Shown here: piece by piece, positions 1 to 64,000 of the stretch
How the letters are laid out: every line of letters starts with the position of its first letter
Position numbering within the stretch: the first letter of the stretch is position 1
From: Octopus vulgaris
Taxonomy: Eukaryota
Reading direction: 5' to 3'
DNA: 64,000 nt
Assembly: GCA_951406725.2 (NCBI GenBank)
Contig: OX597830.1
Span: 1,488,001 to 1,552,000, forward strand
Notes under the pieces: model-generated
The model's input: only the letters and a program-made list of their open reading frames with translations
Told to the model about the DNA's origin: nothing
Databases searched by the model: none
Translations under genes and position numbers: made by a program

Positions 1-1023
1 TGTTTTCTGTTAGAACCACTGAAGTTTCCATTATAATGACCAGCAGTCAGGATTTTATATACCCACTAAATCGAAGGTTGCTATTTCAAATTTACAATTG
101 AGTGATTTACATCGAAACTGCCGGGTAATTTTCTTTAATCCAAGAACCTCTTAACGATGGATGATATCAACAAAAATAAATGGAGTTAGTGGGAGTTCAA
201 ATTAGTTCAGCTGCGATGAGTAATTGAGTGCCTAAACTCCTGTGCTACATAGCTTTAACAAAGTCGATGGAAGAAGACAAAGGAAGTGTTTGCCTGGCTA
301 ACTTCAACCTAATATATTAAGCGTTTTCGTTCTACTTTTTGTTGAACGCAGCTTTAGACTGCTCACGTTTCTAATCACGGCAATAAACTTGTCAACAAAA
401 TCCATTTCTGGATGAACTCAAGAATTAGCTTTAATTTGATGCAACTCTCTGAACGGGTTCCGGGGCATCCAAGAGTTGGTGTTATTTAGCTTAAAGTAGA
501 TCCTTCTTGAGTGCGCCTGTGATCTAAAGACATGCTAGCTTTGGCTGCACCCTAGTATTGTATGCAACAAACTGCATTGGTCAGTGCATCCTGGTTTAAG
601 CAGGTCATGTTAACCACAGAGAGTTTCGAGATTCCAATTGTAAAATTAATTTCATGACTCACCAGAAATAGCGGCGAAATTTCCTTCAAATTACAATTTC
701 TCCTGAAAGATAAGAAAAGGCTACACCAGACAGTCAAGTTCCCTACATCATTAAAGACAGAATGGTTACGAAATGAACGCTTTCTATCTTAGGACGATTG
801 GACATGGATTCACCAAGGGCTGAATAACAGCTACAGCAACACTAAAAATAGCAATAGCAACAACAATACAGCAACAGTTTAGTTGTAAAATAAAATTTAA
901 ACATTTGTAAACATCAATCGGGAAAAAAATTCGCAATCATTAAAAGTTCTAAAACGTTTCACATTTCAATCTCACGCTCCTTTTCTCTTTCTCTTTCTTT
1001 CTTTCTCTTTCTCTTTCTTTCTT

Positions 1024-1060
<37 letters not shown>

Positions 1061-1739
1061 TTCTCACTCTTCCTTTCCTATTCATTTGCTGTTTCGCCCA
1101 TCAAATCCGTCACCGAATGGCACTTTTACTGGAAATGTATGATTGTTAATAAGACTTAGGGGATAGCATGAAACTATAAACGTCAATATATATTATTGTT
1201 AAGCAAACATGTTAAACAATTTGAAAAGCGGACGCACATGCACGAGTAACGAAAAGTGAGACTGCACAGGGCTTCTCCGTTTCGAGTTGAATGACATTTG
1301 TAATATAACCAGCGAAGCTTTTTCAGAAACACCATATCGTTTAATTAAACATTGAAACCGCCATATCTGGCTGCCTTGAAAGATATTTTTACGTGTGAAA
1401 ATTGACAATAGCTGCCCTGGCGACACGCATGCGCTTGATAACAGGAAAAGAAGAATGGAATTGCAAAGCAGCTCGGCTTACATTAGTTATTTCTCCAAAT
1501 ATCAACTTTATATGAATATAAACACAGCATTAGTTCTCGGGAACGCTGTGGACAAATGTCAGTTACCAAGAATTTGGTATACGGACTCAACCATTTTTGT
1601 ATATATTAGTGGTAAAATTAGGCCGAGGAGGGGATCTTAGCAAGTTCAGGCTGTGAATCATATATAGTTTCTATTGTTATTTAAGAATGCATCGTGGTTC
1701 GCTCACCTCTCCGAAATAACCTTGATATTGATTATAAAC

Positions 1740-3583
1740 TATCAAGTTTCTTTTTTATTTTATTATCTAAAAAAGGCGTACATCGAATCCGGAAAGGCAA
1801 ATACCACACATACAGACAATGCATTACGTGACATAACATAGAATCGAGGAACTAAAATTATAAAATAGAAATTTGAGAAAAGATGTAAAAATAAAAGAAA
1901 CGAATGAATTATGAAAAGATTATACAATGAGGCGGAATGCTCACTCGAACCCCGAAGTCGAGTGGTTACATTTAGACAGTCTTTCTCTTTTTCTCTCTCT
2001 TTCTTTTTTAAGAACACATTTTTCTCAAGTAAAGTTCAAAAAAAGTTTTGCTTCCCTGTTTTTTTTCCTTTTGTTTCAAAAATGTTCATAACAAATTAAT
2101 TACCTTAAATCTGAAATTCTCGAACCGTTTAGAATTCACAACCGGCGGTCTTCCATTAGAGTACACCGGCCCGTCCATCCCTGTGATAAATTCCTTGTAA
2201 TATTTCGATAGGTTGTCGCTATTTTACTCGTTCACCAATACGCACCTTTCTTCTTCTCCAAACTTCCCCTTAGGTAGTTTCACTCTAATCAAATTTGTCC
2301 ACTTTGATATTCTCTTCTCTACCTCTATGAATTTCCTGTAAAATAGCAAAGTTTCCTTACGCTTGCTTGACTTCATATCTTCTGGTTTCCTCTCTGGTTT
2401 CTTTTCTAATTCATGTGCAAATTCGGGCGGCTCGTCATCGTTTTTGTCCGCCTTCCCTGCTTCTCCTATCGCTCTCTGTAACACTTCCCTTAATCTCGCT
2501 TTCTTCCTTCTCTAGGCGCTGACGAACATGTCACTCCCCTCTTTTGCCGCTTTCGTTTTTCCCTCTATCTCTTCTTTCTCTTGTTCATGGTTCTTATTTT
2601 TTATCTTTTCCATTTCTGCCCCCATCCTTCCTTCCGTCCTCCTTTCTCCTATCTCCTATTTCTTACTCTGCATCGGCCCAGTCTGCTTATTGTTATATAG
2701 GGGGGCACTTCAATTTCATGTGCCCCCTTTCACGGCAGATGTAGCAACTGGGTCTGCGACCCTCTACTATAACTTTCAGGGAATTTTCCCCTTCAATCTC
2801 TACTTGGTAGAGAAACCTCTCTTTATCTTCAAATGTGATGCAGAGTCACATCTCCACTCCACTTTCCCACCAATTCAACATATCCGTTCCTCCAACCTCT
2901 CTGAGCTCCGGCTTATCCTCGGTGGTCGCTAGAATGGCCACTGCCAACCACCTAGTTTTAATTTCAGGTGGCACCCTAGCTATCCTAACTCGGACGCAGC
3001 GCCTTCCCTTATATGTGGACAACAGTGCCACCTTGTCCGACCTCAGGATATCTGTGGATTGTGAGACCGCCTCTTCTTTGCTTGCAAACCTCACCTCCAC
3101 TCTGTCATACCTCCTTCCGCTGCAGACGATTGTCGCCTTTTGCATGATGTCCCCTAGGCAGGCCTCTACGTTTTCTTCCGATATTTTCTCATTTTTATTT
3201 GTGAAGATCGCTTGTGTGCCGCACACCACTGTTTTTTCACTTTTCTATTGACTCTTGTGGGGGACCAGCTTTATTGCGCCTTCCTCCTTCTTCACCAAAC
3301 CCAAACCTTTCGATATTTCATCTTTATCCATGTGTATCCTCCTGGCTTCCAGCCGTGTAGTTGTCTTTGCCGCAGCAGCTTTCGCGTAGCTTTCCATAAT
3401 GCCAGCTCTTCCTCACCCACAAATGAGGGAAAAAAAGAATAAAAACAACAGCAACAAGTAAAAACAGCACGCGCGCGACGCTTCAGCAATATCATCAACA
3501 GTAAAATAGTAACAACAGCTCTCACCTTCTCACAAAAAAAAATCACACTGAAAATCAGAGGGTTCGAAGCGGGCGTTTCGCTC
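1740..3583 (-). mobile_element. ORF1-only non-autonomous retroelement (Tx1/L1 ORF1-like, HAL1-like), ~1.84 kb
   Basis: Flanked by a 13-bp direct repeat ATTGATTATAAAC (1727-1739 and 3584-3596). A-rich 3' end on the minus strand. Contains only a frameshifted Gag-like ORF, with no RT or endonuclease. Confidence 0.8.
2224..3397 (-). pseudogene. Disrupted ORF1 / Gag-like protein with CCHC zinc knuckle
   Basis: Starts MESYAKAAA at 3397. Includes YKGRRCVRVRIARVPPE, the knuckle VIVEGRRPSCYICRERGHMKLKCP (~2700-2773) and a C-terminal LIRVKL block. All are homologous to the ORFs at 42240 and 43941. Confidence 0.8.
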
Positions 3584-3759
3584 ATTGATTATAAACAATT
3601 ACGTTAGCTTTGAAAACAACGGATAGGAATTTGATACTACGGTGTGCCCCTTTTGGGCAACTGGCTTATGTTTTACTAATATTTTTCAAGGGCTTTTTTT
3701 ATAAGATTCGCAAAGTGATAAGATAGTGGGACAAAATGTCGTTCAATATTTGCTTCGGG

Positions 3760-3890
3760 TCTTGGAAGGCAGCGAACTATTAGAATCGCCAGCACGTCGG
3801 GAAAGAAATGCTTAGCGGCAATTCTTCTGACCTTAAACGTTCAGAGATTAAATTCTGCCGAGGTCGACTTTGCTTTTTTTCTTTTCGGGG
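3760..3890 (+). mobile_element. SINE fragment (abundant family, also at 11.6, 26.9 and 28.4 kb)
   Basis: Shared motifs AAATGCTTAGCG and AAATTC..CGAGGTCGACTTTGC recur across the window. Confidence 0.6.
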
Positions 3891-6800
3891 GTTCTGGAAG
3901 TGATTCTATCAGGTATTGTGTGTGAATTTCTGTTTTCTCTGTTTCTTCTCCTTTGACTCCGTGGACCAGTAAAGGAAAGGCTGGTGAGATTCATCCCTCC
4001 ACCACTGACTCCCCAACAAATGAGGTTGATGGTGCATGAACAATAATTGTTTCCAAAATATGGTGGAAAAGAAGGACTTTAAGATTTGCAAATATGAATA
4101 TATGTAAATCTCAATATCTCTTCGCACAAAGGCATCTTAGATTATATCTCAGTGAAGGTTATTTTGACTAGGTATAGCAACAAACAAGCAACAATCATCA
4201 GCTAATACGAAGATAAGTGAGAAACTACACATTCATACTCACTTCTAGAAATCACAGACTACTTTGCCCTCAGATAACATCTTATCAGCTGAAGATGAAA
4301 GATAAATCCTTGACTCAGCAGGAAGGAGACGAATAGAGAAGTTTTGATTAAAAATATCTGTTCCATCAAAGTCGTCCAGCTCAACATTAACGACAATAAC
4401 AACAACTTCCTCTCATACGTACGCTTTCTCTTCTGACAAACAACAATAGCTCAGTTTCCATTGATCTACCTTTATGGATGTCAAATTTGTCCATCTGCTT
4501 CAAGAGTTAATCTTACAATTATAAAAGTGAGTTCGATTTCACTGCACGTCACTTGTTTAGACACTAATTATAAAGTAATTACCTACACGGAAACTGCGCG
4601 GAAGACCCTCATGTGTGTGTCTAGTTCTTTCTTTCTCATGATAGGACCTTTCGACAGAATAGAAGTTTATAGTCAACTGAAATTATTATTTTTATCATTT
4701 ATAATTTTATTTTTATTTTCATTTGTTCACTTTTTAGCCATGCGTTGAATATTTTGATTTTGAGTGTACCTCGTCTCTCACTGAGTCTGTGATTTTAGTC
4801 CTGTCTGTGAATTACTGGAATAATGCGGCATGTTTGGCGTTCATTGTGAAACTGAGTGAAATGCTCTGAGTAGCTAACGAGCACTTATTTAAACAATCAC
4901 CGGAAGACACGCATTCTATGACTGAATTGTAGACTGCACAATATCTCACCAATGGATGACAGGTACAAGTATGCATCGAAACAGTTACTATGGGATTCCT
5001 GGTATATATACAGTGGCAAGTGTGCATTTCACCCGTATGATGACATCAGGTAGCCAATAACTACGGATGAGCTTTGCCCAACATTCTACAAGATGATTAC
5101 CCGAACTTCACTTAACTGCATACGGGTGTGCGTCAGTGCGCGTATGGCGTGAACGAGTATACATGCGTGTGTGGGAGGGAGGGTGATCGCGTGCATGGGT
5201 GTACGTGTGTGCCTCTGTGTATCTGTATTTATGTATGTATGTTTCTGTAATCGTTTCAATTTGCTAAAGCTCACTGCTCAAACTTTGCTAAACCACCACC
5301 AGGACAATTAGATCTCATTTTCAGTGGTGCCATAGTTATGTCAGATCTAATTACATGTTTGACCCTTACAAGGCAAATGTGAAATCCCCAACGGAGATAC
5401 CTACATCGGGGCTTCTTACTACCCACCTCTCTTTTCTTTCCATTACTTATGCAACTTTATATGACCACCACCTCAGGCCATCGTTTGCCTACTTTAAAGC
5501 GCCCCCTACATGCAATCATCACGCTGAATCATCCACTGCAATCACTTCAATAATCACATTGAACTTCAACAGTATTAATAGCATCAGGGTGGCCTCAAAA
5601 TCCATACAGTGTCTCCTCTCTGACAATCTTATTTGAAAATAAAATCAGTTCTCACTTCTTTTCTAGCACATTCTCCTCGTGTTTATTGTAAATATCATTA
5701 CGACATCATTTTTATTTTTATCATTTTTACTTGTTGCCAACTGATGCATTAAAATCATTGAATCTTTCTACGTTTCCATCCCCCACTGCCAATCTTCAAC
5801 CCTACCGCTCGCTTTCCCTCTCTGTCTCTCTGCATGTCTCACTATATATTGCTCACTCTCTCTTTCTGTCTATGTGTATCTCCTTACACACACACATACA
5901 CACACATTTATGTCTGTCTTTCTCTACACATTATTCTCAACTCCTTTCACACAAAGAAAGGACACAGTCCCCCATCCTTTCGCAATAATTTAGTAGCATT
6001 CAGACATGAAAGCCGAACAAACTAATAACAAACCTATATCAGATATTATTGATGATTTTTTGAACTACAAGTGAGATAACTTCTACTTTATTTCAAAACA
6101 ATCTCAGAATTTAATATTTTGGTGCTACTTTTAGAAATAGATTTTTGAAAAGGTTATCGTAGCTACACTTTATCATTTAGAATATTCATGGATTTCTTTA
6201 TCGTATTAAAAAAAAATTATTGTTCAAAGGAAACTTCTCAATTCAAACTATGACGATGTTTTAGATAGATTTTCTTCTGTATTTTTTAATAAATTTTCAA
6301 AAATAATTCCAAACAAACACACTCTTTACAAAATATCTTTAATGTGAAAATTTATGGAAGGAAGGAATTATAAAAAGAATGCTGAAATTTTTTTGTTCTA
6401 TGACAACAACTTACACAGCGTCTGAGAATATTGCGTTGTCACTACACAAAATCAGTTCCATCTCATAGGAGTAAATAAATCACATTTATATTTGTATAAC
6501 GGATGTATAATAGGTTTATTTCTATGGAATCCCGTGAGTGTATTTTAGAAACAAGTTCAGGAGGCAGTCGCAGAGAAATCGCCCTCAAATTACGCTGTAT
6601 TATCTCCGAATATTACAAGATTATAATCTTAGATTTCATAACGTTGTTATGTCTTTCTGAGTTTAGAGTTCAGTTTTATGTTGCTGACGTCTGGAATCAT
6701 TGTGAATGAAGTTAATATACGAATTGAGTAAAAAGTATATCAATAATGCAACGATCTTTAAGTACAGACAAGGAAAATGTGGAAGAGATTAGAAATGGTG

Positions 6801-7049
6801 GTATTTTTTATTCCTAGCCTTGTGTTGCTAAAGAAGGAAAATAGTCAAAACGTGACAACAAAAATCCTACCAGGAGTTCACAAGTATGCAAACAAACAAC
6901 ACAATATCCCCTTCTATTAAAAATCTCTTCTCGTTCGAAACTTTCAACTTCCTCCAGTCATTCGTATAGTCTTTAATGTTTTGTGATTGCAATATATCGC
7001 ATCAACAGTGTCTAATAAGAGTACTTGTATTAGTATACTGGGTTATTGT

Positions 7050-7660
7050 CCCGTTCGTGGTTGGGATGCTTGTTTAAATATTCCACCATGTCATTATTTT
7101 CTTAATTGCTGAATAATTTAAGAGATGCGCCTTGTAGCTTTCTTTCCCTTCATTGCTGCTGCAGTTTCTCTTTGTTTGTGGCGTTCGTTCCGGTTTCCTT
7201 TTTAATTGTCATTGTTTTTGTTTTGTGTTGCCACTGTCGAAATAATTTCTGTGTTGTTCTTATTGTGTCTGTTGGCCTTTTTGATGCTGTTGTTATTCTT
7301 TCGTTAGGCGTCTACTGCTGTCTTTGCCTTCTTTATTGGGTTTGAGCGGGTAATTGTTAGATGGCAGTTGCCACAACACATTTAATGCTCGGGCCTTCTA
7401 CCCTCCTCCACCACGAAGAGTTCTGTGCCGACTGGAGTATAATGAGGTCGGAGTTGGCTTCTGGATTATCATCGTTGCTATTGGCCTTCTTACCGACGGC
7501 GACTGAGAGTATTGCCATCCATGAGAAATTAATCCTGAGAACATACTCAGAGCGTTCAAAATTCCAGCTAAAGAGAAATGTAAAAGGAGGCAACTTAATG
7601 TCTGTTTCTGTTTTCACTGCTCAATACATGACATTTGGAATGGAAGGTTCTTGATGTAAC
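7050..7660 (-). pseudogene. Highly degenerate ORF1 (Tx1-like) relic
   Basis: The minus strand at ~7345-7422 reads ELFVVEEGRRPEH*MCCGNCHL, a decayed VVVEGRRPxCxxCxxxGH knuckle. A K/E/N/T-rich tail follows, as in the Tx1 ORF1. Confidence 0.45.
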
Positions 7661-8429
7661 CATTCCAGAAAAACAAAAACATAACGATTGAAGAAATACA
7701 AAATAAAAATCTATAGTAACTTGAAGATCTAAGTTATACAGATGAGATCAATATCACCTACCAAGTTCCAGATAATCCCAATTATCATAACAGCATTGGA
7801 CTCCATCAAGGTGAAATTGAGAAGGTGAACTGAGTAAATGGATCTCAGAAAATGAACCGATTTCCTTAAACAAAAATGGCATTGTTGGGTACTGAATATT
7901 GCCGGGTGACTTAGAAAGGTGGTGTTATAGTAGCTGATCAAGTTATGATCCGATGTACTTTGCAAACTATAATAAAACTTACCCTTAAAACAATTTACTT
8001 TCAACAACCCCAACAATTTCGTAATGTATTGTTAAAAGCTGCACGGTCCTATATCTTCCAAGGGCTCTATTTCCACAGACTGTGTGTGTAAAGGAAGCCC
8101 TATAACTTGCTGTCAATGAATTTGAAAGATACATATAGTCGTGGTAATATATCAGTTGATGTTCTTTATCAAGTTTTTCCTTTACAATCTGTTCCATGTT
8201 GTGAATGATTAGTGCTTCGTTTAGACAGAGCTGGCTTATTCTACTGTTTTGCTGGTTTTCGGAAAAGCAGAGAAATTAATTTCATTTCAGAAAAAGATGA
8301 CTTCTATCAACGAAGCTAAACTCTCCTCAGGAGAGAAAACCCATCATTCCTTCTTAGTATATTCCTCGGCACGTGACAGCGTCTTTTTAGGGGGGATCAA
8401 TCCTTGATAGCAGTTTGCCTTGTTGACCT

Positions 8430-9335
8430 TTAAAATGTTATCTTTGCATTTATCATATTGGTTTTAGGGGCTTCTTCCTGAGCGATTGTAATAGGCGTTT
8501 CTGTCTCTTGCTTCAGGTTCCCATCCGTCAGCCAGAGACAGCGTTCTATACTTCCAGCATTCTTTGTTTGTTGTATGAATTGGTCATATAGTTCGATTTC
8601 TTTCCATTCGTTTCTTCTGTTTTCCTTCAGCTTCTTTTTGAATTCTGCTACTGTTTCGGCCATTCTTTGAGTATCACTGGCTGCCGATAGTATTCTTTTA
8701 TTCCTCTTCAGATCCAATATCATGGCATTAACAGTGTCTTCTATGTTTTCACGGAGGAGTGCGTTGTGCATTGTGAGCAGCTTTCTCCTTTTTCTATCCA
8801 AGTTCTGTAGCTCTGCTTTGTCCATTTCAAAAAAGAACGGAGTATTCCGATACTGCCATAGACCATTTAGTTATGACTAGAATGATGCTCTTCACCACCA
8901 TTTATTTTGTTTCGAGCACCTTCCTAATTCTCTTGTACACATTAGTGACTTCCTCATTTCTCTTTTCATTATCCTATCGTCTTGCAGCATTCCTAGATAT
9001 TTGTATCCCTCATCATTTCACAGCAATCTAATGAAGTCTTGTGGCAATTTTATGCCATGAGAGTTTACTTTCCTGCCTCTCTTCATGTTTATTTACTCCA
9101 AACTGCATTCCAGTATCCTTATTGCATCATCTTACTGTTTAGATAAAAAAATCTATGTTTGTCTCATTTTAAATATATGGCTTAAGGTTATCCATATCAA
9201 GTAGGTGATCTATTGTTATCTTGGATTTAGTAAACCCATAGGCAGGTCTGTATTTTCAGTCTACTTGTCAGAGGGATTAGCGCAATGACAAAGAGTAATG
9301 GGAAGAACGAATCTCACTGCAAAATGCTCCTGCGT
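8430..9335 (-). mobile_element. Degenerate Dong/R4-like non-LTR retrotransposon fragment (RT C-terminal half)
   Basis: DSF.PLLFVIALIP-like and HLL.MD.LK.Y motifs near 9180-9330. The ORF at 8430-8825 (ELQNLDRKRRKLLTMHNAL ... WLTDGNLKQETE ... AQEEA) is typical of R4/Dong. Confidence 0.7.
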
Positions 9336-9380
9336 ATTTTCATGTTATTTAGCAACAGATTTGCACATATTATATCTATT

Positions 9381-9428
<48 letters not shown>

Positions 9429-9439
9429 TCTCTCCGTTT

Positions 9440-11500
9440 GTTATTTCCGAAAAGTTATCGTCTTCTTGACTCCGAGCGTCGTCAGGCACTCCAAGAGCTG
9501 TGTAAGACACTGTCGTAAGCTTTCCCCTGATCCATCGATCCAACAGCTAAATTCTTCTTCTTTACTCCTACCTCATTTCTATTCTACTTTTCGACATACG
9601 GCAGTTCATCATCCTCAGCCTTCTTCTTTCTCTGACAATAGATTCGCTTTTTCCACAAAATTATAAACTTCATTTACTATAAGGCCAGTTAATAGTTTCC
9701 AGATTAGCATTAGGCAAGCAATAGGTCCATAATTGTTGACTTCCTTCTTTTCTTTGTCTTTGTGGGCCAGGGCTGTCCTTCGCATCCAATCAGTCTTCTC
9801 GTCTTTTTCTTGGTACATAGTCTGTCTGTGTCACTTTTTGGGTGGAGTGCCCCATATGTAGTCAGCAACTTCCTTGTCTTTCTGTCTAAGCTGTTTAGTT
9901 TGTCTACTGCCCATACGATTACCCTTGCTCCATATCTAAGGAATGAAACCGCCCAGGTGTTTCAATCTTATTCCATCCGTTTAACTTCGCCTTAAGGATC
10001 AGTCTCAGTCTGCGCAAGTACTCCACCTTAAATTTTTGTATCATTTCTTTCTCGATCAATTTATCCATTTCTAATATCTCCAAATACTTATAGCCCGTCT
10101 CTTCTATTCACTTCATAACCTCCCCCGATGGTATCGCTACCCGTCCATACATTTAATTTTGCCTCTCTCGAAGACTAACACACCACACATTTTCAATCCG
10201 AACTCCATTCTGATATCAGCAGTGAAAGTATACATTGTATCAACGAGGGAACTAACTTGGGATTCATCTTTATCATAAAGTTTGAGGTTTTCCAAATGGT
10301 TGACATTTTGTTGGCGGCTTTTGAATACACACCCACCCATCAGAATCAGTGTTAGTGGTACCAAGCACAGTACAAAGATCAGTGGGGACAGGCAGTCCCC
10401 TTGGAAGATGCCTCTCCTGATTTCTATCGTTCCTAAACTCCTTTCATATGCTGTCAGTTAGGTCCTTCACTTCGCCATACTTTTTCCAAACAATCGGTCA
10501 ACATTCGATGCAATGCCAAGTAGGTTCATACATTCCATAATCCAAGAATGTAGGATCATATCGTACGCCTTACAATAATTGATCCATGACATGGCTAAGT
10601 TAGTTTTCTTCCTCTAAATACAGTTTTGCCTACCAGGATTTGATCCTTCGTTCCTCTGCACTTAGGCTTGCAACCCTTCTGCCAGGACATTTGTTTCCTG
10701 ATGTCCGTACATTGACTCTGCAACTATTCCGGTCAATAATTTCCACATAAGTAGCAAGTAGGATATCGACCTGTAATTGTGGACCGTATTGCCTTTTTCG
10801 ATGTCAACCCATTGTCAACCACTCCGGTGTTACTTGGTCGGCAATTGAGTTGTGCAGCTATTTGTGCATGGCATTCACCAAATCTTTTAATCCAGTAGCC
10901 TTGAACTCCAACTGGTCCCAGGGCCTTCCACATGCCCATTTTTGCTGATTTCCTTCACTGAAATGACTAGTTCTGCCTGTTTTGGACAAGCTACTATTTA
11001 TTTGTCCCTTCAACCATTCAGCATCCGTCTTGTGCACCTTGTCTTTACTCCAGATGTCAATCCAAAACTTTTGCCTTTCATTTTTATCTGGCATTAACTT
11101 TTCTTCTGTACACTCTCCATTTATTTCCTTGTAGAATCTCTTCTAATCTACTCTGAATAACATATTCTGCTGGTAACCTTTCGTTCTTTGGTCTTATCCT
11201 GCCATCTTTGCTTTCTTTGCAACGAGGCGTTGTTTCAGTTCAGCCATTACCATTTTCAGACCCTTTCTTTCAATATTATACTTCCGGTTCACTGCCCTGT
11301 ATTGCTGTTCGCTTTTAAGCTCCCCTTTCTTTTTTCAGTCTAACACAGAAATGGCATTCCAGAGCATGTCTAACCCCACTTGCATTCTACTTTTGTCACT
11401 CCCATTATATTTCTCTATATACCCACATTTTCTGTACATCAATACTTACTGCCTTGATCAAATTATTTGGTTGTGTGATGTTTTTGTTCCGATGTATTTT
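9440..11500 (-). mobile_element. Degenerate Dong/R4-like non-LTR retrotransposon RT fragments
   Basis: RRGIFQGDCLSPLIF (~10375-10418), WINYCKAYDMI.HSWI (~10540-10590), W KA GP GVQGYWIK, NYGPIACL..WKLLTG, MEFGLKMC. Abuts an (AAT)n tract at 11500. Confidence 0.8.
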
Positions 11501-11618
11501 ATAATAATAATAATAATAATAATGATCATAATAATAATAATGATGATGATGATAATAATAATAATAATCATAATAATAATGATAATAATGATTATTATTA
11601 TTATTATTAATATTATTG
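11501..11618 (+). repeat. (AAT/GAT)n microsatellite
   Basis: Seen directly in the sequence. Confidence 0.95.
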
Positions 11619-11621
11619 TGA

Positions 11622-11820
11622 TGAGCAGCCAGAATAGTTAGCACACCGGTAAAAATGCTTAGCGTAATTTCTTCTGTCTATACGCACTGAGTTCAAATTC
11701 CGGCAAGGTAGACTTTGCTTTTCAACCTACCGAGGTCGATAAAATACGTAACAACTAAGCACACGGGTCGATACAATTGACTAGTCTCTCCCTTCGAAAT
11801 ATCTTGCCTTGTGCCTACAG
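11622..11820 (+). mobile_element. tRNA-derived SINE
   Basis: B-box-like GAGTTCAAATTC, followed by the family body GACTTTGCTTTTCA..GAGGTCGATAAAATA. Confidence 0.65.
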
Positions 11821-14800
11821 TATTGTGTCTTTGCGGTGGTGGAGGAAGACGAAATCATTGATATATTTTGTTGGACAGTTAAATGCCAGAATCATTAGAA
11901 TATTTGATTAAACCCCTTGCTTTAATTATTTCAGATCGATTTCATTTTCAGTCGTAGTCAGTTTATCTATCATCCTATAGACGTCGCTTCATTCCTCTCT
12001 CTCTCTCTCTCTCTTCGTCCCTATCTCTTCGTCTCTCTCTTTCTCACTCTCTCTCTGCATTATATCCCACCCTCTTCTTCTCTCCCTCTTTAGATTTTGC
12101 CTCTAATTCGAAGTTCCATCTATGCCACTATATATCATGTCGATTTCGTTTGAGAATTACATTAAATGTACCTGTACCTGGCGTATACACAACCGCTTAT
12201 ACTTTTATTTCCTCTCTTGTAATACACTTGGTCGGAGGACTGAATATTCATCGTCGAAAAAGACGGAGATTCTACCAGGATGTCTTACGAAGTATCTTAG
12301 TTTCTTACTGATCTAGCGTAGCTCAACCGAATGAGCAAACAAAATACAAATCAACTGCAAACTTGTGTACCATAATTGTAAGATAAAACACATTTGAAGG
12401 CAGAAAGAAAAGTATTAAATGTATACATTAATCATTGAAGAATTTCAAAGGGGAGATGAAATATATTCATATCGCATGGATATATTTATATGGAAGCGTG
12501 AATAGAAGAAATACGAAAAGGGGGAAAAAAACAACAACAAAAACAAAACAAAAGCAACATCTATTTCAGTAAATCATATCTAATAAGCAGCTTAGTGCTT
12601 GAGATGTTGAAGGAAAAATGATTGTAACGATAAGTTTATCACGTGAATGAAATATAAACGAAATAATATAAGTAATAATGTGAAACCAGGAAGAAATCGA
12701 GAACTGAGAATTTTTTTTATTTTTTTAATATATATTAGCGAGTTCTACAGCCTATGCAAGGTAAGCTTCGAGCAATCAGATTGTGAGATCTAACTTCGAT
12801 TCTCAGTTCATTTATTCTGGTAATGATCTAGAGAATGCCATAAATCATATCATCTTTATTTCTTCTTCCTCCTAAATGTCTAAGGCTTCATATGTACTTA
12901 GAAAATGCAGTAAGACATCAACACATAATCGCTGAGTCGTAGCAAGAGTGAATAAAATATAGGATGAGACAAATGATTTTACAAAATGAATACCTTAGTG
13001 TGTGTATGTGTGTGCATGTGTGTGTATGTGTGTGCGCGCGCGCGTGTTTGTATGTGTTCGAATGTGTGTGACTGTGCGAGCGTGTGCATGCGTATGTCCA
13101 TATCAGAAAAATTAAAGAAGTAAACTTTTCCAATCCTCCAGAGTAACGTTTGGCGCCAGAATTTAGCTGCATGAGAGATATGTGATAAAGATAATATTTG
13201 TATGGATGCACCATCTGCTAGAAATCGAAGCTAAATCCACACCAAAACCACATATTTCAGGTTTAAAACAGTGAAGACAAAACCAACCGACCATGTTAAC
13301 ACTATACGATGGGCTAAGTTTAAGAAAAACCACACAATTCCCTAAGTTCGCACCACACTGTTAAAATAATCGACGGAGCACATTAGGTAATTGAATCCTA
13401 GATATATTTTGCCTAAGGTCAAAGTGGTATTGCCATCACTGCAAAGGTTTTGATAAGCTATGAAGAAGCAGAACTGATCAAAGGAAGGATCCGCAATGAA
13501 ACCTCTTACGTCAATATATGTTGTTACAGAGTCTGTTGTGGAACAAACCAAGAAAATCATTTTCACTACACTAAAAATACTATTTGTGTGTGAACTGGTT
13601 CTAATTCCTCTGATTGCCAAGTTGATTTAAAGTTGACTGAGAAGAATAAAATAATTGCTGTAGATTTGAAATCCTGGTCTATAATCCGTTGTATTGGTCT
13701 GAACATTATTTTCTTAGCTTTCGTCACGTGCCTACAATGTAGTTTACTCCACGATCTAACAGGATTGATACATTGAAGACCACTGCTGCTGATGATAAGT
13801 TTTAGATTATACACACAGCCAATTCGGGGATTATTGAAACAAGTGAACTGTGATGAATTCATTCATTCATTGGTTTTTAATTTATTGATAACTTGGAAAA
13901 GTCAACCACGACAGGAATCGATCTCCGTACTTGGATACTCACATGCACAAAAAGAAAACGTAAAATTAAGAAACTTTGCACTTTGTGAAAATGTATCGCT
14001 TTCCTTTAAAATGATTTCTTACGTTGAGATAAAAAAGCAAAAGCCTATGTAATTTACACAAATGTTTGCTTGATTATTGATGGGCGACATTGCCAGAAGC
14101 TCTGTAGTTGATAAGGGTGAGGAGTAGCATAATAAACTGAATAGACACCCCTCGTATGTCACTGGTAGTTACTTAATTCGACAATGAATAATTAAGTTAA
14201 ACTTCCCCTCAATGCTCTTCCAGTTAGGATGCAACGCTATACACAAGTCTTTTTCGCTTGGTGCTTTTCAAATGCTTCATGTCCATCCTTGACTAGCATT
14301 ATAAGGATGGTTTCTATTTCTTCTATTACAAAAGGCTGTCAATAAAAATAAGCTTCAATAGAATTGGTAGAATAGAATTTAATGAAACATAATAATAGTT
14401 TCTGGCAGAAATCTGGGAAGGAGAACATATTGTATTAAATGTCCCAGAATTTGAGTGGTACTTAACTTTATCGATTACGAGATGATGAAGGATAAATTTA
14501 ACACCATCGGGACTTGAACTGGGAACGTTAGAATTAGGTAAAATGAAAAACTTGTACCTCATAGTGGAAGATTTTCCTTTTTATGTTAAGTATTTATCTC
14601 ACATGGTGCATTTTCTTCATCAGTGCATAGTGATGTAATTGTTATATTACTGCAATTAATGCACGCTCCGTATAATAGTAAAACCTCATCGCCGTTTTGG
14701 GGGACACGAAGACATATTGTTCCATTATAAAGAAGCTAGTGAGAGGAATTAGAATTTGAACCCAGATCACAAATACTCGGAACAACACTTGCGATCCAGT

Positions 14801-16861
14801 GTCATAACAGTCCACTGTTCTTGCCTTCTACTTCATTCGATAACTTCCATAGAACAAAAAGTAAAATGGACTCACGGGACCCGGCATTATTACCACAAGG
14901 TATCCTTTCAAACAACTCGGCCAATTCACCGTCTTATTTTTCGATTATTAATTTATTTGTATTTTTTTCTATCAATTCTAACCTGTAATACAGCAATATT
15001 GAATCCTATGTTAGGAATTAACGCTGATTTGTGTTTGTTGCTGCTGCTGTTGTCGTTTTAGCAATTCATTGAAGCGTGAATAATCAGTTCACAGATAAAA
15101 ACAATCCAACCGTGTAATAGGAATTTCATTGATGGCGGTGGCGCTGTCGGTAATGGTAGTGGTGGTGCTGCTGTTGCCATTGATATTCAATGGATTATTA
15201 TTTGAAAAATTAACATAAAATTAAACATACACACAGCAGATACACACAGCGCACATAAATATATACACCATATACACCCACTGGATACACAGAAAAGGGA
15301 TAAACACACACCAAATATATCCATACATATACACCAATACATACGCAACCTCACTTCGGTATACTAGCACAAACGGGGAAGCCTCTATGGAGCCATTGAA
15401 CTTAATAGAAATCACAGTGGAACATCCTCGAGTTATTCTCTTCTGTTCTCTCACGCACACACTGGATGGCCTCCACCAGGAATGTCTGGATTGTTGTCCT
15501 ACTCTATTATGGCTGCGCAGGGACTTAACAAAATAAAAATGCATACACACATGCATGGGGATTGCCTTCTCTCCGAGCTGCCTCCTTCTTCATGGCCTTC
15601 ACGATTTTCGGTGTATGACCTTTCATTTGATTGCTTAGTCCAGCTGCATATCTAAATGGGTGGGAAAATCTTTTGGGGAGATATGATCCTTGTGCCCGGC
15701 TACTTACTTCTTCAGTCTCGAAATCGCATTGCAAACATTCCACAAACCACACGCGCCGAATTACCTGCTCTACAAACATGCTGTCATACATTCATTCCTA
15801 CACTCACACACACATTATCCTTACATCTATACATAAACATATATACACAGATATGCACACACACATATATATATATACATATCAGTACATATATACATAC
15901 ATGCATACATACGTACATATATATATGTGTGGGTGTGGGTGTGTTTATATAATTATATATGCATACATACATAGAATTGACACTACACCTACCTCCTACA
16001 CACACAGTCACCATGTGACAGTCACACTTTTCACATCATATAAACCGCAAATACCTACACACTACACCAGACATAAACATAAAATTCAAAAAGCCACTAT
16101 TAAAACCACAGTATACACCCACTACGAATATATACACTCATACAATATTCATCTACCAAATCATTATAAACACACACACACACACAAGTAGCTATGCACA
16201 CTCACTAGTAGCCATGGAACATTATATACACACTCATAGATAGTTGTATCACGTTATACACACACAACACATGTAGCTATATAATACATATACACATGTA
16301 GCTAGAACAAACAAAACGCTAAAAATGCGATAATGTAAATTGGTAGACATATTAAAACTCTTCATTTCATTTTCTATTGCTAATATTTTCTTCTCCGACG
16401 CCGCCGTCGATGGTTTTTTTTTACTAATTTATTATAACGTCAATTTTTACTGGTATTTTATGTTTATTTTCACATTTCTCTCATTTGTTTATATTTGTCT
16501 CTATTCTGTTGCTTCTCCTATTTAAATATTACTTGTTGTTGTTTTTGTTATTATTATTTTCATTAGCAATAATAATAATTTTACAAGTTCTTTAACACAT
16601 TTTTTTCTTTTCCATTCTTTTTTTTATTTCGGTTGTTTCATTTTGTTTTTGTTTTTTCCTTACTGTTGTTGTTGTTGTTGTCGTCGTCGTTGCTATCTCT
16701 TAAAGAAAATAATCGATAAAATTAATTATTCCCTATGTATTTATGCAACAAAGTGTTTCTGTTCCCACAATGCTTCACTGTTTTCATATTGTTAAATTAA
16801 AAGTGATTTATTGAAAGCAGGGATGGAATGAAAAAAGAAATAGTCGGTTGGCAAATAAAAT

Positions 16862-16909
<48 letters not shown>

Positions 16910-16994
16910 ATATATGTATATGTATGTATGTACATATACTCACAAACATTACCGGTTCAGCCGTATTAACAATAAGAACAAAAACAAAAGTATA

Positions 16995-17040
<46 letters not shown>

Positions 17041-17243
17041 GTACATTTTAATCAACAAAATACCTTCTTTCTCTCTCTATCTTTCTGCCTGTTTCTCTCA
17101 GCCCCGACGCCATTGGGGTGGTGTTATAATTTCATCCATTTTTATATGCATACATTTGACACATAGCAGTCTTTATGAACTAATTGACAACGTGGTCATA
17201 CATATATATGCACGCACACACATATACATACATAGTCTTCAAC

Positions 17244-17284
<41 letters not shown>

Positions 17285-18791
17285 CACGCACACACGTATA
17301 TAAACAAACACACATGCGCATATATATAGATATATAATTTACGCTGGCAAGAAACGTAGACGCAAATTTCTTGAAATCAAATTTGAATTTCTGATCTGAG
17401 ATGATGTTTCATTAATATAACAACTATTTGATGTAGTATTAATGTAGTTGCTGTGTGTATTTGCGTGTGCGTGCCTGTACCTGTGTATGTCTGTTTTATT
17501 ATATCCATATATACGTGTTTGCTCTACTCTGTGCTGTTTATATGCGTGTTTGAAGTGTCGATTGGAAGAAAGTGAGAGAGGGAGAAAACTGCAGAGTACA
17601 TCATATAAAGATAATTAATATATAGATCCGGGCATACGTTCGTCTTCATGCATGAATACCTCTTTTTATTTGGTGCATGATTCTATTTGTACATGTGAGC
17701 ATGCATGAATGAGTTGCTCACGAATGCATGCATAGCATTTCTCTTTTATGAAAAATGTTTGTGTGTTTGTGTCTCTATTTGCGTTTGTGAGAACGTTGAA
17801 TGTTGCAGGTAAATAAATCATACATTGATGTTGCCTTTTGATTAACTTATTGCTTAATGTAGGAATTCTACATTTGTCATGAAAGCATTATTCTTGATGA
17901 GTGTATCATTAGTATTTAATTGATTAATTTCAATGGCCACGCAGTCCTCAAGTCTTAGAATGTAGCCAATTTAACTACAACCCCCCCCCGCTATCCCAAC
18001 CGCCGAACCACCATCATCCCAGTAGCTATTAATTCACAGTATGTAGCATAATAATCTAAGAAATAGATTCTCTATTCGTGAATATTTTATTGTATGCGTT
18101 GGGTGGAACATCGAAGGATATGACAAAGTGTTTCTGTAACAATACCTCATTTAGTAATGAGTTTCTTTGTCGAAGGTTCAAATCATTCTGAGACTGAATT
18201 TTCTTTTTCATGAATTACATGTATATGGTAATCAATAAAATATGTAGAAGTTGAATTGCGTATATATATATATATATATATATGATGGTAAATTATTCAG
18301 GCGGGTACCATAGGATCATTCAGGTAGAGAGTTGTATGGAGTACCTAGGATTGCTTAAGGGGAGCAAACACTCTAATTCCTCCGATGGATAAATCCTAGG
18401 TTCGCTTCGCTGGATTATAAATATTTCACCTGGCAAATATCCAAGATATTTACAATTAATACAAAGATTAAATCATATGCATATTTATTCTTCTACAGTC
18501 CATTTTACATCATATTTTGTTTAAATTCATCTGACGTACGTTCCTGCTGCTTAGAAAGCCAGCACGTACTTAAGGTCAAGTTATTGCCTACTAGATAGCA
18601 CACATCCTTTGACAGACCTTAAAGTTGCATAGAATGCTAACCAATAGAAAATAAATGGGTGTAGATGCAATTACTAGTTTTCTATGCAACACCATCGTAC
18701 GTCGTACAAACTTAAGCAAAGTGTCCTGTAAAATTGACTAAAGAAATATAAAACATACTGACGTATTAACCTCTGCATTCATTCTAATTGC

Positions 18792-18828
<37 letters not shown>

Positions 18829-18973
18829 GTATATATGTGTGTTTGTGTGTGCGTGTGTGTATAAGTATAAGGTGTGTTATGAACATTTATAGAACACGTA
18901 TCCTATAGAAACTCAACAAACAATTAAAGATGGAGAAGAGAAGATGCTAAAAGTTTTATAAAATTTTAATCTA

Positions 18974-19084
18974 TGCATACGATCGTTTCAAACAATAATA
19001 TTAATATGTAAGAAATATGGAAAAAAATAGAAATTAGTTTAATTATAATTAAATTAATTACATATTACCGTTTTCCTAAGTGCG
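18974..19084 (-). ncRNA. Degenerate type I hammerhead ribozyme with long stem II (Penelope-type pLTR relic)
   Basis: Minus strand reads GCA-CTTAGGA-[AAACGGTAAT...ATTATTGTTT]-GAAAC-GATC-GTA-TGC. The core G5 is mutated, so it is probably inactive. Confidence 0.55.
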
Positions 19085-20271
19085 AAAGAAGAATACATCT
19101 AAAAGAATACATCAGAAGACTATTATATTGCTACAGAAGACAAGATGCAGTGAGCGTCGTATAACATATTCGGATATTCAAAATGTGATTATGAAAGATG
19201 AAAGATAGAAACATACTTAGGTAGTGTTGAGTCTCGTTGTGTATGAAGTGTGACTAATGCGGAAATATAAGTGAAACCTGCTCTCTATATGAAGGTAAGT
19301 AAGTAAGTGATAGACATTCCATTTAAAGCATTCATCATAAGAAGTAATATATATATTTATATAATTGTGTGTGTTTGTACAAATAAATAAGCGTCCATTG
19401 GGACAGCATAACTATATTTAAATTTATATGTGATTTGACAATTATGAGTGGTATACAATGGAAATAATGAAAATAAATTATGGTGTGTATTAAAAAGGAA
19501 TTGTTTTTAAAATATCCCTAGAATAAGAAATACAAATAGAGAGTATAATTTTATATAAGTTAGTTGAAATTCAAATGACAAAAAAATAAGGTTGTGAGGA
19601 AGTAATTATTAGGTTAATATAATGGGGAGAGGGGAGATTTAGTATTCGTGAAAAAGCATTATATACGTTTGTGTGAAATACGTTTAAGAGGAAAGACTAA
19701 AAAAAAGAAGAAGAGTTGTTATTATTACAGAATGGAGAAAAGAAAGAAAAATTACTTACTGTAGTTAAAAATATTGAAAAACAAATCACGCACGCTGATA
19801 AAAGAGTTTTCTTTCTTGAGAAGTTGAATAAGGTAAATTCGGAAGAAAGATTTCTCGAAGAAGTACACGTTTCTATATTCTAATGTTAACTATGTTAGTT
19901 AGTAAAGAATTACAATATGAATTGAGAATCTAGTTATGGATAAAAGAGTTAGAAAACCGTAGTGATATTTATAAATAATTTTCTAACTATATAACGTAGT
20001 GGTGAAAGTGGATGTAAGAAAAAGTGTTTTGATTATTATGGAGTGATAGGTGCGAAAAAATAAGTATAATAAAAATACTACGAGAAGTAATTCCTATATA
20101 TAAATCTCCAATATAAGAGAAGAATATTATTTCAAAATATGTAGATATATTTTGTATACTGATGCATGTAAAAGGAACTACGAAATAAGATAAAAAGGAT
20201 ATGTGCATATATATATATACATACGCACACGTGTGCATATGCAGATATATATACATCCATATAACTTTGTA

Positions 20272-20816
20272 TTGGGTTGTCCGGAAAGTTCGTGCCGATT
20301 TTTAAAGGAATTAAAACTGTCAATCAGTACTTGCTATTACATTTTTAATCAACCAAATATGAACCATTTTGTTGCACAATGCGTCTCCATCTTTCCTTTA
20401 ACTTGAAAATACCCTCTTCTCAGAATTGAGGTGATTTCATGGCAAAGAATTCATCAAGGTATCTTTTTACGTCATCCAAGGAATTGGAATTTTTACCCTT
20501 AAGACTATTCTGCAGAGACCTGAATAAGTAGAAATCCGAAAGAGCAATATCTGGTGAATATGGAGGGTGGGGTGACACATCCCAGCCGAGCCGCAGCAAT
20601 TTTTGTCTGGTTCTAAAATGAACTTTCTTATCTTCCATTTTAAAGGGTTACAGAATTAACACAGATTATAGAAACATAAATCTTCTTCCACGAAAAGATA
20701 GCTTAAGCTGTGCTCTAAATGGAGGTGTAAATCCAATTTTATGGACTCAACCATATTCTAAAATAAGTCGAAAGATAAGCTACTATAAATCGGCACGAAC
20801 TTTCCGGACAACCCAA
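20272..20816 (-). mobile_element. Internally deleted mariner element (MITE-like)
   Basis: Perfect 30-bp TIRs TTGGGTTGTCCGGAAAGTTCGTGCCGATTT (20272-20301 / 20787-20816) flanked by TA. The ORF fuses the N-terminus MEDKKVHFR to the C-terminal HPPYSPDIALSDFYLF motif. Confidence 0.92.
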
Positions 20817-21439
20817 TATAATAATATCTATAGTAATTGACATACGTATATGTATAAAGTTAAAGTTTTATAAGTAAAATATAGAATGTAATGTATAATC
20901 TATTAATTATATTAATCGGCGTAAAATCTAAATTTGAAAAAACAAAACGTTAGAAGTAATAATTATTATGATAGATAAATAAAATTAATAGTAATACTAA
21001 TAAAGAGAAAAAAGGTGGAAATATTATAAATCTATATGCATAACCTAAAAGATAAACTATATCTATGAGAGAATTATGATTGTATATCATCTGTAAGATT
21101 TTGGTTAATAGCAGGTAGGTTAGTAAGAAACACAAAATAATTCTTAAAATGTAATAAATAAAAATTGGGATAGTTAAGAGAGGTCATTTTTCTAATATAT
21201 ATATATATATAATACAAGTGGAATAGGTTACGAATAAGAAAGAAGTAAAGAGGAGAAAAGGATAATAAAAAAAGTATATAAGGGCAAAATAGTCACCGAA
21301 AAGTTATTAAAAGTTGTTTGCATATATCAATAGTCAATAGTAAAAAGTATCATACATATTGGCAATAGTTGTTGCTCGGGATGTGATGGAATGCTGTATC
21401 GAAAACTAATTTCACTTAATGAAGGACACTCTGCATATA

Positions 21440-22066
21440 AGAGGAAAACAAACGAAAAACTGCCATGGGATGTTCGACCACAAGTATTTTGTCGAGTGGA
21501 TGGAGAAGCACTTCAAAGCTCTCGATCACCGAGGGATTAGTAGCGCTGTTATTGGTGATAGATAATGCCAAGTATCACTCTAATCTCTCTAAAGCAACAC
21601 CAAAAGGATGGTGGAAGGAGAAGTCTCAAATGCAGGCGACATGTCGAGAACGAAAAATTCCATTCGAAGCAGATGGGAGAAAAGCTGAGATAGTACAACA
21701 ATGTACACGTCTTTCCAATTGTTTGTTCCTTGGCAAGAGAAAAAGGTCATGAGGTCATCTTTTCTCTACCGCATCATTCCGATTTTCAGACGGTCGCGCT
21801 CGCATGGGCTATTGTCAAGGGAGAAGTGGAAAGACAGCACACCACAAACACACACCTCCGAGGAAGCACTCGCACAACTGTATGCCTCATTTCAAAATCT
21901 GGAGAGAAAAACAGTCCAGGGATGCATTAACAAGGCTAAGTCTCATCTGAACAAGCTTTACGAGCATATCAGAGCCATTGAAGCCGATGAAGAGTTGAAA
22001 GATGAAGTTAGTGATTGTGAAAGTGATACTTCAGGTAGTGACGAAGATAACTTCTATAAACGATGA
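21440..22066 (+). pseudogene. IS630-Tc1-mariner transposase 3' fragment with long D-E spacing
   Basis: Across frameshifts: HGMFDHKYFVEWM ... LVIDNAKYHS ... GHEVIFSLPHHSDFQTVALAWAIVKG, followed by an acidic tail. Confidence 0.7.
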
Positions 22067-24289
22067 AATACTCAACTAATGATCCGGATTTCTTTTATTT
22101 TCTTTCAAAATTGGAAAACGTTCACACCTTTTGAACTAGAATTGCAAAACTACCAAACTATAGTTTATTCTACTCGTCAAAGTTATATTTATCTCCCAAT
22201 AACATCGAAGCGTTGTTTTACAAAAACGGCCTCAATGGTGCCGCAGAATGTGACTGCAAAAATCGATCAGATAAGGGCGTTAAATCAGTTAAGTTCGGTT
22301 GCCCAATATTTTGGTCTAAAGAATAAGTTTTCGTGTATCTGCTCCTCATGGTTTATACCAATAATATATTCTTGCATTCGATTTTTATAGAATGTTACTC
22401 CTACATTATATTAATAATATCGATATTGTTATTCATTGTTATTCTTTCAACTAAGCTTTGTTGGAACTCCTGGAATCTTGCATGAGTAGCTGACTTGCAG
22501 CCTGGAGAGCCTACGGCACCATGCCATTCGTTCTCTTCAGTAATCAAGTCGTTAACACTGATAATTGCCTACTTGGCAGTACAAAAGAGGCAAACTTTTT
22601 GCAACAGCCCTACTGGACACTCTATTCCCGTTTCCTTTGTGTTCCTCTCAATACCTTCTGATACTGTCCCTCCATGCCCCAACAAGAATCGACTCTATCG
22701 TTACCTTTTTCATCTTCCACAGTCGGGCTGTCTCGTATTTAAGAGAATTATACACGTCTACTTGCTCGCCTTTCTACTTAATTATACGTAAGAGTAATGA
22801 GCATGGTACATCAATTACGGAGCACGCATGTCTTCTTCTTCTTCCTCTTTTTCTTCATCATCATCAGCATTATCATCATCATCATCATCATCATCATCGC
22901 TGCCGTCGTAGAATAACTTTGGCTACAGCTAATGACACTGTTTGCTTTGAGTGCTGGACTGAATCCAAGGCAGATTTTAGCATCAGAACCTGATCCTTTA
23001 GTGTCCTGGGATGAGTCCACTCAAATTAGTTGGAACTAGGTTTCTCGTTTCAGTAGAAAGAAATCGATACTTTTTGATTTCTACTGCAATAACCTCTATG
23101 TTGTGGTTTCCAGTCTCTATTCCCCAGGCTCTCATTGTAAATTGTCATAGGCTGTCTCTGCTGTCCCCTGATTAAGACAATAAAATATGCATACATGAAA
23201 ATAGCTGTAATTCTGATTTCATATTAATTAGTCAGAAATAAATTGTTTTGACAATAGAAACATGTCTAAGTTTAGAATTACACTCATGCAGAGGTTCTGG
23301 TATAAAGCGTATATCTGAAGGATTCTGTAGTAAAACATAGCTAAACAGATTTCGTTGAAATCTTGTAGACTCACAGCAGCGAAAGTAAATAGTTAACGGA
23401 AGGTAATGAAACCATTGCAATTATTAAAAGAAGGAATCAAGAAACCGTGATGGCGTAATGGGTAGTTCCCGTAAAAATGCTGATAAAGGAATTCCTATTA
23501 CTTTTGTTATACCATAGTAACTCTACAGAGTTTTGTTAATGCAAGCGATATTGTAACTCGGGAAACTGTTGTGTAGAACTATTCATAAATCTGATGATAT
23601 TGAGACGGAATAAAAACTGTTTCAAAAACTGAAAGCAGTAACTTCTTATAAGCTTAATATTATGGCAATTATTCTTCACTGCATTGACTTCTGGTTGTTC
23701 AAGAAAGCTGGAATAATTTTTCTAAAATCCCATGTTACAATTGTTATCCATTCCTGCAGCTAACTTCAGACAGAATAGTATCCTTAGCAACACATTTCAT
23801 ACCGTATCTATAAAGTAAAAGAAATTGCAGGCATTTTTTTCAAAGATAACCGGAATATTGGTTAACGTCTCCCACCACGGAAGATAAGGGAATGAATGTA
23901 ACAAATTAAAACTAACAATATGAATGCTTGCTCTACAAAGACCCTTGTGTAGTATTCCTTGCCATTTATTTGTGGCATTGTTGAAGACGGTTCTGCGGAA
24001 TCTCGATACATATATTGTTTCTGAAGATAATATTGCCCTATTAGAAATACAATTCTTGTATTAATATAACCTCAATAATGTTAGTTATATCCATATGCAT
24101 ATAAACTAAGTATATGTATGTATATGTGCATACTAATATATTTGTATGGATATATATGTGTGCGTGTGTGTGTGTGTCTGTATGCGTGTGTATGTTCGCA
24201 TATACATTGATATGCATATATATATATGAGAGAGAGAGAGAAATTTATTGCACATGCACACTCATGCACGGACACACACAGCCTTACTT

Positions 24290-24535
24290 ATTCTATTGGT
24301 ATTGTTGCTGAACCGATAAGTTACCGGGACGTAAACACACAAACATCGGTTGTCAAGCGATGGTGGGGTGACAAACAGACACACATTCATACATAAAGAT
24401 ATATATATATATACGATAGGCTTCTTTCAGTTTACGTCAACGAAATTCACTCACAAGACTTTCATCAGCCCGATGCTGAAGTAAAAGACATTTGCCCAAG
24501 GTGCCATGCAATGAGACTGAATCTGGAACCTCGCA
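24290..24535 (-). mobile_element. tRNA-derived SINE (minus strand)
   Basis: Minus strand GGTTCCAGATTCAGTCTCATTGCATGGCACCTTGGGCAAATGTCTT, similar to the copy at 35845. Confidence 0.6.
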
Positions 24536-26939
24536 CAGTTTTGTGTGGATTTCTCGTATTTTAATTGAAGATGGAACGAAATAATAACGTTCCATGTGGA
24601 ACGCTTGAAAATTGTTGAAAATCACGGCATGAAACCAATTGTAGCCTTGTTAATCCACAAATAAAATATTTATTCATATACATGAACAACTTCTTTTATA
24701 TTGTACTCAATATAGAGAAGGAATATTGTGTGGGGGAGGGATGGTGGTTGTGTTCTGGAAGAACGGTAATTTATCTCTGCATCACCAGCTCACCAAGCTG
24801 GAGACCAATAAAATTATCGAGAAGGTATCGAGAACCAATATTCGCATATCGTAAGACCTGTATCAAAATCTTGTGGTTACATCTCTTTATTCATTTGTTT
24901 ATATTTTGTTTCCTTTTGTCTAATTTCTCCTCCCGTTATTCTACGATCGATAAAAGTACAGTAGTAATCTAGTTACAGGCATTACTCTAATCATATGTGT
25001 GTGTGTCCGTGTTTGTATGAGTTTGCGTGTGTGTGGATTCCCATGACTGTCGCGATCCAATTCCATTATCATGAATTTGAATTGGAAGCTTGAGTCGTAA
25101 ATCTTTCGTTTGCTGATTACACAACCATGAACGCTGCCCCTAAGGATGCAGTGCTCTTGGCGGAGCTTGAGTGATTCCTCTCTTCAGCATCAATGTCAGA
25201 AGAGCCAATGGCTCAGTTGAGCTCATACGCTGCCTCTTCACAATCCCCCATTCTGCGCTCACATGACAGCTGTATATCTGGCTGGGTTGCTGAACGGAAA
25301 GAGATACCGCGCCAAATGGCAACCCGTAACTATGTAGGGCACAGTCGTCAGTTCGTGAGGTATTTTGAAAGTAGCCGCATACCCAGAGTAATTACACCCT
25401 TGGCAATTGCGTTGGTACTTACTCATGTAATGGTACTAATGGGTGAAAGGAATGCACATATTTTAACCATGAGAAATGAACATTAAAAAAGAGAAGAGAT
25501 ATATTGAAAGGGAGTAGAGGCGAGGTGAGAAGATAAGAAATTCAATTGGTAAAGTATGACAAGTAAGCAAGAAATATCGAAGAAAATCTCAGAAGACATG
25601 TTTCAATGCTTTTACTTCGAATATTAAATCTAGATATATTATTGCCATTGTAAGCGATCTTTGAATTGTAACTTCGTTGGTTAAATCAAGTTCTCCTCCC
25701 ATAGATCGTGTGTGTGTGTTATCTGTAATCAGCTGTCGCTTTCCTATTTGTTTCCGATAATTCACTTAACACTTCACTCTCTATTACACCAAACAGTTAT
25801 TAGATATATCGGCATGGTTTAGTTATATCGAAAGTTTTTATTAAGTAACGGTATCATTAACAAACGAAATAACATCAATTACTCTGTCTCAGTTGGTAGA
25901 GTTTCTTTTTTCTGCATTTATTAATTTTCGCAAGGGAATAGCAATACGGGAAGATGTTTACAACACTGTCTTCTAAATTACAATTGACTTTCCGTCAGTG
26001 AGCTTAAACTGATTCGAATAAGATGTTAAATATGCCATATTGATGAACAACAGTTTAGAAAGGTTAGCTATTAATGTATTAAATAATGTTATCTATAACC
26101 TCATCTATTGTTATATTTTGTTAAAGAATGTCGTCTAACTTTATGTTTCGAGTAATAACGCCACATTTTTAAAGGTGTTTTTCAAGAACCACCTCTAGTT
26201 TAATGGATTCTTATATATTATCAACAATTTTGCTTTTTGTTCAATAGCATTAGTATAAAATATACGCAATATTAACGCTATATATTTCTGTTGTTTTGGT
26301 AAAGCAGCGTAATGTTTTCAAAACAGCCATTTTGTGCTAAACGTTGCTAAAATGACATCATGGATTGCTAAGTATGGTCCAATATTGTAATTATTGGCTT
26401 AATAATGTTAATCCTGTGTTATATTAAACAAGCACAACTTTTGCCGGACTAAAGTGAAGCTTTACACTACATAAACCAGTTAAAAGACAGCCGATGTTAT
26501 GATAATGTTTTCTTCAATTACAGCACAAATTATTACATTGTGTAAAATAAATATCTAGATGGCCCGTTCGAGGGATTATTACCTGGCAACATTTAAATGT
26601 TTTATACGCCCATGTAGTCCTTAGTACACATAGTCAAACTCAACTCATTCAACTTTTGAACGAGTGATACATCCAGAACGTTAGAGAGACGGGCTGAGAG
26701 AATTGTAGCAGCACTCGGTTGTACCTTAATTTCGGCTGAGTAGACTAGAACCACGTCGAAATGAAGTGCCTTGATCAAGGACACAACGTGTTTTCTAGTT
26801 CAAGTACTGAACCCACTCCACCATGGTTGTGAGCCAAATAGTCCAATCATTAAACAACGTGATTTCTTTAACTTCCATTATATAACACCACATAATGTTT
26901 GAATGTCTTATACAGTTACGCCATTTTAAATATTTGCTC

Positions 26940-27090
26940 AATTTCAAGCTCGCGCCGGATAAAATGCTAAGCGACAAATTATCCGATTTTACGTTGCGAG
27001 TTCAAATGTCAACTTAGCCTCCCACCATTTTGGGGGCGATAAAATAAGTACCAGTTGCACATTGGTCGATATACACGACGTACCCCCAAC
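26940..27090 (+). mobile_element. SINE fragment
   Basis: AAAATGCTAAGCG ... GAGTTCAAAT ... GATAAAATAAGTACCAGTTG, the same family as at 11.6 kb. Confidence 0.55.
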
Positions 27091-27541
27091 CACAGTATTT
27101 GAAACTGTTATTTGCTATATTTCTTGCATTATGGTACAGTATTTATGGCAGGCGATAAATAGGATAAAGCTTAACAGGGTCGCAAATTCAGGTAGAAGGT
27201 CTGTGCGTTTTAGGGCAGGATGAACATCAGTACTTTCGACGATACTGCTTATTTTGCTACTTTAATTTATTTATACAAATGAAGGAAGACAAATATGAAC
27301 ATGATTTGAACCCTGGACATTCCCCGACGAAACAAATAACAAGAAGCACTTTTTCCACTCAGCAATGTTACTCCCAATCCACTGTTAGAAAGGCAAGGAC
27401 TGTTACAAATATTACACTCGAAAATCAACGCAAATTTTCAATCCCTAATTATAAAAACGTCATTTGCTCATTTACTGAAGAAAATCTGGAATGTGCGCAT
27501 TCAAGAGTTATTTTTATACATATATACAGACATACACGTAT

Positions 27542-27578
<37 letters not shown>

Positions 27579-27695
27579 TGGCCTGCTCGCTTAGCCAGCG
27601 TGGTGGCGTCATTCGAAGGCTAAAACAATGCGAACGCATTGTGACCAGCGACGTGTAACTACATCTGATGGTCTGGTCGGTCACGTGATCACGTG

Positions 27696-27697
<2 letters not shown>
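27579..27697 (+). mobile_element. Short interspersed repeat (probable SINE 3' part) embedded in (TA)n
   Basis: GC-richer 120-bp island between TA runs, ending in GTCACGTGATCACGTGAT. Confidence 0.5.
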
Positions 27698-27737
<40 letters not shown>

Positions 27738-29092
27738 CTGTGCGTGTGTGTGTATGTATGTATGTACCTACATGTGTACTCATACATACACACACACATA
27801 GAGAGAGAGACGCACACATACATTCTCATCCACATCCGCATCCGCATATATGTCAATACGTAAATACACACAAACCTAAACACATCCTTCCATACGTGTT
27901 TCTTATGATTCAAGCAATCTTTCGAGAAAGGAAAACAATTGGATTTCTGTTCGTCAAACCAATTCCTGGAATATTCCTTACTCATCAGAAATAATACCAT
28001 GGAATATCATTTTCAAGTACATCTATGATCTTTTGGAATCTGCTGAGAGGTTTTGAAATAAGGCGTTTAAAAATATAGTGATGCTGGTGGTGGCAGAAGG
28101 GGCGGGTGATTGGAGCAGTTATTCTCTTTGTTAATCTTTGATGTTTAGCCACTGGACAATCCTGATTGATCAGAATTAACCACAAAGTTATTCCAAGCCA
28201 GACCATGCCACCTTATTTACGTAACGTGGGCCATAAATAAATACTACAAAATATCGTGTCTCCTCTAATGTTCTGACGATTTAACTAAATAATTATGCGC
28301 TAATTTCATGAATGATATAATCGCTTCTACTATAGTCACAAGGCCTGGATTTTGTGGGGTACTTGATTTATCGACCCCGAAAGGATGAAAGGCAAAGTCG
28401 ACCTCGGATTCTTAATGTAACACCGATGTTGTTATTAGTGTTGAGGCCGTGCTTTGTTCTGATTAAACTGGCGTTTCATAAAGATTCTCCAGCTTTGAAA
28501 ATTCTGTTTCTTTCTTGACACTTTGGAGAACAAAAAGTCAGTTCTTTAACAGAAACTGTAAAGCTCCGATTATGAGGAGATTTAATTACTATTTTTACAA
28601 ACTTCAGTGACCACATAGAGGCTGATTCTTTTGTACATACAACGTTCCCAAACTTTGAGTGGGAATGTCATAAACTTATTTATAATATTGCCGCACATAA
28701 TATAAAACCCAGTAATCCGCCAATAATACTTAGAAATTTAGGTAATAGCATTAATGAGTGTAAATCTATTTTGACGAGGAATGCTGTACTTCTCATTATT
28801 TCAAGGACTCATTAAAGAACAACTGCTTCAGAGACGGAATCCAGTGTATACAGAATAGCACTGATTCATATAAACGAATTCCACCACCCCGCCGCACACA
28901 CGTGCACAAACACACACACATACATATGTAAGAAGACACGCACACACATTCATAAATAGGAACACAAATTAATAAAAGACTTCATAGATATTTCCTTTCC
29001 ACTTGTTTTTCAATTGCTTTCGAAATAATGCAGAAATTTAGAATATAATCTTCTTTACGCATGCCAGACACGATATTCTCTTTCTCTCTCTG

Positions 29093-29166
<74 letters not shown>

Positions 29167-31390
29167 ATACATATATATGTATGTATGTATGTTCTGCTCT
29201 TTATATTTGCGCTCACCTGCTATTTTACCGGATAAATTTTGCAGAAAGTAAAAATTATGTTTTCTACCTTGTTTCTACTCGAAGGTGAATAGGCAAAGTT
29301 CACAAGATTTAACCTCGGATATTTTGTCATTGTTCTTAAAGATCCATTATTAGCTTCTAAGGATTTCATACTCCAAGCTGCTCTCATACTTTTACACCGT
29401 GGTTTCAGTATATTCCACCTTAGTGTCGTGCACTAATAACAGTATGATATACAAAACCACGGAACGGGGCAGACACCAACTGTCTCCACTTGATGTATTT
29501 CCAAAAACTCTGCCAACAACTGTTACCAATCCTAAACATCTCTGAACGAACTATAACAACTTGTCGACAATTCCCTGTAACTCCACGGACGACATCTTTC
29601 GACTTTCTGCGATTTCCCATCCCTCGCTCCTAGTCGAACACTTTGCTTACTTATACGAGTTCGGCTAGTCCATTCTTACAGGGGGTGTCATGATTCTCGC
29701 CATAACACCTACAGTACTTTTTTTCATTTTACTTTGTTTTCCTCTGTTGGTCAATTCACTATAATTCATCTTGCGATTTATATAGAAAGTTCTACATCAA
29801 TCACCCAGCGTGGTTGTCAAATGCTTTTATTTCTGTTCCTACAAAATTGTTACTGCCTTGGAAGTCGCTCTTCCATAAGTGGTAACAATAACGAAATGGT
29901 AGACAGAGTGAGTCAGAAGTGAATTAATATCGTTCGATGCTTAACCCACTAGTCAAATACTAGGGTCAGTTTCACTGACTAACCAATTCCTCCCAAATTA
30001 CTGATTCTTGTATCTATATTAGAAAGAAATAGTATTACTAATAAGGCTCTTTTACTTCAATACCAGCATTCCATACTCGCTACTATAACGAACTGGGTGG
30101 ATTTCATTGAATGACTCCCTCCCTTTAATTTTGTGACGCAATTAAAATGTTATGAATTTTCAAGGGATTTAAATTAAAAGAATCGCTCAAGCATCGGACA
30201 TATTGTTGCCATGCAATATTTGTTCTACCATTTTCTTCAAATCCCGCTGACGTCAAATTAGCCTTCTATTATTTGGGGCTTGATAAAATGAACTATCATG
30301 TAAATATAGAATAGGTTTAATAGACCATTTCTGCAATCAACTCTTCTCCCCACGTAGCTATTTTGGTAGTCCGTATTATATGATCATTTTATTTATTATA
30401 AAAAAATAGTAATTATTAGTATTATTGCAGCATAGTTTTACTATTATTTTTCACTGGAATCTTCTAGCTGAGAACTTAAAATATATTTTGTTTGTTGCTG
30501 TTGATTTTTGCTTCTTTTTATTATAAACTTATTCCTCCATTGAGTGATTAAGAAGAAAGCAGCATTTTAATTTGTAGATGAAACTGGACACCGAAGCTAC
30601 ATCAGAGACAGCTGGCAGCGGTATAATGTAGACAGGTGACGAGGAAAACCGAAGAAAGTGTTGAGAAATTAAACTGAAATTAATATGTTTGTCCTTTTAT
30701 TTATACTAATTTGTTTAAATATCAAAATAATTAATGCTGTATCAAGTTTACTTTTAATTAATCTAAAGTGAAATTATTAATAACAAATGTACTTTTTGCT
30801 CTCTTCTAATTAATTATTCTCTATCTTTCAATATATTAGTAAAAATTAAATTTTCCCCTAAAATGTGCTTTTTGTAACATTTTTTAAAGTTTTAAATTCA
30901 TATATGTGTGTGCATGCCTGTGTGCGTGTGTGTGTAGACACATAGATATGTAGGTATACACAAATACACACACAAAATTTAGCATTTAAAAGTATTTTAT
31001 TGTTATTTTCCTCAGAAATATAAAAATCAAGTTAGCAACAAACAATTTAAATTATTGAAGTAGAAATATGGTCGTAGTGTTTTTTGATGAGAAACTAATG
31101 TCAAAATTATACAGCAGTGAAGGAAAAACATTGTTGTAATTGGGCTATTATTTTCAACAATCAGGCGACATGAATAGTTTTCTTGGTGACACCAACAACA
31201 CTACCGTCACCATTTCGATGATGATGATGATGAGAGGAGGAGGGAAAGCATGACGAGGATAATCATCATCATCGTCGTAGTTAACAACAACATCACTGCA
31301 ATTAGCAATGATGAAGCTATTTTATAATTAGAGTATATATTATAGTGGCTGCATCCACCATTCTGTTATCCTAAACGTTTCTAGCAGCCA

Positions 31391-31422
<32 letters not shown>

Positions 31423-31649
31423 AATTCTTCAATATTAGAATATATAAGATCATATGCAGCTGTACTTAAGACCATGTAGTTATGCACACTTGCATGGGCA
31501 CGTATATATATATAAGTGTGTGGGTGTGTATGCGTGCATGTGTGTGTGTGTGTGTGTATGTATGTATAGGGTATTAGAAGACACTAGATTATCAGTATAT
31601 TATTCCCTTCAAACCTATTTAAAATGGGTTTTTTTTTTATTTGTTTCAG

Positions 31650-33560
31650 AACCGCAATGGCCGATGAAATGCTAACACAAGAAATGAAAAGATATGCATT
31701 GTTAGTCTATATACAGAACACAGAAATTCAGATTTTGGCATCTTTCTAAATGGTGCAACACCTATTGTACTCAAATTTAAATGGAATTATGAGGCCTGAA
31801 GCAAGAATGTTTAAACTTTACGAATGTAAAAACCAATAAATATTAAATAAATAAAAGAAACAGAAATCAAAAGACATTATCAATGTTTGTGCTCAATAAA
31901 TGCACCACAAGTTATGAAACGGGCCCAAAGTATTTACGAAGATAATCCTGGAAAAGCAATGAGTACCATTGCTAAAGAACTGTAGCAGTCGGAGTGGACT
32001 AGCAAAACTGTGGTGCGTGAAGATATTCGATGCTAGACATACGATTGACGAGAAGTTAATTCATGTCTCAAAGATACAGGAAAACAATTTGATCCGTGCC
32101 AAGCGGTTACTTAAGAAGATTAAAACTCTTCCCCAACATTGCGAACATCATTTGATTGTTCGCTTTTGCGAAAAAAATTAACTAAGACCAAAAGTTTAAC
32201 ACAAGAAATGACAGATGGTTCCCAAAAGTGACCGGAAACGTTCACTGTAGGACAAGCTCTTTGTATTTCGAGCTTCCACTGCTAGAAGGCACTTGATGCA
32301 AACCTCAGGCATCACTCTGCCGATCGGCGGTGTCCAGTGAGGTCATATTGCCACGTGATGCGTTTTTGTTTTGCAGTGCTTCTCAACTGGTCGTCGAGTT
32401 TTGCGATGGCTGAAACGAAACAAATGCATTCTTCTGTGAAATTCTGTTTTCTATTGTCAAAACAGTTGTCGCGCTTCCAACAGCTTACAAGGCCACTGCC
32501 ATGGATAAAACACAAGTTTACGAGTTTGTCTTTATTCTTTAGGAATGGTCACTTGTCGCTTTAAGACCAACCTCGTTTAGGGCGACTGTCGACCTCCAAA
32601 ACGAAAACATGGAAATTCATGAACTGATCATGGAGGATTGACAGCAAACAACTGACAAACTTGTTGATATGACTGGTGTCTCCTGAAGCTCCCATCAACG
32701 AATTTTGTGCCAGGAACTGAGAATGAAAAGTTACAGCAAAATTTGTGCCTCGCTTGCTCACGGAAGATGGAAAAGAAGTCACAACTGTATGCATGTCACG
32801 AATAAAAAGAACAGTTAGAAGTTGATCAGGGCCTTTTTTCGAAGGTCAACACTGGTGATGAAAGCTGGCACTACGGAATTTTCAGATGTGGCAGAGGTGA
32901 AAAAAACCCCACCGAGGCGTTAAAAAGCATCACTTCGCAAGATTTCCAGCATTGCTTCGGACAATAGAAATCTCGTCTGGACTGATACATTGCTTCAAAT
33001 GGAGAATATGTTGGAGGCAATAGAATTGTAAACATGTAAAACTAGGTGAATAAAATAACTTTGCAAATTTGCGGTTTCTTTTGGGTCCCCCTTGGAAGGT
33101 AGCTTCTTCTGATGTACCCGGAGTGATAGACTCCTTGATTCCAGAAACTACAATAGTCTTAGGAGTGAAGAATAAAGGTCAGGTTATGTCACCTCACATC
33201 TTTTCACGGGGTCTCAGAATGAATGTTGCTAGATTCGTTGCGGTATCGGAGACTGTTTTTAGATGAAGTACACAGTGAAATGCCATAAGTGTTTAAAAAC
33301 TATTCATCATCTCACAGAGCTCACATGACCCACGAATGGATGTCAAACAATTTTTACGATCTTGTTGGCGTGACACTTATGAAGCCCAAACTCACCCGTT
33401 TTAAACTCCTATGGACTACGACGATTCGAGAATTGATGAACAGGAGACTTATAGACATCTTTATATCACAATCATTTCAATGAAGGCCATTTCAATAAGA
33501 AGGCTTGGTAGAACCTAACAGGTTATAAAAACAGGAATTACGAAACAAACCACGTTGTAA
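31650..33560 (+). mobile_element. Degenerate Tc1-like relic interrupted by a mariner
   Basis: Transposase-like remnants on both sides of 32.2-33.1 kb (e.g. GQVMSPHIF, SSSHRAHMTHEWM). Confidence 0.4.
32217..33093 (+). mobile_element. Degenerate mariner transposon
   Basis: AKFVPRLLT (~32735-32762) and TGDESW (~32850-32868) motifs. Imperfect TIRs CCCAAAAGTGACCGGAA / TTGCGGTTTCTTTTGGG. Confidence 0.7.
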
Positions 33561-35844
33561 AATCAAATACTAGACCTTGTTATTGCGAAGCGAACTTCTT
33601 TGCTATTCTAAGAATATTTTTTTTAAATATAACCGCAAGATATTACCGATTCTAAGTTTGATAATGTGATAAATGCAAACATCTCTTAAGACTAATTCTT
33701 GTTTGGAAGACTTGAGGAGAATCGAATGCAAATTTTACTCCATTAGAAATTGTACTCAAAATATAAGCTCTTCAAAGTCGATCTAAAGTACACAACCGAT
33801 CAAACTATAATCTCGACTAGACACATGGTTCTACTTTCATTTCTTTAATAATATTTTTCCCTTCTTTTTGCTACATTTTTAAAATATATAACCAGTGAAA
33901 AATATATAAAAGCAATTGAAAAGAAGAGTAAAAAAGACAAAGGCAAAAAGAATGGAAACCGGCAATGTACATTAATTTTGATTTAAGCTACAAATTTGAG
34001 TGTTAGAATATCTCAACCTTCAATCTATCTAGAATATACACAAGAAAATAGCGCAGTATTATGAGAACATAAACTATAGAACTGTCAAATTCTTAAGAAA
34101 TTATGTCTCTGGGTTTATCACGTGCTTTCAATTCTTTTTCCTTTCCTTCTTTCTTTCTTGTTTATGTTGCTGTTCAGAAAGTTAGATGTTTCTTTTAGTT
34201 CTTCTAGACAATAGAAAGATAACTCTGTAGCGAAAACACGAAGCAGAGAAATATAATTTATTTCAGGGTTGGTTTAGAGATATTTCAAATGATTTCTACC
34301 TATAATTATGATTTCTATCGAGATTGTTTAAATAACGAACAACAAACAATAAATAAACTGGAGTGGGTGTGAGTCGGAGCAGAGATTCAAATGACTCCCC
34401 ACTCTCCCGTTTGGCCCTGTTTGTTGCCATTCTTAGTGGTTGATACGATGATACAACAGGTAAACCTGGTGGATGTAGCTGTCCCGCTTCCCTTAAACCA
34501 TATTCTTCTCTGGTAATTAAGAATAACTCATATATACTGTGTCTGAATATATTATTATATGACAGTCATGGGTGGAATGTCTGTGACACAATGACAGCTC
34601 TGTCATTGCTAATGACTTAAAACTAAATATTAATAAAAATGTCTGTGGAATTTAGTTATGCCCCTCAAAATAGCGAGTTCAAATTACGCATACGAGTGGC
34701 TTTCTCTGTTGTTGCGAAGATCATTGCATGAAGTACTAAATGAACTGCCAACCGACATTTTGAACCCTCTTGGATTGCGGTCAACGGAGCTGTATTGGAA
34801 TTTGGGGGAGAATTTTAAAGGATAGAGTTGCTTGGTGAGTGAAGGGCGCTGTTAGGATGTGGGTGGTTTGAGTGCGGATTCTGAGAGGATGCGTGAAAGT
34901 GTACGTGAAGAAACTTAACTGATCTTATTTGGTTTATGTTAATGCTTAACTGATTAACAACCCAATGCGAGCACCTGTTTACATACATACATCATTATAT
35001 ACACACATCCATGCACACACACATATCACATGAAATATCCTCTATAAACGATTAGCCTTATCTTAATATAAGAAATGTTATCACATTTTTGCAAAACTTT
35101 CAAGGATGAACTGAATTGTGTCTAATACTAATATTTAGATAACTTCGTTTGTATTCTGATCCCAAATGCCACTAGAGTTCATTTCGTATTTTTTTATCTT
35201 TTATAATTTGCTTTATATGTCCCATTCTTTCAAACTCCAGTCATATACTGCGATATGAATGAATGCACCATATTTTACATAAGATTTTTTAATTTTCGAT
35301 CCTTCGTGGTTTGCCACTCACATCTTAATGACGTCATTGCTGTTATTCACTGAACTATCTTTGTCTCTCCGCGAACCACATCTGCCACTTGTTTGTGCAA
35401 CGATTAAGTCTTTACGTGTTCGCTTGATATCATAAAAATAAAACCGTCTTTAAAGTGGGAAGGACATACAGATCCATGTAGTCGAATATATATATTATAA
35501 GATTGATTCTTCGTTGCTGAAATACTTGACATGATTTGCTCAACTAGGACTAATTCAAACTTAATCAACAAGAACACTAAAAATATCTCATCGACGCAGA
35601 CACTATTGAGTCATTCTTTTAATTCTGTAGTTTCTACAACAGCCTTTTTCTGTTCTGGACTACCTTGTTACACATCACCTTCATCTGAATCCACTCATCA
35701 CAATCCCCTCTCTTTGTCTCTCACTCTCTCTTTCAATCCTACTCTTTTCCTCTCACCTTCTACCTCTCGTCAACCTTAAGTGTGTGTATATGCTTGCGTC
35801 TACAAAAGGTATTAATGTCGGTGAAACCCTTGTATAACATTTAG

Positions 35845-35990
35845 TAGGCACAGACGTGGCTGTGTGGTAAGCAGTTTCTTTCCCAACCACATAGCTTGGG
35901 TTCAGTCTCACTATTTGGCATAATGGACAGTCCCGTGCTGACGAAAGCCTTCTGAATAAAATTAGTGCACGAAGACTGAAAAGCGCGTCC
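35845..35990 (+). mobile_element. tRNA-derived SINE head
   Basis: A-box TGGCTGTGTGGT and B-box-like GGGTTCAGTCTC. Confidence 0.6.
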
Positions 35991-36229
35991 GTTTAGATAT
36001 ATATATGTATATATATTTAATAATAATCAGAAATATTAAATTTCTAAATATCTCATAGAGATATGTACGGTGGTGGGGGTGATAGAATGGTTGTATACTG
36101 TCAATTTAACGTGACAGTAGGGGATTACACCACCGCTGTTTAGCCCTAGGAAGCATCTACGCTTCCTGTCGGCTTCGACACATTTCCTGTGTCCTTATAT
36201 ATTTATGAAGGGAAGACAAATACTCCCAA

Positions 36230-36311
36230 CAGCTAGGCCTGCATCTAGAGACACGCATGTTTCAGGGTCTTTGCCCATCATCGGTCTAGAGTAGCAGAAG
36301 CCTGCTAGCTG
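36230..36311 (-). ncRNA. Minimal type I hammerhead ribozyme
   Basis: TCTAGA-CCGATGA-TGGGCAAAGACCCT-GAAAC-ATGCGT-GTC^TCTAGA. Stem I extends through CTGC/GCAG, GGC/GCC and CAGCTAG/CTAGCTG. Confidence 0.8.
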
Positions 36312-36658
36312 CAGATGAAATCTTTATTAAAATCATGCGATTTTACATAGAATTGGACATCACAAGACAAACAATTACAAAGAATATTATGAGAGTTCGA
36401 ATGATACTTAAAAATTATAAAAATTTAATTATAATGTAACTTGAACGAAAACTTGGCTTACTTTCGCCTTTATAACGAGAACTTTAGTGCGTGTTTTTTT
36501 TTTAACAAAAAAAAATCATTAGACATTTTACATATGTTAATCATTTTCATTTTACATATGTTAATATGTAAAATGAAAAGGAATGGGAAGTGCCGGTTTC
36601 GAATTTTGAACCCGGCAGCTTATAAGGCCCAGCAACTAATTTTTCCTTTCTTCGATGA

Positions 36659-39600
36659 TTAAGCTGGGTTACTAACAACCACCTTTCTCATCACATCCTT
36701 CCAACGTTTCATATACTCTTTCTTTGGCAGGCTCTTCAGATGATATCTGAAGTATTTTAACAAACCGGAGCCAGAGACAAAGGATCCTGTCACTAAACCT
36801 TCCATTCTGGTTCTCCACACACACTCTTTCAGAACTGTCACCGTACAGTAAAAACAAGCCTTACCTTCCTTTGGGAGTCCAGTTGGCGTTATCATCTTTA
36901 TCATAGATCCAGCCGACAGCTGTACTCGTCCCAGATACGACATGTGTTCAATGTAACTAATCAAGCTTGACAGCTCCCGACATTGTACAAAAGCGTGTTG
37001 AACGGTTTCATCGTCCAACCCACATCTTGGACATGTCGGTGGCACTGACATTCCGTGCCTGGATAACTCCTTGCGAACAGGTAATGCATTCCTATAGCAC
37101 TGCCAGGTCAGGGATTTTTGGTAATTGTCCAAATACCCCGGCCTGAAAGTCTTCTTAAACAGGTTGGAGAGTTGATTCTCATCGAACCCCAGAGCCCCTC
37201 CTAGGACGTCGTCATTTTTTGCCTCTACCAGCCCTCTATAGAACACCGAGGTGGTATTCCCGCTGCCGGCCTTGCCCACCTTGTGGATTAGCCAGAGTGC
37301 CTGTCGGCACTCCTTCTGCCATAAAGTCAGGTTAGTCTTTTAATGAAACCGGGTTTAAATCTCTCCATAGAGGCCGGTCGCGGGAAGAATTTCTCTGCCA
37401 GCGGACTCCACACCTTATCACCCTCCAGGTGACACCAGAGATGTTTCAGCCTCAACGCATGCCTGCGCATCATTAGCCGAGGCATCCCCAGCCCACCCTT
37501 TAGCGGTTCCTGGCAACACGCGGAGCGTCTTACAAGTGGCTTTCCTCCTTTCCACAAAAAGCGGAAAAGGAGTCGTTCCAACTTGTTTAACCACGAATCG
37601 GGGCAAGGCACGACGGTCAGGCGGTAGGTGACGACAGAGGCTATAAACATCTGTACCACCTCCGCCCTCCCTTTCAATGAAAGATGCCTTCCGGACCACT
37701 TCCGTACTATAGCTTCTACCTTGTTCGCTACCTCGCTCCAATTCTTCTCCGTCTGGGAGTCTGGACCAAACCAAACTCCGAGCAATTTAACAGGACCATC
37801 TGTCCAGTGTCCAACAACACTGGACAATATCGGCTTGTTCCTCCAGGTGCCGAGGCGCAAACCGGTGGACTTGTCCTTGTTAACTTCGTATCTTCGGAGA
37901 GCACCTTCTACACGAGTTAGCTGTGCTTCGTTGGACACAATGTGGGTGACGTCATCCGCATAGGCAGAAATAGACTTACCGCATCCGATTTCATTAGGGT
38001 TGCTTCCCAACTTCTCCAACTTCCGCAGCAATGGCTCAAGAGCCAAAACATACAGGAGCGGGGACAAGGGACACCCTTGACGAACTGAACGCTTGATCGA
38101 AAGCGGCTCCGTTAGGTAACCGTTTATCTGGATTTTGGACTTGATGCCGCTGTACATAGCTGAGATCCACCCGCAAAAGCCAGTGCCCAGCCCAGCCGCC
38201 CCGAGGACAGTCGCGACGTACCGATGGTCTACCCTATCGAACGCTTTACTTTGGTCTAAACGGACCAATGCCCCTCCTTTGCCGGCTAATTTCCCGACCT
38301 TGTCTATAGTGTAGCGGAGAAGGTGAAGATTATCCTGGATCGACCTGCCTGGGATTGCACATTTCTGTGGCATCCCGACAAGTTTCTCCACGACAGCCGT
38401 CAACCTTTTTGCTAACACCTTGGCCAAAATCTTAAACTCTACATTAAGTAGAGTTATGGGCCTATAATTACTAATCCTATCCCTCTTGTTCGGGTCTTTC
38501 TGGACCAGCGTCACAACTCCCCGGCTCACAGAACTGGAAATCCTCCCATTATGTTGCCAGTTCGCATAGACTCCCGCCAGTATATCTCCGAACAAGTCCG
38601 GCATACAACAATAGAACTCATTGGGCTGACCATCTAACCCCGGCGACTTTTCCCCGGCGCAACCGGCCATAACCTCTCTTACCTCCGTGGGAGAGATCGA
38701 TCCTTCACAGCATTCCGCCTCACGTGTCGAGAGCCGCGGCCCACCGGCTAGGAAGTCCTTTAAGGCCTCCCCTCGCTCGAGCGGACCGCCATCCCCAAAC
38801 AACCAGCATTTGTCCATAGATCTTGCGATCCTGCTCGTCAGTGAAAGACCTTAATACAGTACTTTTTGCCCTCCTGACTCTCCTCACGACGGGCCCATCC
38901 GGCAACGTTAATACCTTCTCATTTTCCTGTACGTAACTTAGCTCTGACTCTACACCCCTCATGCTTGGCGTTGAGGTGACGGTACAAGACCGTTCTCGCT
39001 GCTAACACTCCAGATGTACAGCCAGATTCCATTGCCTCGTCTAAGATCTTAACGAATTCGCCCTATCTAAACTTAGCTGCTTGCTAAATCTAATGGACTC
39101 CAAACGGATGGCTCTTTTGAGGGCGAGCCACCATCTATTATTAATGATGGTGCCACATAATGCCCTCTGGACTAATTCCTTAATCCGGCTGCGGAAAGTT
39201 TCACCAGTCAAAATAGACTTGTTCATTTTCCAGTACCCGGGACCCTGTCTATGGCATTTATCTACCTGTACCTCACACGTCACAAGTTTGTGATCCGTGT
39301 AAGGCACAACAGAAAATTGTGGACAGCTAACACTATTCTTATCTCGTTCCTTAACAAATACTCTATCTATGTACGATCTGCGTGAGCCGTCGTTATTACT
39401 CAACGTCCACTGTAGAAAGTTCGGCTTATCCAGTCGAAAACGGTCTACTAGATTAAAGCTCTCTAGTAGAGCCTTGAGGCAAGGATTCCCTTTCCTATCG
39501 TTCGAGCCTACACTATCAACCCGCGCAGCGAGAATAGTGTTGAAATCCCCTACCAAGACTACCGTTTTAGACGTCACTAGAAAGTGATCCAGGTCCCGAT

Positions 39601-39949
39601 AAAAACCGGTTTGCCCACACCCATTAGGAGCGTAGACAGCTACCAACCTGAAAGACTGCTTACTCACGTGAGTCACAACCAGCCTACCTTCTGAGTCCAG
39701 AAAGACAGTACTTACCTGTAAGTCCAAGTTATTCCTGATAAAGACTGCCACGCCTGCACCTCACCCTCGGCTAGGAGAAATAAATTTCTTGTAGCCATTG
39801 AGAAGTGGCGAGAACGATTATGGTCCTTTCATCTTGGACTCGGTGACAATAGCCACATCGATTCTATGTGAAATTAGGTCGTCCAGCAAACAAGCCTGTT
39901 TCCATTTCGACCCCATTCCACCCACATTTATACAGCCTAACTTAATCAT
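36659..39949 (-). pseudogene. ORF2: AP-like endonuclease, reverse transcriptase and C-terminal Cys/His domain (frameshifted)
   Basis: APE: MIKLGCINVGG...DVAIVTE, VYAPN, VGDFN, SYIDRVF, TDHK. RT: KSPGLDG, NYRPITLLN, LDQSKAFDRVDH, RQGCPLSP, YADD. C-terminus: CPRCGLDDETVQHAFVQC. Confidence 0.93.
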
Positions 39950-39971
39950 CGAAGAAAGAAAAATAATTTAC

Positions 39972-41457
39972 TTACGGTTGCGAGAGGGAGCATGACAGGT
40001 TATGTCCGCCTGCCTTCCCCACACTCTCCGTTGTTGCTGGGTATTTCACCGGCGTTGCCACCGGGCTCTGGGTTGGTGTGGCTGCCGGGCTGATATGCAC
40101 TCTACCAGCTATCACCTTCTGGGTGAGATCCTTAATGAAACCGTCCTTTACATGTTGGAAGAGTCTCTCCTTCCATTCCTCCTCGCCGACTCTTGCGTAT
40201 CTCCATTCCGGGTCCTTCTCTGTCGTTTTAAAGCATTTGATTTCAGTTCTTGTTTTCACGAACCTCACAACTCTCTCATTTCTCGTATTATAAGCTATAC
40301 ACTTATCATTTGATTTAAACCCTTTTAAAGTTGGGGTGGGGTTTATTGAATTGCTGTCCTACAAACGTAGTACCAGCGGGATGGGATTGGAAAATTTTTT
40401 TATATTGATTTTGTTTTTTGTTTGGGGTGGAGAGTCAGGGTATTAGATTTTTTCTTTTTTGTTTGTCACAGTCGTATATTCCATTTCTTGTTGCTCATTT
40501 TTTTTGCTAGATTATTTTCCTCTTCCTTTTCTTTTTCGTTTTGTTTTTCATTCTTTTTGTCCTCTTTTTGAAATTCAGTTTGTTTTTTCTTTTCCGTGTT
40601 TTCTTTTGTTGTTGCTGTGTTGTCTGCTTTGTTGTTCTCTGTGTTTTTCACAGCGTTTTGAGGCAGGGCGTTGACCATTTTTTTTTTCGTACATACGGAG
40701 CGAACATGGCCTTTTTGCCCGCTCTTGAAACATCTGGGCCTGCGTCCCTCTACCGATACACGTATGGTATGCCCCTCCCCCACGAAGACCCTATCTGGCA
40801 AGCTTTCCTGCGTAGAATTTTCTACTTGAATAATCATCTCAAGCTGTTGGCCTTTCCAGTTTGTTGCCTCTTTCTTCCTCATGCTCAATATTGTTAATTT
40901 TTCCTCCACATCAAATATGACCGCTGTTGCCGCCCACATCACTTCGTATCCCTTTGGTATGTCCTCAATTGTAACTTTCGCCGTCCTACGCCCCAAATAC
41001 AAGGGAAGTAATAGGATATGTTCGCTTTTCAATGTTTGTGTTGACATTTCCTTCGCTACATCAGCCGACTCGAAATGAGCTTCTTTTGTAGCGCTTCTCG
41101 CACCTCGGCTGACGTAGCGAACCTTACTCCATATTGGCGCCATACACCTTTCGACTATATCATTTTTCACGTCGGTTATTCATTTTTCTTTTATATAATA
41201 TACTTTGTAAGTAACCGTCTTTTCTCGAATTGCCTCCATAGTTTCAGGGGGCGGTATTAATCGCGTTTCTTCACCGTTTTTTTAAAATTAACTTTCTGAA
41301 CTGGAAGAACTTTTCCATAGCCACTTCCAGCTCTACCACGTTGCCGCCTACGGCGTTCTGAGAAACTTGGTTTTGCCTGTGTAACCTTTTGTTTGTTATC
41401 GGTTGTGCCTTCTCCCATCTCGAGAAAATCTTTTTTTGAATTTAAGCCAAGTTCCAT
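39972..41457 (-). pseudogene. ORF1 of the Tx1-like LINE (Gag-like, zinc knuckle; frameshifted)
   Basis: LLLPLYLGRRTAKVTI and VSVEGRRPRCFKSGQKGHVRSVC (second Cys mutated), followed by a K/E/N-rich region. Confidence 0.85.
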
Positions 41458-42134
41458 TATAGAAAACAAGAAACTTGTCACAAATGACAAGGGAATTTTT
41501 CAAAAATAACCTATACAGGTTAACAGTTCACACAAAAAACAAAGAAATTTTCTACCCCGAAGGGCGAAAATTACTGAGTCAAAAAACAACAGTTCAAAAA
41601 TTTTTCACGTGTAACACAAAACAAAAAGGCAAACGGAATCGAACTCACACAACGGCTTGCAGCAACAGAAAAATGTTTGACGTATTCCGAGGAAAAATTC
41701 AAAAGGCCTGCTAGCTGCAGATATCTGTCTCGACTTCGTGAATATATATATCTAATCTTCAGTGAAGTTTATTCACTGATCACCAAAATCAGAAATATTA
41801 AATTTCTAAATATCTCATAGAGATATGTACTGTGATGGGGCGATAGAATGGTTGGGGGTATTTGTCTCCCCTTCGTAAATATATAAGGACACAGAAAATG
41901 TGTCGAAGCCGACAGGAAGCGTCGATGCTTCCTAGGGCTAAACAGCGGTGGTGTAACCCGTTACTGTCACGTTAAATTGACAGTATACAACCAGTCTATT
42001 ATCCCACCACCGTACATATCTTTATGAGATATTTAAAAATTTAATATTTCTGATTTTGGTAATCAGTGAATAAACTTCACTGAAAATTAGATACATATAT
42101 TTACGAAGTCGAGACAGATATCTGCACCTAGCAG

Positions 42135-43807
42135 TTTTTTTGGTGTCGGTTATTTTGTGTTACGGTTATTGTGTATCGCGGTTGTGAGTTCGAATTCGTT
42201 GCTGGAGGACGTGGTGAATTTTATTTGGAGATTTTGAAAATGCAAGACCAGACGTATGCGAGAGCAGCAGGCAGAGGCCTGGTTGCGAGTGAACTAGAAA
42301 TGGAAGAAGTGGTAGTCGAGAAGAAGACTTTAGAAAAATATTTCGACAGTTTGAAGAGGGAGGGTGACTGCGTGAGAGTCACACCGTCCGAAGAAGAAGA
42401 AAACAACGCGGAGAAACGTATGATAACATACAGGACATGGTGTGTGGCGTCAAGAAAAATAGAAGTAGCAGAGACGGAAGAAATAGAGAAATGTCTGCAA
42501 GGAATTGAGGGTGAACCTACCTTTTTCAACAGAGGAAGAAAATATGCCACAGTGGTGGTACACTTTAAAAATGAAAATGAAGCAAGAAAGAATGCGACAA
42601 AAATTCTGAAATCTGAAAGTTGGACATTATTACCTAGTTACTGCGGAAAGAGGGCAGTCAGAATAAGAATTAGTAGGATTTCGCCCGAACTTAACATGGA
42701 GAGGATACTAGCGGCAGTAGTTTTCAACTGCAAGGAAAGTGTGGAGGTGTTGAAGGTGGAGAGTCAACAGAAGTTAAATGGTGGGGATATGCGGTGCAGG
42801 TTCTGGCACATATAACCGTGCCAGACCTGTACAACATCCTGGAGGCGTTGGTCTTCCTTGATGAGACACGGCTTAGAGTCGTGGTAGAGGGAAGACCCCC
42901 AGTCTGTTATAATTGCAAATTAAGAGGCCACATGAAGGATGTGTGCCCGCTGGAGAAAACGATAGCACCGGAGGCTGTAACGAAGGAGTGGAAAGATACG
43001 TGTGTGGAGGAGGGAGAAGTGCAGAAGGAAACGAAAGCAGTGGAGGCGCAAACGGAGGAGCAGCTAATTGAGGATGTGGAAGAAGAACGTGCAAGTGCAG
43101 AGGATGAAAGAACAGAAGATAGGAAGAGAACAAGGGTGGAATCACCACCGAAAGTTCTAAAAAATAAAAAAATAAAAAGCAAGATAACAGAAGAAAAAGA
43201 AGAGAGAACGTGCAAAGAAAAGGACGAACAGACAATGACAGAGGTAAATCTAGAATGGAGAAAAAAAGTGAGAGAACAGTTGGATGTTTGTAAAAAGGGA
43301 AAAAGACCTGTAGGAAAATACCTGAAAGTATACGTGTTGTACGTCAAAGACACAGAAATGGAAAAAAGACTTGCAGGTAGGAAAGGATTGATTAGGGTTA
43401 AATTACACCCAGAACTGCATGATGACGATGTGAAAGGGGTTGTTGTAGATAAAGGAAAATTTGCTAAATTGAAAGTATGTTTGATGAGGTTTATTTAGCG
43501 CATTATGTACGTTATGACAATTTGCCAAATGTGATAGACCAGATGGAATTAACAAAGTACATGACGGACGAACGTCCAACAGAACTGGAATATATGTAAT
43601 TGTAAAATTGTAACATTGTAAATTGTAAAATGTAAAATTGTATTTTAAACGGAACTGCGAGTTTGGGGGGCTCGTAAGCCGTTCCATCTCACTCATTACA
43701 CATAATTCATCTTCCTTTCATATTTTATTTTTTACTTTATGTACCCCACGTCCCGTCTTGTAATGTCCCCTCTGCATTCCGGCCATCGTGCCCATAATAA
43801 AGAGATA
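42135..43807 (+). mobile_element. ORF1-only non-autonomous retroelement, copy A
   Basis: Bounded by ATCTGCACCTAGCAG at 42120-42134 and 43808-43822. Ends ATAATAAAAGAGATA. No ORF2. Confidence 0.88.
42240..43599 (+). pseudogene. ORF1 / Gag-like zinc-knuckle protein (frameshift near 42770, premature stop at 43498)
   Basis: MQDQTYARAA..., YCGKRAVRIRISRISPE, VVVEGRPPVCYNCKLRGHMKDVCP, RKRTRVESPPK, LIRVKL. Homology to copy B continues to TDERP. Confidence 0.85.
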
Positions 43808-43822
43808 ATCTGCACCTAGCAG

Positions 43823-45444
43823 TTTTTTTGGTGTCGGTTATTTTGTGTTACGGTTATTGTGTATCGCGGTTGTGAGTTCGAATTCGTTGGTGGAAGCTGT
43901 TACGGCGTGGTGAATTGTTGGAGGTTTTTTTTTTTCGAGTATGCAAGCCCAAACTTATGCGGGAGCAGCAGGCAAGGGCCTGGCTTCGAGCGAACTGCAG
44001 TTGGAGAAAGTGGTCGTCGAAAAGGAGAGCCTGGAGGAATACTTCAACAGTTTCAAGAAGGAGGGTGACTGCCTGAGAGTCACACTACCAGAAGAAGAAG
44101 TGAAAGAAGCAGAGAGGCGTATAGTGACATATAGAACGTGGAACGTGGCTTCGAAGAAAATAGAAGTGGTAGAGGTGGAGGAAATTGAGAGGTGTTTGCA
44201 GGAGATTGAAGAAGAAGCTACCTTCTATAATAGAGGTAGAAAGTACACGACGGTGGTAGTTCATTTTGAGAACAAAACTGAAGCAAAGAGGAGCGCTACG
44301 AAACTATTGAAAAGTGAAAAATGGCTATTGTGGAAGACGGGCAGTGAGAATAAGAATCAGCAAAATTTCACCAGAGTTGAAAATGGAGCGAATTATAGCA
44401 GCAACAATATTTAACTGCAAGGAGAATGTGGAGATATTAGAGATAGAAAAGTCGAAGGAAGTAAAGTGGTGGGGTTATGCAGTGCAGGCTTTGGTACACA
44501 TAACCATGTCAGACATTTATAACATCCCAGAAGAGTTGGTGTTCCCCGACGAGACACGACTCAGAGTTGTGGTAGAGGGGAGACCCCCAGTGTGCTACAC
44601 ATGTAAGATTAGAGGCCACATGATGGATGTGTGTCCGAAAAAAAAAGTACAAGAGGAGATGATAACATTGGAGGCTCTGACAGAAGAATTGCAAATGGCG
44701 GATGTAGAAGAAGAAATTTTGAATACAGATAATGTGGAAAGTGGTGACGAGTTGGTGAAGGAGGAAGAAAAGGAAAGAACAGAAGGAAAAGAAGATAGAA
44801 AGAGAACGCGGGTGGAATCACCACCTAAAGTACAAATAAAGAAAAAAGGGAAAAAGAAAACTACCGACGAGATAGAGGATCGAACGTACGAAGAGAAGGA
44901 TGCAGAAGCGAAAGCGAGTGAACCGGCAAATTTAAAGGCAGGGGAAGAATGGGACAGAAGAGTGGAAGAGCAGTTAAAAGTATGTAAGGAAGGAGGAAGA
45001 CCCAAGGGAAAAAATTTCAAAGTGGTAATATTGTACATGAAGGACAAAGAAATCGAAAAGAAGCTAGAAAAGTTTAATCAGAGTAAAGTTAAACCCAAAA
45101 ATATTTGATGATCAAGTGAAGGCGGCGATTGTGGAAAAAGAGACAATGAGGAAATTGAAAAGTGTGTTTTCGGCTGTATGCGAAATGCAATATATCCGTT
45201 ACGACAGTTTGCCAGCTATTGTAGCCCAGGTGAGGTTACTCGATCACATTACAGATGAACGCCCAGTATAACAAAATTGTATTTTAAATGAAACTGCGAG
45301 CTTGGGGAACTCGTAAGACATTCCATTAACCCATTATAAATAATTCATTATCATACCATACTTTTCGATTTTTTTAATTATATTTACCACATGTCCTGTT
45401 TTGTAATGTCCCCTCTTAGTTCGGGCTATATAATAAAGATTTCC
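43823..45444 (+). mobile_element. ORF1-only non-autonomous retroelement, copy B
   Basis: Bounded by TCTGCACCTAGCAG (43809-43822) and TCTGCAGCTAGCAG (45445-45458). Ends TAATAAAGATTTCC, like the Tx1 LINE. Confidence 0.88.
43941..45271 (+). pseudogene. ORF1 / Gag-like zinc-knuckle protein (frameshifts near 44325 and 45070)
   Basis: MQAQTYAGAA..., VVVEGRPPVCYTCKIRGHMMDVCP, RKRTRVESPPK. The last frame reads LIRVKLNPKIFDD...ITDERPV*. Confidence 0.85.
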
Positions 45445-45448
45445 TCTG

Positions 45449-45530
45449 CAGCTAGCAGGCTTCTGCTACTCTAGACCGATGATGGGCAAAGACCCTGAAA
45501 CATGCGTGTCTCTAGATGCAGGCCTAGCTG
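45449..45530 (+). ncRNA. Minimal type I hammerhead ribozyme
   Basis: TCTAGA(45470-75)-CCGATGA-TGGGCAAAGACCCT-GAAAC-ATGCGT-GTC(45510)^TCTAGA. Quasi-palindromic stem III. Core identical to the copy at 36.25 kb. Confidence 0.8.
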
Positions 45531-45989
45531 TTGGGAGTATTTGTCTTCCCTTCATAAGGACACAGGAAATGTGTCGAAGCCGACAGGAAGCGTCGATGCT
45601 TCCTAGGGCTAAACAGCGGTGGTGTAATCCCCTACTGTCACGTTAAATTGACAGTATACAACCATTCTATTTAATAATATATTATTATTAATATTAGGAA
45701 ATCAATATTAAAACACATCATAAAGATGTACATGTATGAAAAATGATTGTTGTATTAAAAATAAATAAATAAATATAAATATATATAAAACTATATGTAA
45801 ATATGTATAAGTATAAATATATAATGTCTATGACAGTTTAAATGTTTTGAATTAATTATTTAAATCATCTTACGATCGCTTCGCAGGAGGATTTTGTTAA
45901 AGAAGTTTTGTTAAACGAACTTAAGACATAAAAACTTCTTGAGAATAGACGTTCCTTCCTTCATGCGAAGAAAATATCTCTTTTGCATC

Positions 45990-46302
45990 TTACTTTTTTG
46001 GTCACTTAAATATACTGCATTTTGTGGCATTATTTCAAGCCAGTCGGCTTTTTTGCGCAAACTGCACGAGCATTTTTCTCGTGTACGCGTAGAATCGATC
46101 GCAACGGTAGGAGTAGTTGCGCGTACAAATGCACGTTCCCACGGCTTTATTGATCGCATTCTCACCTGGAATCGATTTTTGTAATCTTTTCAAGACTTAT
46201 AAACGCCCTGATACCGTCGGTATCTACATAGCAAATTTGAACGCAATCGATGGAGGATGCCCGAGATCCTAGAAGACACACACAGAGACAGAGCGAACGG
46301 AT

Positions 46303-46305
<3 letters not shown>
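45990..46305. mobile_element. Probable Helentron/HINE-like non-autonomous element end
   Basis: Ends ...AAATTTGAACGCAATCG...CACACACAGAGACAGA...TTTTATATA, the same architecture as the terminus at 55.07-55.16 kb. Confidence 0.4.
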
Positions 46306-47778
<1,473 letters not shown>

Positions 47779-48565
47779 AGACGATGTAACCAAGGCTATA
47801 GATGAAATGAAAACAGACTCAGCTACTGGCCCCGATGGATTCCCGGCAATCCTCCTAAAAGCATGTAAGAGAGTCCTAGCAAGACCACTGCAGTTCCTCT
47901 TTCAGAGATTCCTTGCAGCTGGCAAACTTCCAGGAAAACTGAAGGAAGGTAAAATATGCCCCATTCATAAAGGAGGTAGCAGAGCGGAAGCCAAGAACTA
48001 TAGACCTATCTCTCTGACCTCACACATCAGCAAGGTCATGGAACGAATAGTCAGAAGGAAGCTGATCACCTTCCTTGAAGAGAATGACTTGCTGCCCGAC
48101 ACCCAACATGGTTTCCGACAAGGGAGAAGCTGCTTAACTCAGCTCCTACAACACTATGACTGGGTGCTGAAACGGCTGCTCAACCACTCAAATGTGGAAG
48201 TGATATATCTCGACTTTGCAAAGGCCTTTGATAAAGTCGATCATGGAATGATATGTCACAAACTGCGTGATCTCAACATAGTTGGAAAACTGGGAGAATG
48301 GCTTCATGACTTTCTGAAGGATAGAAATCAGGTGGTAGTAGCCAATGGGGCCACCTCCATTAACACACAAATAGTGAGCGGTGTTCCGCAGGGCACTGTC
48401 CTGGGACCACTACTGTTCATAATGGCCCTCTCAGACATGCCCTCAGCCACGCAGAGAGCCACGATCACAAGTTATGCAGACGATACAAAAGTTTCACAGG
48501 CAATACAGAACCCTGAGGACACTAAACACCTGCAATGTGAGCTGGACGAAATATACAAGTGGCTA
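47779..48565 (+). mobile_element. CR1-like LINE reverse transcriptase fragment (open frame 47807-48601)
   Basis: GPDG, NYRPISLTS, QHGFRQGRSCLTQLL, YLDFAKAFDKVDH, SGVPQGTVLGPLLF, YADD. Truncated at both ends. Confidence 0.88.
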
Positions 48566-49245
48566 AAAACCACAATGAACAATTTCATTTGGAATGGTTG
48601 ATCCTCTCAATTTCGATACCATATGACAAAGGCAAGAAATTCTGTCTTCTCTGCAATTCTGAGCTATTTTTCATTATTTTTTCTAAAAATACTCTAGTAA
48701 ACACGGTTATAGAACGAGCATACAGATGTAAGCATTGGCAAAAACATACTTTTAGTGCATATAAATAGTATCTATCATTATATATAGTTTAGACTTTAAT
48801 TTCCTTTATATTTAACATTCACTATTAATATCCCTACTCTTTCTGTTAGCTATTTATGACGTTATATCATATAACGTTTTTTTAAACAATATTAATAGCG
48901 TTCTGTCTATCGCTATACGAATCCATCATTTTTTGCTAAAATGTCGTATTGACAAGTTTCGTTTTTTCACTTTCCCGAAGAGAAGATTGCATTGTTTATA
49001 CCTTTTATTCTTTTGAATAAGTATCAGTGGAATTTTTGAAACATATGTAGAAAGAAAAAATACTTGTTTAAACCTGCGTTAACTCCATTTTTTATTCCTA
49101 TTATTCAAATATTCAACGTAAACACGAAGTTTCAACCTTTATAAACAAGGAGTTACAACATCTTTACTTGTGAGATTTTTGCTGCCCTGGTAACTATTCA
49201 TTCATTTATCCGTGTTAATTGTTAACAAGGTAAAATACACTCATC

Positions 49246-49250
<5 letters not shown>
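48565..49250 (+). mobile_element. Penelope-like element 3' fragment (endonuclease C-terminus plus hammerhead-bearing pLTR)
   Basis: W.IL...PY....FCLLCNSE...RCKH tail, homologous to the ORF at 50433. Hammerhead downstream. Ends in (TA)n. Confidence 0.7.
48963..49060 (+). ncRNA. Type I hammerhead ribozyme with long stem II
   Basis: CTTTC-CCGAAGA-[~56 nt, GAAGAT...ATTTTT]-GAAAC-ATAT-GTA^GAAAG. Confidence 0.7.
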
Positions 49251-49284
<34 letters not shown>

Positions 49285-49382
49285 CGGAGTAAACACATAA
49301 ATGTGAAACAAGGTGGAAAAAAGAGTACTCAAATACCAGTGGTAGAGTAATATGCTTTATTTTAAGCAGCAGAAAATTCAAC

Positions 49383-49430
49383 AAAATCTGTTACTCTGAG
49401 TTTCCCGTTGCCGTTCATCAGACAGTTTTT
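49383..49430 (-). ncRNA. Minimal type I hammerhead ribozyme (left palindrome arm)
   Basis: Reverse complement of 52012-52059. Confidence 0.75.
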
Positions 49431-50432
49431 GCTAGAATGGAACATGTATATTAATTCAATCTATACTCTTACAAACGCTACACCTTTAAAAGAAATGGAC
49501 TTGTTTGATTGGCCCTTTAGAAAAAACGGTCAATCTTCGAGCGATAAACAAAAAGGTCAAAAATATATGTATATATATATAAAAACTTATAAAAATTATA
49601 AAATCCGAGGAAAATACCGAGGAAAAAACCTGTTGCCGTTAATGAAGACAGTACAAATTAATGCATAGAAATTAAACCTGTTATAAATACTGCAATACAT
49701 ATTTATATTAAAATCCACATATATATATCAACATACACAAAAGGATGCGCGTAAACGCCATACATACATATACAGACGTATGAATATGAATCTAAATTAT
49801 ACACATAAAAGCATGTGTACATATATTCACGCAAACCGTCTCGCACGCAAGCTAAAATTCATCTATGTAGCAATTCTCATATACTGAGCAAGGAGGGGGA
49901 ACGAAAGAAAGGGAAAGAGAAAAAAGGAACGGAGGAGGGGTGGGGAAAAAACTTGTAGCGATGTTATTTGGCATCTATAGAGGCCAGTATACATACACAA
50001 GTTTGAATTGATACATATACATACCGTCGTGTATATGTGTGCTTAAGCACAAGCATACTTTCACTTACACATACACAGATACGCATGCTTACAAATACAT
50101 ATGCTTTGCTATACACAAACTTATATAAACATTCTAAATTTGACAACATTGCTTTTTTTATAAAAAAACATTGCTTTTAAAAAATGGGTGCATTAATAAA
50201 AATATATACGAAAGACCTATAAAATAAAATATAACATCCTATTTTGGGTCATTTATAAATAATCAAGGTAATATAAATAATCAAGGTAATCTTATGCAAT
50301 ACAATAACATGAAAACAAAGTTTGTAGGTTTTCCTAATATATATGTAGAAACAATAAGACTTTGCTATAGGTCCATTGTAGCGCTCAAGAGTCAAAATCA
50401 AAATCAAAAAATCAAAATACAAAATATATACT

Positions 50433-50741
50433 CTATCCATATGGTATATTTATATTCGACATTTTAAATTTAGCCTTGTGCCTACATAAGTTCATTAATT
50501 CACTTCTTTGATTCAAAGAATTATTGTCTTTGAATAATATGTGCATTTTTTCTAATAAGCAAAGCCTGCACTTGAAATTATATTTGTAAGCTCCATGCCT
50601 GTATGGTGCCGCCCTGTCCAGAATGCTCCATGTCACGTTGAAAGGTGGGGCTTCCTTTTCTTTTAGTTCCCAGACATATTTTGCTAGGCTGGTTTTCTTT
50701 CTATTCTCTGGGTATTTAAAAGAATTCTTATGAGAATAGAA
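50433..50741 (-). pseudogene. Penelope-like GIY-YIG endonuclease C-terminal fragment (mirror copy at 50732-51006 +)
   Basis: FYSHKNSF...TSLAKYVWELK...WSIL...CRLCLLEK...LNQRSELMNLCRH. Confidence 0.75.
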
Positions 50742-52011
50742 AGAAAACCAGCCTAGCAAAATATGTCTGGGAACTAAAAGAAAAGGAAGCCCCACCTTTC
50801 AACGTGACATGGAGCATTCTGGACAGGGCGGCACCATACAGGCATGGAGCTTACAAATATAATTTCAAGTGCAGGCTTTGCTTATTAGAAAAATGCACAT
50901 ATTATTCAAAGACAATAATTCTTTGAATCAAAGAAGTGAATTAATGAACTTATGTAGGCACAAGGCTAAATTTAAAATGTCGAATATAAATATACCATAT
51001 GGATAGAGTATATATTTTGTATTTTGATTTTTTGATTTTGATTTTGACTCTTGAGCGCTACAACGGACCTATAGCAAAGTCTTATTGTTTCTACATATAT
51101 ATTAGGAAAAACCTACAAACTTTGTTTTCATGTTATTGTATTGCATAAGATTACCTTGATTATTTATATTACCTTGATTATTTATAAATGACCCAAAATA
51201 GGATGTTATATTTTATTTTATAGGTCTTTCGTATATATTTTTATTAATGCACCCATTTTTTAAAAGCAATGTTTTTTTATAAAAAAAGCAATGTTGTCAA
51301 ATTTAGAATGTTTATATAAGTTTGTGTATAGCAAAGCATATGTATTTGTAAGCATGCGTATCTGTGTATGTGTAAGTGAAAGTATGCTTGTGCTTAAGCA
51401 CACATATACACGACGGTATGTATATGTATCAATTCAAACTTGTGTATGTATACTGGCCTCTATAGATGCCAAATAACATCGCTACAAGTTTTTTCCCCAC
51501 CCCTCCTCCGTTCCTTTTTCTCTCTTTCCCTTTCTTTCGTTCCCCCTCCTTGCTCAGTATATGAGAATTGCTACATAGATGAATTTTAGCTTGCGTGCGA
51601 GACGGTTTGCGTGAATATATGTACACATGCTTTTATGTGTATAATTTAGATTCATATTCATACGTCTGTATATGTATGTATGGCGTTTACGCGCATCCTT
51701 TTGTGTATGTTGATATATATATGTGGATTTTAATATAAATATGTATTGCAGTATTTATAACAGGTTTAATTTCTATGCATTAATTTGTACTGTCTTCATT
51801 AACGGCAACAGGTTTTTTCCTCGGTATTTTCCTCGGATTTTATAATTTTTATAAGTTTTTATATATATATACATATATTTTTGACCTTTTTGTTTATCGC
51901 TCGAAGATTGACCGTTTTTTCTAAAGGGCCAATCAAACAAGTCCATTTCTTTTTAAAGGTGTAGCGTTTGTAAGAGTATAGATTGAATTAATATATATGT
52001 TCCATTCTAGC

Positions 52012-52059
52012 AAAAACTGTCTGATGAACGGCAACGGGAAACTCAGAGTAACAGATTTT
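52012..52059 (+). ncRNA. Minimal type I hammerhead ribozyme (right palindrome arm)
   Basis: AAAACTGT-CTGATGA-ACGGCAACGG-GAAAC-TCAGA-GTA^ACAGATTTT. Confidence 0.75.
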
Positions 52060-52086
52060 GTTGAATTTTCTGCTGCTTAAAATAAA

Positions 52087-52122
<36 letters not shown>

Positions 52123-52125
<3 letters not shown>

Positions 52126-52340
52126 AGGCGCAATGGCCTAGTGGTTAGGGCAGCGGACTTGCGGTCGGAGGATCGCGGTTTCGATTCCCAGACCGGGCGT
52201 TGTGTGTGTTTATTGTGCGAAAACACCTAAAAGCTCCACGAGGCTCCGGCAGGGATGGTGGTGGTGATCCCTGCTGTACTCTTTCACCACTCTAAAGGCG
52301 GTGCTCCAGCATGGCCGCAGTCAAATGACTGAAACAAGTA

Positions 52341-52376
<36 letters not shown>
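52123..52376 (+). mobile_element. tRNA-derived SINE with poly(A) tail, inserted in (TA)n
   Basis: A-box TGGCCTAGTGG, B-box GGTTTCGATTCC, tail CAGCATGGCCGCAGTC..TGACTGAAACAAGTA, then a ~35-nt A run. Confidence 0.85.
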
Positions 52377-52391
<15 letters not shown>

Positions 52392-52394
52392 CAT

Positions 52395-53169
52395 ATATCA
52401 ATAATAACAAAGGGTGAAATTAATTAATTAAGAAGCAATTAATAATTTCACCATGTAGAATTCGGCATGAAAAAGACCATTTTATGGTAAGTTTAAGTAA
52501 TACTATATAATCAGGGTTCAACAACGATTAGCTTCACCACACACCGAAGTTTAGAAATAGCAGTCAAAATCTTAGCTATTCCTTCTACTTTAAAGGGAGT
52601 TCCCAGAAAAACCAAAGCACTTGAAAACAAACCACGTGGGCAAAAGGGAAAAAAATGACGAAAATCATTCTATAATAGGTTACCCACGGACGCGCGTTTC
52701 GGAATTAAGCCAGTATAAAGCATAAATAATAAATAATCATAACTTACCCGACTATTTTCCTCTCTTCAGCGTAGGATTCCACAATCATAAATAATTGTAT
52801 CTCAATTATTAATAATTGTGAAATTTTCCCCCAGAAAAATCTGTAGCATCTTACTTTGGCAACACGCTGGAGGGCGAGGGAGGATGACTTACTCTCATTC
52901 ATTTATTTTTAATTTGGCTGCACTAACACGGAATACGATCTCTCTGATACCGTTAGGTGAAGTGATGTTTTCCAGTGCCTTCAAATTTAAGATACAATTA
53001 TTAATAATTGAGATACAATTATTTATGATTGCCTACGTGGTTTGTTTTCAAGTGCTTTGGTTTTTCTGGGAACTCCCTTTAAAGTAGAAGGAATAGCTAA
53101 GATTTTGACTGCTATTTCTAAACTTCGGTGTGTGGTGAAGCTAATCGTTGCTGAACCCAAATTATATAG

Positions 53170-53170
<1 letters not shown>
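52395..53170 (-). mobile_element. Non-autonomous Penelope-like element with internal inverted repeats and a hammerhead
   Basis: IR 52514-52640 / 53032-53158, inner IR 52782-52818 / 52995-53031, hammerhead at 52682-52776. Confidence 0.65.
52682..52776 (-). ncRNA. Type I hammerhead ribozyme with long stem II
   Basis: Minus strand CCTACG-CTGAAGA-[GAGGAAAATAG...TAATTCC]-GAAAC-GCGC-GTC^CGTGGG. Canonical core with palindromic stem III. Confidence 0.8.
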
Positions 53171-53246
<76 letters not shown>

Positions 53247-53582
53247 GGGGGGGAGAGAGAGAGAGAGAGAAAGCGAGAGAGTGGGGAAGGAGAGAAGAAC
53301 ATAGATAGATAGTTATAATCATTTTTTAAATGTTTATTGTAGAGTATGTACTATATAATCTATGTGTGTGCTTATGGCAGCCAGCTGTCGGAATCTTTTC
53401 CACGCCAGACAAAATGCCTTTCATTCAACGTTCAATGAAATATACGCCAGCTTCACAATCGGGCATATGTAATCCGCTTATCTCTTTGCCCTATATTCCG
53501 GCCTTATGCCTATAATAGAAAATATAATTTATGTGTGTGCTTATAAACCTACGCAATTAATCATTACAATTTTATATTTATT

Positions 53583-55160
53583 ACTAGCATTATGACCCGT
53601 CGTTGCCGGGTCATACTGCTAGTGCATGTATATATGTGTATGTATTACATGTACTTCTATATATATACATCTACACATAAAATACAAAATACAAAGTTAT
53701 ATCTTGATATCGCTAGTGATAACAATACTCAAAATATATAACAGACTGGAATTGTAGGCCCGTCTCTTGCAATTTCCATCAATTGTATCTTGTCCTCCCT
53801 CTTGTATAGAAGTGTGGCTACAATCCAGCCTACCTCTACTTCTGAGGGGAAATTTTAAATTTTTATCCGGGACGTCCTACGTCCCAGATATAAAGGTAAA
53901 AGTAAAATATTTCCCCTTTCCAAGGTACTCCCTTGCACGCTCTGTTGACTCGAACCTTGCTTCTATTGTGGTGAATTTACCGCCTCTGGTTAGATATCTT
54001 TCATAGTCGCACCAAGACACTTTTCGATGGTGCTTTCCTCCAGGTGCTCAAATCTTTTTTTTCTCTACATTGTATACTTTATAGACGATAGTATTTTCTC
54101 TAATTTAATTCTTTATTTCGTTCAATGGTGTTGTCCTAGATTCCCCGTCTTTGTCGGTGATCAATCCGAAATAGGTTTGTATTTCTTCCATTTAAATTTT
54201 AATGAGTTCGCGCCCGCTGATGGCTGCAGCGAAATTCATTTTTGGACTTTCTTCTATCGAAGACATTGTAACAAAAATGCTTCCGTATAAACGGTGAAAA
54301 TATTGTCAATTTTTCCAAACAGGGACACAATTCAAATTTTAAACAATTACCAAAGCTCCTACTCCCAAAGGGGGAGGGTTACAGTTTATAATTATTTAAC
54401 ATATGCAATACAACAACGTTTCCCTTACGAGGAACCAACAAACGTGATAACAATAGTTAAACAGTAATAATAATAACAACCAACCTTACGGTGAATCAAG
54501 AAGAAGTACGCAGTTGAAGCTATAGTCCTTTATGTATAAGAAATAAACCAAAAGCAGTACTCAGTAGAAGCGGCTGTTCGAGAAAACAGACATTACATAC
54601 AGCCAAACTTCATATAGATACTTAATGCTAGCTAATTAGCAGATAATCTAATGTAAAAGCCGTCGTAAACGGTATGTGCACAGCTCCATCTGAACTATTC
54701 TATTTCTGCACGCTAATTTTATTTTTAATTTATTCTTATTCATGTGAAACCACTTATTCAAGTTCAAGTCATTGATGCAATTTTATACCAATTGCTATTT
54801 TTACTTTTGTTATATTACGATTATATTATACTTTAGTTTGATTTCAATCATTACTGACTACATATATTTCAATTGTGATTATTATCTTTTTTATTGTTAA
54901 AGTGAAAGTATCTGACATAAAATAGAGAAATGGTTTTGTTTCACTTTTAACACGTGATACTGAAATAGTGGAGAAAATATGATATTGCTATGGCTTCGCC
55001 CTAGGCATGAAGTTGAACATTTTTTGTCCATGAAACAACATGGACCCTAAGTAAGGCATGTATAAAATTTGAATGAAATTGGTTGTGTAGTTCTCAAGTT
55101 TTAGGGAAACACACAGACAGACAGATAGACAGACATTCTCTGTTTTATATATATATAGAT
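53583..55160 (+). mobile_element. Probable Helentron/HINE-like non-autonomous element with a nested insertion
   Basis: Begins ACTAGC..ACCCG..CGGG (short hairpin). Ends AAATTTGAATGAAATTGG...(CAGA)n...TTTTATATATATATAGAT. Confidence 0.5.
53720..54300 (-). pseudogene. Degenerate Tx1-like ORF1 5' fragment
   Basis: Minus strand RYLTRGGKFTTIEARFESTERAREY ... ILLLPLYLGRRTSRIK aligns with the Tx1 ORF1 YVSRGARSATKEAHFES ... ILLLPLYLGRRTAKV. Confidence 0.75.
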
Positions 55161-55463
55161 TCTCGTGTAACGCGAGTCTCATCCATTGTCACAATATTTT
55201 TGCTGTAACTCTTTGCTCATTCCATGTGTAATTCGCTTGAAAATCCTGTTAAACAACTGGGAGCACCTATTTTCCGGCAATTTTCTATTTTCATCGGCAA
55301 TTGTAATCTGTTGACAGTAATCGGAATGATGTGTCAATCACAAAGACTTTACTCGAATTGATATTTAAAAGTTCAGTTTAAATAAATCAACTACACACTG
55401 CTGCCGGCATTGAGGACAATTTCTTTTTGATCTTCATACGCACCCACGCACGCCATACTAACA

Positions 55464-55725
55464 CGCATATGGTGTAGTGGTTAAGAGCGCGGGCTACTAA
55501 CCCCAAGATTCCGGGTTCGATTCAAGCAGGGACGTGAATAATAATAATAATAATTATAATAATAATAATAATAATAATATCGAAAAATACCTTAGGAATG
55601 AGAACCCAGGTTCCAAATTCCCCCAAGACACCTGATGAAGGCTGGCGGGTATATCACCGAAACGTCGTGTCAACTACAAACAAGATGAAGACAAGTATCT
55701 GTCAAAGGTAAATAATGTAAATAAT
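55464..55725 (+). mobile_element. tRNA-headed SINE with an (AAT)n linker and hammerhead-containing tail
   Basis: A-box TGGTGTAGTGG (55470-80), B-box GGTTCGATTC (55514-23), hammerhead at 55627-55671. Ends GTAAATAATGTAAATAAT before (TA)n. Confidence 0.75.
55627..55671 (+). ncRNA. Minimal type I hammerhead ribozyme
   Basis: GACAC-CTGATGA-AGGCTG...CACC-GAAAC-GTC^GTGTC. Loopless palindromic stem III (ACGT). Confidence 0.7.
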
Positions 55726-55767
55726 ATAAAAATATATATATATATATATACACACATACATGCGCAC

Positions 55768-55829
<62 letters not shown>

Positions 55830-55982
55830 ATGTATATATGTATATATGTATATATATAGAGAGAGAGAGGGAGAGATACCTATGCCAAATAGAAAAGTAT
55901 CTGATAAAAGTAACTGTGCATAGAATATACTGATTATCATGCGCCCTAAAAGACACACAAACACACACACATGCATACTTAC

Positions 55983-56020
<38 letters not shown>

Positions 56021-58069
56021 ACACCTATGTGTCTTCCCGAAGTATCAGTGACTTTTTCTTTAATGAAATTTTCTTCAATATTGTAAAAACAAAAAATCTA
56101 AGGGAAATTTTTCATTTTCCATTTGAATATGATTCATCAGATAAGCTACAAGACGAAAAGAATTATCAATAGAGTTCACATCAGTTTATCAGTTTCCTTA
56201 TTTTAACTTTTGATTTAATATCACCGACACGTTCATGCATATACGTATATGCGTGTGTATATGTGTGTGTGTATGTTCATGCATATACGTATATGCGTGT
56301 GTATATGTGTGTGTGTATGTTCATGCATATACGTATATGTGTATGCGTGTGTACATGTGCGTGACTTTCATCTACAGACATGTGCTGGAATGCATTTACA
56401 AGTCTCTTAGGCTGAAGAGGAAAATCTCTCCCTCTTCCCATTGTTCCTTAGATAAAATGGCTCACCATAAAAATTCTCCTTGCAATTTAATTCAAATATG
56501 CCAAATAAACCTGCTAAATAATCAATGGCGACTCTTTTTCTACACACGCACGCACATACGTAACACATATTTACACACACACACACACCGCAACTTACGT
56601 ACACTCACACGCACATGCCACATGTGGACAAGTATTAATGAGGTGTATGTACGTATATTCCCACATACAAATAGACAAACAAGGTCACACGCAGACATGT
56701 CACATGTAGGCATATGCGCAACGCATAATACATACATGTGTGTGCGTGCGCATGCACATATGTATGTTTATATGTGTGAGAGCACAAGTTTGTGTTGGTA
56801 AGCAAATGTCTGTTTGTTTGTGTGTGTGTGTGTGTGTAAAAAATGGAGTTAATCAGAATTTCTTGTGTGCAGTAAAATGATTTGAATAGTTTAAAGCTTC
56901 GAGTATAATCTCACATTTAATCATGAAAATAAAAGTAAGAATTAAAATACAAGAAAATATTTTCTTTTATTTTTCTTTTTAATATTTGATAGGAAAAAAA
57001 GCAAAAGGGAAGAACTTAAAAAAAAAAGTACTTGGAAACCAAAACCGAAAAACAAACAAAATCAAGAGAAAAATAATGAACGAAAAACAAAACCTAAACA
57101 ACGGAGTAAATTAAAGCAAAATAACTACATAGAACACTGAACGAGAGATTGGAAATTAATTGGAAATAATCTAGTCAGGAAATTCGTTGGCTAATTTTTC
57201 GAAAGATTTTGTCACGTTCATGGAAATAAGTTATATTTTTCAGTGTTGAGTTCTTTTGAAATAAAATGGTGGTTATTATGAACATACGGAAATAACATAC
57301 ACTTGAGGCTTCGTAAATGTGTAAGGAGAAGTGATTTCACAATTATTTTACAGCAATTCATTACGCTTTTACTCATACAATTTTAAAAGAACACCTAAAA
57401 AAGAAATAAACTCGGAAAATGAGAGAAATGATGAAATGTGTAATGATGCAAGGTAGCATATTTACATAGAAGATAAACCAAAAAATAATTTATCTTAATT
57501 CGGATATTTGAAATTACTTACCTTCATGTCTTTTCGTGTGAAGTAGTCTATGGCAGCTGTTGTAATTACCCTTTGAAGGTTTAAGGTGCATTCATACGAC
57601 ACAGACTGAGCGTGGCAAGCTTAATAGATAAATATGGCCATTATCACAGTGAAAATTGTTCTTCTTTGCCTTTAGAGCTAATCACGTCAGTCATTGAATC
57701 TATAAGGGAAGAAGCATTTAGATGCTCGTTAGCTCTGCTAGATATAACAACCAGCACGCTTTCAAAGCAAATACCATCCTTTAAAAATAGAATATTAGAC
57801 AAAGAACTCCTAAGTGATTGCTGACACTTCGAGAAAAAGAAAAAGTGAGAGAGAGAGAGCAGTAAAGTCTTCTTCAGAACTATCCTGCCGTCGTTAGTTT
57901 TAGAAGACAAAATAATTTCTTATTCAGGCACAAAGTCAGAAATTTCAATGAAAGTAGGTCACTAGTTGATTACATAGATCCAGTTTCTCAGATATGCTAT
58001 ATACTATGCTATTGAACCCGAGAAGATATACCTCAGCTTGTTTGTTTATGTATGTATGTATGTATATAT

Positions 58070-58435
58070 ACATATATATATAAGGCAGATACATATATAA
58101 ACATACCTAAATACGTGTACACCACTACACACTCAACAACACTATGAAAATGGTCAAAATTTCCCCAAGAACTTAGTTCAATTTGAAAACTCCACTAGAA
58201 TGGACGTAAGCGCAATATATGATATATGATATATAAAAACATGTGATATACAAATAAATATCTGTAAATATAAAACCATCCGAATTTCTGAGTACCTCAT
58301 TTTTTCTAATATTAAATACCTGTACATCATCTCCAAACCTTCTAATATATATATTTTTATAGTGTTATTGAGTGTGTAGTGGTGTACATGTATTTAGGTA
58401 TGTTTATATATGTATCTGCCTTATATATATATATA
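58070..58435. repeat. ~75-bp inverted repeat pair around a ~200-bp spacer
   Basis: TAAGGCAGATACATATATAAACATACCTAAATAC...ACACTATGAAAAT (58081-58151) is the reverse complement of 58353-58423, with a few mismatches. Confidence 0.8.
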
Positions 58436-59632
58436 TATATGTGTGTGTGTATATGTACATATGCATAGTACTTATATGTACATATGTGTGTGGATATGAT
58501 TGAGAGAGAGGATATATATTCGTTCATACGTAAAATACTTAAACACATGTCTACATGATGGCTGGCTAGTGACTGGGTCAGTACGACCATCATTAAAGAC
58601 GATGGGATAGAGATAAAATTTCCAATAGTATCCGTACACACGTTGACATATCTCACATTTTCAAACGTGAAGAGCCCATAATGATACTCTTATCGAGTAT
58701 AAATTTTAAAAAGAAAAATAAATAGATAAAGAAATAGATGAAAATGTTTCACACGGACACAGTCAGAAGTGTAAGGTGTCAGCGCCCCGAACCACTTCGG
58801 GTTCAATACTGTACCAAACAACACCGGGATTGAAAATCCTTATTCTGTTATTTATGTTTTCGATTTCAATGCTTCAGTGCAACACATGAATAAATCTGTT
58901 TCAATATCTCGAGCAAACTAAAGATTTGTCAGTAAAATATTGTTGATTGGAAAATATGAGGAAGTCCAGAGGACGAAGTGTCTAATGAATTTGAGTAGTG
59001 AACTTTCATAGTTACTCGTTTGAGTACAAACAACTTGCTCTTTGGTCAGCGGAATTTAAGGGGTTCGGTTTGCTGCTTTATCCGTCTTCTCCGACCTATT
59101 TTGGTCGATCTCAAAGATGTCATGAATGCCACACTTTCGACTCTGATTAAACAATACGAAATAATTTTAAAGAAGATTCCTTTCATAGTGAATCTCATGA
59201 AAGCGGAGCCGAGGGGGAGAGACAGTTGCCGATGGCGGGTTCCAATAAAAACGATCACTAGAGCTATTTACATAGTTGAGATGAATTGTTGATTGTCTAC
59301 AAGAGACGGTTTTGTTTTTTTCTTTTATCTGAGATGATGGTTTCGTTTATATAATCAACATATTAATATATGTAAATTGACATAATGTTTCAAATTTTGA
59401 TATACGTTAAATAGTGTCGAGACAAAGACTTTACCAGAATATAAAGTGTGTTATTATTTCTAAGATAAAATATTATGATAATGTATCTTTAATAAAATGC
59501 AACTTTGCAGAATAAATATATTTAATAATTCTCATCCTGGTAAGAATATACAAAACACACACTCATATACCTACCTACCTACCTACCTACCTACCTACAT
59601 ACATACATACATGCGTATATATATACATATAC

Positions 59633-59691
<59 letters not shown>

Positions 59692-59692
59692 C

Positions 59693-59730
<38 letters not shown>

Positions 59731-59759
59731 TGCATACATGCATACGTATATACTTACAT

Positions 59760-59800
<41 letters not shown>

Positions 59801-60884
59801 TCCGTATATATGTATTATATAAAGTAAGAATGTCTCGCTACCGATAGCCTATGTTTCATGTTCAGCAATAAATATTCGAACAAATGAAATGTTTTGTAGA
59901 AATGATACAAATCTTTCTGAAATATGAACCAGAGTACTTAAAGACAATCCTTTTATACATAGCAAATTGAGTCCAAGTGTTTACAAGTGATAGAGAGGGG
60001 ACTGTTCAAAAGTGACCTGGATTTCCTTTCGACAATAATCATCTTTTTTGCATTTAAGATATACTTCTTTGTTTATCTCTAACATCTCTTCATTTACAAA
60101 AACTTTCATTGTACCCTTCGCTTCTATAATACTATTTAAATTATTTTCTAAATATTGACAGTTTTCTTTTACATTCCTTACAATGAATGTGTACCTGTGT
60201 CTCCTACTTTATTTACAGATTAATAAGTTACTGTCGATTTCCCCATTAAGTCAGTATTCTAGTCAGCCTGCGTCTCACACACACACACACATCCTTTCAT
60301 CTATGTTTCCCTATTTATTTAAATCCTTCTAAATCTCTCCGCCAAATTATAGATTTCCTAGTTCTCTATATCTTAACCATTCTTCGCTATCGCATCACCC
60401 CCTTTCTATCTCAATCTCTCTCTTTCTTGTTTACACTCCTGCACTCTCACTCAATTTATTAGTTCTTCATCCATATTCAGAAATGTCGTGTTTTCTAGTT
60501 TCCTAGTTTCTCCAATTTTAATTATACATTTTATAAACTGTTCTTCGTTCGTGGAAATCGGAGCACGTGGCCATAATAATGCAATTTAATTTCATGTAAT
60601 ATATAATATTATTCTCAACGTCTAACCTCGTCTAGAGCCCTTCACGTGAAAGTGGATTCATGTTAGTGACTGCTCTTTCAACACACTCATGCAGATACAT
60701 GTACACACAGATACATATACATGCACACACACACACATATATATATACACCTATGTGAATGTGTGTGTGTGTGTGTGTTTGTATACATACATATATATAT
60801 AGTATAAGGTCAATAAAAAACATAAAAATTTTACTACTTATGTAACACTCCCTCTCTTTGTCTTTCCGTCTCTATCTTTCTATC

Positions 60885-60893
60885 CACATATGC

Positions 60894-60950
<57 letters not shown>

Positions 60951-60977
60951 CCGACCTACCTATCAATCTACCTATAC

Positions 60978-61014
<37 letters not shown>

Positions 61015-61042
61015 CCGACCTACCTATCAATCTACCTATACA

Positions 61043-61109
<67 letters not shown>

Positions 61110-61150
61110 TAGAGATAGATAGATGTGTTTGCGTGTGTGTGTGTGTGTGT
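60885..61150. repeat. Compound microsatellite (TCTA)n/(CT)n/(TA)n/(GT)n with a short internal duplication
   Basis: CCGACCTACCTATCAATCTACCTATACATCT occurs twice. Confidence 0.9.
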
Positions 61151-63113
61151 ATAAACGATGATTCGTTAATTCCTCGCCACTTTCCTCATCAACTCTCAAT
61201 CTATGTATGACCGTTGCAGCTATTGACCTTCGAGTGCTTCCCGTTTCCTTCTTCTGTGATTCAATGAGAAATTCTATTTGCTTTATTTTCGGAGAAGAGA
61301 GTCTTTATTTCGAACGATGAGCATGTAAAGTGGTTTGATATGTTACAGAGCAACAGAAATAGGAAATCACTACAACAGAAAGTGTATATTACGAATGAGG
61401 ATATGAGCACTCAAAAGAGAGCTTTTAATTGTCGGTCTTTATAAGTATGTGTGTGTATGTGTGAGTCGTCTATGTTCAATGCTTAAATGTCTGAGGAATA
61501 CTCAACCAGTTGCAATATGACACAAAATATACATTACTTGAGATACAAATGCCCACTATTGATACAGACAGTTTACAATGATACTAACTGAGGATTACGT
61601 TTAAGATACAAAGGATTGGTAGTTCTACGGGGTGAACAACTGGAATGTCTATAATTCAAAACTGACAGAATAGCCATCGTCATCGTCAGACTTATGTTTA
61701 TGTCTCCACTATGAAGTCATTAATCTTCATGTTCTTTTAAATGAGACCCAGGGAATGTCGTAGACAGTTTTCTTTAATATTCATAACTTTGCATTCCTAA
61801 ACGCTGAAAAGTTTTAGGATTTTAAGCGAGGGATTTGAGCAATGACACTCAAGATGTCACCATTTATGACAGTTTGTTAGAAAAAATAACCAGGTCTCTC
61901 TCATGTGACAAGGATCTTTTAAAGTAACTGGTGGAATGAGAATTTATACTAATGAATGTACCCTGGGATGAACACAATCTGAAATGAAACAGATCTGTCA
62001 CGGTTAGAATTCCATGGACCCTTTTTTTACTCCGTTAATAACTAGTCGTGTACAGATATTGAGATTATAACAATAACGTCTTTTAAACAAATGAATGCAT
62101 GGAATTTCTGTTTTAAATGTTTCGAAGTTTTCAGAATATGAAAATTACTAGCTTACCTTAATGAGGTATTGACCTTAGTTTCTTAGCTTTCAATATCATG
62201 TTTCAGCAGACAAATACAAAATTTTCTTCTGGCCTCCAAGTTAAAAGTTGCATATTTGATTGGTTTGTGAAGTTACTGTTAAGTCATTCAGAAATATGTT
62301 AACATTTTAATGATTGACCGAAATCCCCGAGGGAGACACTAAGACATGGCAATATTTACACTTTGTTAGCATCTACAAATGTTTCTTAGAAATTAATTCT
62401 CAAACAATTGCATCAAACAAGATCATTTAAATTGGCAAAGATCAGAGAAAGAAAAGCAGAGTTCTATGCGAAATCGCAGCTGTTGCTTAAATCTTCCTAC
62501 TTATTATATACAAGCATTCATATCATATTTTTGTTATTTAATTTCCAAACTCTTGCCACCTATTTTCAGAATTCCTTTAAGGCATTTCCTTGTTCTTGCA
62601 AGGTTTTTATATCTTTATTAATTAGCATTTTTAATTCCTCAGTATTTTATATATTTTGTTTTCGTCGTATCTCCAATGCTTACACTGGTGCCCAAGATAT
62701 TGGGAGGCAGTATTAGGACAAAGAACAATTCTTTAGCAGCTCTTTCTCCTCTCACGGTTCTGTTGTGTGTAAGAAGCAGATGAGGTTGCATTTACGATCG
62801 TTTCGATTTACTGGAGTAAGTAAATTTCTTCAGAATGCGAGTATAGATAGATGCATTGGTTAGGATGCGAAAATGATTGATACATATGTGATGGTAATTT
62901 AAACAAAGTGGTAATTCTTACACTGAAATTTTGTTCTTGCACTGGTAAATTCGCTGGGTAGAGGTTTGCTTGAGGTAGATTGGTTAGTTTCATTAGGTAA
63001 TTAGAACGGGTGAGTATTAATTAGGTGCGGGTTACCTCGTTTAATTAAGCACATTGTTCTCACGTGTGCATCTCGTATTACAGATTCTGACACTGGCGGT
63101 GTATAAATATATA

Positions 63114-64000
63114 CAGTAGCGGCCATAATATAAGCGTCAGTAAGAATAAGTACATTGAAATATTTATTATAAAAGATTAACAAAACGCTGAGACTAGATA
63201 TTTTACACATATTTAGATATATTTACTATCTATCTTTATTGAAAATCTCAAGTGAATGGAATAAATATTTCGTAACTGATGAGGAAATAAACAGATAATC
63301 TTCAAAATCACAACAGCCAAAAGTTAAGGGTCACTAAGGAAAATGGAACAAGAACAAAATAGAGACCCTTACTATTAATATTTTATGAGCATCCCTTTAC
63401 TATCAATGACCTCCTGACATTTGTTACTACAGGGCTGAATTAATTTCTTGTAAAACGATTGAGTAATATTGTTCCATTCGTTTATCAATAATTCCCGAGT
63501 TCATCTGCTCTTTGTATTTCTCCTTCGTCCCCCATGTCCAATGATCTTTCAAACGTTTTCTATAGGGTTGAGATCGGGACTTTGAGATGGCCAGTCCATT
63601 TGCTCAATCCCTTCATCACTCAAAATGTCTTCAACTCTCTTCGCAGTGTGACGGGAAGCGTTGTCCTGCACGAAGACAGGAGGATGAACTGACCAGGGTC
63701 GGCGATGTGGAAGAGCATGCTGCCTGATCATCTGTTTGTGGATTTCAGAATTGACCGTCCATTGTAGGCGAATAATTGTACTAGGACCAGTAGCAGAGAT
63801 CACTCCCCATACCATGACACTGCATCCTCCATATTTCATTGTCCTCTTCACACGTACACGAGATAACCTTTCGCCACTTCTTCGTGGGACGTACATCATT
63901 AAACTTCAATTTATCGCTAAAATGAACCTGCGACCACTGTTCTTCTGTCCAAATGACATATTCGGGAGCGAAACAAAGACAGGCTATTTGATTCTACCTG
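63114..64000 (-). mobile_element. Tc1 (DD34E) transposon, 3' part, running off the window end
   Basis: VHFSD, VMVWGVIS, QDNASRH ... WPSQSPDLNPIEN, with 34 residues between D and E. Probable terminus TA|CAGTAGCGGCCA at 63112-63125. Confidence 0.88.

Follow-up and report, generated by a model that had tools for sequence, protein, structure and literature searches.

Target-specific LINEs are credited with aiming by their endonuclease. In R2 and R1/SART1, the RNA of the element begins with a leader from the target and reads through into target sequence at its 3′ end, and ORF1-only retrotransposons are exemplified by HAL1, the "half-L1". The octopus elements described here would resemble R2 and R1/SART1 in borrowing a promoter, in carrying target sequence on their RNA and in homology-assisted 5′ joining; R2, however, has an HDV ribozyme of its own at the 5′ end and an RLE with sequence specificity, whereas in the octopus the ribozyme is part of the target, downstream of the element. 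The octopus satellites qualify as HAL1-type, since they are non-autonomous and consist of ORF1 alone, under purifying selection, with a terminal motif common to the partner LINE, but they are target-specific and their ORF1 is only 26–33% identical to that of the partner.

R2 is also described as dependent on flanking transcription (PMC4494074), and Keno elements as U2 snRNA-specific members of the Tx1 clade (PMC4494074, PMC4640811). The octopus LINE resembles Keno, as characterised there, in its APE–RT–zinc-finger ORF2, its precise insertion close to the 5′ end of a small-RNA unit present in many copies and its target-site duplication (TSD) of about 15 bp. In contrast to Keno, reported in U2 at about +37, it targets a mobile ribozyme repeat at the putative +1, and the octopus elements use many unlike targets and lack a poly(A) tail. 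The Xenopus element Tx1L, described as inserting into the piggyBac element Tx1D (PMC4494074), is likewise a LINE of the Tx1 clade that has specialised on a different transposon, a parasite on a parasite; its reported target is one DNA-transposon sequence, whereas the octopus LINE enters several retrozyme families at an apparently promoter-relative position. Position-defined insertion beside a transcription start is reported for Dictyostelium TRE5-A and Dp_NLTR-A and for yeast Ty3, at Pol III tRNA genes and outside the gene (PMC5006619), whereas the octopus elements would enter the start of a Pol II retrozyme. The ORF1 protein of TRE5-A is reported to bind TFIIIB subunits (PMC5006619); in the octopus case, a tether to a promoter factor is putative, the evidence from TATA positions and from the ORF1 and ORF2 histories being indirect. 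Finally, the octopus repeat resembles the non-LTR retrozymes and PLE pseudo-LTRs of PMC7229834, PMC4209133 and bioRxiv 10.64898/2026.07.22.740005 in its 355-nt partial-tandem unit, type I hammerhead, PLE-type ends and inversions, and in the U3–A8 core variants of sister families, but LINE insertion into such repeats is unmentioned in the available text of these sources.

We consider it probable that LINEs of a Keno-related Tx1 lineage, with their satellites, insert at the Pol II starts of TATA-driven hammerhead retrozymes and borrow their promoter.

Results

Structure of the locus

The window, the whole stretch of 64,000 nucleotides that was analysed, had been described in a preliminary description as holding three insertions, co-oriented with a hammerhead motif and duplicating a common site. 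The positions and junctions were re-derived (Table 1), with element B ending at 45443, and TSDs of 17 bp (LINE) and 15 bp (elements A and B) were indeed found, 29–38 nt above the type I hammerhead core. Folds bore out the assignment of the TSD as the 5′ strand of the extended stem I. Of the two oppositely oriented ~355-bp copies proposed there, the unit length stood (355–356 bp, family F1), but the "copies" proved to be two arms of a single insertion, inverted in the Penelope manner and flanked by an outer TSD of 10–12 bp. A TA microsatellite flanks the locus.

Since A and B were 68% identical in the window comparison, they represent separate events. A copied 82 nt of B's 5′ junction, and this exact duplicate shows that A was inserted after B, in the TSD copy on the promoter side, 1.6 kb from the ribozyme. 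The relatives of A bear another leader and land at F1c sites. A one-base variant is common to both 5′ TSD copies of the A/B stack and is absent from the 3′ copy (45444–45458). A single duplicated junction as the source of all three insertions was rejected, and the independence of the window junctions, as originally claimed, was upheld.

Table 1. Features of the retrozyme locus and its insertions (positions within the window)
Feature	Position	Strand	Remarks
Outer TSD of inverted retrozyme insertion, left copy	36014..36025	.	10–12 bp, AT-rich
Outer TSD, right copy	45668..45679	.	same as 36014–36025
Left repeat arm (F1), 3′ of LINE	36026..36299	-	terminates at long "tail" end
Type I hammerhead motif, left arm	36244..36290	-	core start 36284, U4C variant, predicted cut 36250/36249
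LINE 3′ TSD copy, 17 bp	36300..36316	-	5′ strand of extended stem I
Full-length Tx1-like LINE, frameshifted	36317..41705	-	terminus AATAAAGA + 4 nt, without poly(A)
ORF2 C-terminal piece, zf-RVT	36659..37339	-	E 1.3e-10
ORF2 reverse transcriptase piece, RVT_1	37327..38850	-	E 4e-28
ORF2 APE endonuclease	39041..39950	-	open piece 39760–39041, N-terminus frameshifted
LINE ORF1, three pieces	39972..41499	-	RRM-like region and CCHC knuckle
LINE 5′ TSD copy, 17 bp	41706..41722	-	first base 41722, putative left-arm transcription start
Left arm, promoter-side part	41723..41854	-	reaches inversion point
TATA-like box, left arm	41741..41750	-	28 nt upstream of TSD
Right arm, promoter-side part	41851..42119	+	partial tandem unit
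TATA-like box, right arm	42092..42102	+	28 nt upstream of TSD
TSD copy 1 (42120–42134) and 67 nt of B-type leader	42120..42201	+	82-nt exact duplicate of 43808–43889
ORF1-only element A, HAL1-like	42135..43807	+	one frameshift
TSD copy 2, 15 bp	43808..43822	+	
ORF1-only element B, HAL1-like	43823..45443	+	frameshifted
TSD copy 3, 15 bp	45444..45458	+	5′ strand of extended stem I
Right repeat arm 3′ of B	45459..45669	+	terminates at short end, ~55 nt before long "tail" end
Type I hammerhead motif, right arm	45470..45516	+	core start 45476, predicted cut 45510/45511

The hammerhead repeat and its targeting

The repeat fits a non-LTR retrozyme, that is, a dispersed, non-coding, partial-tandem sequence of 150–450 nt with a type I hammerhead, for which a first look gave 2574 candidates. 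Since Rfam gave no match at the gathering threshold in the window, hammerhead included, the ribozyme is identified by its conserved core and by covariation: over 59 distinct sites the core is nearly invariant, while the stem II pair is G–C in 40 and A–U in 17. The F1 core bears U4C in 53 of these sites and the canonical U4 in 5; U4C lowers activity and counts against insertion at the transcription start. In one case (L297), with the 3′ side destroyed, the target copy stops exactly at the predicted cut site, which favours insertion at the start and is the single hint of self-cleavage; the insertions may record hammerhead cleavage in vivo. An end near the cut site at L110/L161 was rejected, as the repeat runs on.

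The proposed specialisation on a ribozyme-bearing repeat of retrozyme or Penelope type was supported for its retrozyme half. A direct link to an autonomous Penelope was sought in a single active PLE family (30 loci, from 150 hits) and not found, F1–F9 and its pLTR showing no homology. These 30 loci also contained no insertion, and that family likewise has a TATA-like box above its hammerhead, which counts against insertion at the start.

Site specificity, as claimed from the window, extended to the genome. Thirty-five of 80 sampled 3′ flanks matched the 356-nt unit, and all of them start at unit position 62–63 on the sense strand, which excludes chance. The hammerhead scan, from which L051 and L086 were left out for want of the terminal motif, was positive for 17 of 39 LINE flanks and 28 of 39 ORF1-only flanks versus 21 of 456 control windows. 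All 22 A relatives fetched, out of 40 scored A-type hits, were at hammerhead-repeat sites, and a count of occupied against empty sites gave 15 of 104 exact targets occupied. A sister LINE showed no targeting (1/30 at the repeat, 30 of 40 hits examined). Nine of the 15 LINE copies at F1 lack both a TSD and the promoter side, and some seem to have been carried along passively, which counts against insertion at the start. The flank ORF scan covered 67 of 110. The hammerhead retrozyme repeat is a new class of LINE target.

Affiliation of the LINE

Both domain order and phylogeny confirmed that the LINE is Tx1-like. Its ORF2 comprises an N-terminal APE domain, RT and a C-terminal zinc finger, and the clade of the window RT and that of all six U2-inserted elements found are sisters (support 0.97), the 5S-inserted ones lying further off, in a midpoint-rooted FastTree of 82 RTs whose Tx1 markers are defined by their flanks rather than by named Repbase Tx1 or L1 references. 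TSD length and target preference of the LINE and satellites also fit the clade (10–20 bp TSD), and the closest relatives show 44–62% identity. ORF1 is Gag-like, with ZCCHC3-like RNA-binding domains as a lead (score 0.90); the L133 LINE ORF1 gave zf-CCHC at E 6e-4, just under the curated cut-off. Every sampled copy lacks a poly(A) tail, a difference from the U2-inserted relatives that favours insertion at the start. The window gave no Rfam match to U2, and by eye no U2-like flank was present among 102 own-genome 3′ flanks. No strict hammerhead was detected in 80 distant metagenome relatives, many of whose contigs stop near the ORF; insertion of metagenome relatives at +1 of U2 was ruled out, as it occurs at about +37. 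The matches listed were all contigs, with no RNA record among them, and under other organism labels no listed piece bridged the LINE junction.

One position in unlike repeats

The exact position, the TSDs and the use of several repeat families are direct observations. The same relative position is occupied in F1/F1b/F1c, F2, F3, F4, F6, F7, F8 and F9, and the same elements hit it in at least five hammerhead families other than F1. When the best of nine shifts is taken, target 16-mers of different families mostly agree at 5–9 positions, and at 10–12 in the closest pairs (F1/F1b/F7, F2/F4 and F3/F4). The original notion that the stem sequence itself is the target finds no support in these unlike targets or in element A, which was inserted with neither stem partner nor ribozyme downstream; a promoter or start-site position accounts better for the data.

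A TATA-like box occurs at −36 to −22 in 7 of 8 families, about 28–30 nt upstream of the insertion position (by family, 12/12, 2/3, 1/1, 1/1, 1/1, 1/3, 1/1 and 0/1 sites), compared with a background frequency of 0.225 overall and 0.31 inside the unit and with 0/5 sister-LINE sites; 10 of 49 TSD rows, stacked or with <40 nt upstream, were left out. Since F1, F2, F4, F7 and F8 are distant homologues, this count does not represent eight independent trials, and its weak points are F9, which fails, F6 (1/3) and the 22–31% background of AT-rich DNA. At non-hammerhead sites the box is at background (2/11), so general promoter targeting, which is unproven, was rejected. L140 is one striking case in this respect, and the TSD of L137 is possibly spurious.

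ORF1 and ORF2 histories

The satellite ORF1 is under purifying selection, with dN/dS of about 0.1–0.2 (N-terminal and middle parts, most pairs) and up to 0.4, and is intact in L074 (450 aa). ORF1-only copies of 96–97% identity occur in unrelated repeat families. Between F1- and F4-targeting LINEs (3 and 2 copies, respectively, whose UTRs differ as well), the EN hairpin-loop peptide is identical, and dS is 0.10–0.13 in ORF2 versus 0.3–1.1 across ORF1, so these lineages shared ORF2 recently but have old, distinct ORF1s and kept different targets. Positive selection on ORF1 was ruled out, as the gap is mostly synonymous.

These data bear on the idea that the APE domain reads DNA at the base of stem I, with LINE sub-lineages that co-diverged with the repeat families and each mobilise their own satellites. 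Tx1 target choice is usually credited to the endonuclease in the account of PMC4494074. The F4 LINEs form their own sub-lineage (97–98% identical), two off-target copies of the window's subfamily, L047 and L048, lie at sites whose first bases are similar to those of the F1 site, and many sites start with the same three bases. Target labels are clustered on the satellite tree (14 changes versus 17.3 shuffled, P=0.003), which fits partner-specific endonucleases equally well. However, the identical loop and recently common ORF2, the mostly unlike targets, the F3 and F5 sites without the common three bases, and the F2-type site in L358, which holds both A-type and F4-type elements, render such reading unlikely.

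Junction traces of donor targets

At two junctions, L088 and L256, an extra G separates the recipient TSD from a second, donor-type target copy that lies after it and starts at the first base of the TSD; in L256, the donor family differs from the recipient family. This cap-G sign favours insertion at the start, with the caveat that it comes from these two junctions. L111 and L074 have a common 5′-TSD variant that is absent from their 3′ TSDs, and off-target 3′ junctions carry tail bases.

Such donor-derived variants and leader remnants, together with these tail bases, the absence of poly(A) tails and the clustered satellite tree, are consistent with RNA-carried target memory, in which read-through flanks pair with a loosely nicked target and thereby maintain the site without a protein tether to the promoter. 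As the sole agent, this is quite unlikely, since it cannot account for cases (L256; L098/L100; L092/L101) in which an element reached an unrelated family in one step and still landed on the same relative base; target memory probably acts as a helper of insertion at the start.

The folded repeat RNA starts 1–5 nt from the TSD start in every family folded, and the stem covaries, as might be expected if a DNA hairpin or cruciform of the extended stem I were recognised and nicked at its base; but the TSD copy used by element A, like those used by other stacked elements, has no stem partner downstream, and the stem, bulged and G–U rich, fits RNA better than DNA, making this very unlikely. Least probable of all is that Penelope machinery makes the junctions, by a GIY-YIG nick or RT template switching used or mimicked by the LINE: the genome has an active PLE, PLE-type ends, inversions and microsatellite sites are features of the repeats, and the TSD-less LINE–repeat composites L115, L116, L130 and L131 look PLE-carried, but most satellites and 6 of 15 LINE copies at F1 have clean 13–20 bp TSDs and an intact promoter side, the site is distant from the repeat's own two 3′ ends, the sister LINE was not captured, and PLE nicking is described as favouring AT-rich DNA (PMC11167929).

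Discussion

On insertion at the Pol II start, the repeat promoter, with its TATA box 28–30 nt upstream, would initiate a capped transcript at roughly the first TSD base. An inserted element would be transcribed from the borrowed promoter, the 5′ end of its RNA being a 13–17 nt copy of the old target, and would read into the 3′ target copy, where, in most families, the ribozyme could trim the RNA 61–71 nt beyond the end of the element. The RNP would be led to a new start by a factor other than ORF2, likeliest ORF1p touching promoter-bound factors or the opened start, and pairing of the carried flanks would assist its placement as a partial target memory. The APE domain would then nick the start site with loose sequence preference, and TPRT would yield the 13–20 bp TSD. 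Since the upstream TSD copy remains under the promoter, later elements would stack upstream of earlier ones.

More tentatively, ORF1p, the satellites' own included, may tether the RNP at the retrozyme start, with the promoter captured and the victim's hammerhead supplying the 3′ end. Targeting would then be by position, not by endonuclease reading, and a U2-targeting lineage would have been re-aimed at a different class of small-RNA transcription unit, giving a system with three tiers, namely PLE, retrozyme, and LINE plus satellites; we regard this fuller version as possible rather than likely.

Start-position targeting may be a new mode of target choice. Builders of gene-insertion tools would take an interest in a TPRT system guided by position, and the insertions would map otherwise unknown promoters of animal retrozymes. 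With one nearly unchanged endonuclease acting at single-base precision on many unlike sequences, other LINE-aiming factors become directly testable. The unlike targets under a near-constant endonuclease point to ORF1p or the RNA flanks, and would give a reason for the retention of ORF1 in ORF1-only, HAL1-like elements.

Anatomy of the window locus

The two arms of the repeat carrying the insertions, which belongs to family F1 (unit of about 356 nt), form a single head-to-head insertion with an outer target-site duplication (TSD) of 10-12 bp. One arm stops at the short end of the unit and the other at its long end, with about 55 nt between them, which fits the Penelope 'tail' signature as given in an excerpt of PMC11167929. 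The anatomy claimed in the preliminary description, namely one LINE and two ORF1-only insertions with their TSDs and orientation, was confirmed by coordinates and junctions: all three elements lie in sense orientation relative to the type I hammerhead, whose core begins 36 nt beyond their terminal AATAAAGA motif.

Features of the nested locus in the window
Feature	Position	Strand	Remarks
LINE, APE-RT-zf, frameshifted	36317-41705	-	17-bp TSD
ORF1-only element A	42135-43807	+	15-bp TSD copies shared with B (three copies in all)
ORF1-only element B	43823-45443	+	15-bp TSD copies shared with A (three copies in all)
Imperfect palindrome, 42 nt	36541-36582		in the LINE 3' UTR
Leader motif common to LINE and satellites	42178-42200, 43866-43889, about 41640-41655
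Short inverted repeat	42060-42085, 41757-41782		just above the TATA box
Degenerate TA-rich microsatellite, 1.6 kb	about 46200-47790		adjoins the locus

Insertion at hammerhead repeats across the genome

The genome (2.8 Gb in 227 contigs) was searched, and the 3' flanks of the best 40 matches to the LINE 3' end and of the best 40 to the 3' end of B were sampled. Of the 80 flanks, 35 matched the 356-nt unit, all in sense orientation and all at unit position 62-63, and a control with a sister LINE (66% identical, 856 candidates) detected a hammerhead downstream of one of 30 copies, that one being the query itself; the targeting of a hammerhead-bearing repeat by the LINE and its satellites is thus real. 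Within the best 40 LINE matches, 12 of the 14 with 87.5% or more identity to the query sit at the F1 site, and the 26 below this level comprise three at F1, five at the hammerhead-like families F6, F7 and F8, one in a stack of elements and 17 elsewhere, so the more distant copies are mostly untargeted. Satellites of the B type occupied hammerhead-repeat sites in 34 of their best 40 matches (21 F1-type including two stacks, four F2, six F3, two F4 and one F9), the remainder being one copy at a degenerate hammerhead-like F5 site and five elsewhere, and so did all 22 A-type ends examined (22 of 40 scored), 18 directly and four in stacks.

The genome contains 104 copies of the exact F1 site, 15 of them with an element terminus directly before. 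Independent LINE insertions at F1 with both junctions number six, plus two in stacks. Neither a TSD nor a promoter side is present in nine of the 15 LINE copies at F1. One pair among them belongs to a single inverted insertion, L115, located in TA/GA microsatellites; another pair arose by segmental duplication; and several of the nine look like passengers that moved with the repeat during PLE-type (Penelope-like element) copying. L115 itself (G000:C16:10909083-10913428) is a PLE-style insertion with LINE 3' pieces and uncleaved repeat in both arms, whose LINE was probably a passenger when the retrozyme was mobilised.

Single sites with two or three stacked elements are common (loci L154/L368, L159/L367, L158, L161 and L162; further stacks on G000:C1 at 93.93 Mb, C4 at 72.77 Mb and C10 at 26.83 Mb). 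Among the sister-LINE copies (L267-L296), one non-hammerhead flank is common to 10 of 30 and one ORF-like flank to 4 of 30; these recurrent flanks may reflect other specific targets or carriage within another element. Three short copies (L121, L122; L044-L046) share a single insertion point within the 3' end of ORF2 of the LINE itself and adjoin C2H2 zinc-finger genes, and a more diverged LINE of the group (L124:760-1400) ends in a (TC)n microsatellite, as Kibi does.

Position rather than stem sequence

Stem I of the ribozyme had been proposed as the target, but the stem sequence itself was not borne out in this role, the sites being mostly unlike across families while their relative position is constant. 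TSDs, mostly of 12-20 bp, are present in F1, F1b, F2, F3, F4, F5, F6, F7 and F9, and the first 16 target bases share mostly 5-9 matches between families at the best of nine shifts (10-12 in the closest pairs); F1, F2, F4, F7 and F8 are distant homologues, and F3, F5, F6 and F9 have no BLAST link. A TATA-like box lies 22-36 nt above the site in seven of eight families, against a background of 0.225, and was found at two of the 11 off-target sites and at none of the five sister-LINE sites, 10 of the 49 TSD rows being left out of the test. Furthermore, the folded RNA domain of the repeats starts 1-5 nt from the TSD start. The target is a position, probably that of the transcription start, and not the stem sequence.

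Recognition of a stem or cruciform is also argued against by element A. Its relatives possess their own leader and insert at F1c sites, whereas A in the window starts with 82 nt identical to the 5' junction of B, including the private TSD variant, and A was therefore inserted after B, into the promoter-side TSD copy, which has neither ribozyme nor stem partner downstream.

The short inverted repeat above the TATA box recurs by eye in the flanks of F2, F3 and F4 and could represent either a factor site or a hairpin in the RNA. A short LINE copy at L140 (L307:2200-2780; G000:C5, 15.505 Mb) has a clean 17-bp TSD and no hammerhead, with a canonical TATA box 29 nt above and two CCAAT boxes further upstream. 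A further LINE copy lies near a CpG-rich promoter-like stretch (L137:4100-4440), where the TSD is doubtful and which contains what we take to be YY1-, ETS- and NRF1-like motifs.

Junctions and the element RNA

At loci L088 and L256, two additional bases, the second a G, separate the recipient TSD from a donor-type second target copy, which begins at the first base of the TSD. We read the extra G as a probable reverse-transcribed cap, presumably by the L1 mechanism. L256, with an F1b donor copy in an F2 recipient, is a one-step jump between repeat families. A 5'-TSD variant is common to L111 and L074 and missing from their 3' TSDs. The junction sequences suggest that the element RNA starts at the first base of the TSD. 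The long runs of T at the start of the satellites would terminate Pol III transcription, so that Pol II is inferred. No poly(A) tail was seen in the sampled copies, unlike the U2-inserted relatives, which have them. In L297, a single case whose 3' side is lost, a full LINE lies in F4, and the target sequence behind it stops exactly at the predicted cut, where it is joined to a 5'-truncated satellite; this junction could result from ligation or template switching on a cleaved RNA, with U6/L1 as a precedent. The ORF1-only elements L072 and L074 are leader chimeras whose first 20-25 nt are the 5' end of the LINE, and the leader motif shared by LINE and satellites resembles, we presume, a Pol III B box.

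The hammerhead and its repeat

An Rfam search gave no ribozyme match in the window. The hammerhead core is nearly invariant across 59 distinct sites, with covariation in stem II (G-C in 40, A-U in 17) and a U4C variant in 53 of the 59; according to PMC3088659, U4C reportedly reduces activity in vitro, yet leaves enough in a viroid. The core of F2 and F3 is of the U3-A8 kind that an excerpt of PMC4209133 describes in PLE ribozymes. By sequence, the repeat would be a non-LTR retrozyme as defined in parts of PMC7229834 and bioRxiv 10.64898/2026.07.22.740005. The genome also holds a very young and very active PLE family (L309-L338, e.g. G000:C1:37066112-37066681), with many near-identical copies that have open frames of 775 aa. 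A minimal hammerhead of the U3-A8 kind lies about 900 nt beyond the ORF, and some 36 nt above its core there is a TATA-like box. The pseudo-LTR of this family showed no homology with the target repeats, and no LINE or satellite insertion was found among the 30 loci examined.

Relationship to other Tx1 elements

Six metagenome relatives are of the Keno type, with insertion in U2 near +37, and two others lie in 5S. The clade to which the window RT belongs is the sister group of the one containing the U2 elements (support 0.97), the markers being flank-defined relatives rather than named references. Tx1 targets named in excerpts of PMC4494074 and PMC4640811 are Tx1D, U2 and microsatellites. A full-text literature search returned no LINE targeting hammerhead repeats, and the HAL1 papers, Repbase Reports, and Kojima and Fujiwara 2004 could hold a prior note; in the main text of PMC13282606, a term search did not find the words hammerhead, ribozyme or nested.

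What directs the elements to their site

The hairpin loop of the APE endonuclease (EN) has a role in targeting, and its peptide is identical in five other LINE copies and has two substitutions in the window copy. Between LINEs targeting F1 and those targeting F4, identity is 93% in EN and RT and only 78% in ORF1, where the difference is mainly synonymous. The dS in ORF1 (0.3-1.1) is far above that in ORF2 (0.10-0.13), so old lineages that retained different targets came to share ORF2 only recently. The target determinant should thus lie in ORF1 or in the UTRs and flanks, as judged from three versus two copies. Satellite ORF1s, with an RNA-binding and CCHC layout, are under purifying selection. 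On the satellite tree there are 14 changes of target family, where the minimum is 6 and shuffling gives a mean of 17.3 (P=0.003), and satellites with 96-97% identity occupy unrelated families, a pattern consistent with partial target memory and frequent switching.

By analogy with TRE5-A and Ty3, as treated in part of PMC5006619, a protein tether may be inferred. As the best mechanism, we consider it fairly probable that the Tx1 LINE and its satellites insert at the Pol II start sites of retrozymes and borrow the promoter. The boldest reading, which we hold only tentatively, is that ORF1p would tether the RNP to the retrozyme start site, the captured promoter would transcribe the element, and the hammerhead of the victim would supply its 3' end.

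Follow-up and report, generated by a model that had tools for sequence, protein, structure and literature searches.

Probable Pol II start-site insertion by an octopus LINE and its ORF1-only partners, with a doubtful role for the hammerhead of the host repeat

A LINE of Octopus vulgaris and its ORF1-only, non-autonomous partners are found at the first bases of U2 snRNA genes, with a related LINE lineage at U1, and at a matching position in dispersed repeats that carry a hammerhead motif. The reading favored here, with a probability of roughly two in three, is that these elements insert at the first bases of the host units, are transcribed from the promoter captured in this way, and obtain their 3' ends by polyadenylation. 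The insertion sites, the target site duplications (TSDs), the absence of poly(A) and the TSD relics of former hosts are direct observations. Since insertion at starts is likely to borrow the host promoter, the ribozyme downstream is probably a bystander and not a cutter. The initial annotation had instead proposed that the host hammerhead cuts read-through transcripts and leaves them with a defined 3' tail. A template with target sequence at its 3' end remains plausible, given the absence of poly(A), the association of element lineages with host families, and an off-U1 site that shares its first six bases with U1, while the hammerhead as the maker of this tail is mostly unsupported.

The window locus and the element family

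The window, a stretch of 64,000 nt of contig OX597830.1, contains an inverted pair of one dispersed host repeat in which three elements, a LINE and the tandem copies A and B, occupy the identical host position (Table 1). Both the LINE and copy B end in AATAAAGATTTC without an A-tail, at 36317 (-) and 45443 (+), respectively, as had been described initially. Copies A and B are 68% alike, with 15-bp TSDs between and around them, and the 3' TSD of the tandem differs from the 5' and middle TSDs at two of 15 positions. The 3' end of copy A is 98% identical to a lineage otherwise nearly confined to host subfamily H1b. The first ~65 bases of this copy (42135-42200, +) are near-identical to those of copy B, while its body and 3' end are of the H1b-type lineage, and on this sequence pattern copy A is likely a recombinant or template-switch product.

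Table 1. Features of the element-bearing locus in the window
Feature	Position	Strand	Remark
Host repeat 3' of LINE	36025..36316	-	Penelope/retrozyme-like; monomer ~358 nt
Host type I hammerhead motif	36239..36297	-	U4C variant; predicted cut after 36250; sequence same as the folded + copy
LINE 3' TSD	36301..36316	-	
LINE, decayed, full-length, L1/Tx1-like	36317..41706	-	ORF1, then APE, RT and zf-RVT in broken frames
AATAAA, LINE 3' end	36323..36328	-	6 nt ahead of TSD
zf-RVT (LINE)	36662-37339	-	Pfam
RVT_1 (LINE)	37330-38850	-	Pfam
Exo_endo_phos (LINE)	39044-39760	-	Pfam
LINE 5' TSD, 16 bp	41707..41722	-	Putative start: host transcription likely begins with these bases
Host repeat 5' of LINE	41722..41854	-	TATA-like run ~41751-41742, by eye
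Host repeat 5' of copy A (inverted arm)	41851..42119	+	Without hammerhead; TATA-like run ~42092-42100
5' TSD of A+B tandem	42120..42134	+	
Copy A	42135..43807	+	ORF1-only non-autonomous element
Middle TSD, A/B boundary	43808..43822	+	
Copy B	43823..45443	+	ORF1-only non-autonomous element; terminal AATAAAGATTTC
AATAAA, copy B	45432..45437	+	6 nt ahead of TSD
3' TSD of tandem	45444..45458	+	
Host repeat 3' of copy B	45444..45671	+	
Host type I hammerhead	45463..45521	+	Predicted cut after 45510
Hammerhead helix I	45470-75/45511-16	+	Outer part 45463-66/45518-21
Hammerhead core	45476-82 and 45497-45500	+	
Hammerhead helix II	45484-86/45493-95	+	
Hammerhead helix III	45500-02/45507-09	+	

The LINE has the domains of the L1 group, with a CCHC knuckle in ORF1 (seen in a relative) and an APE-RT-zinc finger order in ORF2, and its insertions generate TSDs and prefer particular targets. 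It is described as L1/Tx1-like, membership of the Tx1 clade being putative; the closest named protein is an unannotated ORF of Argonauta hians (55%), and no named Tx1 reference was among the matches. A segment following the ORF2 stop (36665-36635, -) is complementary over ~26 bp to the region of the ORF2 start codon (39965-39935, -), with an energy of -41.8 kcal/mol. All eight copies examined keep this pairing, at -27 to -46 kcal/mol and in some cases through matched changes, and it may control ORF2 translation; a splice-donor-like GTAAGT precedes the complementary segment. Three LINEs (L187, L189, L192) with TSDs of 16-18 bp are inserted in the antisense strand of the post-ORF2 3' segment of related LINEs, a segment that resembles the ORF2 start. 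Elsewhere in the window lie a long AT-rich low-complexity tandem array (46200-47800) and a near-perfect 180-nt hairpin (50630-50809), at both of which Rfam miRNA matches fell below the gathering score.

The wider family was sampled as 120 fetched loci, found through two similarity searches and through two end patterns that matched 74 and 39 times. No poly(A) run was seen at any of the 137 element 3' ends in these loci. The TSDs are mostly 13-19 bp long, and both flanks of an insertion show the variant of the locus itself. With labels corrected by hand (L128 was moved to off-host, L200 and one L131 end to tandem-in-host, and both L208 and L209 to LINE type), hammerhead hosts hold about 67 of the 86 B-type ends and 23 of the 54 LINE ends. 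These hosts form about eight families that differ in sequence at the insertion site, and across them the distance from site to hammerhead core stays near 24-34 nt. The other 31 of 54 LINE ends are off-host, where most of the 5'-truncated LINEs are found, mostly without a visible promoter, and many off-host sites start with ATC or AT. Truncated LINEs of varied lengths with their own TSDs also lie inside hosts (L168, L162, L205, L178, L165, L206) and show independent insertion. Short chimeras, in which a LINE 5' UTR is joined to a B-type body or 3' end (L097, L098/L099 (L288/L281), L124), appear from their sequence to be a third non-autonomous type, often in tandem. A histone 3' stem-loop match (L190, 1581-1626, -) lies ~1 kb from one off-host LINE insertion.

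Insertions at snRNA genes, 5' ends and host fidelity

Six element-U2 junctions were found genome-wide, among 56 exact U2 starts, together with one element-U1 junction; reversed-pattern controls of the U2 and U1 junction searches returned none. The window LINE family and its ORF1-only partner account for the U2 junctions, and the U1 junction belongs to a more distant LINE lineage, as judged by its 3' UTR. Full-length LINEs with 83-88% identity to the window LINE have U2 nt 1-14 as flanks and follow U2 upstream sequence. They lie in two arrays with unlike upstream sequences, C3 and C23 (L225/L226, L245, L228/L229), and their 3' UTRs nest with the window LINE in a starred (99/96) clade of 13 rows. 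Seven upstream bases are duplicated as well in these U2-hosted LINEs, which places the nick between -7 and +1. One B copy (L117) is inserted 3 nt ahead of a full U2 gene, behind U2-type upstream sequence. The U1 evidence consists of one 5'-incomplete insertion (L243) and one relic (L234). The first TSD base in both U1 and U2 is the known transcription start. The junctions at both genes are as tail-less as those in hammerhead hosts, and the ribozyme is absent, so it is not required for this type of junction. Copies hosted by U1 and U2 appear to have acted as donors.

Further U2-like contexts were seen at three loci. One (L231, near 326, +) combines a U2-type upstream region, a 14-nt U2-like TSD and a LINE-like start, and adjoins a rearranged LINE; at another (L160), the element is inserted ahead of a degenerate U2-like sequence with no Rfam match at gathering score; at a third (L301), the 5' junction shows a short stretch resembling U2.

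All 30 LINE 5' ends fetched (of 40 matches, and including the window's own and two near-duplicates) adjoin a host TSD, 27 of them in a hammerhead host or tandem and three in U2. Among 30 fetched B 5' ends, 26 do so, three are off-host and one is probably a spurious match. Several copies also carry the TSD of an old host, as a relic that starts at, or no more than 2 nt from, its first base. In the U2 copies, a 14-nt TSD of an H2 hammerhead host, present from its first base, lies between the U2 TSD and the LINE 5' end, and LINEs that sit in H2 (L270, L274) have a 5' UTR with a matching start. Two others (L094/L280 and L292) have another host's TSD plus 2 nt at the 5' end. The U1 relic, L234, starts with U1 nt 1-17 and is sister to the U1-hosted insertion (100/100); it sits at a non-U1 site, the first 6 nt of which equal the first 6 nt of U1. 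Read most simply, these sequences point to an element RNA that begins with the first base of the TSD and extends into the target at the 3' end.

The site in hammerhead hosts is likely a transcription start as well. A TATA-like run was noted by eye, with no background tally, ~28-35 nt upstream in most hosts; three off-host insertions (L122/L300, L169, L301), likewise read by eye, have TATAAAA ~28-30 nt upstream. Against this reading of the TATA-like runs, the genome is rich in AT, no clean TATA is present in H4 hosts, and a second TATA-like run lies ~105 nt downstream in the host. Two of the off-host insertions (L122, L169) share almost the same point of a further repeat, downstream of a canonical TATA.

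Host labels are distributed on the element trees with fewer changes than in shuffled controls. For B elements, 26 changes were counted against 52.3 when shuffled, none of 200 shuffles being as low; this tree holds 80 of 88 rows (eight short ones dropped), includes the LINE-type L208 and L209 and the mislabelled L128, and has unsettled bootstrap values. The corresponding counts for the LINE are 19 and 29.8, on a tree of 51 of 61 rows from which short and duplicate rows were dropped. Element lineages track host family, with switches, and such fidelity could stem from simultaneous activity of elements and hosts. At several of the H1b loci L093, L096, L105 and L157, one and the same position reads C in the 5' TSD and T in the 3' TSD, a sequence difference which suggests that the H1b 5' TSD was partly copied from donor RNA.

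Traces of a donor-derived tail were sought at 43 sites outside hammerhead hosts, where microhomology to donor TSDs was not significant (p=0.089). Runs shared by off-host site and donor host TSD averaged 1.74 nt against 1.24 nt in the control, the longest being 9 nt, and 18 of the 43 sites lay above the control and 24 below; U1 and U2 were absent from the donor set, and L117 is among the 43 sites. Host sequence carried out as far as the GUC (3' transduction) was found in none of 43 copies outside hammerhead hosts, a weak count because the tail need not be copied.

The following mechanism would accommodate these patterns. Insertion would take place at Pol II transcription starts, the site in hammerhead hosts being the putative host start, and the element would be transcribed from the promoter captured upstream, so that its RNA begins with the 5' TSD. 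The AATAAA would direct cleavage ~10-30 nt downstream, giving an RNA that ends in target sequence plus poly(A); a signal 6 nt before the TSD would alone place the poly(A) cut within the TSD. A short stretch of target sequence would then pair with the nicked strand, and reverse transcription would begin at the last base of the element, with the consequence that no A-tail is copied and lineages tend back to their own host. The hammerhead would lie 67 nt downstream because it stands near the start of the host's own transcript, and transcripts that escape polyadenylation could be cut in trans by a host hammerhead. A bolder version, judged less likely than not, has the LINE tethered to the Pol II initiation machinery and outsourcing both RNA ends to the host, to the promoter at the 5' end and to a host processor at the 3' end, with the duplicated target guiding return and stacked relics recording host switches. 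The 3' processor would then be the hammerhead in retrozymes and snRNA 3' processing in U1 and U2.

The host hammerhead and alternative explanations

The host repeat has a monomer of ~358 nt and 2574 first-look candidates in a search of the 2.8-Gb genome. Full tandem spacing of 358 occurs at two loci (L095, L134), and partial tandem and inverted copies elsewhere, so that the repeat has the unit length (170-400 nt), the type I hammerhead and the tandem or partial tandem arrangement of retrozymes and Penelope pLTRs. An ORF fragment that we take to be Penelope-like lies ~270 nt from a host copy at one of 28 loci checked (L022). Canonical CUGAUGA...GAAA hammerhead-like cores are present at three other places in the window, 55633-55662 (+) and an inverted pair at 52022-52041 (+) and 49420-49401 (-), and probably belong to Penelope-type repeats.

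Covariation indicates that the fold is real in the hosts. Across 22 host copies picked by hand from the host families (374 cells), 92.2% of cells are paired, as compared with 71.0% after shuffling and 22-46% in slid controls, and changes on both sides occur in 15 of 17 pairs, kinship tending to inflate such counts. Three helices surround the core and helix I is open, as in type I. In the window motif, the core reads CCGAUGA and has C at U4, departing from the consensus C3 U4 G5 A6 N7 G8 A9 and hence from the full consensus core (C3-A9 / G12 A13 A14 / A15.1-U16.1 / H17). The same CCGAUGA is present in 27 of the closest 30 host copies, a set biased to similar copies, and CUGAUGA occurs in the sister families H5 and H6. 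Other core variants are U3 with a compensating A8 (H2, H3), U3 with G8 (H4) and a degenerate core (H7). The closing position of helix II (10.1-11.1) is U·U in the window and A-U or G-C in other host families. U4C lowers in vitro hammerhead activity yet may suffice in vivo, and among mismatches at 10.1-11.1 the one tolerated best is U·U, such variants being able to retain some activity (PMC3088659).

Helix III of the window motif has only 3 bp. Its pairing probability in the monomer is 0.0, and the active fold is predicted at -6.7 kcal/mol against -10.4 for the best fold; in a dimer, self-pairing of helix III is predicted to form a 10-bp duplex (-12.5 kcal/mol). The window ribozyme is therefore predicted to be weak as a monomer, and with one CCGAUGA-type hammerhead per strand at the locus and no partner in cis, it would need a partner in trans. 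Rfam hammerhead models gave no match in the window or in 14 host loci, and single-sequence folds were no better than shuffles (z -1.35 to 0.25). The predicted GUC cut does lie 67 nt past the element end on both strands, in agreement with the 66-67 nt given initially. The accompanying claim that the TSD rebuilds a complete ribozyme does not stand: core and helix I lie wholly downstream of the TSD, the bases of which enter only a distal 5-bp stem. Assembled contigs, some presumed RNA-derived, span the predicted cut, and some run from element into flank; aligned to the elements, they revealed neither starts nor ends of transcripts, and they carry no verdict, since DNA, uncut RNA or circular RNA would all give such contigs. 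A loose end (X2) with an A-rich consensus after AATAAAGAT, seen in two contigs with an agreement of 0.83, was rejected as an RNA end.

It is considered quite unlikely that, in hammerhead hosts, read-through RNA is cut 67 nt past the element by the host ribozyme, probably in a trans-dimer formed with the abundant RNA of the host, and that this cut makes the end of the priming template. The same tail-less junction and apparent donor activity occur at U2, and in the related lineage at U1, without any ribozyme. The compensatory changes in the fold, the abundance of the host and the location of most B-type ends and part of the LINE ends in hammerhead hosts count in favor of cutting. The stable helix III duplex and the tolerance of the U4C and U10.1-U11.1 variants would permit some activity; however, the monomer pairing and the single motif per strand weigh the other way, and Penelope-type hammerheads cleave poorly even as dimers (PMC4209133). 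Moreover, the upstream AATAAA would act first and would suffice by itself, and host sequence as far as the GUC was found in none of the 43 copies outside hammerhead hosts. Promoter capture with polyadenylation has difficulties of its own, in that the starts and ends of element transcripts are deduced from sequence and that U1/U2 heads, already known on Tx1 elements, could be yielded by template switching.

A different account, judged unlikely, dispenses with promoter preference and supposes a weak endonuclease preference, often for ATC, together with pairing of a target-derived RNA end, only those copies that landed at start sites being transcribed and multiplied. Although many off-host sites, like U1 and U2, begin with AT, more than half of the LINE ends are off-host and the hosts are homologous to one another, this account needs exact starts to have been hit by chance several times independently within 2.8 Gb of genome, by the U2 LINE clade, by the B copy L117, at L231, at U1 and at the three TATAAAA sites outside hosts. 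The host target sequences also differ widely, and the microhomology test did not reach significance. A very improbable alternative is that a few old insertions were amplified as host cargo by the Penelope machinery. The clustering of element lineages by host subfamily and the Penelope-style partial tandem and inverted arrangements of host copies would fit, but truncated LINEs of differing length with their own TSDs inside hosts largely refute it, and TSDs that match each locus's variant on both sides, tandem re-insertions, and the U1 and U2 insertions also speak against it.

Comparison with known systems

To our knowledge, start-site targeting by retrotransposons has so far concerned Pol III genes, and the Tx1 elements known to date are described as specific for the sequence of a single target. 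The Keno site lies inside U2. The ribozyme of R2 is element-encoded and frees the 5' end of the element. A literature search, with Repbase, subscription journals and supplements outside its scope, found no account of this LINE system, and earlier annotation is possible.

Within the Tx1 clade, target-specific LINEs include Tx1-Mar, which occurs with SINEU in Mariner-N4_AMi (PMC4494074). The octopus system resembles that pair in combining an APE-RT LINE with a non-autonomous partner and in preferring a multicopy repeat or snRNA gene, and it resembles Tx1 systems in tandem insertions that sandwich a TSD, U1/U2-derived 5' heads and suggested transcription from the flank (PMC4494074). Keno and Utopia share a site (PMC4640811). 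Unlike Tx1L in Tx1D, Keno and Tx1-Mar, the octopus family is found in targets that have no relation to one another (hammerhead repeats, U2 and, for a related lineage, U1), each time at their first bases.

R1 of 28S rDNA generates a 14-bp TSD, has 3' ends without heterogeneity and, in some lineages, carries upstream target bases at the 5' end; downstream target bases in its RNA are thought to anneal to the nicked strand (PMC2718515), and a requirement of R1Bm for such bases is cited in PMC7265360. The octopus element is like R1 in the proposed priming by a target-derived RNA end. R1 has one fixed target in a Pol I gene, whereas in the octopus element the constant would be the position of the transcript start while the host changes. 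R2 is co-transcribed with its target (PMC2718515). A processed co-transcript of the R2 type would call for a ribozyme carried by the element at every active copy; here the ribozyme is not part of the element but host-owned, lies 3', and is absent at U1 and U2 sites, so the system is not of the R2 type.

Ty3 inserts within 1-4 nt of the Pol III start, and TRE5-A, an element of the L1 type, has an ORF1 that binds TFIIIB (PMC5911963). As in Ty3, Tj1, NLTR-A and TRE5-A (PMC5911963), octopus insertion is position-specific relative to the transcription start. Those elements insert upstream of Pol III genes, whereas the octopus element duplicates the first 14-16 bases of probable Pol II units, in sense, and sense insertion at the first bases appears to capture the promoter.

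The host repeat resembles non-LTR retrozymes and Penelope pLTRs in its type I hammerhead, short palindromic helix III, ~358-nt monomer and partial tandem and inverted copies (PMC7229834, PMC4209133, PMC8557442; bioRxiv 10.64898/2026.07.22.740005). It differs from them in that most copies are dispersed and span 1-1.5 units, with cores of the U4C or U3/A8 variant.

If the favored reading is true, the choice by one LINE of the first bases of several Pol II units unrelated to each other would represent a new targeting rule, the insertions would mark the start sites of retrozyme-like repeats, and a simple origin would be at hand for the U1/U2 heads on Tx1 elements and SINEU. Processing by a host ribozyme would also be new if true, and the genome evidence makes it optional at best. 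The system is a variant of target-specific LINEs, in which a link between non-LTR integration and Pol II initiation would become directly testable.
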